From positions 70,351 to 134,350 of the forward strand of contig CAZNRH010000002.1 in NCBI GenBank assembly GCA_964575755.1: DNA of 64,000 nt, read 5' to 3'. The translations under genes were made by a program, and so were the position numbers. The stretch is from an uncultured Candidatus Saccharibacteria bacterium (lineage in GTDB: Bacteria > Patescibacteriota > Minisyncoccia > Phycocordibacterales > JABMNX01). A model generated the notes under the pieces. It had not been told where the DNA came from. It saw only the letters and a list, made by a program, of their open reading frames with translations, and did no database searches. Positions 1-64,000 of this stretch are shown here, piece after piece. How positions within the stretch are numbered: position 1 is the stretch's first letter; the number at the start of each line of letters is the position of its first letter.

Positions 1-127
1 CTCAGCCGAGGTGCATAGAGCTTACACTGAAGCGGGTGCAGACGAGACGCAAATCGCAACTGGATTTATGGAATACGGATCAAAGATATTCCAGGACATT
101 CATATTGCGCTTGCTGAGGAAGATTAA
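1..127 (+). CDS. 3' end of an unidentified protein (partial; gene starts upstream of the window)
   Basis: Open frame ...SAEVHRAYTEAGADETQIATGFMEYGSKIFQDIHIALAEED ending at TAA 125-127. A hairpin plus T-run terminator follows immediately. Confidence 0.35.
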   Translation, partial: SAEVHRAYTEAGADETQIATGFMEYGSKIFQDIHIALAEED

Positions 128-143
128 TTCAAAATATTTTAAG

Positions 144-174
144 CCGTGCGGGTTTTTATCCGCACGGTCTTTTC
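144..174 (+). terminator. rho-independent terminator
   Basis: Stem ccgtgcgg/ccgcacgg followed by tcttttct. Confidence 0.6.
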
Positions 175-468
175 TATTAAAATCCTTTCTTAGTTGCCTT
201 TGGGAAAAAGGGTAACCTGCGAAGTGAATTTGAGATTCAGCTTTTTTATAAAAGTCCTTCGAGTGAACTAGTATATGTATTTATGAATGACGGAATTGCA
301 AACATAAGTCCTATAACAGGAAGTACGACTGCAATAACTGTAACCCAAATAATGACAAGAAAATATTTGCGTATTTTTTCTACTGAAGTAAAAATCTCAT
401 TGAATGTTTCATACTAAAATTATACATCAAAATTAACGGGCTGGCTGTCTGGGACGACGTTAGAACTT

Positions 469-1041
469 TTATTCAAAATGTCTATTCCACGGCAATATAA
501 AATCATCAACAGACTGTAGGCGTTCATCACGAGCATACCTTTGACTTAAGGTGTCTAAAATCTTTTCAAGCACCTTTTCAGAAGAAATTTTATTCATATC
601 TGTAAAAACCTCTACTTCGTCTACTGGTTCGTACCCTTTTGTGTTCTGAATGTGAATTCTATTTCTCTTTTTACGCAACGAATCCATCACATCATAAAAA
701 TTTGTGTTACTTGAATCAAATAAATCGTGCTTCTTTGCTTGCGCAATATAATGTTCAAACTGGTCAAATCTCTTTCCTCGAATAGCTCTGATTATTTCTT
801 GATTAAGATTCAATACACCTTCGTATACATTCGCTTTTATTCTTAATAAAAAATCATGCAGCAGCGCCTCGGAAATACTTACATTTATTAAAATTATAGG
901 TTTTATAAGTAAACATTGATTTTCAGTATTGTTTGCAAGTGCTCTATATTGCTCATAAAGAACTCCTTGCACACGTAGGTTGTAAACTATATTATCTCCA
1001 GTTTTAAATCGACAGATAAAATTTGCAGGTATAGTAAACAT
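469..1041 (-). CDS. hypothetical protein; possible HEPN-like Rx4-6H motif (LRKKRNRIHI) near C-terminus
   Basis: 190-aa ORF, last gene of a three-gene minus-strand operon. No recognisable family beyond the R..H motif. Confidence 0.5.
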   Translation of the reverse strand: MFTIPANFICRFKTGDNIVYNLRVQGVLYEQYRALANNTENQCLLIKPIILINVSISEALLHDFLLRIKANVYEGVLNLNQEIIRAIRGKRFDQFEHYIAQAKKHDLFDSSNTNFYDVMDSLRKKRNRIHIQNTKGYEPVDEVEVFTDMNKISSEKVLEKILDTLSQRYARDERLQSVDDFILPWNRHFE

Positions 1042-1048
1042 AAACTTT

Positions 1049-1906
1049 TTATTTTGTTTGTTCCCCTTCTATCTGAATAGATAAATCATCCATCACGTAG
1101 TGTACAAATTGAGAACCAAGTTCGGTTAAGATATACGGATCAGTACGATCAAAGGCAGATTTACCTTTTCCTTTTGATGTAGATTCTTGTCTTATTACAC
1201 CTCCTGTACTTAAGTCTCTAATTAGTAATCTAAATAAATCAGCTTCTGCAGAACGTTCTTCTGGAATTTCTCCTCTAAGATTTTGCCATATTTCACCTCT
1301 TGTAATCCTTGGGTGATTATATATCTTTGAAATAACTTGAAAATGGAATTCGTGATATTTTTCAATCCAGTCCAGAAAAAATCTAACCCAATCATCTTGA
1401 ACTATACTTATTCCTCCAGCGTTAGTGATCAGCTTCCTTAACATATTTCTTTTTTCAAGCGTCTCTGCTTGATCCCATTTTGAAAAAGTCGCTTTAACTA
1501 ATGCTATATACTCTTCTGATTCGATCCTTTTATTTATTCTATCACCAAACTCTTTAAATCTCCCAAAAATCTGGTTTAAGTCTACTGACAATTGCTTTAA
1601 TTTCTCCTCATGTTCCTTTACCCAGAGATAAATAAATTTATTCATATCTTGCTGGTCATTTTCAGAAGAAAGAGCTGCTGCAGCACTTATTACAGAACCT
1701 ACCCAAGGGAGGCTGCTTAGAGCAGCCATTGAAACTCTGGTGTATTTTAGAGATTCACTACCTAGAAGTCTTTCTAAAATTTCTCTTTCATTTCCAGATA
1801 ATATTTCTATATCTCTTCTTATTACACCCTTAGTTTCACTGACACCTTTTGTGGTACTTTGTGTCTCATCTATCTTTTCTTTACCTTTTTTGCCTTTATC
1901 GTCCAT
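1049..1906 (-). CDS. hypothetical protein
   Basis: 285-aa ORF separated by 8 nt from the downstream gene and 5 nt from the upstream gene in the same operon. No recognisable motifs. Confidence 0.5.
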   Translation of the reverse strand: MDDKGKKGKEKIDETQSTTKGVSETKGVIRRDIEILSGNEREILERLLGSESLKYTRVSMAALSSLPWVGSVISAAAALSSENDQQDMNKFIYLWVKEHEEKLKQLSVDLNQIFGRFKEFGDRINKRIESEEYIALVKATFSKWDQAETLEKRNMLRKLITNAGGISIVQDDWVRFFLDWIEKYHEFHFQVISKIYNHPRITRGEIWQNLRGEIPEERSAEADLFRLLIRDLSTGGVIRQESTSKGKGKSAFDRTDPYILTELGSQFVHYVMDDLSIQIEGEQTK

Positions 1907-1910
1907 TAAT

Positions 1911-2516
1911 TTAAGAATTGAGTTCAGATAAAAGATCTGAATCTTTTTTATGGTTTTCTTTTGACTGCTTAACGAAGCCAGTTATTTTCTGGTTGAGAGT
2001 TTCATTGTAACCATCAACTTGTTGATTAATGTTATCAAGTCGTTGCTGAATCTTCCCTACAATATCGTCTCTTTCTTTTTTTAGTGAATCAGCATCATCT
2101 GAAAAGACAATAATCTCAAATACAATACAATTATCTTCAACCGACACTTCTTCACTCCAAAGCATAAAAGTTGACGGCTTTGATTCAAGTAGTTCTTTGT
2201 CGCCTGAAAATGGAACAGAAAATACCGCGATCTTTTTTTCATATTCCTCACCTCGATCTACACCGAAAGAACTTGGAAAATATTTTGCTGGAATCATTGC
2301 TTTTGTAAGGTCAACTTTTATTTTTGATGGATCCAAGACAACTCTTGCAATTGACTTTTCTTCAACAAGGTTTTGAATGTACTTTTCTTCATCTTTTAAA
2401 TTTACAACAGAAGAATCAGCAAGAACTTCTTCTTCTATTTTTTTTGTTTGTGCTTCAAGGACTGCACCTAAGTCAAACTTTGCAAACAATCTGAAGCCAC
2501 TTCTAGTAAAAAGCAT
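1911..2516 (-). CDS. hypothetical protein
   Basis: 201-aa ORF, first gene of the three-gene operon. No recognisable motifs. Confidence 0.5.
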   Translation of the reverse strand: MLFTRSGFRLFAKFDLGAVLEAQTKKIEEEVLADSSVVNLKDEEKYIQNLVEEKSIARVVLDPSKIKVDLTKAMIPAKYFPSSFGVDRGEEYEKKIAVFSVPFSGDKELLESKPSTFMLWSEEVSVEDNCIVFEIIVFSDDADSLKKERDDIVGKIQQRLDNINQQVDGYNETLNQKITGFVKQSKENHKKDSDLLSELNS

Positions 2517-2742
2517 ATATTTGTGTTTCTAGTAGTCTAGTAATGTTAAATCCAGTATACTCCTAATATTTATATGTCCAACGACTTAATTATTGAGCAA
2601 CAATTTTTATTATCGCTTTTACAATAGAGCCTACTTTTCAGGAATAATCGAAGATGGTAAACGCAACGTTCTAAATCCGTCCAAATCTGAATAATGGTCT
2701 CTTTCAAAATCAGATGTAATTTGTCTTATATTTACAGCCATA

Positions 2743-2773
2743 AATAAACAGCCAGAGTACTCTGGCTGTTTAT
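2743..2773 (-). terminator. hairpin terminator downstream of tRNA-Gln
   Basis: Perfect palindrome aaacagccagagtactctggctgttt flanked by T-rich runs on both strands. Confidence 0.5.
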
Positions 2774-2794
2774 TTTGTGTGTCATTTCGTTCAA

Positions 2795-2865
2795 AGCTGC
2801 CGGACTAGGACTCGAACCTAGATAGCTAGCACCAAAAGCTAGTGTCCTGCCATTAGACGATCCGG
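2795..2865 (-). tRNA. tRNA-Gln (anticodon UUG)
   Basis: Manual cloverleaf: acceptor TGCCGGA/TCCGGCA with U1-A72. Three-bp D-stem GTC/GAC. Anticodon stem CTAGC/GCTAG with loop TTTTGGT. T-arm CTAGG-TTCGAGT-CCTAG. Discriminator G. Confidence 0.8.
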
Positions 2866-3011
2866 CAGCTTTGAAAACAATGTCGTTTTATTATATTAAA
2901 TTTTAAAGTACCAAAAACCTACCCTATCGCCTGTTTCGTTAGACTCAACAACGGCGATTTTCTGTTCCGCAGAAATCGGATGAAATATAAAGCAGTTTAT
3001 ATTTCATTCCC

Positions 3012-3029
3012 ACCACTTAGACGATCCGG
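3012..3029. repeat. 15-17 nt direct copy of the tRNA-Gln 5' end (ttagacgatccggca)
   Basis: Exact 15-nt match to 2851-2865, about 150 bp from the tRNA gene. Confidence 0.6.
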
Positions 3030-3101
3030 CAATTATTCTATTGTCTACTACAATATTAAATTACTACGTAATATTGCCTTAATTAAAGTATGTAATCAAG
3101 T

Positions 3102-4157
3102 CTATTTAAGTAACTTCACAAGAGCGAGCTCTACTGGAAGTTGAGGAATATATGAACGAGATATTGCATCATATGCTCCAAGGAGCTCATATAGTACAAC
3201 TGAATTAATATGAGACTCCTTGCCCTCACTTAATTTTTTAAGAAATTCAAAATCTTCTTTTACAAACTGCTCTTTAAACCCTTTTTCCATTTCTTTTGCA
3301 TATTTAAGGAGCAAGACCACACGTACTTTATGGAGTACTAGCTTCATAAATGTTTTTATATCAAGGTTCTGTGCCACTACGTCCCCTACAACCTCAAGTG
3401 CATTTTCAAGCTTTTTCTCTGCAATAGCTTCGATAAAATTATTAATAAGCTTCCCTTTTGGCGCCCCTGTTACAAGCTCTACTTCTTCTATGCTTACTTT
3501 ATTGTATTTTGAAGATGAAAGTATCTTTTGCAAAACTCCATGTGCATCACGAAACGAACCCTCTGCAAGCATCGCTATTAAATCCGCTGAAGCTGGCTCT
3601 AGTGAGAATTTTTCCTTCTTCGCGATATCCGTTATCATTTTTGCTAAAATTTGTCTGCTTGGTTTTTTAAATGTAAAACTCTGACATCGCGATATTATCG
3701 TCTCTGGTAACTTCCCTTCTTCTGTTGTTGCCAGCATAAACACAACATGCTTTGGTGGCTCTTCAAGTGTCTTTAAGAGTGCATTAAAAGCTTCTTTAGT
3801 TAGCATGTGTACCTCGTCAATAATATAAACTTTGTACGGAGACTCAAATGGAAGTGTGTGTACTGACTCACGAAGTGCTCGTATGTCATCAATACCACGA
3901 TTTGAAGCAGCATCGATTTCATACATATCATTCTGTGATGCTCCTATCGCTCGCGCCAGTATACGCGCAATACTTGTCTTCCCTGTTCCTCGAGAACCAG
4001 AGAAAAGATATGCGTGTGATATATTTCCCTGCTCTATTGCACCCTCAAGCACAGAGACAATATGCTCCTGCCCGAGCACATCTTTAAACTCCTCAGGACG
4101 ATATTTCCTATAGAGCGCTGTTTGTCTATTTTGGCTGGCATTAGAATCTGCTGACAT
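3102..4157 (-). CDS. dnaX: DNA polymerase III subunit gamma/tau (short form)
   Basis: AAA+ Walker A GSRGTGKTS. DEVH box IIDEVHML. Sensor region TIISRCQSFTFKKP. Confidence 0.9.
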   Translation of the reverse strand: MSADSNASQNRQTALYRKYRPEEFKDVLGQEHIVSVLEGAIEQGNISHAYLFSGSRGTGKTSIARILARAIGASQNDMYEIDAASNRGIDDIRALRESVHTLPFESPYKVYIIDEVHMLTKEAFNALLKTLEEPPKHVVFMLATTEEGKLPETIISRCQSFTFKKPSRQILAKMITDIAKKEKFSLEPASADLIAMLAEGSFRDAHGVLQKILSSSKYNKVSIEEVELVTGAPKGKLINNFIEAIAEKKLENALEVVGDVVAQNLDIKTFMKLVLHKVRVVLLLKYAKEMEKGFKEQFVKEDFEFLKKLSEGKESHINSVVLYELLGAYDAISRSYIPQLPVELALVKLLK

Positions 4158-4238
4158 GAAAAGATTATACCACCCTAAACTAATAATTTGTAAACGAAAA
4201 AGCCGCCATACGTAATACGCAGGCGGCTTATGTTGAGG

Positions 4239-4523
4239 TTATGCTGTTACGGCCAAACCTCCTTTAAATTCTGATGAAATGGATAAAGTTTTTTCCATCC
4301 ACTGTTTCCAGTAGCTTGAGATGTCTATAGACTTTATAAACAAAAAAGCATCCAAAAACAACTCAAGTAATTGACCAGATACTGTCCTGATCTTGATTAA
4401 TGGTAGTATTCCCTCCCTTTCTGTAACTTTTACAACTTTAACTGGCATCCCAACATCTTGCTTGTTCGCAAATGTTAGGTCGGCAAAAGAGTTTTTAACC
4501 AGTACTTCACTTCCCTCAGTCAT
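4239..4523 (-). CDS. hypothetical protein
   Basis: 94-aa non-overlapping ORF between dnaX and dus. Confidence 0.35.
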   Translation of the reverse strand: MTEGSEVLVKNSFADLTFANKQDVGMPVKVVKVTEREGILPLIKIRTVSGQLLELFLDAFLFIKSIDISSYWKQWMEKTLSISSEFKGGLAVTA

Positions 4524-4596
4524 TCTTTATTTATTCCTTTAAATCATTTTTTAGTGGACAATTCCATAAATACTTTAACAGGAAGCGCTATATAAG

Positions 4597-5625
4597 TCAA
4601 GTTTTAAGGTATTTTGAGACTACATTTTCAACCTCAGATGCATCTTTAGCTTCCATAAGTTTTATGCGAAGCTCTTTTGCGCCATCCCACCCACTTACAT
4701 ACGCCTTATAGTGTTTCTTCATTACATTAAAACTTTTTACATCTCCAAGAAGCTCTTCGTAAAGTTTGGTGTGCTCAACTAAAACAGTGAGACGCTCTTC
4801 TATTGAAACCTCTCCTTTATCTCGATCAAATAACCATGGGTTACCGAAAACTGCACGCCCAAGCATCACTCCATCACACCCTGTCTCATCTACCTTTCTT
4901 TGGGCATCTTCTAGATCGACGACATCTCCATTACCAATTATAAATGTACCGCTTCCTAACTCGTCTCGTATTTCAACCGCTCTTTTTATCTGACCCCAAT
5001 CAGCGGGGACTTTCGACATCTCTTTACGTGTTCGCCCATGAACCGTAATTACGGCTGGTTTTGCTTTAAGTAGCGCAGGCAGCCACTCCTCTAGAATATT
5101 TGTACTGTAACCAATGCGAGTCTTTACAGAGACTGGAATATATTTACCACCTTCTTTTATAACCTCATCTACTCCGTCTTTCGCAGCTTGTATTAGTTCT
5201 TGAGCTAATTCAGGAGTCTTCATTAAAGAAGCACCTGAACCCTGTTTTTCAATACTTCTATCTGGGCACCCCATATTTATATCAAACCCATCAAATCCAC
5301 ACTCAACAGCATATTTTGCAGCTTTTTTCATGATGTCTGAACTTGAAGTAAAAAATTGTACAACAATCGGACGCTCTCCATCAGAGTAATTCATGTCTCT
5401 TTTTATCTTTTTTTGTCCTTTTTCATCTGCTAAAAATAACCCATCGGCAGAAATAAATTCCGTCCACATAACATCTGGCTTGCCATACTTCGCTATAACA
5501 CGCCTAAAAGCGACATCAGTGACATCTGCCATTGGTGCTAATACAAAAAATGGTTTTTTTAATTCCCCCCAGAACCCTATCTCATTTCCTTGTAACATGT
5601 TGACAAATATACCACACCATGACAT
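4597..5625 (-). CDS. dus: tRNA-dihydrouridine synthase
   Basis: FVLAPMADVTDVAFRR and INMGCPD motifs of the Dus TIM-barrel family. Confidence 0.85.
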   Translation of the reverse strand: MSWCGIFVNMLQGNEIGFWGELKKPFFVLAPMADVTDVAFRRVIAKYGKPDVMWTEFISADGLFLADEKGQKKIKRDMNYSDGERPIVVQFFTSSSDIMKKAAKYAVECGFDGFDINMGCPDRSIEKQGSGASLMKTPELAQELIQAAKDGVDEVIKEGGKYIPVSVKTRIGYSTNILEEWLPALLKAKPAVITVHGRTRKEMSKVPADWGQIKRAVEIRDELGSGTFIIGNGDVVDLEDAQRKVDETGCDGVMLGRAVFGNPWLFDRDKGEVSIEERLTVLVEHTKLYEELLGDVKSFNVMKKHYKAYVSGWDGAKELRIKLMEAKDASEVENVVSKYLKT

Positions 5626-5936
5626 ATATACTACTAGACAGAAAAAACTTGTATGAATTGGAGATCGAGATGACTGTAATAGCAGAAGTAATCAAAGAGG
5701 AGAAGAAATGTGTAGATGAGATCTTGCGATTACTTGGCAGTGTTTTAAAAAATAGTTTAAATACGGAGAGTAGAGAAATTATAAAGCTAGTAATTATGCT
5801 TCTCTGTAAAAAACCAACCAAATACGCCGACCAAATCAAAAAATTAGCAGAGGTACTGGCGCATAGCCTTGCCTCTGGAGACAAAGAATGGATTAAAGAG
5901 TTTGTTCCCGCACATATTTATAAATTGCCAGATTGA
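5619..5936 (+). CDS. hypothetical protein
   Basis: 105-aa ORF divergent from dus, followed by a terminator at 5960-5994. Confidence 0.4.
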   Translation: MTYILLDRKNLYELEIEMTVIAEVIKEEKKCVDEILRLLGSVLKNSLNTESREIIKLVIMLLCKKPTKYADQIKKLAEVLAHSLASGDKEWIKEFVPAHIYKLPD

Positions 5937-5959
5937 CGACCTGTTACATGAAAGATAAT

Positions 5960-5994
5960 AACGACCGCCTTAAAAAAGCGGTCGTTTTTATTTT
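5960..5994 (+). terminator. rho-independent terminator
   Basis: Stem aacgaccgc/gcggtcgtt followed by tttttatttt. Confidence 0.65.
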
Positions 5995-6084
5995 ATATAA
6001 GCTTAATATGCCTTTTGTGTTATATTAATGTAAGTAGCACTTTAAAAGCATCATTTTTTAACTAACACAGGAAAGGCTCAAACT

Positions 6085-6267
6085 ATGACACCAGTGGATA
6101 ATGACAGTAAGATTAAAGTATTTTTACCTGGATTGAATAGTCCGTCACAAATTGCCGGATCGCTGCAAAGAATGGAAGTTGAAGAAAAGAAACATGGTGG
6201 GCGTGTACCAAATGCTCTCTTTCCAAGATTTGTAGCGTCTTTAAAAAGACTCTTACGAAGGAATTGA
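6085..6267 (+). CDS. small hypothetical protein
   Basis: 60-aa ORF with AGGAAAGG Shine-Dalgarno 10 nt upstream. Its own terminator lies at 6321-6352. Confidence 0.35.
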   Translation: MTPVDNDSKIKVFLPGLNSPSQIAGSLQRMEVEEKKHGGRVPNALFPRFVASLKRLLRRN

Positions 6268-6320
6268 TGAAAGTCTACATAAAAGATTTACCGGTCAATC
6301 CACACCACCTCGCAAAACTC

Positions 6321-6352
6321 CCCCGTCACAGTAGCTACGTGACGGGTTTTTT
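6321..6352 (+). terminator. rho-independent terminator
   Basis: Stem cccgtcac/gtgacggg followed by tttttt. Confidence 0.6.
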
Positions 6353-7187
6353 ATTTCAACTTAAAATATACCTTATTACCAAAACGTAGATCTATGTATT
6401 CTATGTCTTCTGTATTCTTTTCTCTAAATGTTTCTGAATCGAGAACGACAGTAAGGTTATCGAGCACCTCAGACGATCCTTGTTTTCTTGTGAAGATAAT
6501 CTTACTCTCACCTTCTAGATAAAGCTCCATATTTGAGACACCTACTGTGTGTAATTCGATAGGTATAACCTCTAACTTTTTAAGTGAATCAATAAGAGTG
6601 TTCATTTTATTAAATTCGTCGTTTATTTTTAAATAATACTTACCTACATAATCTGGACCTATTAAATCTCCATAAAAACGCATGAAGACATTACCCGTAA
6701 AGTTGGGTGCTTTCGAGAATACAAACCCTTCCGTATTAATGAAATAACAATCCTCTGTTAATTCACTACTTTTATCAGTACACCAAAGAGCATACGGCTT
6801 CTGCTCCTCTATTTCCATGGATAAAGTTTGAAGGTCAGTACGCACGATATCAACTGACTCAATTTGCTTAAATGTGGTTAAGATAGAAGACTCTATCTCT
6901 TCTTCTGGAAAAATTAAACTGTTTGTACGCGGAAATAATAAAAAATATTTTCCACCCTCAAGAACCTCTTCTGTAACATCTTTTATTCTTGAGTCTGAAA
7001 TAACACTACTTCCATTTATAACAATATTGTTTATCTGCAAGTATGGACGATACGATACCCACGAACCTAAACCTATTAAAAGTATAATGACGACCACGCT
7101 ACCAACAATTTTCCATAAAAAAGATCTACGCCTACGTTTAGCAAGTCTTTCTGGTCGTGCTACTTTACATCTCCTAAACCACTTCAT
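6351..7187 (-). CDS. ftsQ: cell division protein FtsQ/DivIB-like
   Basis: Basic cytoplasmic N-terminus, one TM helix, POTRA-like region (VDIVRTDLQTLSMEIEEQKPYALW). Confidence 0.7.
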   Translation of the reverse strand: MKWFRRCKVARPERLAKRRRRSFLWKIVGSVVVIILLIGLGSWVSYRPYLQINNIVINGSSVISDSRIKDVTEEVLEGGKYFLLFPRTNSLIFPEEEIESSILTTFKQIESVDIVRTDLQTLSMEIEEQKPYALWCTDKSSELTEDCYFINTEGFVFSKAPNFTGNVFMRFYGDLIGPDYVGKYYLKINDEFNKMNTLIDSLKKLEVIPIELHTVGVSNMELYLEGESKIIFTRKQGSSEVLDNLTVVLDSETFREKNTEDIEYIDLRFGNKVYFKLK

Positions 7188-7299
7188 CCCGTACGAAATA
7201 GGACACGGACTAATGTTGCCATTGTCCTAAAGTTAAATCCTCTGTTAATTATCGACTTATTTTCCATATATTATGTTTGTATCCATGATTTCGTACGGG
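7188..7299 (-). repeat. start-codon-abutting inverted-repeat element (copy a, upstream of ftsQ) with internal 27-aa micro-ORF
   Basis: Arms cccgtacgaaataggacacgga and tccatgatttcgtacggg are complementary. The element ends exactly at the ftsQ ATG. Internal ORF MENKSIINRGFNFRTMATLVRVLFRTG spans 7184-7267 on the minus strand. Its TGA overlaps the ftsQ ATG as ATGA. Confidence 0.75.
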
Positions 7300-7306
7300 A
7301 TTTATA

Positions 7307-8572
7307 TTATTTTGATATTATGTCCTTCCCTAAATATTTTTGCAACACTTCTGGAACTTTAATAGATCCATCTTCCTGTTGGAAATTTTCTACAAGCGAT
7401 ACTAGGATTCTTGGTGTTGGTATCGCGGTGCAGTTAAGAGAGTGGACATATTTAGCTTTTCCATTCTTGTCTCTATATTTAATATTAAACCGTCGTGTTT
7501 GGAAATCATGGAAATACGACGCTGAACTTATCTCGCGATATTTTTCTTCAAGTGGCACCCAAAGCTCAATGTCATACTTCTTAACCTGACCTTGTCCTAA
7601 ATCTCCACCACAATTAAGTACTGTGTGATACGGAATATTAAGTGATTCAATAAACTCTTCTGTATTTCTATTTATCCATTCATGTAGTCGCACAGACTCT
7701 TCATGATTAGCTTCGCATAAAACAACCTGTTCAAGCTTAAAAAACTCATGCACTCTAATGAGTCCTTTTGTATCCTTTCCATGACTTCCTGCTTCCCTCC
7801 TATAACACGGGGAGAACGACAAGAATTTTACTGGAAAAATCTTCTCATCTAGAATCTCATCGGCATAATATCCCATTGTTGATATCTCTGACGTACCAGC
7901 AAGATAATCATCGTCTTGCGTCTTATATATATCATCAACTTCGTTTGGTAAATGTCCTGTGCCGTATAAATTACTCTTACGAACTATCGAGGGAACAATC
8001 ATTGGGGTAAACTCTTTTTTAAGGAAAAAGTCCATTGCGTAATTCCAAATAGCCCATGACAAAAGTGCGCCATCATTTTTAAGAAAGTACCCACGGAACC
8101 CATGCACCTTTGTACCACGCTCAAAATCAACCATGTCCAGCGCTGTCATTATATCTACATGATTTTTTGGCTCAAACGAAAACTGAGTTTTCTCTCCCCA
8201 CACCTTTATTTCTTTATTATCTTCATCATCTTTTCCCTCTGGCACTGACATGTCTGGAACATTTGGAACTTGTAGCATAAGCGTATGCCACTTTTCCATA
8301 ACACCCTTCAACTCTTCTTCTTCTTTTTGTAATACTGCCTTAAGTTCTTTCATTTCAGAAATAGCCTGATAGCGAACATTCTGGTCTTCTGACTTTGCTA
8401 TCTCTTCATTTGCTTTATTTTGTCTTGCGCGTTTTTCTTCCACTGATTTCAATATCTCTCGCCTTTTATCATCAAGAGTAATAAGACTATCAATATCAAA
8501 ATCCATATGCTTTTTTCGAGCACCTTCCTTAACAAGATCTTTGTTTTCTCTAATGAAGTTAATATCTAACAT
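7307..8572 (-). CDS. serS: seryl-tRNA synthetase
   Basis: N-terminal coiled-coil arm and class II core. Typical SerRS sequence and length of 421 aa. Confidence 0.9.
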   Translation of the reverse strand: MLDINFIRENKDLVKEGARKKHMDFDIDSLITLDDKRREILKSVEEKRARQNKANEEIAKSEDQNVRYQAISEMKELKAVLQKEEEELKGVMEKWHTLMLQVPNVPDMSVPEGKDDEDNKEIKVWGEKTQFSFEPKNHVDIMTALDMVDFERGTKVHGFRGYFLKNDGALLSWAIWNYAMDFFLKKEFTPMIVPSIVRKSNLYGTGHLPNEVDDIYKTQDDDYLAGTSEISTMGYYADEILDEKIFPVKFLSFSPCYRREAGSHGKDTKGLIRVHEFFKLEQVVLCEANHEESVRLHEWINRNTEEFIESLNIPYHTVLNCGGDLGQGQVKKYDIELWVPLEEKYREISSASYFHDFQTRRFNIKYRDKNGKAKYVHSLNCTAIPTPRILVSLVENFQQEDGSIKVPEVLQKYLGKDIISK

Positions 8573-8609
8573 AATTACTGTTTATATACGTGATACGATA
8601 CATATTACT

Positions 8610-9476
8610 ATGGAGACACATGTTAAACAACTTAAATCCTCTGAATTTCCACACCTATTAAAAGAAACATCTGACCCACCAAAAGAGCTGTACGTACGTG
8701 GTAAACTCCCACAACAGGACACTAAACTACTATGCGTTGTTGGTTCACGAAGACACTCTCCGTATGGGAAAGATGTGTGCGAGACACTTATTAAAGGGCT
8801 TAAGGGATTTAATATCGCAATCGTATCTGGACTTGCACTGGGCATGGATGCGACTGCACACAAAACTGCCCTTGATGTAGGTCTACCAACTATTGCCGTC
8901 CCTGGTTCTGGTTTAGATGATTCTGTCTTATATCCAAGAACAAATAAACTACTCGCACAAGATATCCTTGACGCTGGAGGAGCGCTTCTTTCAGAATTTA
9001 AACCCATGTTTCGAGCTACACCATATAGCTTTCCACAAAGGAATCGAATAATGGCCGGCATGTCTCACGCAACGCTGATAATAGAGGCTGGGGAAAGATC
9101 AGGGACTCTTATAACAGCAAGACTTGCGATGGAATACAACCGTGACGTACTCACAGTCCCAAGTTCAATATTCTCACGTCTTTCATACGGGCCGCACATG
9201 CTTATTAAAAACGGTGCTACTCCAATCACAGAGAGTGATGATATTCTCGAAGTGTTTGGACTAGAAAGAGAAGAAGCAAACCAGTCTACTGAAAAGAACA
9301 CAGAAGACCTTGGAGATGATGAAAAAAAAGTATTACATCTACTTGCACACCCTATGAAGAGAGATACTTTATTAGACGCACTCGACTTACCTATTAGAGA
9401 TATAAATATACTACTTTCTAGTATGGAATTAAAAGGTTTAATTATCGAAAGACTTGGAGAATTACGACAAACTTAA
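8610..9476 (+). CDS. dprA: DNA processing protein DprA (Smf)
   Basis: Rossmann-like DprA core LCVVGSRRHSPYG...IVSGLALGMDATAHKTAL...IAVPGSGLD. Internal Met at 8610 chosen to avoid overlap with serS. Confidence 0.8.
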   Translation: METHVKQLKSSEFPHLLKETSDPPKELYVRGKLPQQDTKLLCVVGSRRHSPYGKDVCETLIKGLKGFNIAIVSGLALGMDATAHKTALDVGLPTIAVPGSGLDDSVLYPRTNKLLAQDILDAGGALLSEFKPMFRATPYSFPQRNRIMAGMSHATLIIEAGERSGTLITARLAMEYNRDVLTVPSSIFSRLSYGPHMLIKNGATPITESDDILEVFGLEREEANQSTEKNTEDLGDDEKKVLHLLAHPMKRDTLLDALDLPIRDINILLSSMELKGLIIERLGELRQT

Positions 9477-9524
9477 CTGTCTTAACATTTGACAGATGGT
9501 TATACTTACTGTAAATATATATTC

Positions 9525-9662
9525 CTATGAATCCCGTTAGAGATAAGTCCTCCAGAGGAGACTGTCGGACACTGGGACGATATATACAACAATATAAAAT
9601 ATTATTAACACATTTAATTTTAGGACAAAGGTTGTTTACATCGGTGTCCTATCTCTAACAGG
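9525..9662 (+). repeat. start-codon-abutting inverted-repeat element (copy upstream of topA, no micro-ORF)
   Basis: 5' motif ctatgaatcccgttagagataag. 3' arm ggtgtcctatctctaacagg is immediately followed by the topA ATG. Arms pair (cccgttagagata / tatctctaacagg). Confidence 0.7.
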
Positions 9663-11870
9663 ATGAAACTATTAATTGTAGAATCGCCAGCAAAAGCAAA
9701 AACTATTTCAAAATATCTTGATGATAAATACACAGTACGCGCATCTGTGGGGCATGTTCGTGATTTACCAAAAAGTAACAAAAATGCTATCGATATAGAT
9801 GCAGGTTTTGTCCCCAACTATGAAATATCAAAAGGTAAAGAAGACATCATAAATGAACTTAAAAAACTAGCTAAAAAATCTGATGAAGTGCTCCTTGCAA
9901 CTGACCCCGACCGAGAAGGTGAAGCAATCGCATGGCACTTGAAAGAAATACTAAAACTTAAAGACCCTAAACGAGTTGTGTTTAACGAAATTACAAAAGA
10001 AGCTGTGCAAGAAGCTGTTGCACAGCCAAGATTGATAGATGACAATCTGCGTAAAGCTCAAGAAGCTAGACGCATACTAGATAGACTTGTTGGTTATGAC
10101 CTTTCTGGATTGATATGGAAAAAGCTACGCTATGGACTATCTGCAGGACGCGTTCAGTCACCCGCACTTCGAATCATAATGGAGCGTGAGCGTGAGATAC
10201 GTGCGTTTATACCTGAAGATTTTTGGGTACTAACTGCCGACGTAACAACTGCAAAAAAAGTAGCTTTTCAGCTTACGTGTACTAAAGAACCAAAAACAGA
10301 AGAAGAGGCAAAAAGGATCTGTAAAGTTGGAAAGAAGGGGGCTTGGGTGATTAAGGACGTTATAGAAACGAAAGCCAAACGCTCGCCGAAACCACCATTT
10401 ATAACATCAACACTGCAACAAGTTGCGAGCACTCGGCTAGGTTTTGCGCCAAGTCGTACTATGGGTATTGCACAGAAGTTATACGAATCTGGACATATAA
10501 CATATATGCGTACTGATAGTACCAATCTAAGCAATCAAGCACTTACCCATATTGAAGAAGTTGTTAAAGATAAGTATGGAGCTAAGTTCAGTAACAAAAA
10601 TGTATTTAAAGCCAAGAGCAAAGGTGCACAAGAAGCACATGAAGCTATTCGACCTTCAAACTTCCTTAAAGAAAGTGCTGGTAATAACGAAGACCAAAAG
10701 AGTCTCTATACTTTAATTTGGGAAAGGACTGTTGCTTCTCAGATGTCAGATGCAGAAATACTGCGCACTAAAATAACTGCCAATATAATAAATGAAACAG
10801 AAAGTAATGCTATTCCAAATTTTGCTACCAATGGATCACGAGTTATGTTTGAAGGATGGCTCAAGGCAGATCCACGAGCACGCGGTGAAGATGTTGAACT
10901 TCCCAAAGTAATGAAAGATGAACCTATAACGCTTAAAGATATGGGGTCAGAAGGTAAACAAACCCAGCCACCTTTCCGTTATACAGAGGCTGGTCTTATT
11001 AAAAAACTTGAAGAACGTGGCATTGGACGCCCCTCCACATATGCATCTATCATGAGGACACTCCAAGACCGTGAATATGTAATAAAAGAAGGACGAACTC
11101 TCTTCCCCACTGACACTGGAGATGTGGTGAGCTCATTTCTTGAGAAGAATTTTGAAAAATATATCAGTGATTCGTTTACAGCAGAGATGGAAAATGAGCT
11201 TGATGAAATAGCACAAGGAGAACGCAAATATGAAAAAACATTAAAAGATTTCTATACTCCATTTAGTAAAGATGTTAAATCAAAAGAGAGTATGGACAAG
11301 ATAACAAATCTTGGCGACGCCCCAGATGAATTTGACTGTCCTAAGTGTAAAAGCAAAATGATTATCAAGCTTGGACGAGGTGGTAAGTTTATGAGTTGCG
11401 ACAAGTTTCCAGAATGTATAGGCGCTCGGACAATAGAAGGAAAGATTATAGAACCAGACAAACCAATTGGAAAACATTCCGAAACAGGAGAGGATGTATA
11501 TCTGCTCACAGGGCGTTTTGGTCCATATGTTCAAATGGGAGCAAGTCCAGCAAAAGGAGAGAAAAAAAAAGAAAAGCCACGCCGAGCGAGCGTGCCAAAA
11601 GAAAAAGATATCGACGAAGTCACAATGATAGACGCAGAGAAATATTTGAGCCTACCTCGCATACTCGGAAAGCATCCTGAGACAAACGAAGACATCACAG
11701 CAAGCATAGGACGCTTTGGACCATTTATCGTGCATGATGGAGATTTTCGCTCACTGAAAACAGATGATGTGTACGCTATAAAATTAGATCGGGCTCTTGA
11801 AATACTAGCAGAAGAAAAAAAGACTCGAGGTAAGAAAAAGGCGGTAAAAAAGAAGGCGGTAAAAAAGTAG
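9663..11870 (+). CDS. topA: DNA topoisomerase I
   Basis: TOPRIM start MKLLIVESPAKAKTI. C-terminal zinc ribbon CPKCKS...C and a lysine-rich tail. Confidence 0.95.
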   Translation: MKLLIVESPAKAKTISKYLDDKYTVRASVGHVRDLPKSNKNAIDIDAGFVPNYEISKGKEDIINELKKLAKKSDEVLLATDPDREGEAIAWHLKEILKLKDPKRVVFNEITKEAVQEAVAQPRLIDDNLRKAQEARRILDRLVGYDLSGLIWKKLRYGLSAGRVQSPALRIIMEREREIRAFIPEDFWVLTADVTTAKKVAFQLTCTKEPKTEEEAKRICKVGKKGAWVIKDVIETKAKRSPKPPFITSTLQQVASTRLGFAPSRTMGIAQKLYESGHITYMRTDSTNLSNQALTHIEEVVKDKYGAKFSNKNVFKAKSKGAQEAHEAIRPSNFLKESAGNNEDQKSLYTLIWERTVASQMSDAEILRTKITANIINETESNAIPNFATNGSRVMFEGWLKADPRARGEDVELPKVMKDEPITLKDMGSEGKQTQPPFRYTEAGLIKKLEERGIGRPSTYASIMRTLQDREYVIKEGRTLFPTDTGDVVSSFLEKNFEKYISDSFTAEMENELDEIAQGERKYEKTLKDFYTPFSKDVKSKESMDKITNLGDAPDEFDCPKCKSKMIIKLGRGGKFMSCDKFPECIGARTIEGKIIEPDKPIGKHSETGEDVYLLTGRFGPYVQMGASPAKGEKKKEKPRRASVPKEKDIDEVTMIDAEKYLSLPRILGKHPETNEDITASIGRFGPFIVHDGDFRSLKTDDVYAIKLDRALEILAEEKKTRGKKKAVKKKAVKK

Positions 11871-11881
11871 TATCGAAAAAA

Positions 11882-11913
11882 GCCGTCGTGTTTTAGGCGA
11901 CGGCCTTTTGTTT
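11882..11913 (+). terminator. rho-independent terminator of topA
   Basis: Stem gccgtcg/cgacggc followed by ccttttgtttg. Confidence 0.65.
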
Positions 11914-11919
11914 GCTTTG

Positions 11920-12204
11920 TCATATCCCCTTCAGAAATCCTGTTGATTTTGTTCCGAATACATGAGCACCGGAAGAAGGTTCACTGGAATGACGCTTCTG
12001 CTTAGAGCGTTCTTTTTCGAACGCAATCACCTCATCTAATGAAGCACCAGGTGGAAGTTTCTTCTCCTGGTCAGTGTCGGACTTAAGTCGCTCCTGCCCA
12101 TAAGGACAATCATGGGAGTCTTCTTCGGCTCTACAGGGTCTGTCGACAACTTGCGAACAGTAGCGACACCGAGTTTTCTCAGTAGTACGATTCTTATTGC
12201 ACAT
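11920..12204 (-). CDS. hypothetical Cys-rich small protein (possible zinc ribbon)
   Basis: 94-aa ORF with CxxC...C...C spacing. Sits between topA and rel. Confidence 0.3.
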   Translation of the reverse strand: MCNKNRTTEKTRCRYCSQVVDRPCRAEEDSHDCPYGQERLKSDTDQEKKLPPGASLDEVIAFEKERSKQKRHSSEPSSGAHVFGTKSTGFLKGI

Positions 12205-12248
12205 TTTCTGTCCCTCCTAAATTTGCACAATTCTAATAAAGCAGTATA

Positions 12249-13775
12249 ATGACGATTATGATAACTGTCAAGGAAATAATTAGTCAACTTGATTCCCCAA
12301 ATGAAAAGGACATCGCCCTTATAACAAAAGCATATAATCTCTCAGAAGAGGCTCATAAAAATCAGAAACGTAAATCTGGCGAACCTTACATGACTCATGC
12401 GGCAGCAATTGGTCTAAATCTAGCGGAGATGACCATGAGTCCACGCACCATAGCCGCAGGCTTACTTCACGACACAATAGAGGACACGACCGTTACAGCT
12501 GACGACATTAAAAAGCAATTCGGTGAGGAAATTCTTTTCCTTGTTGAAGGAGTTACTAAACTAAGTTCTGTTCGATACCATGGCGCTGATCGACATAATG
12601 AAAGCCTGCGTAAGTTATTCGTTGCCACAAGTCAGGATATAAGGGTATTAATTATTAAACTTGTTGATCGATTGCACAATATGAAGACGCTGCAGTATGT
12701 GTCAAAAGAAAAACAGTTGCGCATCGCTCACGAAACACTCGAAATATATGTACCAATAGCGCACCGTCTTGGAATGGGTAGTATTCGTAAAGATTTAGAG
12801 GACTTGGCTTTTCCATATGTGTATCCAAAAGAAAGCAAACATATTTATAAACTACTTAAAGAAAGAAGTAGTGGCAAAGAAAAGCATTTACAAAAAACTC
12901 TTAAAACCATTAAAAAAGCTCTTGGCAAGGAAGGTTTTACTAATTTTAGAAGTGAGGAACGTATTAAAGGACACTATAGTTTGCATCGGAAACTTGAAAG
13001 AAAAAACTTTGATATATCAAAAATACATGACGTCTCAGCACTCCGTATTATTGTACCTACAGTAAGTGACTGTTACAAAGTCCTTGGGGTAGTTCATGGT
13101 ATATGGAGACCTCTTCCAGGTAAAATTAAAGACTATATTGCATTTCCTAAACCAAACGGATATCAAAGTATTCATACCACTGTATTTACAGGAACAGAAG
13201 GAACTATTGAGATTCAGATTCGTACAGAACAAATGCATCACGAGGCACAATTTGGAATAGCTTCGCACATTTCATATAAAGCGAAAAGTCGCGGTGAAAA
13301 AAACATTGGCATAGATTGGATACGTCAATTTATTCCTAGTATAAACATTAGGACAAAAAAATATGGCGATACTTTAAAGGCTAAACAAAAAGCTAAAGAG
13401 GATATACCAAAATGGATTAAACAGGTTGCTGAAGAAGACATAAGTTCAACAGAATTAGAAAAAGAAGAGTACTTAAAAGAAATCAAAACTGACTTTTTCA
13501 GTCATCGTGTTTTTAGTTTTACGCCAAAAGGAGATGTGATTGATCTGCCCATAGATTCAAGTCCAATTGATTTTGCTTATGCTATACACTCCGATATAGG
13601 TAACCATGTTTCTGGGGCCCTAGTAAACGGTAAAATGGCGTCTCTTGATACTAAACTTCATAATGGCGATATAGTTGAAATACAGACAAAAGAAAAAAGT
13701 AAGCCTACAAGGAAGTGGTTAGACTTTGTGAAGACTACTCTGGCGAAACGCCATATTAGAGCAACTCTCACTTAA
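12249..13775 (+). CDS. rel: bifunctional (p)ppGpp synthetase/hydrolase, RelA/SpoT family
   Basis: HD hydrolase domain. RelA_SpoT synthetase region. C-terminal TGS-like domain (FTPKGDVIDLP...NGDIVEI). Confidence 0.9.
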   Translation: MTIMITVKEIISQLDSPNEKDIALITKAYNLSEEAHKNQKRKSGEPYMTHAAAIGLNLAEMTMSPRTIAAGLLHDTIEDTTVTADDIKKQFGEEILFLVEGVTKLSSVRYHGADRHNESLRKLFVATSQDIRVLIIKLVDRLHNMKTLQYVSKEKQLRIAHETLEIYVPIAHRLGMGSIRKDLEDLAFPYVYPKESKHIYKLLKERSSGKEKHLQKTLKTIKKALGKEGFTNFRSEERIKGHYSLHRKLERKNFDISKIHDVSALRIIVPTVSDCYKVLGVVHGIWRPLPGKIKDYIAFPKPNGYQSIHTTVFTGTEGTIEIQIRTEQMHHEAQFGIASHISYKAKSRGEKNIGIDWIRQFIPSINIRTKKYGDTLKAKQKAKEDIPKWIKQVAEEDISSTELEKEEYLKEIKTDFFSHRVFSFTPKGDVIDLPIDSSPIDFAYAIHSDIGNHVSGALVNGKMASLDTKLHNGDIVEIQTKEKSKPTRKWLDFVKTTLAKRHIRATLT

Positions 13776-13792
13776 AACCATATAGAATAGAT

Positions 13793-14911
13793 CTAAATAG
13801 AAAAATTCTTTACAGAATAAAGGTCTTCGTCATTCCCGTCGTCCTCTTTCTCGTTTTCTGAACGGTCGTCTAATGGCACATCTTCTATGGAATCAGTTTT
13901 TACTGTGTCAGTGGATAATATTTCTTTAGGTGTGTCAGAACTGTCTTGTGTTCCTTGGCCTTCGGGCACGATTCCTTCTCCGGAAGGAATCGTAAATGAA
14001 ACAAGTCTTTCAATAAATTCTTCTTCTTTCTTTTCTTCAGTTTTTTCATCTTCACTAACAGTGCCATCGTGTGTTTTCGTAACTATTTCTCTATTTATTC
14101 TTTCAAGAATGCTGTGAAGATCATCCATAGTAAAGTAGTCAATGTGCACCTTTCCACCATCGTCACGTTGTTCTATCTGAACACGTGTACCAAGAGTATC
14201 TGTTAGTTGCTTTTCGAGCTCTATTACTTCTGGGTCAATTGCATATTTCTTTTTACGGACTCTGTCTTGCGCTATACGTTGTGCAATACTCTCTGCTTCT
14301 CGTACAGTAAGTTTCTTATACAAAATCTCTTTGAAGAGTGTGTGTTGTTCTTCATCTCTTCCTGTAAGCATTAAGATTGGCCTTGCATGACCTTCGGACA
14401 TCTTTCCATCTAAAATAGCCTGCTGTACCTCGTCAGGCATATTAAGTAGTCTTATGGTATTTGAAACATATTCACGACTCTTTCCTACTTTCTTACCAAC
14501 TTCTCCATGCTTTAAGCCAAACTTATCTACAAGCTGTTTAAATGCACGTGCTCTATCAATTGGATTGAGATCCTCTCGTTGAAGATTCTCAATAATTGCT
14601 AGTTCCAGCTTCATTTTGTCAGTCTCATTACTCGTCCTGATTATGACGGGGACTTGAGGAAGTCCTGCGATACAAGAAGCTCGCAAGCGTCGTTCTCCTG
14701 CTATAAGCTCGTACTCAGTAGATAGTCCACCGTCTTCCTTCTGAATCTCGTGGCGAGTAACGACAAGAGGTTGGAGTATTCCATATTGACGAATAGAGTC
14801 AGCAAGTTCTTCTAACTTACCAGCGTTAAACTCTTTACGTGGTTGAAATGGATTTGGTCGAACCTTTCCAACTTCTACCCAAAATATTGAATTGTTATAA
14901 AATTCTTCCAT
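13793..14911 (-). CDS. parB: ParB/Spo0J family partition protein with long acidic C-terminal tail
   Basis: ParB N-terminal box (PNPFQPRKEF...GILQPLVV) and HTH region. No parA adjacent in this window. Confidence 0.8.
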   Translation of the reverse strand: MEEFYNNSIFWVEVGKVRPNPFQPRKEFNAGKLEELADSIRQYGILQPLVVTRHEIQKEDGGLSTEYELIAGERRLRASCIAGLPQVPVIIRTSNETDKMKLELAIIENLQREDLNPIDRARAFKQLVDKFGLKHGEVGKKVGKSREYVSNTIRLLNMPDEVQQAILDGKMSEGHARPILMLTGRDEEQHTLFKEILYKKLTVREAESIAQRIAQDRVRKKKYAIDPEVIELEKQLTDTLGTRVQIEQRDDGGKVHIDYFTMDDLHSILERINREIVTKTHDGTVSEDEKTEEKKEEEFIERLVSFTIPSGEGIVPEGQGTQDSSDTPKEILSTDTVKTDSIEDVPLDDRSENEKEDDGNDEDLYSVKNFSI

Positions 14912-14974
14912 AATTAATTACCATTGTAACATTAAATTGTCTCTGGAATAAAATTACTGTACACTCTATTCATC

Positions 14975-15056
14975 GCTGGAGTGGTGGAATTGGTATACAC
15001 GTACGACTCAAAATCGTATGCCGCAAGGCTTGAGGGTTCAAGTCCCTCCTCCAGCA
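14975..15056 (+). tRNA. tRNA-Leu (anticodon CAA)
   Basis: Acceptor GCTGGAG/CTCCAGC. Anticodon stem TACGA/TCGTA with loop CTCAAAA. Long variable arm. Discriminator A. Confidence 0.8.
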
Positions 15057-15078
15057 CTTTGTATAGAAAACTAAATAT

Positions 15079-15115
15079 GGACTCAAAATCGTGTCTCGCA
15101 AGGGATGAGGGTTCG
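15079..15115 (+). pseudogene. partial degenerate copy of the tRNA-Leu(CAA) anticodon-to-T-arm region
   Basis: gactcaaaatcgt and tgagggttc are identical to the tRNA 22 nt upstream. The rest has diverged. Confidence 0.55.
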
Positions 15116-15299
15116 TCGAAGAAACTGTAAAAGCTGCTTTTTCAGGTTCAGGTTCAATTGCTGTAAATTCATCTTCTGGAGTTACAGAGGCAAGCCAAGA
15201 AGATGATTATGTAGAAGCCTCCGCCCAAGAAGCCAAAAAACTGCGCGACCAAATGCGTGAAGCGGGCGGTAATTGCTAATTATTTTTATGCAACGTCAA

Positions 15300-15335
15300 A
15301 CGGCGACCCTCGCAGGTCGCCGTTTTTTCTTTTTT
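15300..15335 (+). terminator. rho-independent terminator
   Basis: Stem acggcgacc/ggtcgccgt followed by tttttctttttt. Confidence 0.7.
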
Positions 15336-15349
15336 GATTAACTTCCCTC

Positions 15350-15895
15350 TTACTGTTGTTCTTTAAGATAATTAACCATTGTGTTTGCATCACTCACTTC
15401 AAAAGGATCTTCTTCATAATTGTCTGAGAGACCTTCTTCTATAAACATCTTTTTAATGACACTGTCGTCTACGAACATGCTGTATCTCCAAGAACGATCT
15501 CCAAATCCAAGATTGTCTTTCTTTACCATCATCTCCATACCACGAGTGAAATCACCATTGCCATCTGGGATTAATTTTACGTTTTCTACACCTTGAGCTA
15601 TTCCCCACTGAAACATTACAAATGCATCATTTACTGAAAGACAATATACTTCATCCACCCCAAGTTCTTTGAGTTCATCATATAAAGTCTCGTATCCTGG
15701 CAAGTGAGTAGAAGAACACGTAGGAGTAAATGCTCCTGGAAGTGCAAACACTACAATTTTTTTACCTTTAAATAAGTCGTCACTTGAAACATCTTGCCAC
15801 CTGAAAGGATTGCTTCCTTCGACACTCTCATCACGCACACGTGTCTTAAATACTACATCTGGGACCTTGTTCCCCTCCATTTTGCGATTATCCAT
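15350..15895 (-). CDS. peroxiredoxin (Prx5-like, AhpC/TSA family)
   Basis: PGAFTPTCS peroxidatic cysteine motif. Confidence 0.8.
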   Translation of the reverse strand: MDNRKMEGNKVPDVVFKTRVRDESVEGSNPFRWQDVSSDDLFKGKKIVVFALPGAFTPTCSSTHLPGYETLYDELKELGVDEVYCLSVNDAFVMFQWGIAQGVENVKLIPDGNGDFTRGMEMMVKKDNLGFGDRSWRYSMFVDDSVIKKMFIEEGLSDNYEEDPFEVSDANTMVNYLKEQQ

Positions 15896-15960
15896 GATAT
15901 GTTATCTTTGATTATATTAATTATGTGCCATATTATACCATACAGTATTGACCACAAAGA

Positions 15961-16857
15961 ATGACTATCAAAAAACCTAAAATAATAACGGTCGTAGGAC
16001 CAACGTCTTCTGGAAAGAGCGACCTAGCTGTAGAAATAGCTAAAAAATTTAATGGCGAGGTTATTTCTGTTGACTCAAGGCAGGTATACAAAGGACTCAA
16101 TATCGGTACTGGTAAAATCACAAAAACAGAAATGAAAAGAATCCCCCACCATCTACTTGATGTAGCAAATCCAAAAAAAGTATTTACAGCTTCTGATTTC
16201 GTCAAAGTTGGAAATAAGGCAATATTGGATATTTTAAAAAGAGACAAGGTTCCAGTTCTTGCTGGCGGAACAGGGTTTTATTTAAGTGCACTTTTAGGAG
16301 AGATTTCTCTTCCAAATGTACCACCAAATAAAAAACTAAGGACTTCCTTAGAAAAACTTTCAAACAAAGAACTGTTAGCTAAACTTAAAAAACTTGATCC
16401 AGAGCGTGCACAAGTAATAGACCAATACAATATTCCACAAATAATTCGCTCTATCGAAATAGCTAATGCTATAGGAAAAACTCCGAAAAGTACGTCTAAG
16501 TCTCCATATAAAGTCCTTAAAATCAGTATAGATGTAGATAAAATAGTTCTTGAAGAAAGAATTAATAAACGACTTATGTCTCGATTACGAAAAGGAATGT
16601 TAGCTGAAGCTACGCGACTTCATAAAAATGGTCTATCGTGGAAACGAATGGAGTCACTTGGACTTGAATATAGATACATGGCACGTCATCTTAAAGGAGA
16701 AATAACCAAAGATGAAATGATAGAAAGTCTAAAAATAAAAATTCGACAATACGCAAAACGTCAACGAACATGGTTCAAGAGAGGTAAAAAAATTAAATGG
16801 TTTAAACTGACTGAAATTAAGAAAATAGAGAAAGAAGTTTCAAAGTTCTTACATTAA
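15961..16857 (+). CDS. miaA: tRNA dimethylallyltransferase
   Basis: P-loop GPTSSGKS followed by VISVDSRQVYKGLNIGTGK. Confidence 0.9.
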   Translation: MTIKKPKIITVVGPTSSGKSDLAVEIAKKFNGEVISVDSRQVYKGLNIGTGKITKTEMKRIPHHLLDVANPKKVFTASDFVKVGNKAILDILKRDKVPVLAGGTGFYLSALLGEISLPNVPPNKKLRTSLEKLSNKELLAKLKKLDPERAQVIDQYNIPQIIRSIEIANAIGKTPKSTSKSPYKVLKISIDVDKIVLEERINKRLMSRLRKGMLAEATRLHKNGLSWKRMESLGLEYRYMARHLKGEITKDEMIESLKIKIRQYAKRQRTWFKRGKKIKWFKLTEIKKIEKEVSKFLH

Positions 16858-16875
16858 TAATGGCTTAAAAAAGGA

Positions 16876-16901
16876 AGCCCAGTCGCAATGCGACTGGGCT
16901 T
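16876..16901. terminator. bidirectional terminator between convergent miaA and the downstream minus-strand ORF
   Basis: Stem aagcccagtcgc/gcgactgggctt with T-runs on both strands. Confidence 0.65.
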
Positions 16902-16908
16902 AATTTAT

Positions 16909-17787
16909 TTAAAGTACTGTTGCAAAATGGACTTTGACACAATATCTTCCTTTTTTTGAGAAGTCTATTGTAAAACGTTCTTCATCCGTATAATACATAT
17001 TCACGTGTGCGTCTCGTGAAGTACTGAAAACTACATAACCAGGATCAACTAACTGTGTTTGCATTGAGTATTTGTAAAACAAGTACCCAAGTGCATTAGG
17101 AAACTCTTGAATTTCCCAAACTTTCCCAAGCATGAAATCTTTATTTGCATCACCGTTAACAGCATGGAATCTTGTTTTCATGATCACAACACTTCGCACA
17201 TTCTCAGGGTCAGACTTCCTAAGTGAGGATAGCTCATCCCAGATAATTCGTGCCAGCTTACTTGAACAATCATTGAGATCTCGCATCTCTTTGGGTGAAT
17301 AGTCGTCTTCAGTCTTGTCACCCATGAGTTGGTTCAGTAGTTCTTGTTCGAGTACTTTAAAGGAAGGAGGTATGAGCTGAGTAAATTCAGTGAACGGAAA
17401 GACGCTATAGATGTCGAGTCCTCCAGTATAACGGTTACATTGCACAAGAGATTTGCCGTTGCCAAGGTCAGGTCTTGCAACACCAAGATTAAATTCTGCT
17501 TCTGAAATCATGCTTTCACCATGCTTGCGAGCTCTTACGTAAACGTCTTTAATTTTTTTGTTCAACTTAATTGCAAGTGCAAAAACATCTGGGTCAAAAT
17601 GATATAAACTGTCGTCGCTTGAACGATGGTCGTACAAAAAGAAGCGGCTTTCTTTCATAAGATCAAGAACTACTTGTAAAGCGTGCTCAGCTTGTGCTTC
17701 AGTAAATTCAAAATTGGTCATTGTGGTGTTCCTTTCATGGAGTACCAGTTTTTCAAAGATCAAAGGTGTCGCATTATGCGGTACCAA
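16909..17787 (-). CDS. hypothetical protein (true start may be the internal Met at about 17721)
   Basis: 292-aa ORF with no recognisable motifs. Confidence 0.45.
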   Translation of the reverse strand: MVPHNATPLIFEKLVLHERNTTMTNFEFTEAQAEHALQVVLDLMKESRFFLYDHRSSDDSLYHFDPDVFALAIKLNKKIKDVYVRARKHGESMISEAEFNLGVARPDLGNGKSLVQCNRYTGGLDIYSVFPFTEFTQLIPPSFKVLEQELLNQLMGDKTEDDYSPKEMRDLNDCSSKLARIIWDELSSLRKSDPENVRSVVIMKTRFHAVNGDANKDFMLGKVWEIQEFPNALGYLFYKYSMQTQLVDPGYVVFSTSRDAHVNMYYTDEERFTIDFSKKGRYCVKVHFATVL

Positions 17788-17853
17788 GTCTACCTTAACA
17801 AAAAATATTGAAAAGCACCATTTTAATGAAATAATGTTGGGAATCTGTTATTG

Positions 17854-17924
17854 CGGGCCCACGAGGGCTCGAACCTCGGTCGACGGTTTTGGAAACCGTT
17901 ATTCTACCACTGAACTATAGGCCC
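17854..17924 (-). tRNA. tRNA-Trp (anticodon CCA)
   Basis: Acceptor GGGCCTA/TGGGCCC. Anticodon stem ACGGT/ACCGT with loop TTCCAAA. Discriminator G. Confidence 0.8.
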
Positions 17925-17965
17925 AATATTTTACTAATAAACTACAAGTCACATTACTATAACGC

Positions 17966-17996
17966 AAAAACCACTTGTGAGCCAAGTGGTTTTTTA
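17966..17996 (-). terminator. terminator downstream of rpmG
   Basis: Stem aaaaaccacttg/caagtggttttt. Confidence 0.6.
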
Positions 17997-18016
17997 TAGT
18001 AAAAATATGAAGTTTT

Positions 18017-18175
18017 TTACTTCTTGGCTTCTTTGTGAACCACCTGCTTTCTACACCACTTACAAAACTTCTTGAGCTCAATCTTTCGCTCAACTAGTTT
18101 CTTGTTTTTACTTGTCCAGTAATTAACTCTTTTGCAGTCCTGGCAATTCAGTTTTAATAGTCTATCTTGTGACAT
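18017..18175 (-). CDS. rpmG: 50S ribosomal protein L33
   Basis: 52-aa ORF below the ORF-track cutoff. MSQDRLLKLNCQDCKRVNYWTSKNKK...LKKFCKWCRKQVVHKEAKK carries the L33 CxxC...CxxC zinc ribbon. rpmG-tRNA-Trp synteny. Confidence 0.75.
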   Translation of the reverse strand: MSQDRLLKLNCQDCKRVNYWTSKNKKLVERKIELKKFCKWCRKQVVHKEAKK

Positions 18176-18263
18176 ATGTTTTACTTATATATTCAATTTA
18201 ACTCACACACTATATGCGATAATCTATACTAAGTCAATGAATTAAGGCTGTTTATATAAGATA

Positions 18264-18773
18264 TTAAAAGGATGGCCCATATTCTTGTACACTACTATTT
18301 ACTTTCACTGGTGATGTGTCCTTTATTAGAGTATTGGACTGTGTTGATGTTTGGGATGATGAAGTATTACAGTTAACGCCCTTGAGTACATCAGTAATCT
18401 TACCTACACCGTCTCCAGTTAAGGTTGTAAGTAGAACGTTTACCACTAACCATCCCGTAAGAATAATTATAATTCCTATAAATGCATTAGTGAATATACT
18501 CTTAGCGTTAGATATTCTCCCCGGATCACTCCCTCCAGTGAAATAAAGAAATCCTGCATATGCAAACAAAAGTGCAACAACCGCAAAGGATACTTTTATT
18601 ATAAAATTGATAACGTTTTCAGCTAGTAATGCTAAGTGACACATATTACACTCTGGTCCATCGCACGGAACAAGTCCCCCTTGGGCATAGGAAATCTCTG
18701 GAGAGATAAAAAACACACCAAGCCCAGTAACCAATATAAAGGCGATAACGAGTATTATGGTTATGTTTTTCAT
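18264..18773 (-). CDS. secreted/membrane pilin-like protein (TrbC/VirB2-like fold)
   Basis: Signal peptide, then two TM helices (FAVVALLFAYAGFLYF and FIGIIIILTGWLVVNVLL) and a Ser/Thr-rich tail. Confidence 0.5.
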   Translation of the reverse strand: MKNITIILVIAFILVTGLGVFFISPEISYAQGGLVPCDGPECNMCHLALLAENVINFIIKVSFAVVALLFAYAGFLYFTGGSDPGRISNAKSIFTNAFIGIIIILTGWLVVNVLLTTLTGDGVGKITDVLKGVNCNTSSSQTSTQSNTLIKDTSPVKVNSSVQEYGPSF

Positions 18774-19017
18774 AATGCATTTAATGATATATGTAAAATG
18801 TGGTGGTTACAAGGTGGATGAAGTGGTTAATATTTTCAAATCCTGCCTGGCGTGACAAACAAAATCACCCCATGCTTTCACATTGGGTGATTTTGTATTA
18901 TTTATTTGGCGCAGGTTTCTAAGCTCACTGCGTTCACTAAGAACCTCCTGCCCTAGCTCGCGGTAACAATTTTTAAGGAAAAAGAAAAATCGTTACATCG
19001 CTCCGCTTCACAGAAAC

Positions 19018-19048
19018 GTAAAAAACGAGGAACCAACCTCGTTTTTTT
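19018..19048 (-). terminator. terminator downstream of tRNA-Tyr
   Basis: Stem aaaaaacgagg/cctcgtttttt. Confidence 0.6.
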
Positions 19049-19057
19049 ACATTTCTG

Positions 19058-19141
19058 TGCGCCGGGCAGGATTTGAACCTGCGTAGGGCTATGCCCGTCA
19101 GATTTACAGTCTGATGCGATTGACCACTCCGCCACCGACGC
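19058..19141 (-). tRNA. tRNA-Tyr (anticodon GUA)
   Basis: Acceptor GCGTCGG/CCGGCGC. Anticodon stem TCAGA/TCTGA with loop CTGTAAA. Long variable arm. Discriminator A. Confidence 0.8.
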
Positions 19142-19170
19142 ATTTGCACTCACTAGTCATTGAGTAGCAA

Positions 19171-21909
19171 TTATACTACTACTTTTTGCTTCTTCGCGCG
19201 AGTACGCACAGGCGTACGTCGTGCTTTTGTTTGTTTTTTCTTTATATTAAATACAAATTCTCTTTCTGAAGGAAGGATTTCTTTAGTTTCATTTGTCTCT
19301 GTGTCCTTAAGATTTACTGAAATAGTTCCACCACCCATAACACCTCTAGAAACCATCATCCCCGCAATAGGAGTTAATATCTTTGATTGTATAAGTCGCT
19401 TAAGTGGTCGCGCACCGTACTGTGGGTTATATCCCTCTTTTGCTAGATATGAGAGTACCTCAGAGGATACATTTAGTTTGATTTCTTTATTAAGTAATCG
19501 CTCTTTTACAATATCTACTTGAATTTTTACGATGTCTTCTATTGCTTCTGGAGACAAAATATCGAATACTAAAATCTCATCGAGTCGGTTTAAGAACTCT
19601 GGCCTGAAATGATCTTTTAATTCTCGCAATACCTTTCCTTTGGTATCATCGTATTCTGTCTCATCTGTATCTCCGCTATTACTAAAACCAAACTTAGTCA
19701 TATTATCAATATGTCGCGCGCCTATGTTTGATGTAAGTACAATAACTGTGTTTTTAAAGTTTACTTTGCGTCCCTTTGCGTCAGTTAAATGACCACTATC
19801 AAGAACTTGAAGTAAAATGTTAAACACTTCAGGATGTGCTTTCTCAATCTCATCGAAAAGTAATACGGAATATGGTCGATGTCGAACAAGCTCAGTTAGA
19901 CTTCCCCCCTCTTCATGTCCAACATATCCTGGAGGAGCACCAATCATCTTTGATACCGAATGATTCTCCATATATTCAGACATATCAACTCGTATAAGAG
20001 CACTGTCGTCGTCAAAAAGGAATTGTGTTAAAGCTTTTGTTAATTCTGTCTTTCCTACCCCTGTTGGTCCAAGAAAAAGAAAAGAGCCAATAGGTCGATT
20101 AGGGTCTGAAATGCCAGCACGTGAGCGTTTTACTGCATCAGAAATAAGCTTAACGGCATTGTCTTGCCCAACTATGCGCTTTTTAAGCTCTTCTTCCATT
20201 CTACTCAATTTTTCTGCTTCTTCTTCTAACATCCTCTTCACTGGTATATGTGTCCACCTTGCTACCACGTCCGCAATATCTTCTTCTGAGACTTCTTCTT
20301 TTATTATTCTTCGTGAGCTTTGAAGCTTCTTGAGTCTCTTTGCTTTGGTAGCTAAGTCTTTTTTATGTCGTGGAATCTTCACATAACGAATCTCAGCAGC
20401 ATGAGAAAGGTCAGCAACAGCTTCCGCGCTGTCTGCCTCTACTTTTAACTCATCGAGTTCTGTCTTTAGTATTTTTATATCATTTAAAACCTCTTTCTCA
20501 TTTGTCCATTTTAGCTCTAACTCAGAAGTCTTTTCTTTTAAATTAGAAATTTCTTTTTCTATTTTCTTTGTTCGTTCCTTTGCTTTTTTATTTCCTGAGG
20601 CAGTTTCTTTCTTTAATGCTTCCTTCTCTATCTCAAGTCGTAATATTCTACGGTGAGCTTCCTCAAGCACTGGTGGTTTATTCTCAAGAGAAATACGAAG
20701 AGCAGAAGCAGCTTCGTCTATAAGGTCAACAGCTTTGTCCGGCAAAAACCTGTCAGAGATATATCTTGAACTTAAAGAAACTGCGGCGATAAGTGCATCG
20801 TCAGTAATACTAACTCCGTGGAATAGCTCATATCTTTCTTTTAATCCACGCAGTATCGCGATAGCATCTTCTTCCGAAGGCTCATTAACGTGCACAGGCT
20901 GAAAACGTCGAGTCAGCGCAGGGTCTCGCTCGATATGTTTTTGATATTCTTTAAGGGTCGTAGCACCGATAACACGTAAATCTCCACGTGCTAGGGCTGG
21001 TTTTAACATATTTGAGGCATCCATAGATCCTTCTGCTGCACCTGCTCCAACAAGGGTATGTATTTCATCTATAAAAAGAATTATGTCACCTTGGGCACGC
21101 TCTACTTCTTTCATAATATTTTTAAGGCGCTCTTCAAACTCTCCGCGATATTTTGTTCCAGCAATAAGCATGCCTAGATCAAGAGTGACTAACTCTTTTC
21201 CCTTTAGAGATTCTGGTACGTCCCCGCATGCCATTCGTTGTGCCAACCCTTCTGCAATAGCTGTCTTACCTACACCAGCTTCACCAATTAAGATAGGATT
21301 GTTTTTAGTTCTTCGTGAGAGAATCTGAATAACACGTGTGATTTCATTATCTCTCCCAATAACAGGGTCTAGTTTATTTTCTGACGCAAGCTTTGTGAGA
21401 CTTCTTGTGTAGCGAGCAATAGCTCTATTTTGTTTTGGCGCCGTGGCATCGGTGTCGTCACTCTCTCGTAATTCATTAAAAATATTAAGTACTGAGTTTC
21501 TGTTGATTTGGAATTGTCCAAGTATGTTTTTTGTCTGTCCTGGATTGTCTATTATAGCTATTAATAGATGCTCAGTTGAAACAAACGAATCATTAAAACT
21601 CTCTGCGACTTTGTTTGCATCTTCAAGTACAGTGGCGAGCTCTGGCGTTAAATACAATTGATATGATGGGGACGAAAGTACTCCTCCTCCTTCACTGCCC
21701 TCAATAGCCTCTAAGAGTGCGTCTGTAAGTAAAATAGTATCTACCTCCATTCTCTCAAGAATAGAAAGGACCATGCTCTCTTCTTGAAACACGAGAGCAG
21801 TAAGAAGATGTAGTGGATTGATATGGTTTTGCCCACGCTCAATAGCCAGCTCATGAGCCTTTTTTATTGCATCTTTTGCTTTAGCTGTAAAATTATTAAA
21901 TGGGGTCAT
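19171..21909 (-). CDS. clpB: ATP-dependent chaperone ClpB
   Basis: Clp N-domain. Two AAA+ modules (GEAGVGKT and GPTGVGKT). Long middle coiled-coil. Confidence 0.95.
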
Positions 21910-21962
21910 AAAATTATTTATTAGAAAATATAGACGTAGTAGATTATACAGTAATTACTACC

Positions 21963-22841
21963 CTATTCTACCCCAACTACATTTGCTGCAAGCTCTATGA
22001 TTTGAGACCGCACTGTTTGGATTGGAGTAAAGTCACCGACTCCATGTATGCGACTTTCTCTTGTACTTATACCAACAACTTCTCCAAATATATTAAGTAT
22101 TACTCCCCCTTTTTCTATCTTACTACTACTTATATTTGTTTCTATTGCTGTAAGGACTGATATTGTTTTAGGCTCTTCTGTCGAACCTTCTGCTACCTCT
22201 AGAACCTCCTCCTTCTCATCAAGACCAGAGATTATTCCTAGTGCGATACTTGTCCTTTTAACACCACTAAGAGTAAGTGCTGTCTGTCCAAGTTTAAGAT
22301 TATTTATGTTTCCGTATTTTATACTCCCAGGTACAACACCGTATTCTTTGGTAAAGGTGAGTTGTAGTAGTGCAGTTGATTTACTTAACGTACCCGCAAC
22401 AACATCTCCAGATATTTCTTTACCGCTTGATAGCGTTACAGAATATAACCTATCTTGATTTAAGATTGAACTGTCTGTTGCCACTGCAACCACTCCATCT
22501 TTTGAAACAATCACTCCTACTCCAACATACACAGGGTCGTTTGCAGTTTTTTGGTAAATCTTTACAATCTTGTCTTTATTTTTCTCAATAGCTTGGATAA
22601 CAAGGTCTTCCTCATTTACCACGATAGTTTTCTCAGTCTCTATTACTGTTGCTGTCTGAGTCTCGCCTGGAACAACCCTCTCGATAGTTCTTTCAACTAC
22701 TCGATTTATTGTTTGAGTAACAACAGGTGAAGCTTCTTCAAGGAGAGTTACTGTCACTATACCAGTTGCGATTGACGTAACAAAACTCACAAGCAAAACA
22801 AGTAGTACAGTCTGTGATTTTGTAAGTCTTTCAATATCCAT
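21963..22841 (-). CDS. membrane-anchored trypsin/HtrA-like domain protein, apparently catalytically inactive
   Basis: HtrA-like beta-barrel pattern (GVGVIVSKDGVVAVATDS...ALLQL...GGVILNIFGEVVGI). The His, Asp and Ser triad positions are all substituted. Confidence 0.5.
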   Translation of the reverse strand: MDIERLTKSQTVLLVLLVSFVTSIATGIVTVTLLEEASPVVTQTINRVVERTIERVVPGETQTATVIETEKTIVVNEEDLVIQAIEKNKDKIVKIYQKTANDPVYVGVGVIVSKDGVVAVATDSSILNQDRLYSVTLSSGKEISGDVVAGTLSKSTALLQLTFTKEYGVVPGSIKYGNINNLKLGQTALTLSGVKRTSIALGIISGLDEKEEVLEVAEGSTEEPKTISVLTAIETNISSSKIEKGGVILNIFGEVVGISTRESRIHGVGDFTPIQTVRSQIIELAANVVGVE

Positions 22842-22931
22842 ATGAGACTATGATACATAACCTTTTAGAACATGTCTATGTAAGTTTTTTACACAATATA
22901 AATAATCTATTACTCTAATTAAAGATTACCA

Positions 22932-24182
22932 CTATAATCCAGCTTTGTCAAACTTATTCACTTCATCCACGAGTACCGAGATAACGTAATCAATATCTTT
23001 CTTTTTAACTCCCCTTCCAAAAGAAAACCTTATGGAACTTTTTGCCATTTTTATACCAAAACCTTCGTCTTTATAAAGGGAAGCTACTACGTATGAGTAT
23101 TTTCCATTTCCATGTCCTAGACATGCGCTTTTAGTTGCCACAGCAATACCGTGCTCGTCCAGTGCAATCATTAAGTACTCATTATCAATTCCCGGAATTG
23201 ATATATTTACATTATTTGGTGAGCGGAGTTTTGAGTCACCATTAAGTACAGCTTTTGGAATATGTTGTTTTAACTTCTCTAAAAAATATTTTTGTAATTC
23301 TGATATTTCTCTTACTTCCTTTTCTATATGTAGCACAGCTTCAACAAATGACTCTTTCATGCCAACAATAAGTGGTATATTCTCTGTACCAGGACGTAGT
23401 CCATGTTCCTGGTTTCCTCCTTTCATTATCGATTCAAGGTTTACACCTTTTCGTCTATATAAAAAACCGACACCCTTCGGTCCATAAACTTTCTGTCCAT
23501 CTATTGTCATCAAATCAACATCTATATTCTTTGGTATACAGTCAAAATAAAGTGGGGCTTGACTAGCATCAGTGTGGAAAATTATCTTAGTGCCCATTTC
23601 TTTTTCGTGTGCTCGTATTTCTTTAGCTATTTCTTTAATTGGCTGAACTGTGCCTATTTCATTATTCACATACGATATAGAAACAAACAGCGTCTTTTTT
23701 CTCAAAATTGCTCGCACTGCTTTAGGGTCAATAACTCCATTCTCCTCAAAATCAACCATGTCCACCGACACGCCCTTGTCTCTAAAAAAAGTGAAGCAGT
23801 CAAGTACTGACGGATGCTCCGCTGAGCTTGTAACGATATGAATATCTTTTAACTCTCCACCTTCTTCAATCAATGCACTTATATGCCCTATAATAGCTAA
23901 ATTATTTCCCTCTGTTCCACTTGATGTAAAAATTATTTCTTCTGGTGTGGTCTGGATTGAATCTGCAATACCTTTCCTACATTCATTTAGTACCCGCTTA
24001 GATATTTCCCCTTCTTTATGTAGCGCCCCTGCATTTCCAAAATGTATACTAAAGTACGGTTCCATTTTTTTAAGAAAACGTGGCTCAAGAGGTGTTGAAG
24101 CTGAATAATCTAAATATATTCTTCTCTCTTTAGAAGATGTCCAAGAAAAATAGTGTCGTAATTTGCTTATTAGGTTTTTCAT
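22932..24182 (-). CDS. cysteine desulfurase (aminotransferase class V, NifS/IscS family)
   Basis: YLDYSASTP N-terminal motif and PLP-enzyme architecture. Confidence 0.85.
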   Translation of the reverse strand: MKNLISKLRHYFSWTSSKERRIYLDYSASTPLEPRFLKKMEPYFSIHFGNAGALHKEGEISKRVLNECRKGIADSIQTTPEEIIFTSSGTEGNNLAIIGHISALIEEGGELKDIHIVTSSAEHPSVLDCFTFFRDKGVSVDMVDFEENGVIDPKAVRAILRKKTLFVSISYVNNEIGTVQPIKEIAKEIRAHEKEMGTKIIFHTDASQAPLYFDCIPKNIDVDLMTIDGQKVYGPKGVGFLYRRKGVNLESIMKGGNQEHGLRPGTENIPLIVGMKESFVEAVLHIEKEVREISELQKYFLEKLKQHIPKAVLNGDSKLRSPNNVNISIPGIDNEYLMIALDEHGIAVATKSACLGHGNGKYSYVVASLYKDEGFGIKMAKSSIRFSFGRGVKKKDIDYVISVLVDEVNKFDKAGL

Positions 24183-24347
24183 TCACACTATTGTATACCC
24201 ACACACTAGTATTGTCATGGTTCTAATGTGTGAGTACCTTTTGCAAAACAGTATGTAGAGTGTATAATGCCTATTTATAAAGCCTTTTGTGGCTTTGGGT
24301 CTTTAGTACATTAAAAGCGCCCCCACGTATAACCTCGATAATTTCAC

Positions 24348-24848
24348 ATGACAGCATTACTCTCAAATAATACTGAAATAGTAATATATGCGCTTATTGC
24401 AATTGCGCTTATATCTATCATATGGAATATTCGTATCGAGATTAAATTACGTCGACTTCTATCTGGTAGAGATGCTCGTAGCCTAGAAGACACCATAGTA
24501 CATATAAAAGAAGGTCATGATGAGCTACACCAATTTAGAAAGGAGATAGGTCAATACCTTGAGCTTGTTGAGAAACGACTAACGCGAAGCGTTCAGGGTA
24601 TAGAGACTATCCGATTTAATCCTTTTAAAGGTATGGGCTCTGGAGGCAACCAAAGCTTTTCTACAGTATTTTTAGATGAGTCAGGTAATGGTGTTGTGCT
24701 GTCAACATTACACGCGAGAGACAGAATGAGCTTCTTCTCAAAACCAATCGTTAATTTTACTTCTACACACGAGTTGACTGATGAAGAAAAAGAATCAATA
24801 GAAAAGGTGCGCTCTTCTATGAAAATTACGAACGTAAAGAAAAAATAG
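24348..24848 (+). CDS. membrane protein, DUF4446-like
   Basis: N-terminal TM helix, then ...RFNPFKGMGSGGNQSFSTVFLDESGNGVV.... Confidence 0.4.
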   Translation: MTALLSNNTEIVIYALIAIALISIIWNIRIEIKLRRLLSGRDARSLEDTIVHIKEGHDELHQFRKEIGQYLELVEKRLTRSVQGIETIRFNPFKGMGSGGNQSFSTVFLDESGNGVVLSTLHARDRMSFFSKPIVNFTSTHELTDEEKESIEKVRSSMKITNVKKK

Positions 24849-24883
24849 TGAGTGATAAAAAGTAAGAATGTATACAGACTTAT

Positions 24884-24978
24884 GCGATTCCTCGCAAGGA
24901 ATCGTGTCCGGAGACCGATCATCCTCGCAAGGAATCGTGTCTGATATCTCTCAAGATATCATGTCCGGAGATCGGAGA
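24884..24978 (+). promoter_or_regulatory. structured leader upstream of infB with tandem hairpins and a direct repeat
   Basis: Hairpin cgattcctcgcaaggaatcg. Direct repeat tcctcgcaaggaatcgtgtc occurs twice. Hairpin tgatatctctcaagatatca. The gtgtc.tatctctcaaga segment resembles the 3' arm of the element family at topA and ftsQ. Confidence 0.35.
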
Positions 24979-24995
24979 CTAAAAAATATAATAAT

Positions 24996-26507
24996 ATGGA
25001 TAAAGAAAACAAAACTAAGAGGGCTCCAGTTATTGTGGTTATGGGACATGTTGATCATGGGAAATCAGCGCTTCTTGACTATATCCGAAAGACCAATGTA
25101 GTAGAGGGTGAAGCTGGAGGTATAACGCAACACATTTCAGCATACGAAGTTGAACATAAAGACAAAGAAGGCACAGTGCAGAAAATTACTTTCCTTGATA
25201 CCCCTGGACACGAATCATTCTCAAAGATGCGAGCACGTGGTAGCAAGGTTGCTGATATAGCAGTGTTAGTAGTTTCAGCAGAAGATGGAGTGAAGACTCA
25301 AACACTAGAAGCGTATAAAACTATTAAAGATAATGGTATTCCATTTATAATTGCTATCAATAAAATCGACAAACCAGAAGCAAATATTGAACGTACAAAG
25401 ACGAGCTTACTTGGACATGAGATTTATCTTGAGGGGGCTGGTGGCGATATACCATGGGTAGCTATATCAGCAAAAGTAGGCACGGGTGTGGATGACCTCC
25501 TCGATATGATGCTCCTTGTGTCAGACATGGCAGAGCTTACTGGGGACATAAATAAAAAAGCAGAAGGTGTTGTACTAGAGTCTCACCGTGACAACAAAAA
25601 AGGAATATCTGCCACGCTACTTATTAAAGATGGATACATAAAGAAAGGAGATTTCATTCAATCAGGAGAAAGTGTGTCACCTGTTCGAATAATGGAAGAC
25701 TTTACAGGTAAAAGCATTGCAGAGGCGCAGTTCTCTACCCCAATTAATATAATAGGGTTCAATGTCACACCAAAAGTTGGGGAATTATTTAATACTTATA
25801 ATTCTAAAAAGGAAGCTGAGAAAGTAGCTCTGGCGTATAAAGAAGAAAACAAAAAGACTGAGAAGCAATCTGCACCAGTAACAATAGCTCGCGACAGCGA
25901 AATAAAATTAATACCAATAGCGCTCCGCGCAGATGTGCTTGGGTCAATTGAAGCAATAGAACATGAAATTAATAAAATATCACACGAGCGCGTAGAGATA
26001 AAGATAATACAAAGAAACGTTGGTACAGTAACAGAAGGAGATATAAAACTAGCTCTTGGTAGCCCCGACTTATTGATAATCGCTTTTAATGTAGGTACAG
26101 ATAAAGCTGCTCTAGATCTCGCCACAAGAAACGGTATCAAAATACATTCGTTTGATATTATCTATAAGCTGGCTAAGTGGCTTGAAGAAGAAATAAAACA
26201 ACAAGCCCCTAAAATAAACACTGAGGAGACAACTGGAAGTGCTACTCTTCTAAAAATATTTAGCAAAAACAAAGATAAGCAAGTAGTAGGCGGTAAGGTA
26301 AATACAGGATCCATTAAAGTTGGTAGTGTTGTTAATATAACCAGACGCGACAACCGCATAGGCACTGGAACTGTTATTGGACTACAACAACAAAAAGCCG
26401 CAACTAAGGAAGTTGAAGAAGGAAGCGAGTTTGGAGCACAAATAGATTCACGTATTGAATTAGCTCCAAACGACACCATTGAAAGCTTTATTATCGTTAA
26501 AAAGTAA
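24996..26507 (+). CDS. infB: translation initiation factor IF-2 (short form)
   Basis: G-domain [10 protein letters not shown]...DTPGHE...NKID followed by the IF-2 C-terminal domains. Confidence 0.9.
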
Positions 26508-26643
26508 GTTACTATTATGACTTACTACACTCGGATGCAGTTTGAGACACAAGTGAAAAATGGAAAAAGGCATATTATACATATGGCGTCTGACATTTTT
26601 CATGAAGTGACGAAGAAATGCGCCGAGTGCATAAGTCATAATT

Positions 26644-26973
26644 ATGTCCGATAGAACTTTAAAGGTATCATTACTTGTTAAAGAAGCTGCTGCCGATTTT
26701 CTTAACAGGGAATCTAATCACACGTCACTTATTACCGTGACTAACGCAACAATTTCAAAAGACTTCAGTAATGCTACTGTATTTTTTACAGTTTTTCCTG
26801 ATGATCAACAAGAACAAGTTCTTCATTTCACACGCAGGAAAAGAGCTGACTTTAAATCATATTTAAAGTCTCGCCTTCATTTAAGGAGAATACCCTTCGT
26901 TGATTTCAAAATAGACGAAGGAGAAAAACATCGCCAAAGAATCGATGAGATTTCACAGGAAGTAGAAGAATAA
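26644..26973 (+). CDS. rbfA: ribosome-binding factor A
   Basis: KH-like RbfA fold pattern and conserved position directly after infB. Confidence 0.7.
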   Translation: MSDRTLKVSLLVKEAAADFLNRESNHTSLITVTNATISKDFSNATVFFTVFPDDQQEQVLHFTRRKRADFKSYLKSRLHLRRIPFVDFKIDEGEKHRQRIDEISQEVEE

Positions 26974-27001
26974 TGTAGAAAGTTTAGTATAATAGAATAC
27001 T

Positions 27002-27074
27002 GACCACGTGGCGAAGTAGTTAACGCAGCGGTTTGCAAAACCGCCATACGCGGGTGCAGATCCCGCCGTGGTCT
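27002..27074 (+). tRNA. tRNA-Cys (anticodon GCA)
   Basis: Acceptor GACCACG/CGTGGTC. Anticodon stem GCGGT/ACCGC with loop TTGCAAA. Discriminator U. The T-loop TGCAGAT is atypical. Confidence 0.7.
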
Positions 27075-27125
27075 CAAGTTAAAATATCTTGTCTTCAAAC
27101 GACAAAAATATTTTTACGTAAATAT

Positions 27126-27209
27126 GCCGGGATGGTGGAATTGGTATACACGCAACACTTAAAATGTTGTGGGCGTAAGCCCATGCGGGTTCAACTCCCG
27201 CTCCCGGCA
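27126..27209 (+). tRNA. tRNA-Leu (anticodon UAA)
   Basis: Acceptor GCCGGGA/TCCCGGC. Anticodon stem CAACA/TGTTG with loop CTTAAAA. Long variable arm. Discriminator A. Confidence 0.8.
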
Positions 27210-27222
27210 CAAAGAGAAATGA

Positions 27223-27256
27223 ACCTCGTCTGAGAAGACGAGGTGATTTTCTTTTG
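27223..27256 (+). terminator. terminator after tRNA-Leu(UAA)
   Basis: Stem acctcgtct/agacgaggt followed by gattttctttt. Confidence 0.6.
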
Positions 27257-27258
27257 TA

Positions 27259-27388
27259 GCCGGGAGCGGGAGTTGAAAGACGGAAGCGGTATACAAGATG
27301 CGTAGTGAAACGGAGCAGGCTTGTCGCTGAGTCGGGGTCGAGAGTACTTAGTGCATAGCACTTAGTAACTCGTGACCAACTCCCGCTT
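27259..27388 (+). repeat. tRNA-linked AGACGGAAGC element (unit A)
   Basis: Starts with the reverse complement of the tRNA-Leu(UAA) 3' end (gccgggagcgggagttgaa). Then aagacggaagc. Core gctgagtcggggtcgaga. Ends ttagtaactcgtgacc plus a copy of the tRNA T-arm 3' strand (caactcccgct). Confidence 0.6.
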
Positions 27389-27457
27389 CTAATAGAAAAA
27401 CAAATTTGTTTTGTAACCTTTTTCTGTTACTATAACTCTTGTTATATTACACAACAT

Positions 27458-27530
27458 CCGCCTATAGCTCAGTTGGTAGAGCAACCGCCTCTTAAGCGGT
27501 GGGTCGCAGGTTCGAGTCCTGCTGGGCGGA
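27458..27530 (+). tRNA. tRNA-Lys (anticodon CUU)
   Basis: Acceptor CCGCCTA/TGGGCGG. D-arm GCTC-AGTTGGTA-GAGC. Anticodon loop CTCTTAA. T-arm GCAGG-TTCGAGT-CCTGC. Discriminator A. Confidence 0.85.
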
Positions 27531-27534
27531 CAAT

Positions 27535-27580
27535 GAAATAAAATACTCCCATTTTTGTGGGAGTATTTTATTTCATTTCT
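27535..27580 (+). terminator. long hairpin terminator after tRNA-Lys
   Basis: 17-bp stem gaaataaaatactccca/tgggagtattttatttc followed by atttcttc. Confidence 0.55.
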
Positions 27581-27588
27581 TCTACACT

Positions 27589-27720
27589 GGACTCGAAAGA
27601 CGGAAGCCCGCGTGCCAAAGCACGAGAGAGGGCTGAGTCGGGGTCGAGAACACTTAATATTTCAGGAATACCTGGACTAAAATATTTAGTGATTCGTGAC
27701 CGAGTCCTGCTGGGCGGACA
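27589..27720 (+). repeat. tRNA-linked AGACGGAAGC element (unit B)
   Basis: Starts ggactcgaa, the reverse complement of the tRNA-Lys T-loop/stem. Then agacggaagc. Core gctgagtcggggtcgaga. Ends tttagtgattcgtgacc plus an exact 20-nt copy of the tRNA-Lys 3' end (cgagtcctgctgggcggaca). Confidence 0.65.
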
Positions 27721-27796
27721 CGCGCAAAACAAAATACGCTATACCTATGGCGTATTTTGCTTTAACAAGCAAACTGCTTTGCTTGTGGAGCTTGTC

Positions 27797-27973
27797 CGAG
27801 ACGGAGCAATGTTTTGTTGCCTGTTTTTCCTAAGACAACAAAACCGCGAGCCCAGACCAAAAGCACTTAGTAGATTTCAAGCGAAGCGAAAAAATCTATT
27901 TAGTGACTTGTGGTGACTAAGTGATAAAATAAGGTTTGCGAATTTAGAAACCTGCGCCGAGTCCTTTAAATTA
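27797..27973 (+). repeat. GAGACGGAGC-motif element X1
   Basis: gagacggagcaatgttttgttgcc...aacaaaaccgcgag hairpin, then ...tttagtgacttgtggtgac...gcgaatttagaaacctg. Ends gcgccgagtcct, resembling the tRNA-Lys T-arm. Homologous to 46433-46532. Confidence 0.55.
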
Positions 27974-28021
27974 ACAACTTGTGATGACGAGGTACACTGC
28001 TTTTTGTATGTACTCGTGTCT

Positions 28022-28060
28022 GAGACGGAGTGATATTTTGGTACGATGCATCGCTCGGAA
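28022..28060 (+). repeat. GAGACGGAG-motif element X2 (short or partial)
   Basis: gagacggagtgatattttggtacgatgcatcgctc. Confidence 0.4.
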
Positions 28061-28125
28061 TAAATCAAACAAACACCACTTGAAACAAAATCAATACTAA
28101 ACTATACTAGTGGACACATATTAAT

Positions 28126-28189
28126 GTGCGAGTGGTGAAATTGGTAGGACAAACAGTGTTTAAACACTGTTTGTCCCCGTCGAGTGAGG
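28126..28189 (+). pseudogene. tRNA-like pseudogene (tRNA-Leu-derived 5' half, no T-arm or acceptor 3' strand)
   Basis: GTGCGAGTGGTGAAATTGGTAGGAC closely matches the 5' half of the adjacent tRNA-Leu (GCGCGAGTGGCGAAATTGGTAGAC). Followed by an aberrant anticodon hairpin with a 6-nt loop and no T-arm. Confidence 0.5.
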
Positions 28190-28218
28190 AAATGTTCGTT
28201 ATAAAAAATTGATAGTGT

Positions 28219-28300
28219 GCGCGAGTGGCGAAATTGGTAGACGCGCTAGTCTTAGGAACTAGTGGGGCAACCCATGGAGGTTCAAGTCCTCTCTCGCGCA
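28219..28300 (+). tRNA. tRNA-Leu (anticodon UAG)
   Basis: Acceptor GCGCGAG/CTCGCGC. Anticodon stem CTAGT/ACTAG with loop CTTAGGA. Long variable arm. Discriminator A. Confidence 0.85.
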
Positions 28301-28345
28301 CAGTGTCTATTTTTTATAGAACATAGTAAAAGGTATCGCAAGATG

Positions 28346-28373
28346 TGGAGGTTCAAGTCCTCTCTCGCGCACA
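28346..28373 (+). repeat. exact 28-nt direct copy of the tRNA-Leu(UAG) 3' end
   Basis: tggaggttcaagtcctctctcgcgcaca is identical to 28275-28302, with a 43-nt spacer. Confidence 0.8.
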
Positions 28374-28379
28374 TAAAAC

Positions 28380-28412
28380 AAAAAACACCTAGCTTACACT
28401 AGGTGTTTTTTG
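28380..28412 (+). terminator. rho-independent terminator
   Basis: Stem cacctag/ctaggtg followed by ttttttg. Confidence 0.6.
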
Positions 28413-28422
28413 TTTCACGAAC

Positions 28423-28812
28423 TTAAAAAGAAACATTATCATTATAATGAGAATAAAAGTTACCACCTCCACTTCCTCTCCTCTCTATCACACCTGGTAT
28501 AATCACATTTTGATCCTGTACACTAAAAGTAGATTGGAGCATTCTAATCAATCCCCAAATTGAAACCATTACAAAAAGAGCAATAATTCCATATATCATA
28601 ATGTCTCGCCCTTCGGATTTTTTATCCTCACTTCCTTGATTAAATATGAACTGAGCCAACCCCCAGAAGAAATAAAGCACTGCAAGAGCTAGTACCAACG
28701 GAATTGCCGTATTTATTAAGCTAGAAAAAGTACCCATCACAGCTTCCAAACTTTGAGCACTAGCCACTAGTGGCATAATAAGCAATCCTAACGCCACAAA
28801 AAATGTTTTCAT
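28423..28812 (-). CDS. TrbC/VirB2-like pilin-type small membrane protein
   Basis: Signal peptide MKTFFVALGLLIMPLVASA followed by two TM helices (AIPLVLALAVLYFFWGLAQ and IMIYGIIALFVMVSIWGLIRML). Confidence 0.6.
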   Translation of the reverse strand: MKTFFVALGLLIMPLVASAQSLEAVMGTFSSLINTAIPLVLALAVLYFFWGLAQFIFNQGSEDKKSEGRDIMIYGIIALFVMVSIWGLIRMLQSTFSVQDQNVIIPGVIERRGSGGGNFYSHYNDNVSF

Positions 28813-28837
28813 ATAATTTAATACTACAACACTATTA

Positions 28838-29086
28838 CTATATTGGCAAGTCGAACATATTTTCCATAAGTCTGACGATACCGAGTGCAGCGATCATAAC
28901 AAACATACCAATCACACCCCACAACATATGTACCTTTCCCTCTTTTCTGTCGTCTTCACTATCTGCCTTCCAGATAAAGACCGTCATACCCCACAGGAAA
29001 TACAAGAAAGCAGTTGCAAATAAAAGCAGTATAAGCGGGTTTATAATAACCGTATTTATGTTATCGATAAGCCTGTCTGTCGTCAT
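28838..29086 (-). CDS. TrbC/VirB2-like small membrane protein (no signal peptide)
   Basis: Two TM helices with the same ...FLWG...MLWGVIGMFVMIAALGIVRLM pattern as its neighbours. Confidence 0.45.
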   Translation of the reverse strand: MTTDRLIDNINTVIINPLILLLFATAFLYFLWGMTVFIWKADSEDDRKEGKVHMLWGVIGMFVMIAALGIVRLMENMFDLPI

Positions 29087-29095
29087 ACCTTACTA

Positions 29096-29431
29096 TTACC
29101 TCTTTACTTCCTTAGGAATAATAACAGTCTGATCTGTTACACTAAAAGTAGATTGGAGCATTCTAATCAATCCCCAAATTGAAACCATTACAAAAAGAGC
29201 AATAATTCCATATATCATAATGTCTCGCCCTTCGGATTTTTTATCCTCACTTCCTTGATTAAATATGAACTGAGCCAACCCCCAGAAGAAATAAAGCACT
29301 GCAAGAGCTAGTACCAACGGAATTGCCGTATTTATTAAGCTAGAAAAAGTACCCATCACAGCTTCCAAACTTTGAGCACTAGCCACTAGTGGCATAATAA
29401 GCAATCCTAACGCTACAAAAAATGTTTTCAT
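29096..29431 (-). CDS. TrbC/VirB2-like pilin, near-identical paralog of 28423-28812
   Basis: Start set at MKTFFVALG. The first ~100 codons are ~99 percent identical at DNA level to the paralog. The C-terminus differs. Confidence 0.6.
   Translation of the reverse strand: MKTFFVALGLLIMPLVASAQSLEAVMGTFSSLINTAIPLVLALAVLYFFWGLAQFIFNQGSEDKKSEGRDIMIYGIIALFVMVSIWGLIRMLQSTFSVTDQTVIIPKEVKR
29131..29431. repeat. ~300-bp segmental duplication (partner 28510-28812)
   Basis: Near-identical DNA over about 300 bp. Only isolated single-base differences were seen. It covers the 5' parts of two pilin genes. Confidence 0.8.
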
Positions 29432-29567
29432 ATAAAATTTATTTAATATTTCTTTTAATAGAAACCTTCTACTAATAATCAATTATAATTATAGAGTAAT
29501 AATAGCCGATAATTGCACTAAAGAGCAATCCAGCAGTGTGGATATAGTAAACCACACTAAAATTCAG

Positions 29568-29930
29568 CTAAATTCTTATAGTCTCACCTGGAGTATACTG
29601 CTGTTGCGTGGAACCACCAGAACCTAAAAAAGTATTACTTAAAAGACGTAAAATACCCCAAATAGATACCATAACAAAAAGTGCAATAATACCGTAAATC
29701 ATAAGCTTTCTGCCATCTTCTATCTTAGAAGTATCTCCAGCTGAAAATATATATTGAGAAACTCCCCAAAAGAACCCAAGAACTGCTAACGCAATTATTA
29801 TAGGAACCGCTAAATTAATAAAACCTACCAACAACCCAACAAGCTCAGGAAAAGTCTGCGGAGCAGCGAAAGTAACCATTGGAATAAATAGAAGTGCTGA
29901 TAATGTTAATATTGTAAGTCTTTTTAACAT
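29568..29930 (-). CDS. TrbC/VirB2-like pilin-type small membrane protein
   Basis: Signal peptide MLKRLTILTLSALLFIPMVTFA. TM helices AVPIIIALAVLGFFWG and LMIYGIIALFVMVSIWGILRLL. Confidence 0.6.
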   Translation of the reverse strand: MLKRLTILTLSALLFIPMVTFAAPQTFPELVGLLVGFINLAVPIIIALAVLGFFWGVSQYIFSAGDTSKIEDGRKLMIYGIIALFVMVSIWGILRLLSNTFLGSGGSTQQQYTPGETIRI

Positions 29931-29933
29931 AAT

Positions 29934-30350
29934 TTATCCAGTTAAAAGTCCGATAGTGTTTCTTACAATAATTGCCAATGTCCAAGAACCAAGGAATAAG
30001 GCTACCCCAATAATTGTATAGTAAAAAGTCTTCTTAGCTTCTTCAATCTTTGTTACATTACCCTGTGCTGTAACAAAAAGGAATCCAGAATACACAATAG
30101 ACAACACCGCTATTGGAAGTCCTATATTAATAACTGCCTTTAGAAGCAACTCAACAAATTTTTCAAAGCTATAGATACCGCTATTTTCTAATGGGTTTTC
30201 TAAACCAGCTGCAAGTGCATATGGTACTGTAACCATAAAAAAGAAAATAAATGTTGTTAATGTTTTTTGAATCCCATACGAAATAGGACACGGACTTATA
30301 GTATTTTTATCCACAAGTATAGATTTTATATTAATTGTCAACTTTTTCAT
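29934..30350 (-). CDS. TrbC/VirB2-like small membrane protein (start uncertain; N-terminus reads through a repeat element)
   Basis: Two TM helices (INIGLPIAVLSIVYSGFLF and IIGVALFLGSWTLAIIV). The ATG at 30350 lies in the loop of element copy b. An alternative ATG lies at 30236. Confidence 0.5.
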   Translation of the reverse strand: MKKLTINIKSILVDKNTISPCPISYGIQKTLTTFIFFFMVTVPYALAAGLENPLENSGIYSFEKFVELLLKAVINIGLPIAVLSIVYSGFLFVTAQGNVTKIEEAKKTFYYTIIGVALFLGSWTLAIIVRNTIGLLTG

Positions 30351-30393
30351 TTTTATTATAATTTTAATGTCCGTGATTTCGTACGGGACTAAT
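30272..30393 (-). repeat. inverted-repeat element (copy b) between the SBP-like gene and the pilin gene
   Basis: Arms atcccatacgaaataggacacggac and gtccgtgatttcgtacggga. An in-frame ATG in the internal loop (MKKLTINIKS...) is homologous to the micro-ORF of copies a and c. Confidence 0.7.
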
Positions 30394-30395
30394 AC

Positions 30396-31703
30396 TTATC
30401 TTAGCAAATTTTGTAACTCTTTATGGGCAGTACTTACTGACTCACTCGTCCTCAGTCTACCAGAAACAACTGACTCTATCATTAGTTTAAATATTTCATC
30501 TGTCTTGCTTACACTGGGGTCGAGCCAAGCACGAGACTGAAGCGCTGCGTCGGCAAAAATAACTTTAAATGGATCCGATGGCCTGTTGGCTAACAATGAC
30601 CTTGATACTGGAGATAGGCCTGTCTTTTCTGACATATCCTGCAAGACCGAGTCAGACGTAAGTGCAAAAGCTATCTGCATTGCTCCTGCAATATTCTTTG
30701 ATGTTCTTGGAATCGCTAAGCCTGTAATATTTCCAAAGGTAATATTATTGTTACTACTTCGAACCTGCGGAACAAGAGCGACATCGAAATTTAAGTTGGC
30801 GTTTTTTTCTCTTATAGATGAAAGCTCGCTCGCAAAACCTACGTAGTTAGAAAGTATTCCGGATACAAAGGCTTGTTTTGATTCTGGTAATGCACGGTTC
30901 CATGTATAAATGGTCTTTGTGGGGTTTGCAAAATCTGTATAAAAACGGAGAGCATTCTCAGCAGGCACCTGTCCATCACTTAATTGACGAACTAGCCCCG
31001 AAGACAAAGAACCGTTACTTCCAACTAATACTAAATCACCCCCTGCCTGCAGTATCAACATCGAGAGTAACTCTTTTGCATGTGCAATGTTTTGATACTC
31101 TCCAATTGACAAAGCGCTTTTAAATATTTCCCCACTGTCACCACGTGTTGTTAATGAACCATTAAGAGCAAACGACACTATCTCATCCCAAAACCGTGGC
31201 GGTCGAGATATTCCAGCTTGAGAATAATGATCCCTGTTCCAATAAAGAACCAACGGGTCAACAGTGAAAGGAAGGGCGGTAATACCATTCCCACTTAAAA
31301 ACAATTCTGCTTCTTGAATAAAAGCATCTTTAAACTCACGCTGTGACATAACGTCATATGAAATTGGATAAATCTTATCCCCGTGCCTTAAAATAGTGTC
31401 TTGGCTTAAGAAAAACAAATCAGGACCTCTCTGAGACGCAAGGGCTTCTACTAATTCCTCATCAAAAAAACGTACATCTTTTTCAATATATGTAACTTGG
31501 TCAAAACGGTCATCGTTAAATGAAGCCTCTCTTATGAGTGCCTCCATAACCTTGTCGTCATACGTACCCCAAATCACTACCTCGCCTACATTAGCGCCGC
31601 CACCTCCAAACCCGCCAACACCAGCAAAGAGCATCACTCCAACCACTGTAAAAAATATAAAGGCTCCAGTAACAACTATTTTAAATACGCTTAATTTATT
31701 CAT
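30396..31703 (-). CDS. membrane-anchored extracellular solute-binding-protein-like protein
   Basis: N-terminal TM/signal anchor, Gly-rich linker, then a periplasmic-binding-protein-like pattern (VVIWGTYDDKVMEALI...). Weak assignment. Confidence 0.4.
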   Translation of the reverse strand: MNKLSVFKIVVTGAFIFFTVVGVMLFAGVGGFGGGGANVGEVVIWGTYDDKVMEALIREASFNDDRFDQVTYIEKDVRFFDEELVEALASQRGPDLFFLSQDTILRHGDKIYPISYDVMSQREFKDAFIQEAELFLSGNGITALPFTVDPLVLYWNRDHYSQAGISRPPRFWDEIVSFALNGSLTTRGDSGEIFKSALSIGEYQNIAHAKELLSMLILQAGGDLVLVGSNGSLSSGLVRQLSDGQVPAENALRFYTDFANPTKTIYTWNRALPESKQAFVSGILSNYVGFASELSSIREKNANLNFDVALVPQVRSSNNNITFGNITGLAIPRTSKNIAGAMQIAFALTSDSVLQDMSEKTGLSPVSRSLLANRPSDPFKVIFADAALQSRAWLDPSVSKTDEIFKLMIESVVSGRLRTSESVSTAHKELQNLLR

Positions 31704-31823
31704 CCCGTACGAAATAGGACACGGACTTAAACAGCCCTTGTCTCTATGTTTAATATTCTATTAATTATCGACTTATTTATCATATATTGTTTCTGTGTCC
31801 GTGATTTCGTACGGGATTCATAG
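31704..31823 (-). repeat. start-codon-abutting inverted-repeat element (copy c) with an 18-aa micro-ORF
   Basis: Arms cccgtacgaaataggacacggac and gtccgtgatttcgtacggg with an outer attcatag motif. Micro-ORF MINKSIINRILNIETRAV spans 31727-31783 on the minus strand. The element ends exactly at the ATG of the 30396-31703 gene. Confidence 0.75.
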
Positions 31824-31843
31824 TATTTTATATAGCATTTGTT

Positions 31844-32392
31844 CTATCTTTTAAACACTGCTCCATAATGATGTGCACCAGCCTGTATCTTAAATAGTAG
31901 ACTAAAACCTTCTTCTTTAAATAAATCTTTTACAAAACTTAGTGGCACTATATTTTCGCTTTTAGGGCCTAGCCCGCCGAAGGAATCTTTCCAGTCAACT
32001 ACTAATACTTTACCATTTTGTTTGAGTACTCGGGATACTTCTTTTGTAAAACTTTTTTTATCTTCTACTGAAAAAAATATATTGGAAGCGATTACTGCAT
32101 CAATAGTACCTTCTAACAAACCACTCCCACCCTCTTTCTCAATATCTCCCCATACAACTTCGACGTTCTCTAACCCTTCTTTGTTTGCTGTGTTTTTAAT
32201 ACGGCTTAATAAATCTTGTTGTATATCAATAGCGTACACAACTCCTCGTCTACCAACAGCTCGAGCAGAAGCAATGGTGTAACCTCCCATACCAGCACCA
32301 AAGTCAGCGACCAGAGAACCAGTTTCTAGCTTAAATTGCTTAATATTCGACTCAGGATCAGAAAACTTCATTAACCTATTATACCCGCACAC
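31844..32392 (-). CDS. class I SAM-dependent methyltransferase
   Basis: Motif I VADFGAGMGGYT and motif II-like VVYAIDI. Confidence 0.75.
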   Translation of the reverse strand: MCGYNRLMKFSDPESNIKQFKLETGSLVADFGAGMGGYTIASARAVGRRGVVYAIDIQQDLLSRIKNTANKEGLENVEVVWGDIEKEGGSGLLEGTIDAVIASNIFFSVEDKKSFTKEVSRVLKQNGKVLVVDWKDSFGGLGPKSENIVPLSFVKDLFKEEGFSLLFKIQAGAHHYGAVFKR

Positions 32393-32553
32393 TATATAAA
32401 ACAGCTAACTGTGTTATACACGCATGTATAACAAACTTGGCGGTCGAACCGCCAAGTGCGGCTGGAATTGTGTAAAAAGAAAAACCACCCCTCGTCGAAA
32501 CGAAGTTTGGTTCTCTTTCGTTTCACCCGAAGTGGCGGTTATTGTTGGATATG

Positions 32554-32940
32554 TCATCCCATTAATTCATTTCGTTCGTATCCTAACTGTAGAAGGGCTT
32601 CAAAAAGAGGAATCATTTCTATGTGAGCTTCTTCTCTTAGAATATTTGCTTCTTTTTCAAGTTTGTCAGCTTCAGGAAGTTCTTCAGGGTAGTCAGCTTC
32701 TTTATAAAGAGTGATTACTTCCATTACCAAACGGTGACCACGCATCATTTTATCGTAAATCTCACCTGTGTTAATCCCTAATTTAGCTGCTATAATATCT
32801 ATATCATCAGATAATTTTTGCTTTTTTCCTAACTTGGGATTACGATACAAACCTCCAGGTAAATAACAATAAAAGTTATTGAAATGAACAAGCGGCTTTT
32901 TTGTGTCTTCTTTGGTACAACTAGTCATACAGTCCTCCAT
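32554..32940 (-). CDS. hypothetical protein
   Basis: 128-aa ORF with no recognisable motifs. Confidence 0.4.
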   Translation of the reverse strand: MEDCMTSCTKEDTKKPLVHFNNFYCYLPGGLYRNPKLGKKQKLSDDIDIIAAKLGINTGEIYDKMMRGHRLVMEVITLYKEADYPEELPEADKLEKEANILREEAHIEMIPLFEALLQLGYERNELMG

Positions 32941-33436
32941 ATTGATTAGTGTTTTAACTTTAAAACTACGCGTAAAGTTAAGATCTGGTGCGAGAACTTA
33001 CTCTGACAAGAAATTAACATTATAAGATTAACATGTCAAGTGTACCGTAATATATCATGACATTTGCATCACTATATAATTCAATGCCGTGGCGCGGCTA
33101 TAAGTGGTTTACCACAAGGGCACTTCTTGTTTTCTAGCTCGTAAACTCACAAGAAAACAAAGTCGAAAGCCCTCGATTGCTTCGCAACCTGGGGCTTTAT
33201 TTTAGGTATTTTGATAGTTTTTGGAGACCTGGTCTCCAAAAATGCATTTTAAAATATTGAAAACCCAATAGAATTCCTAGGCTTGGATAAAGTTCGAGGA
33301 AGTCGTAAATTTAGAAATTCTGGACTTCCAAAAGGATTTCAAAATTTCTAGGAAAATTACATTAAAAATTACGAAGCATATCGGGCATATGCTGAATAAT
33401 CTTTAATGCGATTTTACCGAAATTTGGGAATTCTCT

Positions 33437-35935
33437 CTATAGGCAGACCATCGATGCGACTTTATCGCCCGCTCGCAATTTCATAACCCTAACCCCCTGC
33501 GTCTGTCTTGAAAGTGACGGTATCTCTTCAATACCAGTTCTTATAACCTGCCCTTTTTGTGACACAGCAACTATCTCCCCTTCTGAATCTTTAACACTAT
33601 CTACAACAGCCATTGCTATTACATTGCCCGTCTTTGCGGTCACTTTTGCGGTCTTGATACCAGACCCTCCTCTGTTTTGTATTTTATATTCTTTAAGTGA
33701 TGTCTTTTTACCATACCCAAAAGCAGTCAAAACTAACAATTCTGGATTCTCATATTCGGAGTGTACAACCTCTGCACCTATGACCACATCGTCTTTGCCA
33801 AGTTTTATTGCTCTTACTCCCGCGGCACCACGCCCCATCTCACGGATATCTGACTCGTTGAACCGAATCGACTGACCTCCACGTGTTGCCACAGACGCAT
33901 TCTCACCTTTCTTTACAAATGAAGCAGTGATGAGTGTGTCGTCTCCCTTTAGTGTAATAGCTATCAAACCACTCCTTCGTACATCATGGAAATTATCTGC
34001 AGAAACTTTCTTCGCGATACCGTTTTTGGTCACCATCATAAGAGATAGTTCATCTTTCTTTATTTCCTTTGGCATAGCGAGGATAGATGTCACCTGTTCG
34101 TCTTGTGAAATAGATAAGAAGTTCATAATTGATTTACCACGTGTTGCTCGCTTACCCTCTGGGATATCAAACATTCGTATCTGGTACACCTTTCCCTTGT
34201 CAGTGAAAAAGAGTAAGTCGCTATGCGTGCTTGTGGTAAGGAATTTTGTCACAACATCTTCTTCTTTTGTATTTAAATCTACAACACCAACCCCTCCACG
34301 CTTTTGCCGTTTGTACTCGCTTGGATTTGTTCTCTTTATATACCCACCTTTTGTAAAGACAAGTATGCTCTCTTCGTCTGCTATCAAATCCTCAGGCGCA
34401 AGTGTCTTCGCACCATGCTTTACTATTTTTGTCCTTCTCTCATCACCGTATACTTTAATAAGCTCAGTTAACTCGTCTTTAATAATTCCAAATATCTTTT
34501 TATCGCTTGCTAGAATCACGCCGAGTGACTTTATCAAAGCTTGTATATCTTTTAGTTCGTCTTCTATCTTTTTACGCTCTAGCCCAGCAAGTTTTTGCAG
34601 TCTCATCTCAAGAATCGCGGTCGCCTGAAGGTCAGAGAACTTAAATTCTTTTCTAATAGCTACGTGTGCAGCTGGAGCGTCTTTTGATTTCTTAATAGTC
34701 TTGATAATCGCATCGATATGATCAAGCGCTTTCTTAAGTCCAAGTAATATATGCTCGCGTGCTTTTGCTTTCCTTAATTCAAACTCTGTCCTGCGAGTAA
34801 CTATTTCTTTTCTGTGTGCAATAAATGAAACAAGGATAGATTTTAGAGAAAGTGTTTGTGGAATACCATCAACAATAGCCACCATGTTGTAGTGGAAGGT
34901 GTCTTCTATCTGTGTGTGCTTGTAAAGGTAGTTAAGTACTGTCTGTGGGTTAGCGGTGCTTTTTAGGTCAATAACCACACGAGTTTCTTTTGTTGACTCG
35001 TCTCGCACATCTTTAATACCCTCAAGCCTTTTGTCTCGCACAAGGTCAGCAATTTTGATAAGTAAATCAGATTTGTTAACACGATACGGAACAGAAGAAA
35101 TTATAATCTGGAAATTCCCTTTAGAGTCTTCTACTACTTCTGTAGTACTCCGCACCACAACACCACCCTTGCCGTGAACATATGCGTTATGTATATCCTT
35201 TTCATTATATGCAATACACCCACTTGGGAAATCAGGCCCTTTAACAAACTTCATCAAGTCTTCTGTGGTTGCTTTAGGGTTATCAATAAGGTGGATAGTT
35301 GCTTCCGATACCTCAGTAAGGTTGTGTGGCGGTATATTTGTCGCCATACCAACAGCAATACCAAGTGGTCCAGTAAGAAGTAGGTTAGGTGCAGCAGACG
35401 GAAGAACTTCTGGTTCTTTTCTTGTACTGTCGTAGTTGGCACGCCACTTAACTGTGTCTTTTTCTAAGTCCTTTAAGAGCTCTCCAGAGAGTTTTGACAT
35501 TTTTGCTTCGGTATAACGCATCGCAGCTGGAGCATCTCCGTCAACAGAACCGAAGTTACCTTGTCCAATAACTAGTGGGTACCTGTAGGTAAAGTCTTGC
35601 GCCATTTTTGCCATAGCGTCATAGATAGCAGAGTCACCGTGTGGATGGTATTTACCCATGACGTCTCCAACTACAGCAGCAGACTTACGGAATCGCCCCG
35701 AAGCAGAAAGACCCATTTGGTGCATGGTAAAGAGGATCCTCCTGTGAACAGGTTTGAGTCCGTCACGCACGTCAGGAAGTGCACGCGATGTAATTACTGT
35801 CATAGCATAATCAAGATATGCCTGTTGCATTTCAGCGCTTATACCCTGTTTGATAATTCTACCAACTGCTTTATTTGAATTTTCTCCACCATCTGATGAA
35901 TTATTTTTTGATTTTTTTTCAGAGTCTTTTGCCAT
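33437..35935 (-). CDS. gyrA: DNA gyrase subunit A
   Basis: Active-site region [23 protein letters not shown] and C-terminal beta-pinwheel repeats. Confidence 0.95.
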
Positions 35936-36034
35936 AAATAAATTTTAATTGTCATCCATTATACCATATTCACGCCTTAACTTAAAGGCATATAAGCCTT
36001 CTACACTAACTAAGGTCCAGCCTTAGATAGTTAA

Positions 36035-36460
36035 TTATTCAACTAAAATAATCTCAACTCCTGATGGAGTAATTTCATTTTCTTGCTTCTTTTCCTTTAT
36101 TATTACTTGCGTAGAGGCTTGTTTTTCTTCTGGAGTAGTAGATATTTTATCTTCTATGATAGTGCTTCCAGTAAACTCAGTGTCATCTAACTGCACCGCA
36201 GTATTTTCTATTTGTTCCTTAATAATACCAACACCCTCTTTAAACGTATCACTGGCTTCATTAAACGAGGTAGTAAATGCATCAAAACTAAAAGTACTAT
36301 TAGATTTTACAGATACATCTTGACCTTTTTGTAATGAAGCGAAAAACGATACTACCCAAAGTAAAAATATTAGCCCTGTTATAACACCAGCGACACTAAA
36401 AGCTATCGCTTGTCGCTGTCTACGTGGCTTTTCTCGAATTCGTTCCAATGTATCAAACAT
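36035..36460 (-). CDS. hypothetical membrane-anchored protein
   Basis: N-terminal TM helix followed by a Ser/Thr-rich extracellular region. Confidence 0.4.
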   Translation of the reverse strand: MFDTLERIREKPRRQRQAIAFSVAGVITGLIFLLWVVSFFASLQKGQDVSVKSNSTFSFDAFTTSFNEASDTFKEGVGIIKEQIENTAVQLDDTEFTGSTIIEDKISTTPEEKQASTQVIIKEKKQENEITPSGVEIILVE

Positions 36461-36634
36461 GTTTTATAACTCGCGCACTTGGCGCACTTCTTCGTTACTT
36501 CGTTAAAAATATCAGTCGTCATATGTTCATATGACTTCTTTTATTTTTAACTTGCGCCTCGAACCGCATCAAAGTGCGCAAGTTCTAATATCAGAATCAA
36601 TTATTATTTCTCATAAACTCAACTAAAAATTGCT

Positions 36635-37267
36635 TTAAGAAGAAATCACAACAATATCCCCTATCTTGCCCTCGACATCTTTCTTCTTTATTGTGAGTTT
36701 CTCAACAGGATTCGCTTTATCTGCACCACCCTCCTTCAAAAATGCTTTCAGTGAATCCTTCTTACCAATACCATCGTAATGTATAGGGATTATTATATTC
36801 GCCTCAAGCTTAACACCAACTCCATGAGCTTCCGAAGGATTAAGAACTCCCTCACCACCAATTGGTACGAAAAGTATATCTATACCATCTACATCTTCAA
36901 AAATCTTTGGGTCAATCTTGCTTTCAGATAAAGCTCCAAGGAAGCAAAGGTTCATTCCCTCAAGTGTGACTATGTAAATAGTATTGGGGCGCTCTGACCC
37001 TCCGTACCCCGAAACTGACGGGAATCCTTTTATAAAAATTCTTTCAACCTCATATTCTCCAGGACCTTGAATAACAAACGGCTCATTGTCTCCACGTGTC
37101 ACACTCTTAACTCCATTGAAATCTTTGTCTGCTGTTGTTATGAGAACAATATCCGCACCAAACTTAGGCCTAGCAAGTTTAGACTCTTTAGAAATAGGGT
37201 TAAACACGATAGTTGTGTCACCTCTTGTAACTTTTATACATTCTCCTCCATGGTGTGTGATTATCAT
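36635..37267 (-). CDS. MBL-fold metallo-hydrolase
   Basis: Start set at MIITHHGGECIKV (beta-lactamase-fold HxHxDH-like region). The ORF-track version extends 30 codons upstream into a hairpin. Confidence 0.65.
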   Translation of the reverse strand: MIITHHGGECIKVTRGDTTIVFNPISKESKLARPKFGADIVLITTADKDFNGVKSVTRGDNEPFVIQGPGEYEVERIFIKGFPSVSGYGGSERPNTIYIVTLEGMNLCFLGALSESKIDPKIFEDVDGIDILFVPIGGEGVLNPSEAHGVGVKLEANIIIPIHYDGIGKKDSLKAFLKEGGADKANPVEKLTIKKKDVEGKIGDIVVISS

Positions 37268-37317
37268 GAGAATAGTATACAACCTGTTTGTCCAAGAGTG
37301 AAGCGATTGGCTACAAA

Positions 37318-37360
37318 CAGCAGTGCCCCAAACAATGTGCGAAGCTAAGCTTCGCACATT
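37318..37360. other. perfect 17-bp inverted repeat with 3-nt loop
   Basis: aaacaatgtgcgaagc-taa-gcttcgcacattgttt, with no adjacent T-run. Confidence 0.5.
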
Positions 37361-37492
37361 GTTTACGTGAACGTGACTCCTAAAAACTACAAGCTAACAC
37401 CTACAAGCTGTGATATTAAGTCATAGAAATAGTAACTTGACAAGTATTTTAAGTGTGCTAGTATATCTACATCCTGTTGTCATATTCGAAGC

Positions 37493-37960
37493 AGGATTAT
37501 ATTGTCCTTTGAAAGGGAGCACCAAAAAATGAATCGGCTTAATAGCTCGCAGAGCAGTTTGTATAAAAGTGAAAACATCACCGGCCTGATCGACGATCGC
37601 AACGGCGCCAGTCCCGGCAAATCCGCCGACCATTCAGCCATTACCGGTAAAGCTTTTTTGAACATGTCTCCCCAGGCCGCCGGCGCCGTCACGACCTGAC
37701 CGGCCGGTTACGTCAGTAGCAGTAAGATTACCGCCTAAGGATTGTCCTTTGTGCGTACAACAATCTTCTGTTGCGAAACTGAGCGTCACATGACGCTCCA
37801 CCCCCTACCGGTCACACGACCGGTGCAAGGAGCCCCCTCGGCGCTACCACGCCAACACGGCCCCAAGCCGGTCCTACGATCGGCACATGACTTAGGTCCA
37901 CCCATAAACCTGAGCCAGCCCCCCTTAGCTTCACAGCTTCGGGGGGTTTTTCTTTTTCCT
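37493..37960 (+). other. GC-rich compositional island; its left-boundary 14-nt repeat attgtcctttg recurs inside the island
   Basis: Strongly GC-rich against an AT-rich genome. The repeat aggatt(at)attgtcctttg is at 37491-37505 and 37735-37749. Small GC hairpins (ccggtcacacgaccgg, gagcgtcacatgacgctc). Ends with a cccccc...gggggg hairpin plus T-run near 37920-37955. Confidence 0.5.
37529..37699 (+). CDS. possible small ORF with host-like AT-rich 5' part and GC3-biased 3' part
   Basis: AGGGAG Shine-Dalgarno 9 nt upstream of the ATG. Third codon positions in the C-terminal half are nearly all G or C. 56 aa. Confidence 0.25.
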   Translation: MNRLNSSQSSLYKSENITGLIDDRNGASPGKSADHSAITGKAFLNMSPQAAGAVTT

Positions 37961-38293
37961 ACCTTCTCTCGAAACTACACCTACTTAACCCTTGTTAAAC
38001 TCCTAATTTTCCGATATAGTACTACAACTCATTTAGAGTATTATCAATTAACCATATGCGCGTTGCTAACCCTACTTATAGAGAACGGAGTAGGTTCAAA
38101 GATTTGCTTTTGGGTATATATTATTTGATTTTGAGCGAGACGAAGTAAAAAAGTTTGAAGCATATCAACAGATACGCTGAGAAATTTTTAACGAGTTCGT
38201 AGCCAAAATATAAGGATATAGAACCAGAATGAAATTTTTGAACATGCTTTCACTGAGTAAACAGCTAGTAGTACAACGCACATCACATACACA

Positions 38294-39496
38294 ATGTTAG
38301 GATTTGGAAAAAAGACTGACCATGAGGGGTCAGAATCAAAAAAAGATATTGAAGAAATTAAAACTGTTGTAGAAACGACACCAACTGAAGTAAAAGAAGT
38401 TAAAAAAATAAAGTCACCACTAGACACAAAGTCTAAGATGGATGACTTTTTAGAAGCGTCTGAGAACCCACCACAAATAGGTGACCTTATAGAAGGACCA
38501 GTACTTGCTATCGAACGCTCACATATCTATATCGACCTGCCTCCGTTTGGAACAGGTATTATTTATGGTCGTGAGTTTATGAACGCACGAGATATCTTAC
38601 GTAAAGTAAATGTTGGAGACAGTATCGCGGCAAAGGTTGTTGATACAGAGGGCATGGACGGATACATCGAGCTTTCACTTAAAGAAGCTAGGCAGGCACT
38701 TATCTGGGCAGAAGCGGAAGACGCAATAGCAAACAAAACAATACTAGAGCTTCCAATTAAAGACGCAAACAAAGGAGGTCTTATTATCGAATGGCAAGGA
38801 ATTCAAGGGTTCTTACCAGCTTCACAACTTAAGACTGAAAACTACCCCCGCGTTGAAGATGGAGACAAAGACCGTATCTTAGAAGAATTACGTAAACTAG
38901 TCGGAACAAAACTCGCAGTTACAGTAATCACCGCTGATCCAAAAGAAAACAAGATGATCTTCTCAGAGAAGAGCTCTAGCGAAATAGACAAGAAGGCTCT
39001 TACTGAAGAGTATAAGATTGGTGACGAGATTGAAGGAGTAATAACTGGCGCAGTCGAGTTTGGCGTATTCGTAAAACTTCGAGAAGGTCTTGAAGGGTTA
39101 GTACATATATCTGAAATAGACTGGGCACTTGTTGAAGATCCACGAACTATCTTTGAAATCGGAGAAAAGATGAAGGTGAAAGTAATAGACATAAACGAAG
39201 GTAAGATTTCACTATCCATCAAAGCGCTTAAAGATAATCCGTGGAAAGAAGCTGCTAAGAAATACAAGAAAGGAGATAGGGTTAACGGAGTCATCATCAA
39301 ATACAACAAGCACGGCGCTCTTGCCTCAATCGAGGAAGGTGTCGCAGGTCTTGTTCATATCTCTGAGTTTGAAACAGAAGAAAGCCTACACACAACTCTT
39401 GAACTAGGTAAAACATACGAGTTTACTATTACCCTCTTTGAGTCAGAGGAACAACGTATGACTCTTTCATTTAAGGATGAAAAGAAAGAAGAGTAA
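38294..39496 (+). CDS. rpsA: 30S ribosomal protein S1 (four S1 domains)
   Basis: Repeated S1 OB-fold motifs (GDLIEGPV..., GEIEGVITGAVEFGVFVKL, GDRVNGVIIKY...). Confidence 0.85.
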   Translation: MLGFGKKTDHEGSESKKDIEEIKTVVETTPTEVKEVKKIKSPLDTKSKMDDFLEASENPPQIGDLIEGPVLAIERSHIYIDLPPFGTGIIYGREFMNARDILRKVNVGDSIAAKVVDTEGMDGYIELSLKEARQALIWAEAEDAIANKTILELPIKDANKGGLIIEWQGIQGFLPASQLKTENYPRVEDGDKDRILEELRKLVGTKLAVTVITADPKENKMIFSEKSSSEIDKKALTEEYKIGDEIEGVITGAVEFGVFVKLREGLEGLVHISEIDWALVEDPRTIFEIGEKMKVKVIDINEGKISLSIKALKDNPWKEAAKKYKKGDRVNGVIIKYNKHGALASIEEGVAGLVHISEFETEESLHTTLELGKTYEFTITLFESEEQRMTLSFKDEKKEE

Positions 39497-39617
39497 TAAC
39501 CTATAAAATATTAAGCGTCCCAACTAGTGAAAAGTAAAACTTGTGGTTAAAGATGAGAATAGAGTAAATTAGACAAATGTTATTGCGGTTTTATCTTATC
39601 TCGGTTATATTTGATGT

Positions 39618-39959
39618 ATGAATACACCTAAAAAAGGTAAGTATAGATGGTTAATTTTTAAAGACGGCAAAGATTGGCTTGGCGTGGTTTTGGAATTTAA
39701 CATCGTTATCTCTGGTTCGGATCCACAGGTTGTTGAAGTTGAACTGCAAGAAGCTGCGGTCGGGCACATTGAATCCGCTAAAAAATTAAAGGGTTTTAGA
39801 TCTACTCAAGTAAATAATATCCTTAACCAAGTCTCTGAAGATGAGTTCGAAGGACTTTGGTCTCACACAATGACCCAAAAATCCAGCGAAAATATTCTGT
39901 CTCCATTCTCTAGAAAAGATGTCTACAAAGCTGGTGTAGCAGACCTTAGCTTTGCTTAG
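39618..39959 (+). CDS. hicB: HicB-like antitoxin (UPF0150 / RNase H-like fold)
   Basis: YRWLIFKDGKDWLGVVLEFNIVISGSDPQVVEVELQEAAVGHIE matches the HicB N-domain pattern. Sits 3 nt upstream of hicA. Confidence 0.5.
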   Translation: MNTPKKGKYRWLIFKDGKDWLGVVLEFNIVISGSDPQVVEVELQEAAVGHIESAKKLKGFRSTQVNNILNQVSEDEFEGLWSHTMTQKSSENILSPFSRKDVYKAGVADLSFA

Positions 39960-39962
39960 TCT

Positions 39963-40196
39963 ATGTCTCGTAATAAATCTAATTGGACATTTAGAGAAGT
40001 ACGAAAATTTTTAACTAAACACGGATTCATACTTCACCATGTTCGAGGAAGCCACCATTTCTTTAGAGGATCCCAATCAGGCGAAATTCGTATGGTTCAT
40101 TGTCAATTTCACGGAAAAGATTCTATCCATCCTAAAACATTAAATTCTGTTATTAAACAATCCGGAATTTCAGAAGAAGAGTGGTTAAATAGATAA
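39963..40196 (+). CDS. hicA: HicA-family mRNA interferase toxin
   Basis: LTKHGFILHHVRGSHHFF...IKQSGI shows the YcfA/HicA dsRBD-like signature. Confidence 0.65.
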   Translation: MSRNKSNWTFREVRKFLTKHGFILHHVRGSHHFFRGSQSGEIRMVHCQFHGKDSIHPKTLNSVIKQSGISEEEWLNR

Positions 40197-40250
40197 ATCT
40201 TTATCATTACCGTCGAAATTAAAAACAACGCTCAAAACTGAGTGTTGTTT

Positions 40251-40853
40251 TTAATTGTGAGTATTCATGGCGGACACCCTCCCCTCTTCTATAATTGTTT
40301 CTAGTATTTTATTAATAGTATGGGCAATCTTAGGAATAGTTTCCATTTCTTTCTTTCTATAATCCCCTAGTAAGAAATCGAGGACTTTCTTCTCACCCTT
40401 AGGCTTTCGTAATTTACCGCTTGGAGTTGTTGGCGCGACTCCAACCCGTATCCGTATAAAATCTTTTGTTTTTATTGCGCGGATGACTGACTCCAATCCA
40501 TTATGTCCTCCACTCCCTCTACTAAATGCAATCTTTGTACTACCAAACGGCAAATCAATATCGTCGTAAATCACAACAAGTTTCTCTGCCTTTTTTTTAC
40601 TAGTTACTAAAGCTTTAAGAGTAACGCCTGATTTATTCATAAACAGCTCTGGAAGTACAAGAGTCACTGAGTGCTTACCTATTTTACCTTTTGATACTAA
40701 GTATGATTTTTTCTTTGTATCTTTTGAATTTACTTCCCAATCTGAAAAACCATTTTTTTTAGCAAACTTCTCAACCAAAATACGTCCAGTATTGTGTCGA
40801 GACATTTCATATTCTTCTCCAGGATTTCCTAGACCTACAATTATGTATGACAT
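40251..40853 (-). CDS. pth: peptidyl-tRNA hydrolase
   Basis: IVGLGNPGEEY...HNTG N-terminal signature. Confidence 0.9.
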   Translation of the reverse strand: MSYIIVGLGNPGEEYEMSRHNTGRILVEKFAKKNGFSDWEVNSKDTKKKSYLVSKGKIGKHSVTLVLPELFMNKSGVTLKALVTSKKKAEKLVVIYDDIDLPFGSTKIAFSRGSGGHNGLESVIRAIKTKDFIRIRVGVAPTTPSGKLRKPKGEKKVLDFLLGDYRKKEMETIPKIAHTINKILETIIEEGRVSAMNTHN

Positions 40854-41040
40854 TACTCAGAATAATATCACGAAGTGCGAGATTTTATACCAAACCTTAA
40901 CAACACGAAATCAATTATTGTGTCAAACGATTCTTTGTAATACAATAGCTTCATCATGTTCATTAATATTGTGTTTAAAAAATATTTGTACGAGCCTAGC
41001 TTATTGTTATCAGATAACTACCTAGTACTTTAAAAACACA

Positions 41041-41736
41041 ATGATTGAACCCAACAAAAACAACCCAAATGCAGAAGATAATCTAGCAATATCAAGTGCT
41101 CGTTCTAATAACACTGAGAAAGACGCTGTAATTGTTGAGTCTCATTCAAAAGAAAAAAGCTCCCCCACACCACCAGGCATGCATGGTGATCAGCAAGAAA
41201 AGAGTGAGAACTTTGGTCTTGAAATACTTAAGATAGTTGTCCTAGCGATTATTATAGTTACTCCTGTGCGCTTATTTATAGCCCAGCCATTTATTGTTGA
41301 GGGAGCATCAATGGATTACACATTTGCGAGTGGTGAGTATCTTATTGTAGACCAGTTAAGTTATCGGTTTACTGAACCTGAACGTAATGATGTTATTGTA
41401 TTTCGCTTTCCACTAGAACCTTCTAAGTTTTTCATTAAAAGAATTATTGGATTACCGAATGATAAAATAGTTATGCAGGGAAACACAACGACGATTATCA
41501 ATGAAGAAAATCCAGAAGGCTTTATCATAGACGAAAGCTATCTGTCTCCCGAAAATGTCGAACACAGCCCTTTCACTATCACACTCGAAGATGATGAATA
41601 TTTCGTATTGGGTGACAACAGGAGGAAAAGCTACGACTCTAGAGCATGGGGTACACTCGATAGAGACAGTATCACTGGGCGAGTGTTTATCAGACTATTC
41701 CCTATTACCAAGCTAAACCTATTCCCAGGTAAATAA
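41041..41736 (+). CDS. lepB: signal peptidase I
   Basis: Box B GASMDYTF. Box D RIIGLPNDKI. Box E YFVLGDNRRKSYDSRAWG. Confidence 0.85.
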   Translation: MIEPNKNNPNAEDNLAISSARSNNTEKDAVIVESHSKEKSSPTPPGMHGDQQEKSENFGLEILKIVVLAIIIVTPVRLFIAQPFIVEGASMDYTFASGEYLIVDQLSYRFTEPERNDVIVFRFPLEPSKFFIKRIIGLPNDKIVMQGNTTTIINEENPEGFIIDESYLSPENVEHSPFTITLEDDEYFVLGDNRRKSYDSRAWGTLDRDSITGRVFIRLFPITKLNLFPGK

Positions 41737-41740
41737 AAAT

Positions 41741-42910
41741 ATGATACCAACTGCACAAACATCACATAAAACTACTGACAAGGCTATTAAAAATGCTACG
41801 GGTATAGCTGAGTACTATGGCTTCTTACCAACAGACCTGATCATGCCAGAGTATAACACCAAGAAGCGTTCTAAACTACCTCAACATACAAGCTATTCAA
41901 ATACTTTTGATAACGATTTAGCTTCTATCATACGTTCACATATTGAACACGGCCATACTAAACTTACGCAACCAACTCTTTTACATAACATCAACACTAA
42001 TCCTAAAGACTCAAATAAGGTTAATTTTGAGCTTCACATACTTGGCACATCGAGCAGTATCGCAGAAGCTACACTTATAAAGACAGCTCTTTCAATACTA
42101 GAGGACCTTGGTATATCTAATCACCGTGTATATATAAACAGTATCGGCGACAGAGATTCGACCACACGATTTACAAAAGAGCTTACTGACTACCTACGTA
42201 AAAACATGGGTGAAATGCCGTCTAGCTCGCGACAGGCAATGAAAAAAGATACCTTTACTGCATATGGCCAACTTCTTAAGAAAGGGCATGAACTATGCTC
42301 TAGCGCACCAAGTACTGTTGAGTTTCTTACCGAGGCAAGTCGGGCACATCTACAAGAAGTACTCGAATATCTAGAGATAACTGAAGTTGATTATGAACTT
42401 GACCCATCTATTATTGGACACTGTGACTGTTATTCAAAAACTATGTTCGAGATACGTGGAGTGCCAGACAACGAAGAAGACGAATTTATAGTATTTGCTC
42501 GTGGAGGCAGATATGACGAACTGTCTAAAAAAGCTTTCCGTAGGAGTGTCCCAGCCACAAGTATCGTATTTGAATATGAGAAAAAGGGACGTGTGTTGAA
42601 AACACCTAAAGCACCTAAAAATAAAAAACCAAAGTTTTACTTCATCCAGTTAGGCTCAGAAGCACAAATAAGAAGCTTCGCAGTTGTTGAAATGCTCCGT
42701 AAAACGAAGATGCCAATATATCAATCTCTGGGCAGAGACCAGTTGTCATCACAGCTTGAACTCGCTGGTGAGCTTGCGATACCCTACTGCATCATTATGG
42801 GACACAAAGAAGCTCTCGAAGGTACTGTTATTGTGCGTAATATAGATACAAGAGCACAAAATATAATCCCCTTGGAAGAACTCCCTAAATACCTTAAAAC
42901 AATCAAGTAA
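41741..42910 (+). CDS. histidyl-tRNA synthetase-like class II aaRS paralog (divergent catalytic motifs)
   Basis: GGRYD motif-3 signature and a C-terminal anticodon-binding-like domain. The N-terminal motifs are degenerate. Confidence 0.5.
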   Translation: MIPTAQTSHKTTDKAIKNATGIAEYYGFLPTDLIMPEYNTKKRSKLPQHTSYSNTFDNDLASIIRSHIEHGHTKLTQPTLLHNINTNPKDSNKVNFELHILGTSSSIAEATLIKTALSILEDLGISNHRVYINSIGDRDSTTRFTKELTDYLRKNMGEMPSSSRQAMKKDTFTAYGQLLKKGHELCSSAPSTVEFLTEASRAHLQEVLEYLEITEVDYELDPSIIGHCDCYSKTMFEIRGVPDNEEDEFIVFARGGRYDELSKKAFRRSVPATSIVFEYEKKGRVLKTPKAPKNKKPKFYFIQLGSEAQIRSFAVVEMLRKTKMPIYQSLGRDQLSSQLELAGELAIPYCIIMGHKEALEGTVIVRNIDTRAQNIIPLEELPKYLKTIK

Positions 42911-42965
42911 TTAACGCTTTTACTGGCTTGATAACTTTTAACTCACATGTTACAGTACTCTGACA

Positions 42966-43214
42966 ATGATTAATGTAGAAGTAACAAAAAACAATAACGA
43001 AAACACCACAAGCCTCATCCGTCGCTTCACTAAGCGAGTGCAAGGTTCTGGTGTCTTACCAAAGGTTCGTAAAATACGCTATGCTCAGAGGAAACCTTCT
43101 GATTTTAAAAAGAAAGAAGGAACACTACGAAAGATCGAACGTAAGGCAAAATTTGAAGAACTATACAAACAAGGAAAGGTAGAACTACGAAGAGGTCGTG
43201 GACGAAAGCGCTAA
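42966..43214 (+). CDS. rpsU: 30S ribosomal protein S21
   Basis: Basic S21 pattern ...RYAQRKPSDFKKKEGTLRKIERKAK... Confidence 0.8.
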   Translation: MINVEVTKNNNENTTSLIRRFTKRVQGSGVLPKVRKIRYAQRKPSDFKKKEGTLRKIERKAKFEELYKQGKVELRRGRGRKR

Positions 43215-43223
43215 ACCATACCA

Positions 43224-43610
43224 ATGAAAAATTCTAATTTTTCAATAACTAAGACAGTTAAAGGCAAGCTTCCAAGCTTGCCTTTTGCTGATATGAAAGA
43301 CTCTGTTTTAGGGAAAGACTATGAGTTAAGCCTTGTATTTATTGGTGACAAACGCTCTCAAACACTAAACAAAAAATACCGAAACAAAGACTACGTGCCA
43401 GATATTCTTTCATTTCCCTATGATAAAAAAGAAGGAGAAATTTTCATAAACCCAAACAAAGCGCGAAAGCGCGCTAAAGATTTCGACATGACTGAGAAAA
43501 GATTTATAGGATATTTGTTTATCCACGGATTGCTTCATTTGAAAGGACTCCGTCATGGTAGTACAATGGATAAAACGGAGCTTGCGTATTTACAACGTTT
43601 TCACACTTAA
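43224..43610 (+). CDS. ybeY: rRNA maturation endoribonuclease YbeY
   Basis: HGLLHLKGLRHG matches the HxxxHxxxxxH zinc motif. Follows rpsU. Confidence 0.65.
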   Translation: MKNSNFSITKTVKGKLPSLPFADMKDSVLGKDYELSLVFIGDKRSQTLNKKYRNKDYVPDILSFPYDKKEGEIFINPNKARKRAKDFDMTEKRFIGYLFIHGLLHLKGLRHGSTMDKTELAYLQRFHT

Positions 43611-43710
43611 CGTTTTAATTAACATTTGTTAATTATATCCTTCACTGGCTTGCTCTACTTTTCAAGAAATAGAGCCTTTTTTATTATAGAGACGAGAAAT
43701 CAATATATTT

Positions 43711-44877
43711 ATGTCACGAAACATCATCACAGGTATAGACATCGGAACCTATCAGGTGAAGATTATCATTGCTGAATACAGTAAGGATAATCAGCTACCT
43801 CGTATTATAGGCACTGGATTTGCTGAATCAAAAGGCCTTCGACATGGATATATAATCAATTCTAACGATATTGTGAAAAGTATTCACAGTGCAGTAGAGC
43901 AAGCAGAGAAGAAAGCACGAGTACACATAAAGCACGCTTATCTTTCAATAGGAGGTATCGGACTTGAAGAAATTAAATCAAAAGGAGAGATAGTCATAAC
44001 GCGAGCAGACGGTGAGATTACAGACCTTGATATAAAGAAGGCGTTGGAAGTGAGTGAAGACAAAATCTCTCCCAAAATAGCTAATAGGAAAATAATCCAT
44101 GCTATACCGGTGAAGTTTAAAATAGACGGAGAGACAGTACTCGGGCGCCCTGTTGGCATGAATGGTTCACAGCTAGAAGTAGAGACCCTCTTCATAACTT
44201 GCCTTGAGCAACACCTTAATGATCTTATACAGGCAGTTGAAGACGCTGGTGTTGAAGTAGACGACGTAATGGCTTCCCCTATCGCGGCAAGCCTTGTCAC
44301 TTTGACAAAAACACAAAAGATAGCAGGTTGTGTCTTAGCAAACATTGGTTCTGAGACAGTCTCTATTGTGGTGTTTGAAGATAACATCCCTATCTCACTT
44401 AAAGTATTTCCTATCGGCTCAACAGACATAACGAACGATATCGCACTCGGACTTAAGGTATCTCTTGAGGAAGCAGAACAAATAAAAAAAGGTGCCATAA
44501 CAGGAGCCGACTATCCTAAAAAGAAACTTGATGAAATAATTGTTGCACGACTTTCTGATATCTTTGAACTTATCGAAAACCATCTCAAGAAAATTGGTAA
44601 AAACGGACTGCTTCCAGCTGGCATAATAATGACAGGTGGCGGTTCGGGTATTACAACCATAGAAGACTTAGCGCGCGCAGCATTAAAACTCCCATCCAAG
44701 CTAGCGGACCCACACTTTGGAGAGAACGCAAAAATAAAAGACGCCTCTTGGGCAGTGTCATATGGGCTTTGTATTTGGGGACTAACAGCTGATAAAAGCG
44801 ACGGCCCTATTGGAATAGATCTCGCCCGAAAGACTGGTAACAACCTCCTTTACTGGGTTAAGCAATTTCTACCTTAA
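43711..44877 (+). CDS. ftsA: cell division protein FtsA
   Basis: Actin-like ATPase start ITGIDIGTYQVKIII and the conserved ftsA-ftsZ order. Confidence 0.85.
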   Translation: MSRNIITGIDIGTYQVKIIIAEYSKDNQLPRIIGTGFAESKGLRHGYIINSNDIVKSIHSAVEQAEKKARVHIKHAYLSIGGIGLEEIKSKGEIVITRADGEITDLDIKKALEVSEDKISPKIANRKIIHAIPVKFKIDGETVLGRPVGMNGSQLEVETLFITCLEQHLNDLIQAVEDAGVEVDDVMASPIAASLVTLTKTQKIAGCVLANIGSETVSIVVFEDNIPISLKVFPIGSTDITNDIALGLKVSLEEAEQIKKGAITGADYPKKKLDEIIVARLSDIFELIENHLKKIGKNGLLPAGIIMTGGGSGITTIEDLARAALKLPSKLADPHFGENAKIKDASWAVSYGLCIWGLTADKSDGPIGIDLARKTGNNLLYWVKQFLP

Positions 44878-45027
44878 AGCGTAAGCAAGATGTGTATTTT
44901 ACATACTCTTCATTTAAGCCCGTAACAAAGCCGTCAATACCAGAACAAAACAAAAAAATGTCAACGGGTTCACTTTTTTCTTTTGTCTGTGTATGATTGT
45001 GCTACTTTATATACTTAAGGAGAATAT

Positions 45028-45148
45028 GAATCCCGTTAGAGACCGCGGTCGCGAAACAGGAAAAAATAGTTATGAGTAATAGTCGAATTTATATTTATAA
45101 AACATTAACAACACAGGCAGCGAAAACCGCGACCTGTCTCTAAACGGG
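45028..45148 (+). repeat. start-codon-abutting inverted-repeat element (copy upstream of ftsZ) with a 23-aa micro-ORF
   Basis: 5' motif atatgaatcccgttagagaccgcggtcgcg. 3' arm cgcgacctgtctctaaacggg is immediately followed by the ftsZ ATG. Micro-[26 protein letters not shown] spans 45072-45143. Its TAA stop ends 5 nt before the ftsZ ATG. Confidence 0.7.
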
Positions 45149-46342
45149 ATGAAAAAAATACAACCAGACGTTGAAGCATTTGCACGAATACGAGTAGTTG
45201 GAGTAGGAGGTTCAGGAAACAACGCTGTTAATCACATGATTAACACGAAAGTAACCGGTGTCGATTTTGTATCAATAAACACTGACGCACAAGCACTACA
45301 TGGCTCAACCGCAAAGAAGAAGATTCACATCGGTAAAAATCTTACACGAGGTCTTGGAACAGGCATGAACCCAGAAATGGGAAAGCAGGCAGCAGAAGAA
45401 ACGAAAGAAGAAATCCAAGAAGCTGTTAAAGGTTCTGACATGGTTTTCGTAACCTATGGAGCTGGTGGAGGAACTGGTACAGGAGCAGCTCCTGTGGTAG
45501 CTAAGATAGCGCGAGATTCAGGAGCACTGACCGTAGCTGTTGTTACTAAGCCTTTTTCTTTTGAAGGACAACAGAGAATGCGCTTAGCAGAACTTGGACT
45601 TGAAGAAATCAAAAAAGAAGTAGATGCGCTTATAGTTATCCCTAACGACCGACTACTTGCTGTTGTACAGCGTGAGACCTCTGTCAAAAATGCATTTGCA
45701 ATGTGTGACGACATACTAAAGCAAGCTGTTGAAGGTATTTCAGACCTTATTACCATGCCAGGAATAATTAATGTCGACTTCGCAGACGTTCGCGCTGTTA
45801 TGGACAATGCTGGTTCGGCTCTTATGGGTATCGGAACAGCTACAGGTGAGAAACGAACTGAAGATGCTGCTAAAGCAGCTATCAGCTCACCTCTTCTTGA
45901 AGTTTCAATAGCAGGAGCTAAAGGAGTATTGTTCTCAGTTGCAGGTGGTGATGACCTCTCAATGCTTGAAATTCAAGACGCAGCTAAGGTAATTACAGAA
46001 TCAATTGATCCAAACGCAAAGGTTATCTTTGGAACAGTACAAGATGACAAACTTAAGAAGAATGAAGTAAAGGTGACCGTTATCGCAACAGGATTCCCTG
46101 AAAATTCAATGCCGTCAGGAAAAAGCTCTTCCCTATTCCAGCTTCCAAAGAAGGATGCAGAAAAAACAGAAGAAAAAAAAGAAAGTAAAATTTATAATTC
46201 AGTAGCAAAGTTAACAAACGACCCTAAAAAAACAGACAAGAAAGATGATGCAAAGAAAGACGGAGATGTAAAAAAAGATGATACAGATGATGACGACTGG
46301 GGCGCAGTTCCAGCATTTTTGCGACGGTCGAAGTTAAAGTAA
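45149..46342 (+). CDS. ftsZ: cell division GTPase FtsZ
   Basis: [10 protein letters not shown] tubulin signature. Acidic linker. C-terminal AVPAFLRR peptide. Confidence 0.95.
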
Positions 46343-46390
46343 ACTTCGATTCGCAAAAATGCGAACTGCGCCCCAGTGGGGCACAAAAAT

Positions 46391-46428
46391 GTAAAAAAAT
46401 GAAGCCAATGCTTCATTTTTTTACATTT
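46391..46428 (+). terminator. rho-independent terminator of ftsZ
   Basis: Stem gtaaaaaaatgaagc/cttcatttttttac followed by atttttg. Confidence 0.65.
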
Positions 46429-46432
46429 TTGT

Positions 46433-46532
46433 GAGACGGAGCGATGTTTTGTTTTCCATTTTTACTAGAAAACAAAACCGCGAGTCCGGAGAGGAAGTTC
46501 TTAACAAGCGTAGCGAGTTTAGAAACTTGACC
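46433..46532 (+). repeat. GAGACGGAGC-motif element X3 (homolog of X1), bracketed by two terminators
   Basis: gagacggagcgatgttttgttttcc...aaaacaaaaccgcgagtcc...caagcgtagcgagtttagaaacttgacc shares blocks with 27797-27973. Confidence 0.55.
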
Positions 46533-46560
46533 TCAGTTCCAGCTTTCCTACATTGTAAGC

Positions 46561-46592
46561 AAAAAACACCTCACTTTGTGAGGTGTTTTTGT
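46561..46592 (+). terminator. rho-independent terminator
   Basis: Stem aaaaaacacctca/tgaggtgttttt. Confidence 0.6.
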
Positions 46593-46650
46593 GTTATTAT
46601 ATATTTTACTTACATTCGTAATTCATTATTCTTAATTCATAATTCTTAAC

Positions 46651-47694
46651 ATGTACGATTTAGCAATTATTGGAGGAGGACCAGGAGGAACAGCAGCAGG
46701 AGTATACGCTTCTCGTAAACACCTTAAAACAGTATTTATAACCAAAGAATGGGGTGGACAAAGTGTCGTATCAACTGATATACAAAACTGGATAGGTACC
46801 ACTTCTATCTCAGGAACAGACCTCGCAAAGAACCTCCAAACTCACCTAGAAACATACGCGAACGAAATAGTAGACATAGTTTCAAACACGTGTGTGACGT
46901 CCGTAGAGAAAATCGACGGAGGTTACAAAGTATCTCTCGATAATAACGAATCACACGAAGCAAAGACACTCCTCGTAACAGCAGGGGCCCATAGACGCAA
47001 GCTAAAAGTGCTAGGAGCAAAAGAGTTTGACCAAAAAGGTCTCACTTATTGTGCGTCTTGCGATGGCCCCCTGTTTTCTGGACAAGATGTGGTAGTTATA
47101 GGAGGAGGGAACGCAGGCTTTGAGACTGCAGCACAGCTTCTCGCTTATGCTAAGAGTGTCACCTTACTCAACAGAAGTGATGCCTTTAAAGCAGACCCAG
47201 TGACAGTAAAGAAAGTGCTCGCTAATGAAAAAATGACCGCTCTCTTAAACGCTGACATTTCAGAAGTAGTCGGTGACAAGTTCGTAACAGCAGTTAAATA
47301 TAAAGACACGAAGACAAGTGAAGAAAAAGAGTTATTAGTCACAGGAGTATTTGTAGAGATAGGGCTAGTACCAAACACCGATTTCCTTGGAGGCCTCGTA
47401 GAGCTCGACAATATCAAACGCATTAAGGTAGACCCAAAGACACAAAAAACCATCCTTACAAACCAAACACTAAAAATGACGTCAGGTGCAAGGCATGGAG
47501 AAAGCGAGGGCGGAGACGAAGCTGGTGCTTCGGCGACTGAGGAGCAGAGGCTCCATAACGAAGCAGATGATGTTATTTCTGGTATTTGGGCTGCTGGAGA
47601 TTGTGCAGATGGTTTATACCAGCAAAACAATATCGCCGTCGGCGACTCTATTAAGGCTTTAGAAGACATCTACAACCACCTTCATACTAAGTAA
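46651..47694 (+). CDS. trxB: thioredoxin-disulfide reductase (with a ~30-aa GC-rich internal insertion)
   Basis: FAD motif IIGGGPGGTAAG. Redox-active CASCDG. NAD(P) motif VVIGGGNAGFETA. Confidence 0.85.
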   Translation: MYDLAIIGGGPGGTAAGVYASRKHLKTVFITKEWGGQSVVSTDIQNWIGTTSISGTDLAKNLQTHLETYANEIVDIVSNTCVTSVEKIDGGYKVSLDNNESHEAKTLLVTAGAHRRKLKVLGAKEFDQKGLTYCASCDGPLFSGQDVVVIGGGNAGFETAAQLLAYAKSVTLLNRSDAFKADPVTVKKVLANEKMTALLNADISEVVGDKFVTAVKYKDTKTSEEKELLVTGVFVEIGLVPNTDFLGGLVELDNIKRIKVDPKTQKTILTNQTLKMTSGARHGESEGGDEAGASATEEQRLHNEADDVISGIWAAGDCADGLYQQNNIAVGDSIKALEDIYNHLHTK

Positions 47695-47707
47695 GTTTAA
47701 AATACCA

Positions 47708-47742
47708 AAAAGCCCACAATTCTTGTAGAATTGTGGGCTTTT
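47708..47742. terminator. bidirectional terminator between trxB and the MFS gene
   Basis: Stem aaaagcccacaattc/aattgtgggctttt. Confidence 0.65.
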
Positions 47743-47750
47743 ACAGCTTA

Positions 47751-48932
47751 TTACTTTATCGCCTCTTGCTTATTCACAAGAGTTACCAGAAGTGAAGAAA
47801 CTGCTGCGAGTACAAAAGCAATTTTAAGACTAAAGAAAAGTACCATAACAGATATAAGTGCAAGCATGAGCACGTACCCTATCATTACAGATATCTCTTT
47901 CAAGACAGTAAATTCGTCTACGTAATGCCCATTATCTGCTGCTACGTCATATGTAGTAGCATCAACTGATAAACGATTCACAGCTCGTCCCATCTTATGA
48001 TATGTATCAAACAAGAACACCTGAAAACTCGACTCTATAAATAATTTAATAATCCACCCTGTCGTATTTAATATAGAGCCAATAGTAACCACTCGTTTTT
48101 TATTCCAACGGTCTAGTAAATCTCCTATAAAGAAACGTACAACAACAATCAAAAATATTGTGATTGACGACACAACACCTACAGCTAAGAATTTTCCCTT
48201 TAAAAGAAGGAAAATAAATATTGGCCAAATAATTACAGTCACACCAGACTGAGCACCATCAGCGGTATACCCTATTAGAAGCGAACGGTTTTCTTTACTA
48301 AAGAGCCTCCTAAATGTCTCGAAATATCCAAAAGAGAACTTTTCATATTGTTCACGAAGGAAGAATAGTGGAATAACCGCAAAGAGAAGAATGCCAAGAG
48401 ATATAATGAAAAGATTATTAAATCCATAAGTAGCAATAATAAATCCACCAAACAGTGGCACCATTATCCCAATAGTCTGAAAGACAGCAAGAAGTATCGA
48501 CATCTGGCGACCACGTGTTTTCTTGTCAGTAAACTTAGCGAAATCAACATGGTACGGTACCCAATAAAGAGCTTTAAATAACGCTATACTAAAAATAAAC
48601 CCAGTGAGTGCATATAAAGGATTACGGTCCCAAAGAAGCATAGAGAGAACTTCACCGAAAAGAAACGGCATTGCAAACATCATCATCCTCTTCATACCAA
48701 GTACAGATATAAGACGAGCACTTAATGGAGTGAGTATTATAGTAAGTGCAAATATCGCAATAAATATTATAACCACCTTTGATACAGACTGGTTAAACTT
48801 ACCAAAAAGAAAGATAATCTCAAAAAGTCCAATGATTCCAATTCCAAGAAGAATGAGAATCCTGTTTAGATATAGCGCAAGAATATTAAAAGAGAAGTGC
48901 ACTCCTTGATAATCTTTAAGACCGAGTTTCAT
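47751..48932 (-). CDS. MFS transporter
   Basis: About 12 predicted TM helices and an MFS-like GxxxDRxxRR-type loop (LLDRWNKKRVV). Confidence 0.75.
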   Translation of the reverse strand: MKLGLKDYQGVHFSFNILALYLNRILILLGIGIIGLFEIIFLFGKFNQSVSKVVIIFIAIFALTIILTPLSARLISVLGMKRMMMFAMPFLFGEVLSMLLWDRNPLYALTGFIFSIALFKALYWVPYHVDFAKFTDKKTRGRQMSILLAVFQTIGIMVPLFGGFIIATYGFNNLFIISLGILLFAVIPLFFLREQYEKFSFGYFETFRRLFSKENRSLLIGYTADGAQSGVTVIIWPIFIFLLLKGKFLAVGVVSSITIFLIVVVRFFIGDLLDRWNKKRVVTIGSILNTTGWIIKLFIESSFQVFLFDTYHKMGRAVNRLSVDATTYDVAADNGHYVDEFTVLKEISVMIGYVLMLALISVMVLFFSLKIAFVLAAVSSLLVTLVNKQEAIK

Positions 48933-48982
48933 ACTTAATACAAAATTTATGTTTTTATAAGAATAACACAGTCTAATCTGCG

Positions 48983-49429
48983 CTATTCATCAAATCCATA
49001 TCCCCACCCCCACGGTACAAGTGGATTAGGAAAACCAAAAGCTCTAACACCAATATACATAATATCTCCCATAAGTGGCACCCGTTCATTCACCCGCTCA
49101 CGGAGTTCATCATCGGCTTGTTTCCTTTCTTCAAGACTCCCACCTCTCCAGTATTTAATATCGTGCTCAATACATATGTCCGTAAAGTCTTTATTAAAAA
49201 AACCATTGATCCACAAACTACATCCATCTGTATGAAATTCTTCTGTAGGCACCGCTTCGGTTTTACTATTAGCTATTTCTACAAGTTCATCAACATCCTC
49301 TGGTTCAAATTGCTGGTCAAAATAAACAAAAGATACCAAGATCAGTATCAGACCTGCCCATATAATTATTTTACTTTTTATAATCTTTTTCCACGACTGT
49401 GGTCGGGATTTCGATTGTGATCTCAACAT
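48983..49429 (-). CDS. membrane-anchored protein with prokaryotic phospholipase A2-like motif (GCS...CxEHDxxY)
   Basis: N-terminal TM helix. FHTDGCSLWINGFFNKDFTDICIEHDIKYW resembles the PLA2 catalytic His/Asp pair framed by cysteines. Confidence 0.4.
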   Translation of the reverse strand: MLRSQSKSRPQSWKKIIKSKIIIWAGLILILVSFVYFDQQFEPEDVDELVEIANSKTEAVPTEEFHTDGCSLWINGFFNKDFTDICIEHDIKYWRGGSLEERKQADDELRERVNERVPLMGDIMYIGVRAFGFPNPLVPWGWGYGFDE

Positions 49430-49552
49430 ATTTTTATATTTTCTTGTATTTTACTCTTTCTGGGGGTATACTTACTTTATCTAGTGGTTTATTCATGAAA
49501 CTGTTAGGGTTCTACATCTTAGGGTCGCCTTCTTCACGGAGGGCGATTTTGT

Positions 49553-50149
49553 TTATGTATCAGACTTCCTGTCACTATTTTCTTCTCTATGTTTAAGCTC
49601 ACGACCCCATATATCCGCATTTACTTTTAAAACATCCGTGTATCCATCGGCGCCAGTCCGTAATTCTTGTGAAATATTATTTCTTGAAGAATATATAAAT
49701 ACCTTTTTCCCAGCATTTCTTATGTATCTAATGAGACCAAGAAAATCTGAATCACCAGTAAAAAATATCGCTATATCATAATTATTTTTGTTATGTATAG
49801 CGTCAATAGTTATCTCAACGTCCATATCACCTTTTTCTTGTATTACACCACCCTCTTCTGTTGAAATGTTTATCCTTTTTAATTGTTTTTTGCGTACATT
49901 AAAATTAAGACCTTTTTTAAGATATGTATAAAATTTATGCTTACCATCTAAACTATAATCTCTGGTTCCTTTTGCTGGGTATGCTGTATAATAGAAAACT
50001 TCCAAATGTTTTGTCTTATGTTCATCTCTTAAATAACTCTTTAACTTCTCATAATCAAAAGTCATACCTTTAGCTTTTTGGGCTTGCCATATATTAGAAG
50101 CATCTATAAAAACATACGCAGTATTCGTTTGTTTATCTTTTCTAAACAT
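49553..50149 (-). CDS. NYN/LabA-like (PIN-like) domain protein
   Basis: AYVFIDASN...GDMDVEITIDAI...IAIFFTGDSDFLGLIRYIRNAGKKV. Confidence 0.7.
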   Translation of the reverse strand: MFRKDKQTNTAYVFIDASNIWQAQKAKGMTFDYEKLKSYLRDEHKTKHLEVFYYTAYPAKGTRDYSLDGKHKFYTYLKKGLNFNVRKKQLKRINISTEEGGVIQEKGDMDVEITIDAIHNKNNYDIAIFFTGDSDFLGLIRYIRNAGKKVFIYSSRNNISQELRTGADGYTDVLKVNADIWGRELKHREENSDRKSDT

Positions 50150-50159
50150 AACTTAGATG

Positions 50160-50414
50160 TTATTTTACATGAACGTATATAACATTCCACCAATGCTTAC
50201 CCTTCTTAAAACCAATCCATGCCCCAGCCATCATCAAAACTACCGCACCAGTGTTGTGAATCATTTCCCAAGTTTCCCATGACAGCCCCATACCCCATCG
50301 TTCAAAATCAGACACCAGTAAAGCTATTATAGGGATCTCCAACACAGCATGTAAAAGAAAGCTGACCAAGACTCCAAGGAGTGTAAACAATAGTATGTAA
50401 ATAGGTTTCTTCAT
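50160..50414 (-). CDS. small membrane protein
   Basis: 84-aa ORF with two hydrophobic helices. Confidence 0.4.
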   Translation of the reverse strand: MKKPIYILLFTLLGVLVSFLLHAVLEIPIIALLVSDFERWGMGLSWETWEMIHNTGAVVLMMAGAWIGFKKGKHWWNVIYVHVK

Positions 50415-50418
50415 ATTT

Positions 50419-51027
50419 TTATCTCACAATTTTTATACTATCATCAGTTACTACAAGCGCCTCACTATCGGTCAATGGTAAAATTTCGCAGTCAGCTTTG
50501 TCGCTCCATTCCTTAACCATCTCCTCTTCTTCTTTACAGTAATGTGGTGATATTGCTACTTTTACCAAGTTAAGTCCAGTTGTGTCTTGTAAATTTATAT
50601 CATTTTCATCTGGAGTAGCAGTTAGTCCTATGTCTGGTCCTAAAATCATACTTCCGGCACTCGCTCCTACATAAACTACTCCTTTGTTTATTAATTTTAT
50701 TAAAATCTCATCGAATCCTGATTCTCGGACTTTGTGTAATAAATAAAAAGTATTCCCTCCACAAACATAAACCACATCAATATCTTTCAGTTCCTCGTCT
50801 GTAAGTTTTCTGTCTAAATCAAAACTAATTATATTTTTATCTAGTATTCCTACAGAAATTAATTCTTCTCTAGACTTACCAGTATAAAACAATTGTTCCT
50901 CGTCTATGGCGGCGGTTGGAATAAATAGCACTTTGATTTCTGAAGCTGGTTTATCAACCAATTCCAAAAAAATTTCACCAATTTTTGGATTCTCAAACCC
51001 CCCCGAAGTTAAAAGTATTTTCTTCAT
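50419..51027 (-). CDS. peptidase E-like (S51 family, class I glutamine amidotransferase-like fold)
   Basis: ILLTSGGF...VYVCGGNTFYLL...VYVGASAGS nucleophile region. Confidence 0.7.
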   Translation of the reverse strand: MKKILLTSGGFENPKIGEIFLELVDKPASEIKVLFIPTAAIDEEQLFYTGKSREELISVGILDKNIISFDLDRKLTDEELKDIDVVYVCGGNTFYLLHKVRESGFDEILIKLINKGVVYVGASAGSMILGPDIGLTATPDENDINLQDTTGLNLVKVAISPHYCKEEEEMVKEWSDKADCEILPLTDSEALVVTDDSIKIVR

Positions 51028-51031
51028 ATCT

Positions 51032-51814
51032 TTATTTTAACATTACAGATACAAGCCAATCTCTAATATATCTCTTACATGCTTCCTGCTCCTTTACCTC
51101 ATAATAAGAATGGGGAGCACCTTTAATAATTTTAATTTCTTTATTTTCCTCTGGTAGTGCATTATAGAGAACTTCTGTTTGTTCAAAACAAGAGGTGTCC
51201 TCACTTCCTATAATAAGAAGGACTGGCATGGTAACTTTGGTGATATTTGGAAATAGATCATGCTGGAGTCTTTCTTCAAACTGAAACCAGTAATTCCTTT
51301 TTATATTACCGTCTTTTCCAATTTTTTCTATAACACCTTTTTCTTTCAGTTCTTTAAATTTTTCAGGATGATATCTTTTTTGAGCTTCAAAAGACATTTT
51401 TCCAGATGCTACAGGAGCAACGGGGACGACATAACTCACTTCTTCTGGGTGTTCTTCCGCATACCTTATTGCAGAATATCCACCTTTTGAATGACCTGTT
51501 AGAGCGAGTGGTCCAACAAACCAGTCTTGTTTTTGAGCCCATTTTGTTACATCTTCAAAATCTTCCCAGTGTAATCCCAATGTAGATTTTTCATAGTCCC
51601 CATCACTTTCACCAAATGAGTTTGTGGTATCAAAATTGAATGTTTGAAATCCTGATTCTAGAAAGGCACCTTTCATTGCTTGTACAGTAGGTTTATTTCT
51701 ATTTCCACCCCAGCCATGCTGAACAATACAGGTACCTTTTATTTCTCCTTTAGGTATTTCTAGAACCCCTACTATTTTTTGACCTTTTCTGTTTTTTAGT
51801 TCTATTTTCTCCAT
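51032..51814 (-). CDS. alpha/beta hydrolase
   Basis: Nucleophile elbow LTGHSKGG. C-terminal GAPHSYY is consistent with the catalytic His. Confidence 0.75.
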   Translation of the reverse strand: MEKIELKNRKGQKIVGVLEIPKGEIKGTCIVQHGWGGNRNKPTVQAMKGAFLESGFQTFNFDTTNSFGESDGDYEKSTLGLHWEDFEDVTKWAQKQDWFVGPLALTGHSKGGYSAIRYAEEHPEEVSYVVPVAPVASGKMSFEAQKRYHPEKFKELKEKGVIEKIGKDGNIKRNYWFQFEERLQHDLFPNITKVTMPVLLIIGSEDTSCFEQTEVLYNALPEENKEIKIIKGAPHSYYEVKEQEACKRYIRDWLVSVMLK

Positions 51815-51833
51815 GTTTTTATCTTATCACAAT

Positions 51834-53318
51834 CTAAAGTTCTTTTAATTTCTTGTAGATTTCTACCATAGCAAGAGTATCTAGCTCACAATACTTTAAC
51901 AGGTTTTCTCGTGTCTTTTCAATATCTCCTTGTTGCATGTCCCTTTTTATCATCTTCTCCCACTCACTGAGTGCCATTGTACCATCTTGAATATCCAAAC
52001 TCTTATATGAAAGCTCTGGCAGAAGTACTGGTAGAACTTTTTTAATAGAAGCACTTCCCTTAAACTCTGGGTCCAAGTAATCTTTCTTAAATACCTTCAT
52101 CAAGTCAAACACCCTGCTATTTATATCCTCCAAAAAGCTCCTGTCTTCAGGATGAAGCTCCATAAGCTCCATATTTCTAGCCTTCTCAAAGCTCTCATAC
52201 CACACCACAACACTGCCCACGGGGCCTATATGAGCCTTGAGAGTGTCTACTAAGCTTTTTGTAGCGCCTGCGAGTTTATCAGCTAAATACTCAAAATGCT
52301 CAAGTTTACCATCTTCACTTAGTTTATGTATAGAGACCTGAAATACAAGCTGTTGATTCGTCTTGTATCGATCAAGTAGAGGTATCGGTGAGCCGTACGT
52401 CTCATAATCTAAGAAATATATAGGGAATACTAATTCAGACAGTGTCTTTTCAATAGCCTCCTTATTAATTCGAGGTCTTCCAGAAACCTGCAAGCTTACT
52501 TTGTCATTTTGAATATCAGTTAAGTCAAAACCCTCTGGAATATCTTTAATATTCACAATTCCATCTGCTAAAAGTAATCGGAGTTTATTACCCGCTACAA
52601 TATGGTGCACCGAGTATTCAGGTACTTGAGGGTTAAATTTAAAGAAAGAGTCGCATCTCTGGCCATGTGTTTTGTAGAGGCACTCACATCCCTCAAGCAA
52701 TATGTCGTCTTTGTCTAAAGTTTCGAGAGCGACTTTGATTTCATCTCGCACCACATCCTTTTGTTCTGTTACTGTATCTGTTATATTTTCAATTACAAAA
52801 AGCTGTTTAATGTCCACCTCCCCACTCCTCCTATATTTCTTATTAATATATACGATGTAGCTGTCGCCGACTTCGACTCCAGCATCCTCCACCACAATAG
52901 TCTGAAAGACGACGTCTTTAATATGATTGTGTTTTAAATCTGTTTTTATTTCAGAGCTCGCTTTGATCTCGTACAAGTCCCACTTGGAAGTTTCCTTATT
53001 AAAATTAAGCATATCAACTTTAGCGAAAAGCCCCTGCTTTGTTTCAAATGTAGCTTGAAAAATTGGCTTCTTATCATTTTCTTTGTCCTTAAGAAGCTCT
53101 TTTGTCTTCGACAAAAGAGCTTCCTTGTCTCCAGACACGAAAACACCATCAGGAAAAAGCTTCTGCACATACGACTCAACCTCGTATCCATCTTTTATAA
53201 GTTTCTTAAGGAAAAGAGAAAACTCCCCCGCCACATACTCCTCCGGACGTTTCTTCTTCAACCACAAGCTCTTCCCACACAACAACCACTCCTTAAATTC
53301 TGTCTTAGTCAGTTTCAT
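51834..53318 (-). CDS. DUF2779-like nuclease: N-terminal Cas4/RecB-type PD-(D/E)xK domain with Cys cluster plus C-terminal DEDD-like 3'-5' exonuclease domain
   Basis: DLYEIKAS...CECLYKTHGQRCDSFF (nuclease with Fe-S-like cysteines). YFLDYETYGSPIP (Exo I-like) and YCELD (Exo III-like). Confidence 0.6.
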   Translation of the reverse strand: MKLTKTEFKEWLLCGKSLWLKKKRPEEYVAGEFSLFLKKLIKDGYEVESYVQKLFPDGVFVSGDKEALLSKTKELLKDKENDKKPIFQATFETKQGLFAKVDMLNFNKETSKWDLYEIKASSEIKTDLKHNHIKDVVFQTIVVEDAGVEVGDSYIVYINKKYRRSGEVDIKQLFVIENITDTVTEQKDVVRDEIKVALETLDKDDILLEGCECLYKTHGQRCDSFFKFNPQVPEYSVHHIVAGNKLRLLLADGIVNIKDIPEGFDLTDIQNDKVSLQVSGRPRINKEAIEKTLSELVFPIYFLDYETYGSPIPLLDRYKTNQQLVFQVSIHKLSEDGKLEHFEYLADKLAGATKSLVDTLKAHIGPVGSVVVWYESFEKARNMELMELHPEDRSFLEDINSRVFDLMKVFKKDYLDPEFKGSASIKKVLPVLLPELSYKSLDIQDGTMALSEWEKMIKRDMQQGDIEKTRENLLKYCELDTLAMVEIYKKLKEL

Positions 53319-53364
53319 TTTGTTAGTTTACCACACAGCCTAAAAACCGCTCTCCCAAGCCCAA

Positions 53365-53396
53365 CCCGCCTCGCAAGCGAGAGCGTTGCAGGCAGG
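53365..53396. repeat. left copy of a perfect 32-bp direct repeat bracketing the R-M cassette
   Basis: cccgcctcgcaagcgagagcgttgcaggcagg is identical to 57768-57799. Confidence 0.85.
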
Positions 53397-53675
53397 CAAA
53401 TTAAATGCCCCAACCCATGTGGGGCATTTAATTCTTATCTTTCCCCCGTTTCTCTTCCCTCTGTCTTGAAACTAAGTCTTCTACACTCTTACGACTCGTA
53501 AAATACGCCCCAAGCGCAGCACCCACAACAGCAACAATAATTAAAATAAGGATATTCATGGTTTTATTTTAGCATGACACCACAAAAACCTCCCCCGCAA
53601 TAGAAGGTGTTGTGGACAGGCAAAATAAACAGCCAGAGTACTCATGCTATTTAATTTTTATATTCTGGCAAAAAA

Positions 53676-54359
53676 TTATTTTTCTATATCTGATATGATC
53701 TGCCTTCTAAAAGCAGTCAGTCTTTTACCTCCCATTTTTTCATATACACTTAGTTCCACATGATGTTTTTTACACAAAAAACAAAGACTATTTTTCTTTG
53801 AATGTAGATGTATGTACTGTAATAATATTTTATATACGTCGTATTTCTCTGTACCAGAAATGTATCCGTGGTCACATGCTATCTTCAAATTATCCGGTCT
53901 ACTTTTTTGAAGGTGTACTGTATCTAAATCATTCCTATTGCACTCTGGGAACTGACAAGTTGTCACAATCTTCTTTAATGGACTAAAAAAACTTTGAGTT
54001 ATATTGCGGACTTCACCTGACAACATAGTAAGCACCTTTAAATCTGAGTTTGTAACAATATAAATGTCTCTATATTTCTCAAAAAACTTTGGCTTAGTAG
54101 ACTTAAAAATAATATCAACTTTTTTTCTATCTTGAGCGACCATAATACCTTTAATAATCGCCAAGCTCTCTTGTTTACGAAAACAAAATAGCTTATTTTT
54201 GTCTTTATCTTGAATATTATATTTTTTAAGTATTTTCCACGACTTGAATCCTTTACTATTTACTGAATCATGTCCAAGCATATTATCAAGCTGCCTAGTT
54301 GACAGGCCTGATTTCAAGAAATGTAGCAAAACATCTTTATCTTTAGTATTAAATTTCAT
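53676..54359 (-). CDS. HNH-type endonuclease-like protein
   Basis: CQFPEC...LDTVHLQKSRPDNLKIACDHGY...CFLCKKHH has an HNH-like H/N/H arrangement with flanking Cys pairs. Start set at the internal Met (MKFNTKD). Confidence 0.5.
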   Translation of the reverse strand: MKFNTKDKDVLLHFLKSGLSTRQLDNMLGHDSVNSKGFKSWKILKKYNIQDKDKNKLFCFRKQESLAIIKGIMVAQDRKKVDIIFKSTKPKFFEKYRDIYIVTNSDLKVLTMLSGEVRNITQSFFSPLKKIVTTCQFPECNRNDLDTVHLQKSRPDNLKIACDHGYISGTEKYDVYKILLQYIHLHSKKNSLCFLCKKHHVELSVYEKMGGKRLTAFRRQIISDIEK

Positions 54360-54581
54360 AGTATTAATATACTCGTTTACCAAGTAAAACAAAACCAACT
54401 AGTGATACATAGGTTGCCATTACCTCACTTGTCAAGTTTTATAACAAGCCAACAGAGTAATAAGTACGAGTTGTAGAAGAAAAAAGCGTGTTTAATACAA
54501 AAAAACGAGCAATTACCGTGTTATCATTTATGGTATATCAAAAAGAGAAAATTGATATAATCAATTATATAAAATAACTTT

Positions 54582-56435
54582 ATGCAAAAAGATTTAGAGA
54601 AAACTTTAAATAATTATAGTCCTTTTATTATTGAAACAGCTCTTGTTCAATTATTTATTGACTCTAATAATTTAACTGTAAAAAAAAATGAACTTATTAG
54701 ATCTCTACTAGAAAATAAAAGTGAAGAAATTCTGAAAGCTAAGGAGTTTCTAATAAACAAGATAGAAACAAAAAATATAATCGACTTTGTAAATATATTT
54801 GAATTACTAATTCCTTTAGATGATAAAAAAAATAACGGAGCCTTCTTTACTCCGTCAAATATTACTGATTTTATAGTTTCTGAAACAATAGACTCAAGAT
54901 CTCAGAGAATTCTAGACCCTAGTTGCGGGTGTGGCGCTTTCCTTATCTCTGCCACAGACTTTATTGCAAAAAAATATAATAAGAGTGTCACGAAAACAAT
55001 TGAAGAAAATATATTTGGAGTGGACATAGCAAAATACAGCATAAAAAGAGCTAAAATTCTTCTTTCGCTTCTCGCTCTTAAAAATAATGAGGATAAAAAA
55101 GAAATAAAATTCAATCTTAAAACAAAAGACAGTTTGACGACTGACTGGAAAAAATTATTTCCAGAAATAAAAAATGGGTTCGACGTGGTTATAGGTAATC
55201 CTCCTTATGTTAAATTCCAAGACCTTAACGAAGACCTAAGGAAAAGTCTGTCTAAAAATTGGCAAACCCTAAATACTGGAAATTATAATCTTTATTTTGC
55301 CTTCTTTGAGTTAGGAATTAGTGTTATGAAAAATACTGGAGTACTTGGTTATATTACACCTAACAACTATTTTACTTCCTTAGCGGGAATTCATCTCAGA
55401 GAATTCCTAGAATCTAATAGGTTAATAGAAAAAATTATTGATTTCAACCACTTTAAAGTTTTTGATGCTCAAACATATACAAGTATAAGTTTTTTAAGTA
55501 AAGGTAATAACGTATCTTTCGATTATGAAAAAATCGATGACTGTGCGAAATTAAATTCATTAAAAAAATTACAATACTCGAAAATAAATTTTAGTGATTT
55601 AAATAATAAAAAATGGCGACTTCTACGTCATGGTGATCAAGAGAATATAAAAAAAATTGAAAATATAGGTAGAAAACTAGGAGATATAGTAAAAATTAGA
55701 GTTGGAGTAGCTACATGCAAAGATTCTGTGTACTTTGTGGACGGTTCAACTTTTGATGGAAAATATTTACATAAATCATACAACGGGAAGGATTATTTTA
55801 TTGAAAAAGACATTACTCAATCAATAGCAAAAATTTCTGACTTTAAAGCACAAGATGACCTAGGCGAAAACAATCGAAGAATAATTTTCCCTTATAGAAA
55901 AAAAAATAGAAACGTAGAAATCATTGAGGAAGATAAGTTAAAAAAAAAATACCCTTATTGTTATAAGTATCTTATGGCTGCTAAGTCAGAACTGGCATCA
56001 AGAGACAAGGGAGCTGTTAATTATCCAGAATGGTACGCCTACGCAAGAACCCAAGGACTTAATTTTTTAGGGAAAAAGCTACTTACTCCAACATTCAGCT
56101 CTAAGCCAAGGTTTCTGCTTGAAAAGAATGAAAATACACTATTCTGTAACGGATATGCTATTTACTTAGACAATAGACCGTCTTTATTTTACAAAACTGA
56201 ACAAAAATTAAATCTGTCCATTCTTAGCAAAATACTCAATTCGTCTATAATGGAATACTACATTAAACAAACTAGCGTATCTATTGATGGTGGGTACCCA
56301 TGCTATCAAAAGAATTTTATTGAACTGTTAGGAATTCCGGACTTCACCTCAAACGAACTAGGTTACTTAAACAGGGAAAAAGATGGAAAATTAATTAATG
56401 ATTTTTTAACAGGTAAATACGGTGTGCAAATCTAG
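54582..56435 (+). CDS. N6-adenine DNA methyltransferase, Eco57I-like (gamma-class) with C-terminal target-recognition region
   Basis: Motif I ILDPSCGCGAFL. Motif IV VIGNPPYV. Preceded by FFTPSNITDFIV. Confidence 0.85.
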   Translation: MQKDLEKTLNNYSPFIIETALVQLFIDSNNLTVKKNELIRSLLENKSEEILKAKEFLINKIETKNIIDFVNIFELLIPLDDKKNNGAFFTPSNITDFIVSETIDSRSQRILDPSCGCGAFLISATDFIAKKYNKSVTKTIEENIFGVDIAKYSIKRAKILLSLLALKNNEDKKEIKFNLKTKDSLTTDWKKLFPEIKNGFDVVIGNPPYVKFQDLNEDLRKSLSKNWQTLNTGNYNLYFAFFELGISVMKNTGVLGYITPNNYFTSLAGIHLREFLESNRLIEKIIDFNHFKVFDAQTYTSISFLSKGNNVSFDYEKIDDCAKLNSLKKLQYSKINFSDLNNKKWRLLRHGDQENIKKIENIGRKLGDIVKIRVGVATCKDSVYFVDGSTFDGKYLHKSYNGKDYFIEKDITQSIAKISDFKAQDDLGENNRRIIFPYRKKNRNVEIIEEDKLKKKYPYCYKYLMAAKSELASRDKGAVNYPEWYAYARTQGLNFLGKKLLTPTFSSKPRFLLEKNENTLFCNGYAIYLDNRPSLFYKTEQKLNLSILSKILNSSIMEYYIKQTSVSIDGGYPCYQKNFIELLGIPDFTSNELGYLNREKDGKLINDFLTGKYGVQI

Positions 56436-57235
56436 AAAATATCTTTACTCCCGAATCTTTTAGTATAAATATCTAACATATCTTTTGTAAATCCACTTAT
56501 TGTAAGATTTTTCAAGTTGACTTTTGTGTTTTTAGAAACCAACCCATCCATCTTCAACTCTTTAATTGAAGAATAAAGTTTAGGGCTTTTTTTTCTGAAA
56601 TCAACAATTAAAAGACAGACTCTTTCATATTTATACTCGTTTCCTTTTATAGAATGTCTGTTATTAATGGCTTGAAACATTCGTATGTATTCTTCTATAT
56701 TTGAAACTGACTTGAATTCTACTTTATTTTGCAACATTGCTTTATCATCATATTCGTGAGTAGGTATTAAGTATACTTCTCCCATACACTGTTTAGGATG
56801 ATTTAAATGTAAGTTTAAAGCTTCTGCAAACGTTCTCTCATATAAAGTGTCAATGTTTTTCTTTAAGCTACTTAATTGACTACGTACATTAACGCTAATA
56901 ATCCTTTTTATTCTAGGATCATCAGTATTAGTTATAGGTATCAACTCAATATTAGGAATAATGACGATGTCTTGGTTTTTTGACTTTAAAAACCCTTTGA
57001 TTTTAATCTCAGGACTAGATTCTCCAACTGGTGGAAAAATCTTTTGTGATTGAACTTTATTTTCTACAAAATCTCTTTTTATAAAATCATGAATAATATT
57101 TATTATTTTTTGGGAACGAATTAAAGCTTCTTTGGCTTTATGTCCATTTTCATATGTATTACCATTAAACTTCGAAGTGGTAATTGCTTCGTCATAATCT
57201 TTCTTTATTTTTTTGAGAACCTGTTGTATTGTCAT
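56432..57235 (-). CDS. candidate restriction endonuclease partner (unclassified)
   Basis: 267-aa ORF convergent with and overlapping the methyltransferase stop. Possible PD-D/ExK-like D...E(V)K segments. No firm family assignment. Confidence 0.35.
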   Translation of the reverse strand: MTIQQVLKKIKKDYDEAITTSKFNGNTYENGHKAKEALIRSQKIINIIHDFIKRDFVENKVQSQKIFPPVGESSPEIKIKGFLKSKNQDIVIIPNIELIPITNTDDPRIKRIISVNVRSQLSSLKKNIDTLYERTFAEALNLHLNHPKQCMGEVYLIPTHEYDDKAMLQNKVEFKSVSNIEEYIRMFQAINNRHSIKGNEYKYERVCLLIVDFRKKSPKLYSSIKELKMDGLVSKNTKVNLKNLTISGFTKDMLDIYTKRFGSKDIF

Positions 57236-57346
57236 AATTATCTTAAAACTACGTTAAAAGGTATACTCCCACAAAATATAGCTAAAATCAATGAAAAAAC
57301 AAATCTCCCCGAGGTTAAACCTCGGGGAGTATACAAGTATTCTTGA

Positions 57347-57685
57347 CTAAGATCTGGGAGTATTATTTTTTAAATAACCGTCCATAATTCTAGTTAACCG
57401 AAGTGCTTTGCGACGCAATCTTTTTGTTTTTATACGTGAGAGAGCATCTAAAAACTCTATAAGAGAACTATCTATTTTTTTGACGGCAATTTCTAAAGAT
57501 TCATTTACGCTTATGAAATCTGTTACTTCATTTAGAAGAATCTTCCTTCTAGCTATTATTTCATTCACCACCAACTTCGAACAGTTAATAGGGGTTGACG
57601 TGGAGATGAGACCACGAGTTGATCCTCTACTAAAGTTCACCTTAAGAACACTGCTACTTGTTCTCATGACAGGTTTCCTTTCCAT
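57347..57685 (-). CDS. hypothetical protein
   Basis: 112-aa ORF inside the DR-bracketed cassette. Confidence 0.35.
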   Translation of the reverse strand: MERKPVMRTSSSVLKVNFSRGSTRGLISTSTPINCSKLVVNEIIARRKILLNEVTDFISVNESLEIAVKKIDSSLIEFLDALSRIKTKRLRRKALRLTRIMDGYLKNNTPRS

Positions 57686-57767
57686 TACTGTTTATTATTC
57701 CAGTCTCTCTAATCTAAAAGTACCACGTTTAATCATTTAATCAATGAAATTAAATAGTAGTACCCCG

Positions 57768-57799
57768 CCCGCCTCGCAAGCGAGAGCGTTGCAGGCAGG
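57768..57799. repeat. right copy of the 32-bp direct repeat bracketing the R-M cassette
   Basis: Identical to 53365-53396. Confidence 0.85.
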
Positions 57800-58372
57800 T
57801 CTGGTTGTTTAATTTTTGTGTAATTTGAGTAGTTTTAAGCGTTTTTGTATCAACTGAATGTCGTCGGACGACCCTCAGCACAAACCTTGATATTTCTATC
57901 TGTAATATAAACCTATTACGCCAAACAAAGGAGCTAACTCACTCAATCTTTGATCTAAATACCCATCTAGAGACGAATTGCATGATAACCTCCCTTTATA
58001 TCACCACGTGACAACACTATCTGCCAAAGACTGAATAATCGATACTACATCAATATTTATTTTTGCAAGAGAAAGCCAGTCTTTTTGAATCTGTTCATGG
58101 GTTGTGCCAGTCAACTCTTCGAGTTCGGAGAACAATGAGTCTAAAGAAATCTTTCCAACATCAGCTGGTTGTAGGTACTCATCTTTCAGTCTGTATGCTT
58201 TTTCTTTCGGAAAAAACCTTTAAAACTAAATTGGTACAACTTCAGAACAAATAACACCGAAGAAGTCGAAGGCAATATTTTTTTATTAATGCTCATATGT
58301 TTAATTTTAACGCAACCAACACAAGTGTGATACTCGCTTGTCAACAAGCTACCTCGTGCTAGCTCTAAGTTG

Positions 58373-58459
58373 CGGAGATGAGAGGATTCGAACCCCTGAT
58401 ACGGTTTCCCGTATGCCACTTTTCGAAAGCGGTGCCTTCAACCACTCAGCCACATCTCC
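58373..58459 (-). tRNA. tRNA-Ser (anticodon CGA)
   Basis: Acceptor GGAGATG/CATCTCC. D-arm GCTG-AGTGGTTGAA. Anticodon loop TTCGAAA. Long variable arm. Discriminator G. Confidence 0.8.
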
Positions 58460-58558
58460 CATTACACCTATATGGTTAACAGCGTAGCATTTTTGCACAA
58501 ATACTAAAAGTATTGTATTATTCTCAAACGACTCATATATGTGAGTCGTTTAAAATAT

Positions 58559-58633
58559 GGCCCTATCGTCTAACGGTTAGGACATCAGGTTTTCAATCTG
58601 GTAATCAGAGTTCGATTCTCTGTAGGGTCACCA
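58559..58633 (+). tRNA. tRNA-Glu (anticodon UUC), CCA encoded
   Basis: Acceptor GGCCCTA/TAGGGTC. TC-GTCT...GGAC D-arm as in E. coli tRNA-Glu. Anticodon loop TTTTCAA. T-arm CAGAG-TTCGATT-CTCTG. Confidence 0.7.
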
Positions 58634-58776
58634 ATTTTTAAACTATATATACCAACGTATTTTTAATGTACCTAAAGGGACGTTGGAACCTTATATTTCT
58701 AATAAAATAGAAAAGATAAACTGAAATTTGAACTAAAGAGAACCAACATTGAAGTGCAACACTTCGCATATTTTGA

Positions 58777-59109
58777 TTAAAAACTTCTAATGGTGTTTTC
58801 CAACCCAAACGCTTCCTTGGGCGTGTATTCTACCATAGCTAATTCTTCCTCTGACACTTTGGTGAAGTCCGTACCTTTTGGATGGTAATCTCTCAGTAAT
58901 CCATTGGTATTTTCATCACTACCTCTCTCACTAGAGCAGTAGGGATGACAGAAGTATGTATTTGTATTGAGTTGAGTCTCAATATCGCGCCATCCTGCAT
59001 TTTCACTACCGTTATCAAACGTAATAGTATGTGTAGGGAGTGATTGTAGACGTTTCACAATAGCTTCTGTAGTCGCGGTACTCCCTTGTTCGTAAAGTTT
59101 AGTAATGGT
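58777..59109 (-). pseudogene. IS30-family transposase remnant (C-terminal ~110 aa only)
   Basis: ITFDNGSENAGW...YFCHPYCSSERGSDENTNGLLRDYHPKGTDF matches the IS30 DDE C-terminal block. No N-terminal HTH or DD region. The ORF-track version is fused to unrelated opposite-strand sequence. Confidence 0.6.
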
Positions 59110-59329
59110 AGAGCTTGGTAACGAAAATAGAACTCTTGTATACGAAGTAACAGTAGGAACACAAGAAGTCAAAGTAGATGCAGGCAATGGGTCTGTGCTA
59201 CACATTGGTAACGATGACAATGAAAAAGAATCCGCAGAGTCAGAAGAATCTGAATCTGAAAAAGGTGGAGACTTTGACAAAAATGGCATCGATCACCAGT
59301 TTGAAGGAGAGGAAGAGCATACTGATTAA
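59105..59329 (+). pseudogene. PepSY-like domain fragment with acidic tail (truncated gene remnant)
   Basis: LVYEVTVGTQEVKVDAGNGSVL resembles a PepSY repeat. No upstream coding continuation; it abuts the IS30 remnant. Confidence 0.35.
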
Positions 59330-59376
59330 ACCACATCTTCTTTTCTGCTCAAAAACCTCTTTATAGAAAGGGGTCT

Positions 59377-61500
59377 TTGATTTATAATAGATACATTATG
59401 GATTATTTTATATATTTACTATCAACACTTAAAGACTTTCCTGTACTTAGTTATTCAATAGTGGCAGTATTGGCATTTGCAGAGTCACTCGCTTTTGTGG
59501 GATTACTCGTTCCTGGGAGTATAGCTGTTGTTATTGGTGGGTTCTTGGCTGCACAGGGAATTATACATGTTGGATATCTTTTTGTAATAGTTGCAATTGC
59601 TGCTTTTTTTGGAGATAGCGTTAGTTATTATCTCGGCAGTAAAGGATACATTACTTTTCGTAAAGAAAATAAGATATTCAAGCCTGTTTTCTTAGAAAAA
59701 GGAGAAGTATATTTTAAAAAGCATGGAGGTAAAAGTGTTTTCTTCGGGCGTTTTATCGGTTGGATACGTCCCATTATTCCTTTTATTGCTGGGGTATTTA
59801 AGTTAGACAAAAAGATTTTTATAGTTTGGAATATATTAAGTGGAGTCTTGTGGGCAACTGCACATATCGCACTCGGCTATTTCTTCGGACAAGCATGGAA
59901 TGTTATCGTTCTATGGTCAACACGAGCAAGCATATTTATAGTTACTTTTTTGGGTATTATTTTTATTTTCTACATACTAAAATGGTTACTCATCAAAACA
60001 GGTAACCAACTTTTTTCTTTCCTACATTCAATATCACAGTCAATAAAAGTGGCAATAGCAAACAATGCAGATGTTAAAGAGTTCACAGTAAAGCACTCTG
60101 TATTTCTTAAATTTATAAAAGCACGTCTTAATAAAAAGAAGTTCTGGGGCTTGCCAACAACACTGCTTATTTTGAGTTTTGTATACACGCTTTCTCTTTT
60201 AGGAGGTACTGTTGAGGATGTCATCACTTCGGATATTATTGTTTCAGTAGATACGCGTGTAATGAATCTACTTGCATTGTTTAGGAATGCCGACCTCACA
60301 CAATTTTTCTTATGGATAACACTTCTTGGTAAATGGCAGATTGTACTTGGTTTTGTTGTGGCAGTGATAGGTATTTTATGGATGTGGCGCAAAAGATTAT
60401 ATATTCTTCCATTATTACTCACTATCGCAGGTGCTGAAATTTTTACTGCGATAAGTAAAATTATTTTCCACCGCCCACGACCAGAGTTGGCGATTTACGC
60501 GGAGCATTCTTTCTCCTTCCCAAGTGGACATGCCACAATTGCAGTTGTTTTTTATGGTTTTCTTACATACATACTCATCCGTCATTTTTCAAAATGGAAA
60601 ACAAAGGTAAATCTTTTTTTTGCAGGATTCGTAATAATTTTACTTATTGGATTTAGCCGTTTGTATCTTGGAGTTCATTATGTAAGTGATGTTTGGGGTG
60701 GGTACCTTGTAGGAGCAACTTGGCTAATTATTGGTGTAAGTATTTCGGAGTGGATTCATTCGTGGAAGAAAGACAAAATCAAACCAATCTCACAAACAAA
60801 AATTAAAATCGTATCTATTATTTTCATTTTATTATCACTCGGTTCGTATGTTTTGTTTGCCATTCAATATAATCCACAATTAAAACAACAAGTGACTAGA
60901 GAGGAGTTGTTTGTACAAAATCCAATTGATATTTTTATCGATGAGCAAATGAAATATACAGAAACATTGCTAGGAAAAAAACAAGAACCTCTTAGTTTTA
61001 TTATTCTTGCCAATAATGATAGCGAATTTATCAAAATTCTTGAGAACTCAGGCTGGCAGATGGCAGAAGATGTAAATATACGTTCATTTGCAAAAATCAC
61101 GGAAGCTGTGATTTTGAAAAGAGAGTATCTAAATGCTCCAATGACACCATCATTTTGGAATAAGCAGACACATGATTTTGGCTTTGAAAAACCAACAAAT
61201 ACAAACAACGTAAGGCAACGACATCATGCACGATTTTGGAAAACAAATTACAAAACTCTAAATGGAAAAAGAATGTATGTTGGTACTGCAAGTTTAGATA
61301 GTGGTATAAAATGGGGAGTGACACATAAAATAGACCCTAGTATAGATACAGAACGGGAGTTTTTGTTTGTGGATATTCAAAACACTGGAATATTACAATC
61401 ATCCCAAAAAGAACAATTTGTAAGACCCTCTATCGGTGAGAATTTCTCTGGAGATCAATTCTTTACAGATGGCAAAATATACATTTTATTTTTTAAGTAA
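59377..61500 (+). CDS. bifunctional DedA-family / PAP2 phosphatase membrane protein with C-terminal LssY-like domain
   Basis: DedA region (LVPGS...GYFFG). PAP2 motifs KIIFHRPRP, PSGH, SRLYLGVHYVSD. Soluble C-terminal domain. Confidence 0.75.
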   Translation: MIYNRYIMDYFIYLLSTLKDFPVLSYSIVAVLAFAESLAFVGLLVPGSIAVVIGGFLAAQGIIHVGYLFVIVAIAAFFGDSVSYYLGSKGYITFRKENKIFKPVFLEKGEVYFKKHGGKSVFFGRFIGWIRPIIPFIAGVFKLDKKIFIVWNILSGVLWATAHIALGYFFGQAWNVIVLWSTRASIFIVTFLGIIFIFYILKWLLIKTGNQLFSFLHSISQSIKVAIANNADVKEFTVKHSVFLKFIKARLNKKKFWGLPTTLLILSFVYTLSLLGGTVEDVITSDIIVSVDTRVMNLLALFRNADLTQFFLWITLLGKWQIVLGFVVAVIGILWMWRKRLYILPLLLTIAGAEIFTAISKIIFHRPRPELAIYAEHSFSFPSGHATIAVVFYGFLTYILIRHFSKWKTKVNLFFAGFVIILLIGFSRLYLGVHYVSDVWGGYLVGATWLIIGVSISEWIHSWKKDKIKPISQTKIKIVSIIFILLSLGSYVLFAIQYNPQLKQQVTREELFVQNPIDIFIDEQMKYTETLLGKKQEPLSFIILANNDSEFIKILENSGWQMAEDVNIRSFAKITEAVILKREYLNAPMTPSFWNKQTHDFGFEKPTNTNNVRQRHHARFWKTNYKTLNGKRMYVGTASLDSGIKWGVTHKIDPSIDTEREFLFVDIQNTGILQSSQKEQFVRPSIGENFSGDQFFTDGKIYILFFK

Positions 61501-61669
61501 AATGTACTAGTAAAAAGGGAGCCTCGCTTGCGCGCGCATTGGGTGGGTGGGGCAAGCACAATATGATTTGCTTGTGCGTTTAGCACAATCCTTATACGAT
61601 AGCAGACTACCTACAGGACAGGCGGGGCGAGAAGTGATAAAACTATCATGATAGAGTATAGTTACTCCT

Positions 61670-62827
61670 ATGAAAATTTTAAGTATTGAGACGAGTTGTG
61701 ACGAAACGGCTATTTGTATAGTTGAAGCTCACGGTGAACTTGAAAATATTTCTTTCAAGGTTCTTGCTGATTCCCTACTATCTCAAGCGCTACTTCATAG
61801 AGAATATGGTGGAGTATTTCCAACTCTTGCAAAGCGTGAACATGCTCGAAATCTTTCACCACTCCTCCAGAAGACTTTAGATAAAGCGGGTATGTTTGAA
61901 AAAATTAACTCACCCTTAACACGAGATCAAATCAGTGAACTAAAAGAGCTTCTCATGCGAGAGCCTGAATTATTTGTGTTACTCATTGCATTTTTAGGTA
62001 ATACTAAGAAGCCAGACTTAGACGCAATCGTTGTGACGGTAGGTCCAGGCCTTGAGCCTACGCTATGGGTTGGGATTAACTTCGCAAAAGCGCTTACGCT
62101 GGCGTGGGACATACCACTTGTACCAGTAAACCACATGGAGGGTCATGTACTTTCTTCTCTTATTAAGAACGATGCAATTACTTCTATTGGGTTCCCTGCT
62201 CTCGCTCTACTCATCTCTGGTGGACACACTCAGCTTGTGGTTATGAGGGACTGGTCACGCTATGAAATTATCGGTAACACAAGAGATGATGCTGTTGGCG
62301 AAGCGTTTGATAAGGTTGCTCGCATGCTTGGTCTCGAATACCCTGGTGGTCCAGAAATCTCAAAGCTTGCGCAATCTGCACGAGAAGAGAATCTTGAAAA
62401 ACCGTATTCCCTACCACGACCTATGATAGACACAGACAACTTCGACTTCTCTTTCTCTGGACTCAAGACAGCTGTAATGTATCTTATTCGCGACAAGGGG
62501 TCTTTAAGCGAAATTGATAAAAAACAAATTGCGCGTGAGTTTGAAGATTCTGTGTCTGAAGTACTTCTTGAAAAAACAAAACGTGCAATAGCAAAGTATG
62601 ATATTAAAACATTTATACTTGGCGGCGGAGTATCTGCTAATAAGCACATACGCTACACACTTGAGACACATCTACCTCAAGATGTTGAGAAGTTTACCCC
62701 ACCACTTGAGCTTACAGGAGACAACGCGGTTATGATTGCTGCTAGTGGTTACTTAACTATCGCATCAGGAAAAGAGATTCCGAAACTAGACGACATCAGT
62801 GCAAACGGTAATTTGGCTTTGCGATAA
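61670..62827 (+). CDS. tsaD: tRNA N6-adenosine threonylcarbamoyltransferase TsaD (with ~45-aa insertion)
   Basis: MKILSIETSCDETA start. HMEGH metal site. GGGVSAN C-terminal motif. Confidence 0.85.
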   Translation: MKILSIETSCDETAICIVEAHGELENISFKVLADSLLSQALLHREYGGVFPTLAKREHARNLSPLLQKTLDKAGMFEKINSPLTRDQISELKELLMREPELFVLLIAFLGNTKKPDLDAIVVTVGPGLEPTLWVGINFAKALTLAWDIPLVPVNHMEGHVLSSLIKNDAITSIGFPALALLISGGHTQLVVMRDWSRYEIIGNTRDDAVGEAFDKVARMLGLEYPGGPEISKLAQSAREENLEKPYSLPRPMIDTDNFDFSFSGLKTAVMYLIRDKGSLSEIDKKQIAREFEDSVSEVLLEKTKRAIAKYDIKTFILGGGVSANKHIRYTLETHLPQDVEKFTPPLELTGDNAVMIAASGYLTIASGKEIPKLDDISANGNLALR

Positions 62828-62850
62828 ATAACAAATTAATTATGAAAAGA

Positions 62851-62882
62851 AAAAAGCCACCGGGAGTATTTGTGGCTTTTGT
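62851..62882 (+). terminator. rho-independent terminator of tsaD
   Basis: Stem aaaaagccac/gtggctttt followed by gtac. Confidence 0.6.
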
Positions 62883-63459
62883 ACAAGGAGTATTATCTTT
62901 GTTTTTATATCCTCCACAACCCGGTGACAACCTATATCAGCGTCCATCTTAATGGTTTACTTAATTAAGATAAGTGGTAAGTCGGTTACACTACAACCAC
63001 TGATGCATTAATATTACTATCTTAAATAATGCACGTCAATAAAACTGAAACGATCCAATTTTGCAAGCAAAATTGGATCGTGTTCCGTATTGTCACGGAT
63101 GTGCATCGCGCGGATGTCTAGCGAGAACATCTCCAGAAACCAACATGTGGTTTACCTCATCCGGCACACAACAGCACAAGCAGTCAGGATCTATTTTTGG
63201 CCCTTTCAGCACCTTACCATTCAAAACCCTGTTGATTGGAATATAGTAGTGTGACCTGCTGTTACAAACAAGAACACTATGCTCAAACTCGGACAAAACA
63301 GTGCATTGAACGTTATCAGTCATAACATTATCCTCCAGTTAAAATCTACCATCTTTATAACGTATTCTTCAACCTGCGTCAAACGTGTACAGGCATACTT
63401 GTTAATACCATTGATATAACATGGTATTTTGCTATTATCTCCATATAAAGAATAAAGCC

Positions 63460-64000
63460 ATGGATGAAATATTTCTAAAACCATATGATTCAAAGTCTCA
63501 CGAAGATAATATATACAAGCGCTGGGAAGACAGTGGTTTCTTTAACCCTGATAACTTACCTGAAATATCTTCTGGAGAGCGTAAAGAACCATACTCTATA
63601 GTACTCCCTCCTCCAAATGTAACTGGAACGCTTCATATGGGGCACGCCGCAATGCTTGCAATTCAAGACATACTTATACGTTTTAATCGAATGTCTGGGA
63701 AAAAAACCCTCTGGGTTCCTGGTACTGACCACGCAGCTATTGCAACGCAATCTAAGGTAGAAAAAGAAATATATAAAAAAGAAAAAAAGACCCGACATGA
63801 CCTCGGCCGAGACGAATTTTTGAAACGTGTTGAAGAATTTGCACAAGAGAGTCACAACACTATCGTAACCCAAATAAAGAAAATGGGGTCTTCTGTCGAT
63901 TGGAGTCGTGAGGCATTTACGCTTGATGAAGCTCGAACAAAAGCCGTAAATACTGCCTTCAAAAATATGCATGAAGCTGGACTTATCTATCGTGGTGCAC
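63460..64000 (+). CDS. valS: valyl-tRNA synthetase (5' partial, runs off window end)
   Basis: PPPNVTGTLHMGHA HIGH-region and a ValRS-like N-terminus. Absent from the ORF track because no stop codon falls in the window. Confidence 0.85.
   Translation, partial: MDEIFLKPYDSKSHEDNIYKRWEDSGFFNPDNLPEISSGERKEPYSIVLPPPNVTGTLHMGHAAMLAIQDILIRFNRMSGKKTLWVPGTDHAAIATQSKVEKEIYKKEKKTRHDLGRDEFLKRVEEFAQESHNTIVTQIKKMGSSVDWSREAFTLDEARTKAVNTAFKNMHEAGLIYRGA

What the first reader, a model, noticed from the sequence alone, without database searches (positions are those of the whole stretch)
53365..57799. Restriction-modification cassette bracketed by a perfect 32-bp direct repeat
The 32-mer cccgcctcgcaagcgagagcgttgcaggcagg occurs at 53365-53396 and 57768-57799. 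The ~4.4 kb in between contains exactly four genes: an HNH-like nuclease (-), an Eco57I-like N6-adenine methyltransferase (+), a convergent overlapping candidate endonuclease (-), and a 112-aa ORF (-). Perfect long direct repeats around a self-contained R-M unit are the footprint of a mobile cassette, or of its insertion site duplication. The cassette lies beside a DUF2779 two-nuclease protein, two tRNAs and an IS30 remnant. Together these form a defence or mobile hot spot. The pairing of an HNH protein and a separate uncharacterised nuclease with a gamma-class methyltransferase may be an undescribed R-M architecture.
Basis: seen in the sequence. Interest (0 to 1): 0.7.

Follow-up and report, generated by a model that had tools for sequence, protein, structure and literature searches.

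The report
R-M genes between tiny hairpin repeats
The perfect 32-bp repeat is real, but it is two copies of a 36-base GC-rich hairpin element that also occurs in unrelated bacteria and a phage, sometimes in-frame inside genes; it therefore probably does not mark the edges of the otherwise ordinary restriction-modification gene pair it flanks.

Summary
The genes between the copies are mostly as described: a gamma-class Eco57I-like m6A methyltransferase, a convergent PD-(D/E)XK type II restriction enzyme overlapping it by 4 bp, an HTH-HNH protein and a small helical ORF.

The repeat is not specific to this cassette. It is the core of a 36-nt GC-rich hairpin unit, here called E. Its 22-24-nt core occurs exactly in 12 unrelated genomic contexts (GC 0.30-0.54), and a near-exact variant occurs in a Mu-like phage contig. 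E sits as a precise 12-codon insertion in enolase and lies in-frame in Kdo transferase, Fpg, a secretin and GemA. It is also found nested in the loops of other hairpins.

In the window, copy 2 lies inside a terminator loop. Copy 1 lies just after a terminator and has an ortholog in the closest relative found. The same R-M family elsewhere lacks E.

The R-M unit is ordinary and sits in a variable spot upstream of DUF2779. The more interesting object is the cross-phylum 36-nt element. An insertion-related duplication at E is not excluded.

The parts
51834..53318 (-). DUF2779 protein (Cas4-like N-terminal nuclease plus RNase H-like C-terminal domain). It is a conserved Patescibacteria gene and the anchor of the variable spot.
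   Evidence: Pfam DUF2779 4e-34 and RNase_H_2 3e-4. PADLOC Cas4 9e-8. 3593 homologs, the best ones from Kaiserbacteria and Yonathbacteria.
53361..53396 (-). E1, copy 1 of the 36-nt GC-rich hairpin element. E1 lies immediately after terminator T' and 42 nt upstream of the DUF2779 start codon.
   Evidence: Exact match. Covariance model 60.3 bits. Folds as a hairpin. Positional ortholog at L016:393-428 with 4 differences.
53399..53433 (.). Terminator hairpin T' (AATTAAATGCCCC...GGGGCATTTAATT). It is bidirectional in form and overlaps the stop codon of the 43-aa ORF.
   Evidence: Terminator scan. Fold.
53428..53559 (-).
   Evidence: ORF list. Called as a gene in GCA_006243245.1. Only weak family hits.
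53585..53620 (-). Degenerate third copy of E (62% identity), directly after terminator T.
   Evidence: the repeat finder D7. blastn of L016:350-420 against 53663-53593 gives 83% identity and runs through it. Alignment.
53623..53657 (.). Terminator hairpin T (AAATAAACAGCCAGAGTACTCATGCTATTTAATTT). It belongs to the same family as 2742-2776 and L016:357-392.
   Evidence: the repeat finder D8 and I1. blastn about 89-91% identity to the L016 terminator.
53676..54359 (-). HTH-HNH protein (227 aa; an alternative TTG start at 54398 would give 240 aa).
54582..56435 (+). Gamma-class N6-adenine DNA methyltransferase (Eco57I/TaqI-like, GNPPY motif) with a TaqI_C specificity domain.
   Evidence: Pfam. PADLOC MTase_II 7e-145. 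Translation.
56432..57235 (-). Type II restriction endonuclease with the PD-(D/E)XK fold, convergent with the methyltransferase and overlapping it by 4 bp.
57305..57329 (-). Intrinsic terminator between the 112-aa ORF and the restriction enzyme gene.
   Evidence: Terminator scan: 11-bp stem with 8 GC pairs, then a T-run.
57347..57685 (-). Small helical protein of 112 aa (106 aa from the second Met). Its function is unknown and it is not an HTH controller protein.
   Evidence: No hits in Pfam, NCBIfam, PADLOC or PHROGs. Only five other small proteins (68-99 aa) among 1.84 billion representatives reach E values of 1e-6 to 1e-3. They share the C-terminal motif PLRRKSLRLARIMDGYL.
57746..57763 (-). 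Remnant of the loop and 3' half of a T-type terminator (GTACTAC TATTTAATTT), now separated from its 5' half by E2.
   Evidence: Read from the sequence and compared with the intact L016 terminator AGCCAGA GTACT CTGGCTATTTAATTT.
57764..57799 (-). E2, copy 2 of the 36-nt element. It is identical to the consensus unit found in L008, L009, L010 and L014, and it is inserted in the loop of a T-type terminator.
   Evidence: Exact match. Covariance model 61.6 bits, the same score as the four foreign loci. Context.
57800..57864 (-). 5' half of the split terminator (57800-57814) plus an upstream region homologous to L016:307-372.
   Evidence: 50 of 65 positions identical. Alignment score 35 against a maximum of 31 in 18268 control windows. 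blastn.
58372..58459 (-). tRNA-Ser(CGA). Its 3' end points toward the cassette, but no repeat of that 3' end exists in the window.
   Evidence: ARAGORN and Rfam. Repeat search negative.
58559..58633 (+). tRNA-Glu(TTC).
58777..59289 (-). IS30-family transposase remnant. Only the C-terminal part of the catalytic domain matches.
   Evidence: NCBIfam transpos_IS30 4.2e-30, profile positions 163-258 of 267.

Best explanation
The 32-bp direct repeat is two copies of a 36-nt GC-rich imperfect-palindrome element, here called E, with consensus CCCGCCCGCCTCGCAAGCGAGAGCGTTGCAGGCAGG.

E is a dispersed miniature element, not a feature of this cassette. The same unit occurs with unrelated flanks in other bacteria and in a Mu-like phage contig. 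It appears as a precise 36-nt insertion without target duplication, often in the loop of a pre-existing hairpin or in-frame in a coding gene.

In this Patescibacteria genome the two perfect copies have separate histories:
- E1 sits right after a terminator upstream of DUF2779 and is shared with the closest relative found.
- E2 is identical to the consensus and sits inside the loop of another terminator.

What lies between them is a horizontally acquired but ordinary type II R-M pair (gamma m6A methyltransferase plus PD-(D/E)XK endonuclease, with no controller gene). It is accompanied by a stand-alone HTH-HNH nuclease (probably an independent McrA-like or nicking defence nuclease), a small unknown ORF and a 43-aa ORF. 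All of this lies in a spot upstream of DUF2779 that holds different R-M systems in related genomes.

Inferred, not shown: E is moved in trans by a strand-specific enzyme that recognises single-stranded hairpin DNA, which would explain its preference for hairpin loops and the same-strand pairs.
For: Shown by tool results:

1. The 24-nt core occurs exactly in 3 GTDB genomes titled Syntrophobacter, Desulfobacteraceae and Gammaproteobacteria. The 22-nt core occurs in 9 JGI metagenome contigs. Flanks are unrelated and GC ranges from 0.30 to 0.54. My own estimate of the chance expectation for a 22-24-mer in these collections is below 0.1.

2. A variant of E occurs twice in viral contig L035.

3. The full 36-mer is identical in the window's E2 and in L008, L009, L010 and L014.

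4. E is a precise 12-codon insertion in enolase: L003 shows a 12-residue gap against L005. E also lies in-frame in Kdo transferase, Fpg, a GspD-type secretin and GemA.

5. E lies in hairpin loops or nested in diverged relatives of itself in L003, L007 and L008. A filled-versus-empty comparison shows no duplication: the window reads CCAGA|E2|GTACT, while the intact terminators at L016:357-392, 53623-53657 and 2742-2776 read CCAGAGTACT or its variant.

6. E1 and the L016 copy both follow ...ATTTAATTTG and precede a similar short leader. They differ at 4 of 36 positions, in line with flank divergence, whereas E2 has no changes from the consensus.

7. The homologous R-M (70% identical restriction enzyme) in another Paceibacterota lineage sits between RNase R and rpsP as HTH-controller/R/M and has no E.

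8. In L035 the pair of E copies brackets only part of gemA, so pairs of E do not delimit gene cassettes.

9. Orientation relative to neighbouring genes differs between loci (L011 against the window; Fpg against the other coding hosts). This argues for a DNA-level element.
Against: 1. All three E-like copies in the 64-kb window lie within this 4.4-kb stretch. L011 also has two direct copies around a single NYN gene, with 65 nt of shared sequence. This clustering suggests local duplication linked to gene gain.

2. L016 looks like an 'empty site'. Its one copy has a left flank matching the outer flank of E2. Its right flank matches the outer flank of E1, although that flank on its own is weak (p about 0.01).

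3. Copy number in the source genome is unknown and appears low. Only 12 exact-core contexts were found in very large collections, so 'generic' means dispersed across genomes, not abundant.

4. No mobilising enzyme was identified, and the mechanism is inference.

5. Taxon labels of the metagenome-assembled genomes were not independently checked.
Confidence: 0.6

Rival explanations
1. The cassette reading. The R-M/HNH block, possibly in two steps together with the 43-aa ORF, entered at a resident E site by site-specific recombination or by 'insertion with long target duplication'. This left one E on each side, acting like attL and attR, so E1 and E2 are products of the insertion.
For: The single L016 module (upstream region, terminator, E, leader) matches three places in the window, with the outer flanks matching on the correct sides. 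All E copies in the window cluster here. The R-M genes have low GC. R-M units flanked by direct repeats of 24-423 bp are a documented mobile form (PMC2853133). L011 shows a gene bracketed by 65-nt direct repeats that contain E.
Against: E2 sits inside the terminator loop, while E1 and the L016 copy follow the terminator, so the two junctions are not the two halves of one duplicated target. Identity between the copies stops at the 36-nt element. There is no recombinase or integrase in or next to the block; the only mobility gene is a truncated IS30 1 kb away. The same element lies in unrelated genomes and inside genes. The same R-M family elsewhere has no E. Furuta et al. explicitly set aside flanking repeats that are multi-copy elements. 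The genes downstream of the module differ between L016 (lipase operon) and the window (DUF2779), so L016 is not a clean empty site.
Confidence: 0.22
2. E is part of a repeated cis-acting module (terminator, GC hairpin and leader) that functions in RNA, for example as a 5' stabilising hairpin or a processing or attenuation site for the downstream minus-strand genes. The copies arose by duplication of that regulatory module.
For: E folds better on the minus (coding) strand because of G-U pairs: -24.4 kcal/mol with z -4.3, against -22.1 kcal/mol with z -1.65 on the plus strand. In the window and in L016 it always lies after a terminator and ahead of a minus-strand gene. Parts of the terminator and leader are repeated together with it.
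Against: The same unit occurs in-frame inside five different coding genes, in either orientation, and in organisms with unrelated flanks. In L011 the opposite strand of E is the coding strand. There is no Rfam match. Stem variation gives no clean covariation for either pairing register.
Confidence: 0.1
3. E is a technical artefact, such as a linker, a spike-in or an assembly chimera, that recurs in metagenome assemblies.
For: All occurrences are in metagenome-derived sequences. There are no matches in cultivated-organism plasmids or phages and none in the literature.
Against: The flanks are contiguous on both sides: an exact 12-codon insertion in enolase and an exact insertion in a hairpin loop. 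The same locus was recovered from different samples with a point difference in E (L003 and L012 against L006). There is an orthologous copy with 4 substitutions in an independent assembly, L016. E is not located at contig ends.
Confidence: 0.03

Closest known systems
R-M gene complexes flanked by direct repeats ('insertion with long target duplication', Furuta, Abe & Kobayashi 2010, PMC2853133)
   Same: A type II R-M pair with foreign base composition sits between direct repeats longer than 20 bp. A related genome shows one copy of the repeat.
   Different: Here the repeat is a dispersed 36-nt element rather than a duplicated piece of the local target. The two copies occupy different positions relative to the adjacent terminators. 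No clean empty site was found.
REP / REPIN elements mobilised by RAYT (Y1 HUH) transposases
   Same: A 20-40-nt GC-rich imperfect palindrome that forms a hairpin and is often found next to terminators. Clusters and same-strand arrangements occur.
   Different: E has no conserved GTAG or CGTC tag. It is low-copy, lies inside coding genes, and has an identical core in organisms of different phyla, whereas REPs are abundant, extragenic and lineage-specific. No RAYT gene was seen.
Small dispersed repeats (SDR) of Nostoc and related cyanobacteria (Elhai et al. 2008; from my own knowledge, cited in PMC3116915)
   Same: Very small elements (tens of nucleotides) inserted without target duplication, nested within copies of themselves and within hairpin contexts. 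No encoded function.
   Different: SDRs are 21-27 nt, abundant and confined to one cyanobacterial subgroup. E is 36 nt, rare, and spread over unrelated bacteria and a phage.
Rickettsia palindromic elements (RPE) and mitochondrial GC clusters or 'byp' elements
   Same: Palindromic selfish DNA that survives as in-frame insertions in conserved protein-coding genes, including GC-rich hairpins in AT-rich genomes.
   Different: RPEs are 100-150 nt and restricted to Rickettsia. GC clusters and byps are mitochondrial. E adds exactly 12 codons and is found across bacterial phyla.
Integron gene cassettes and attC sites
   Same: Genes are separated by same-orientation imperfect palindromes with bulged bases. 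The array lies ahead of a fixed gene.
   Different: There is no IntI integrase and no RYYYAAC/GTTRRRY core sites. The unit is 36 nt rather than 57-141 nt. The methyltransferase is on the opposite strand. The element also occurs alone inside genes.

Membership tests
Type II restriction-modification system | N6-adenine (gamma-class) DNA methyltransferase with SAM-binding and NPPY catalytic motifs plus a target-recognition domain | tested here: met
   Pfam Eco57I 6.5e-35, N6_Mtase 9.5e-24 and TaqI_C. GNPPYV is visible in the translation. PADLOC MTase_II 7e-145.
Type II restriction-modification system | A separate restriction endonuclease gene adjacent to the methyltransferase, with the pairing conserved in other genomes | tested here: met
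Type II restriction-modification system | Sequence-specific methylation and cleavage activity | not testable with these tools
   This needs methylome sequencing or expression of the enzymes.
R-M inserted with long target duplication, or integrated by site-specific recombination | Both flanking repeats align with one copy in an empty-site genome whose flanks are otherwise collinear | tested here: inconclusive
   L016 has one copy. Its left flank matches the outer flank of E2 (50 of 65 positions). The right flank matches only over about 20 nt. The downstream genes differ.
R-M inserted with long target duplication, or integrated by site-specific recombination | The repeat is local target sequence, not a multi-copy dispersed element | tested here: not met
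   The core is found in 12 unrelated contexts, and a near-exact variant in a viral contig. The identity between E1 and E2 ends at the element.
R-M inserted with long target duplication, or integrated by site-specific recombination | For the recombinase route: an integrase or recombinase in the unit, or a tRNA 3'-end repeat | tested here: not met
   No such domain was found in the ORFs from 51 to 61 kb. There is no repeat of the tRNA-Ser 3' end.
REP/REPIN (RAYT-associated) | A 20-40-nt imperfect palindrome | tested here: met
   Hairpin folds. Alignment of copies.
REP/REPIN (RAYT-associated) | Conserved GTAG or CGTC tetranucleotide at one end, with high extragenic copy number in the genome | tested here: not met
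   There is no conserved tag in the aligned flanks. Only three copies occur in 64 kb. Some copies lie inside coding genes.
REP/REPIN (RAYT-associated) | A cognate RAYT (Y1 transposase) gene in the genome | not tested
   The whole source genome was not available, and the window's ORFs were not all scanned.
Integron cassette array | An IntI tyrosine recombinase and attC sites with R''/R' core sites | tested here: not met
   No integrase was found among the neighbouring ORFs. Inspection of the E sequence shows no RYYYAAC...GTTRRRY pair.
HNH (beta-beta-alpha-Me) endonuclease, for the 227-aa protein | The HNH fold with a catalytic His and two Cys pairs | tested here: met
R-M controller (C) protein, for the 112-aa ORF | A small HTH_3-type protein encoded immediately upstream of the restriction enzyme gene and co-transcribed with it | tested here: not met
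   No HTH family hit. A terminator separates it from the restriction enzyme gene. The homologous R-M has a genuine 71-aa HTH_3 gene at that position.

The most novel reading that the evidence does not exclude
E is a previously undescribed kind of very small mobile DNA. It is a 36-nt hairpin with no stop codon in any of the six reading frames, and it inserts precisely and without target duplication. Its targets include hairpin loops and even conserved genes, where it adds 12 residues. Its sequence is essentially unchanged across unrelated bacterial phyla and a transposable phage, which implies recent horizontal spread and a trans-acting machinery specific for hairpins or single-stranded DNA. 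Two same-strand copies might occasionally mobilise or shuffle the genes between them, as could be the case for this R-M block.
Probability: 0.35. Interest if true: 0.75.

Novelty: new variant of a known kind. Interest (0 to 1): 0.5.

Why it matters
**The original claim.** A perfect long direct repeat around an R-M unit is not enough to call a mobile cassette. The repeat has to be checked against other genomes first. Here the R-M pair is a common Patescibacteria family, and the HNH gene is a neighbour rather than a new architecture.

**The by-product.** This could matter more than the original claim. A 36-nt element shared by unrelated bacteria and a Mu-like phage is tolerated in-frame in enolase, Fpg, Kdo transferase, a secretin and GemA. 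If it is truly mobile, it would be among the smallest mobile DNAs known and one of the few that cross phyla.

**What it would give.**
- A tractable handle, in the form of filled and empty sites in metagenomes, on how hairpin-targeted insertion works.
- A way to study how small genomes such as those of Patescibacteria acquire and rearrange defence genes.

Tried and rejected
1. **Known RNA family.** Rfam gave no match at either copy, at gathering thresholds or at E values up to 10. L016:1-600 also gave nothing.

2. **tRNA-based island.** There is no repeat of the tRNA-Ser 3' end in the window. The ORFs at 57.8-58.4 kb gave only a weak DUF4224 hint (E 0.054).

3. **Empty site through identical proteins.** Exact look-ups of the flanking proteins returned only the same locus, GCA_006243245.1 and SRR6439370.

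4. **Empty site through DUF2779 homologs.**
   - The 91%-identical relative (L016) has one E but different gene order.
   - The 87% and 77% relatives have no E and carry another R-M system.

5. **E as part of this R-M family.** Rejected: L021-L028 lack it.

6. **E linked to the HNH family.** Rejected: there is no E in L030-L037.

7. **Further copies in the window.** A covariance model run with filters off found none beyond the three. The degenerate copy was part of the model's seed alignment, so its score is not independent evidence.

8. **Cultivated plasmids and phages.** blastn found nothing meaningful.

9. **Literature.** The sequence itself, and descriptor searches, found no description of the element.

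10. **The 112-aa ORF as a controller protein.** Rejected.

11. **Covariation support for one hairpin register.** Inconclusive on inspection of the alignment.

Full report
**1. Observation**

The 32-mer CCCGCCTCGCAAGCGAGAGCGTTGCAGGCAGG occurs exactly at 53365-53396 and 57768-57799 on the + strand. It occurs nowhere else in the window, even allowing three mismatches, and none were found in shuffled sequence. Similarity extends a few bases to the left, giving a unit of 36-37 nt at 53361-53396 and 57764-57799. A third, degenerate copy (62% identity) lies at 53585-53620. Base composition drops to 0.28-0.31 GC across 54-57 kb, against about 0.38 elsewhere.

**2. The genes**

- *Methyltransferase.* The ORF at 54582-56435 (+) is a gamma-class N6-adenine methyltransferase. 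It matches Pfam Eco57I, N6_Mtase and TaqI_C and PADLOC MTase_II at 7e-145.
- *The 112-aa ORF.* The ORF at 57347-57685 (-) has only five distant small relatives (68-99 aa) among 1.84 billion representatives. They share a C-terminal motif. It has no HTH, and an intrinsic terminator at 57329-57305 follows it. It is therefore not the controller gene that occupies this position in homologous systems.
- *Neighbours.* DUF2779, tRNA-Ser and tRNA-Glu and a truncated IS30 transposase are as described.
- *Organism.* DUF2779 homologs place the organism in Patescibacteria, near Kaiserbacteria and Yonathbacteria.

**3. The repeat is not private to this locus**

An exact scan for the central 24 nt in one genome per GTDB species found it in three metagenome-assembled genomes titled Syntrophobacter, Desulfobacteraceae and Gammaproteobacteria. 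The central 22 nt occurs in nine JGI metagenome contigs. A pattern allowing two variable positions found two copies in a GC-rich IMG/VR viral contig.

The flanks are unrelated, and locus GC ranges from 0.30 to 0.54. After merging contigs that share flanks, these hits make 12 contexts besides the window and the viral contig. My own estimate of the chance expectation for such words in collections of this size is well below one.

The shared unit is CCCGCCCGCCTCGCAAGCGAGAGCGTTGCAGGCAGG. The window's copy 2 is identical over all 36 nt to the copies in L008, L009, L010 and L014.

**4. What the element looks like**

- *Structure.* It folds as a GC-rich imperfect hairpin, somewhat better on the minus strand because of G-U pairs. 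It matches no Rfam family. By my translation it has no stop codon in any of the six frames, which is unsurprising at 75% GC.
- *Insertions in coding genes.* In L005 it is a precise 12-codon insertion in enolase: the L003 enolase shows a 12-residue gap at GDEGGYSP|ARLASESVAGAA|HNDPN. It also lies in-frame in a Kdo transferase (L010), a GspD-type secretin (L009), Fpg (L013, opposite orientation) and the GemA gene of the Mu-like viral contig (L035).
- *Insertions in hairpin loops.* In L007 it sits in the loop of another hairpin. In L003 and L008 it is nested inside diverged relatives of itself.
- *No target duplication.* Where the pre-insertion sequence can be inferred, nothing is duplicated. The window reads ...AACCAGA|E2|GTACTAC TATTTAATTT. 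The intact terminators of the same family read AGCCAGAGTACTCTGGCTATTTAATTT (L016:357-392) or close variants (53623-53657 and 2742-2776).
- *Orientation.* Orientation relative to neighbouring genes is not constant, which argues for a DNA-level element.
- *Prior description.* Neither the sequence nor descriptor searches found a description in the literature. Cultivated plasmids and phages lack it.

**5. History of the copies in this window**

The closest relative retrieved is L016 (GCA_964625905.1), whose DUF2779 is 91% identical. It has one copy, in the order upstream region, terminator, E, short leader, then a lipase-hydrolase-hydrolase-DUF2779 operon.

- *Copy 1.* It has the same position as the L016 copy: directly after ...ATTTAATTTG and before a similar leader. 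It differs from the L016 copy at 4 of 36 positions, about what the flanks show. Copy 1 is therefore old.
- *Copy 2.* It equals the consensus and splits a terminator in its loop. The sequence upstream of it is homologous to the L016 upstream region (50 of 65 positions identical; score 35 against a maximum of 31 in 18268 control windows).
- *The degenerate copy.* It follows a third terminator that is about 89% identical to the L016 terminator.

The two perfect copies therefore sit at non-equivalent positions: one in a loop, one after a hairpin. This is not what a single target duplication or a single crossover at E would give. I read copy 2 as a separate, younger insertion.

Two facts keep an insertion-linked duplication alive as a rival (0.22). 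First, all E-like sequences in 64 kb lie in this 4.4 kb. Second, L016 resembles an empty site.

Two further observations bear on pairs of copies:
- In L011, two direct copies 819 bp apart bracket a single NYN gene and share 65 nt.
- In L035, two direct copies 308 bp apart bracket only part of gemA. Pairs of E therefore do not in general delimit genes. Their shared orientation may reflect strand-specific insertion.

**6. The R-M unit and the 'new architecture'**

A 70%-identical restriction enzyme in another Paceibacterota lineage sits, in eight retrieved contigs, as HTH-controller then restriction enzyme, convergent with an Eco57I-like methyltransferase. That unit lies between RNase R and rpsP, with no HNH gene and no E. 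The R-M pair here is thus an ordinary mobile type II unit that lacks a controller gene.

The HTH-HNH family was found in four contexts:
- beside this gamma-m6A system;
- beside a C5 methyltransferase plus a 251-aa ORF, together with DUF2779, in Woesearchaeota;
- directly after a MutH-like restriction enzyme with a C5 methyltransferase and a serine recombinase;
- with no methyltransferase, next to a Schlafen-like helicase and MazG.

This pattern fits an independent defence nuclease that travels in defence islands, possibly McrA-like, rather than a subunit of this R-M system.

The hot-spot idea is supported. Relatives at 87% and 77% DUF2779 identity carry an Eco47II-type enzyme plus a C5 methyltransferase about 1-1.5 kb upstream of DUF2779.

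**7. Comparison with known systems**

R-M units flanked by direct repeats of 24-423 bp are documented. They are classified by whether the repeat aligns with a single copy in an empty-site genome, and multi-copy repeats are excluded from the class (PMC2853133). This locus fails the 'local target' criterion and is inconclusive on the empty-site criterion.

E itself is closest in behaviour to four known kinds of element:
- REP/REPIN elements, but E has no GTAG or CGTC tag, is low-copy, occurs inside genes and crosses phyla;
- the small dispersed repeats of cyanobacteria, which are nested and lack target duplication, but are 21-27 nt and confined to one clade (from my own knowledge; cited in PMC3116915);
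- Rickettsia palindromic elements, which insert in-frame in genes, but are 100-150 nt and confined to one genus;
- mitochondrial GC clusters.

E is not an attC site: there are no core sites and no integrase.

**8. Verdict**

The interpretation as a cassette footprint is probably wrong, and the architecture is ordinary. The by-product, a cross-phylum 36-nt hairpin element, is unusual enough to deserve a proper census. Unexplained extras are listed under the notes made in passing.

Noticed in passing
L003:4418-4453, L004:435-470, L005:215-250: Three of the 12 exact-core contexts of the 36-nt element are at the enolase locus. One is about 50 nt downstream of eno (L003, and likewise L006 and L012). 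One is about 50 nt upstream of eno, between pyruvate kinase and eno (L004). One is in-frame inside eno (L005). This is far more than random insertion would give, and orientation relative to eno is not constant.
   Followed up: partly
L005, L009, L010, L035 (frame PARLASESVAG) and L013 (reverse strand, CLQRSRLRGGQ): Four of the five in-gene copies of the element are read in the same frame and orientation, adding the peptide PARLASESVAG. This suggests either selection for a tolerated peptide or an orientation bias relative to transcription.
   Followed up: no
L035:683-718 and 991-1026 (IMGVR_UViG_3300029258_002569): A GC-rich viral contig encoding a Mu GemA homolog carries two direct copies of the element 308 bp apart. 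One is in-frame in gemA and one is just downstream. A transposable phage could be a vehicle for spread between hosts.
   Followed up: partly
window 7186-7306, 30271-30394, 31702-31822 (partial match at 9515-9544): A MITE-like repeat of about 120 nt with 14-nt terminal inverted repeats (ATCCCGTACGAAAT ... ATTTCGTACGGGAT). There are three copies, each lying at or just upstream of the 5' end of a gene.
   Followed up: no
window 28219-28373: tRNA-Leu(TAG) is followed, after 43 nt, by a perfect copy of its 3'-terminal 28 nt (28275-28302 and 28346-28373) and then a terminator. This looks like an att-type scar. A 300-nt repeat pair (28496-28795 and 29115-29414, 97% identity) lies just beyond.
   Followed up: no
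window 15005-15039 / 15080-15114 and 27190-27277: The 3' half of tRNA-Leu(CAA) is repeated 75 nt downstream at 86% identity. The 3' end of tRNA-Leu(TAA) is followed directly by its own inverted complement (42-nt arms, 83% identity).
   Followed up: no
L017:6861-8876, L019:2532-4549, L031:1972-6675, window 51834-57235: DUF2779 genes repeatedly have an R-M system within 1-3 kb on the same side, and the R-M types differ between genomes. This holds in Patescibacteria and in Woesearchaeota. The site is either a conserved integration hot spot or there is a functional link between DUF2779 and R-M systems.
   Followed up: partly
L036:4849-8990: A homolog of the HTH-HNH protein lies 15 nt after a MutH-like restriction enzyme gene. 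That gene is paired with a C5 methyltransferase. A large serine recombinase, a second methyltransferase and a HamA gene follow. This is a compact defence island in another Patescibacteria genome.
   Followed up: no
L016:1-295: A GC-rich, structured-looking stretch at the contig start ends in a tRNA-like 3' end (GATTCGAGTCCCGCCTCCTCCGCA) about 100 nt upstream of the element. It may be the 3' part of a tmRNA gene, but ARAGORN and Rfam did not call it.
   Followed up: partly
window 49553-50149 and L011:612-1127: NYN-domain genes occur near the element in both loci. In L011 the NYN gene is the one bracketed by two copies. In the window a NYN-like ORF lies 3 kb from copy 1; I identified it from its sequence only.
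   Followed up: no
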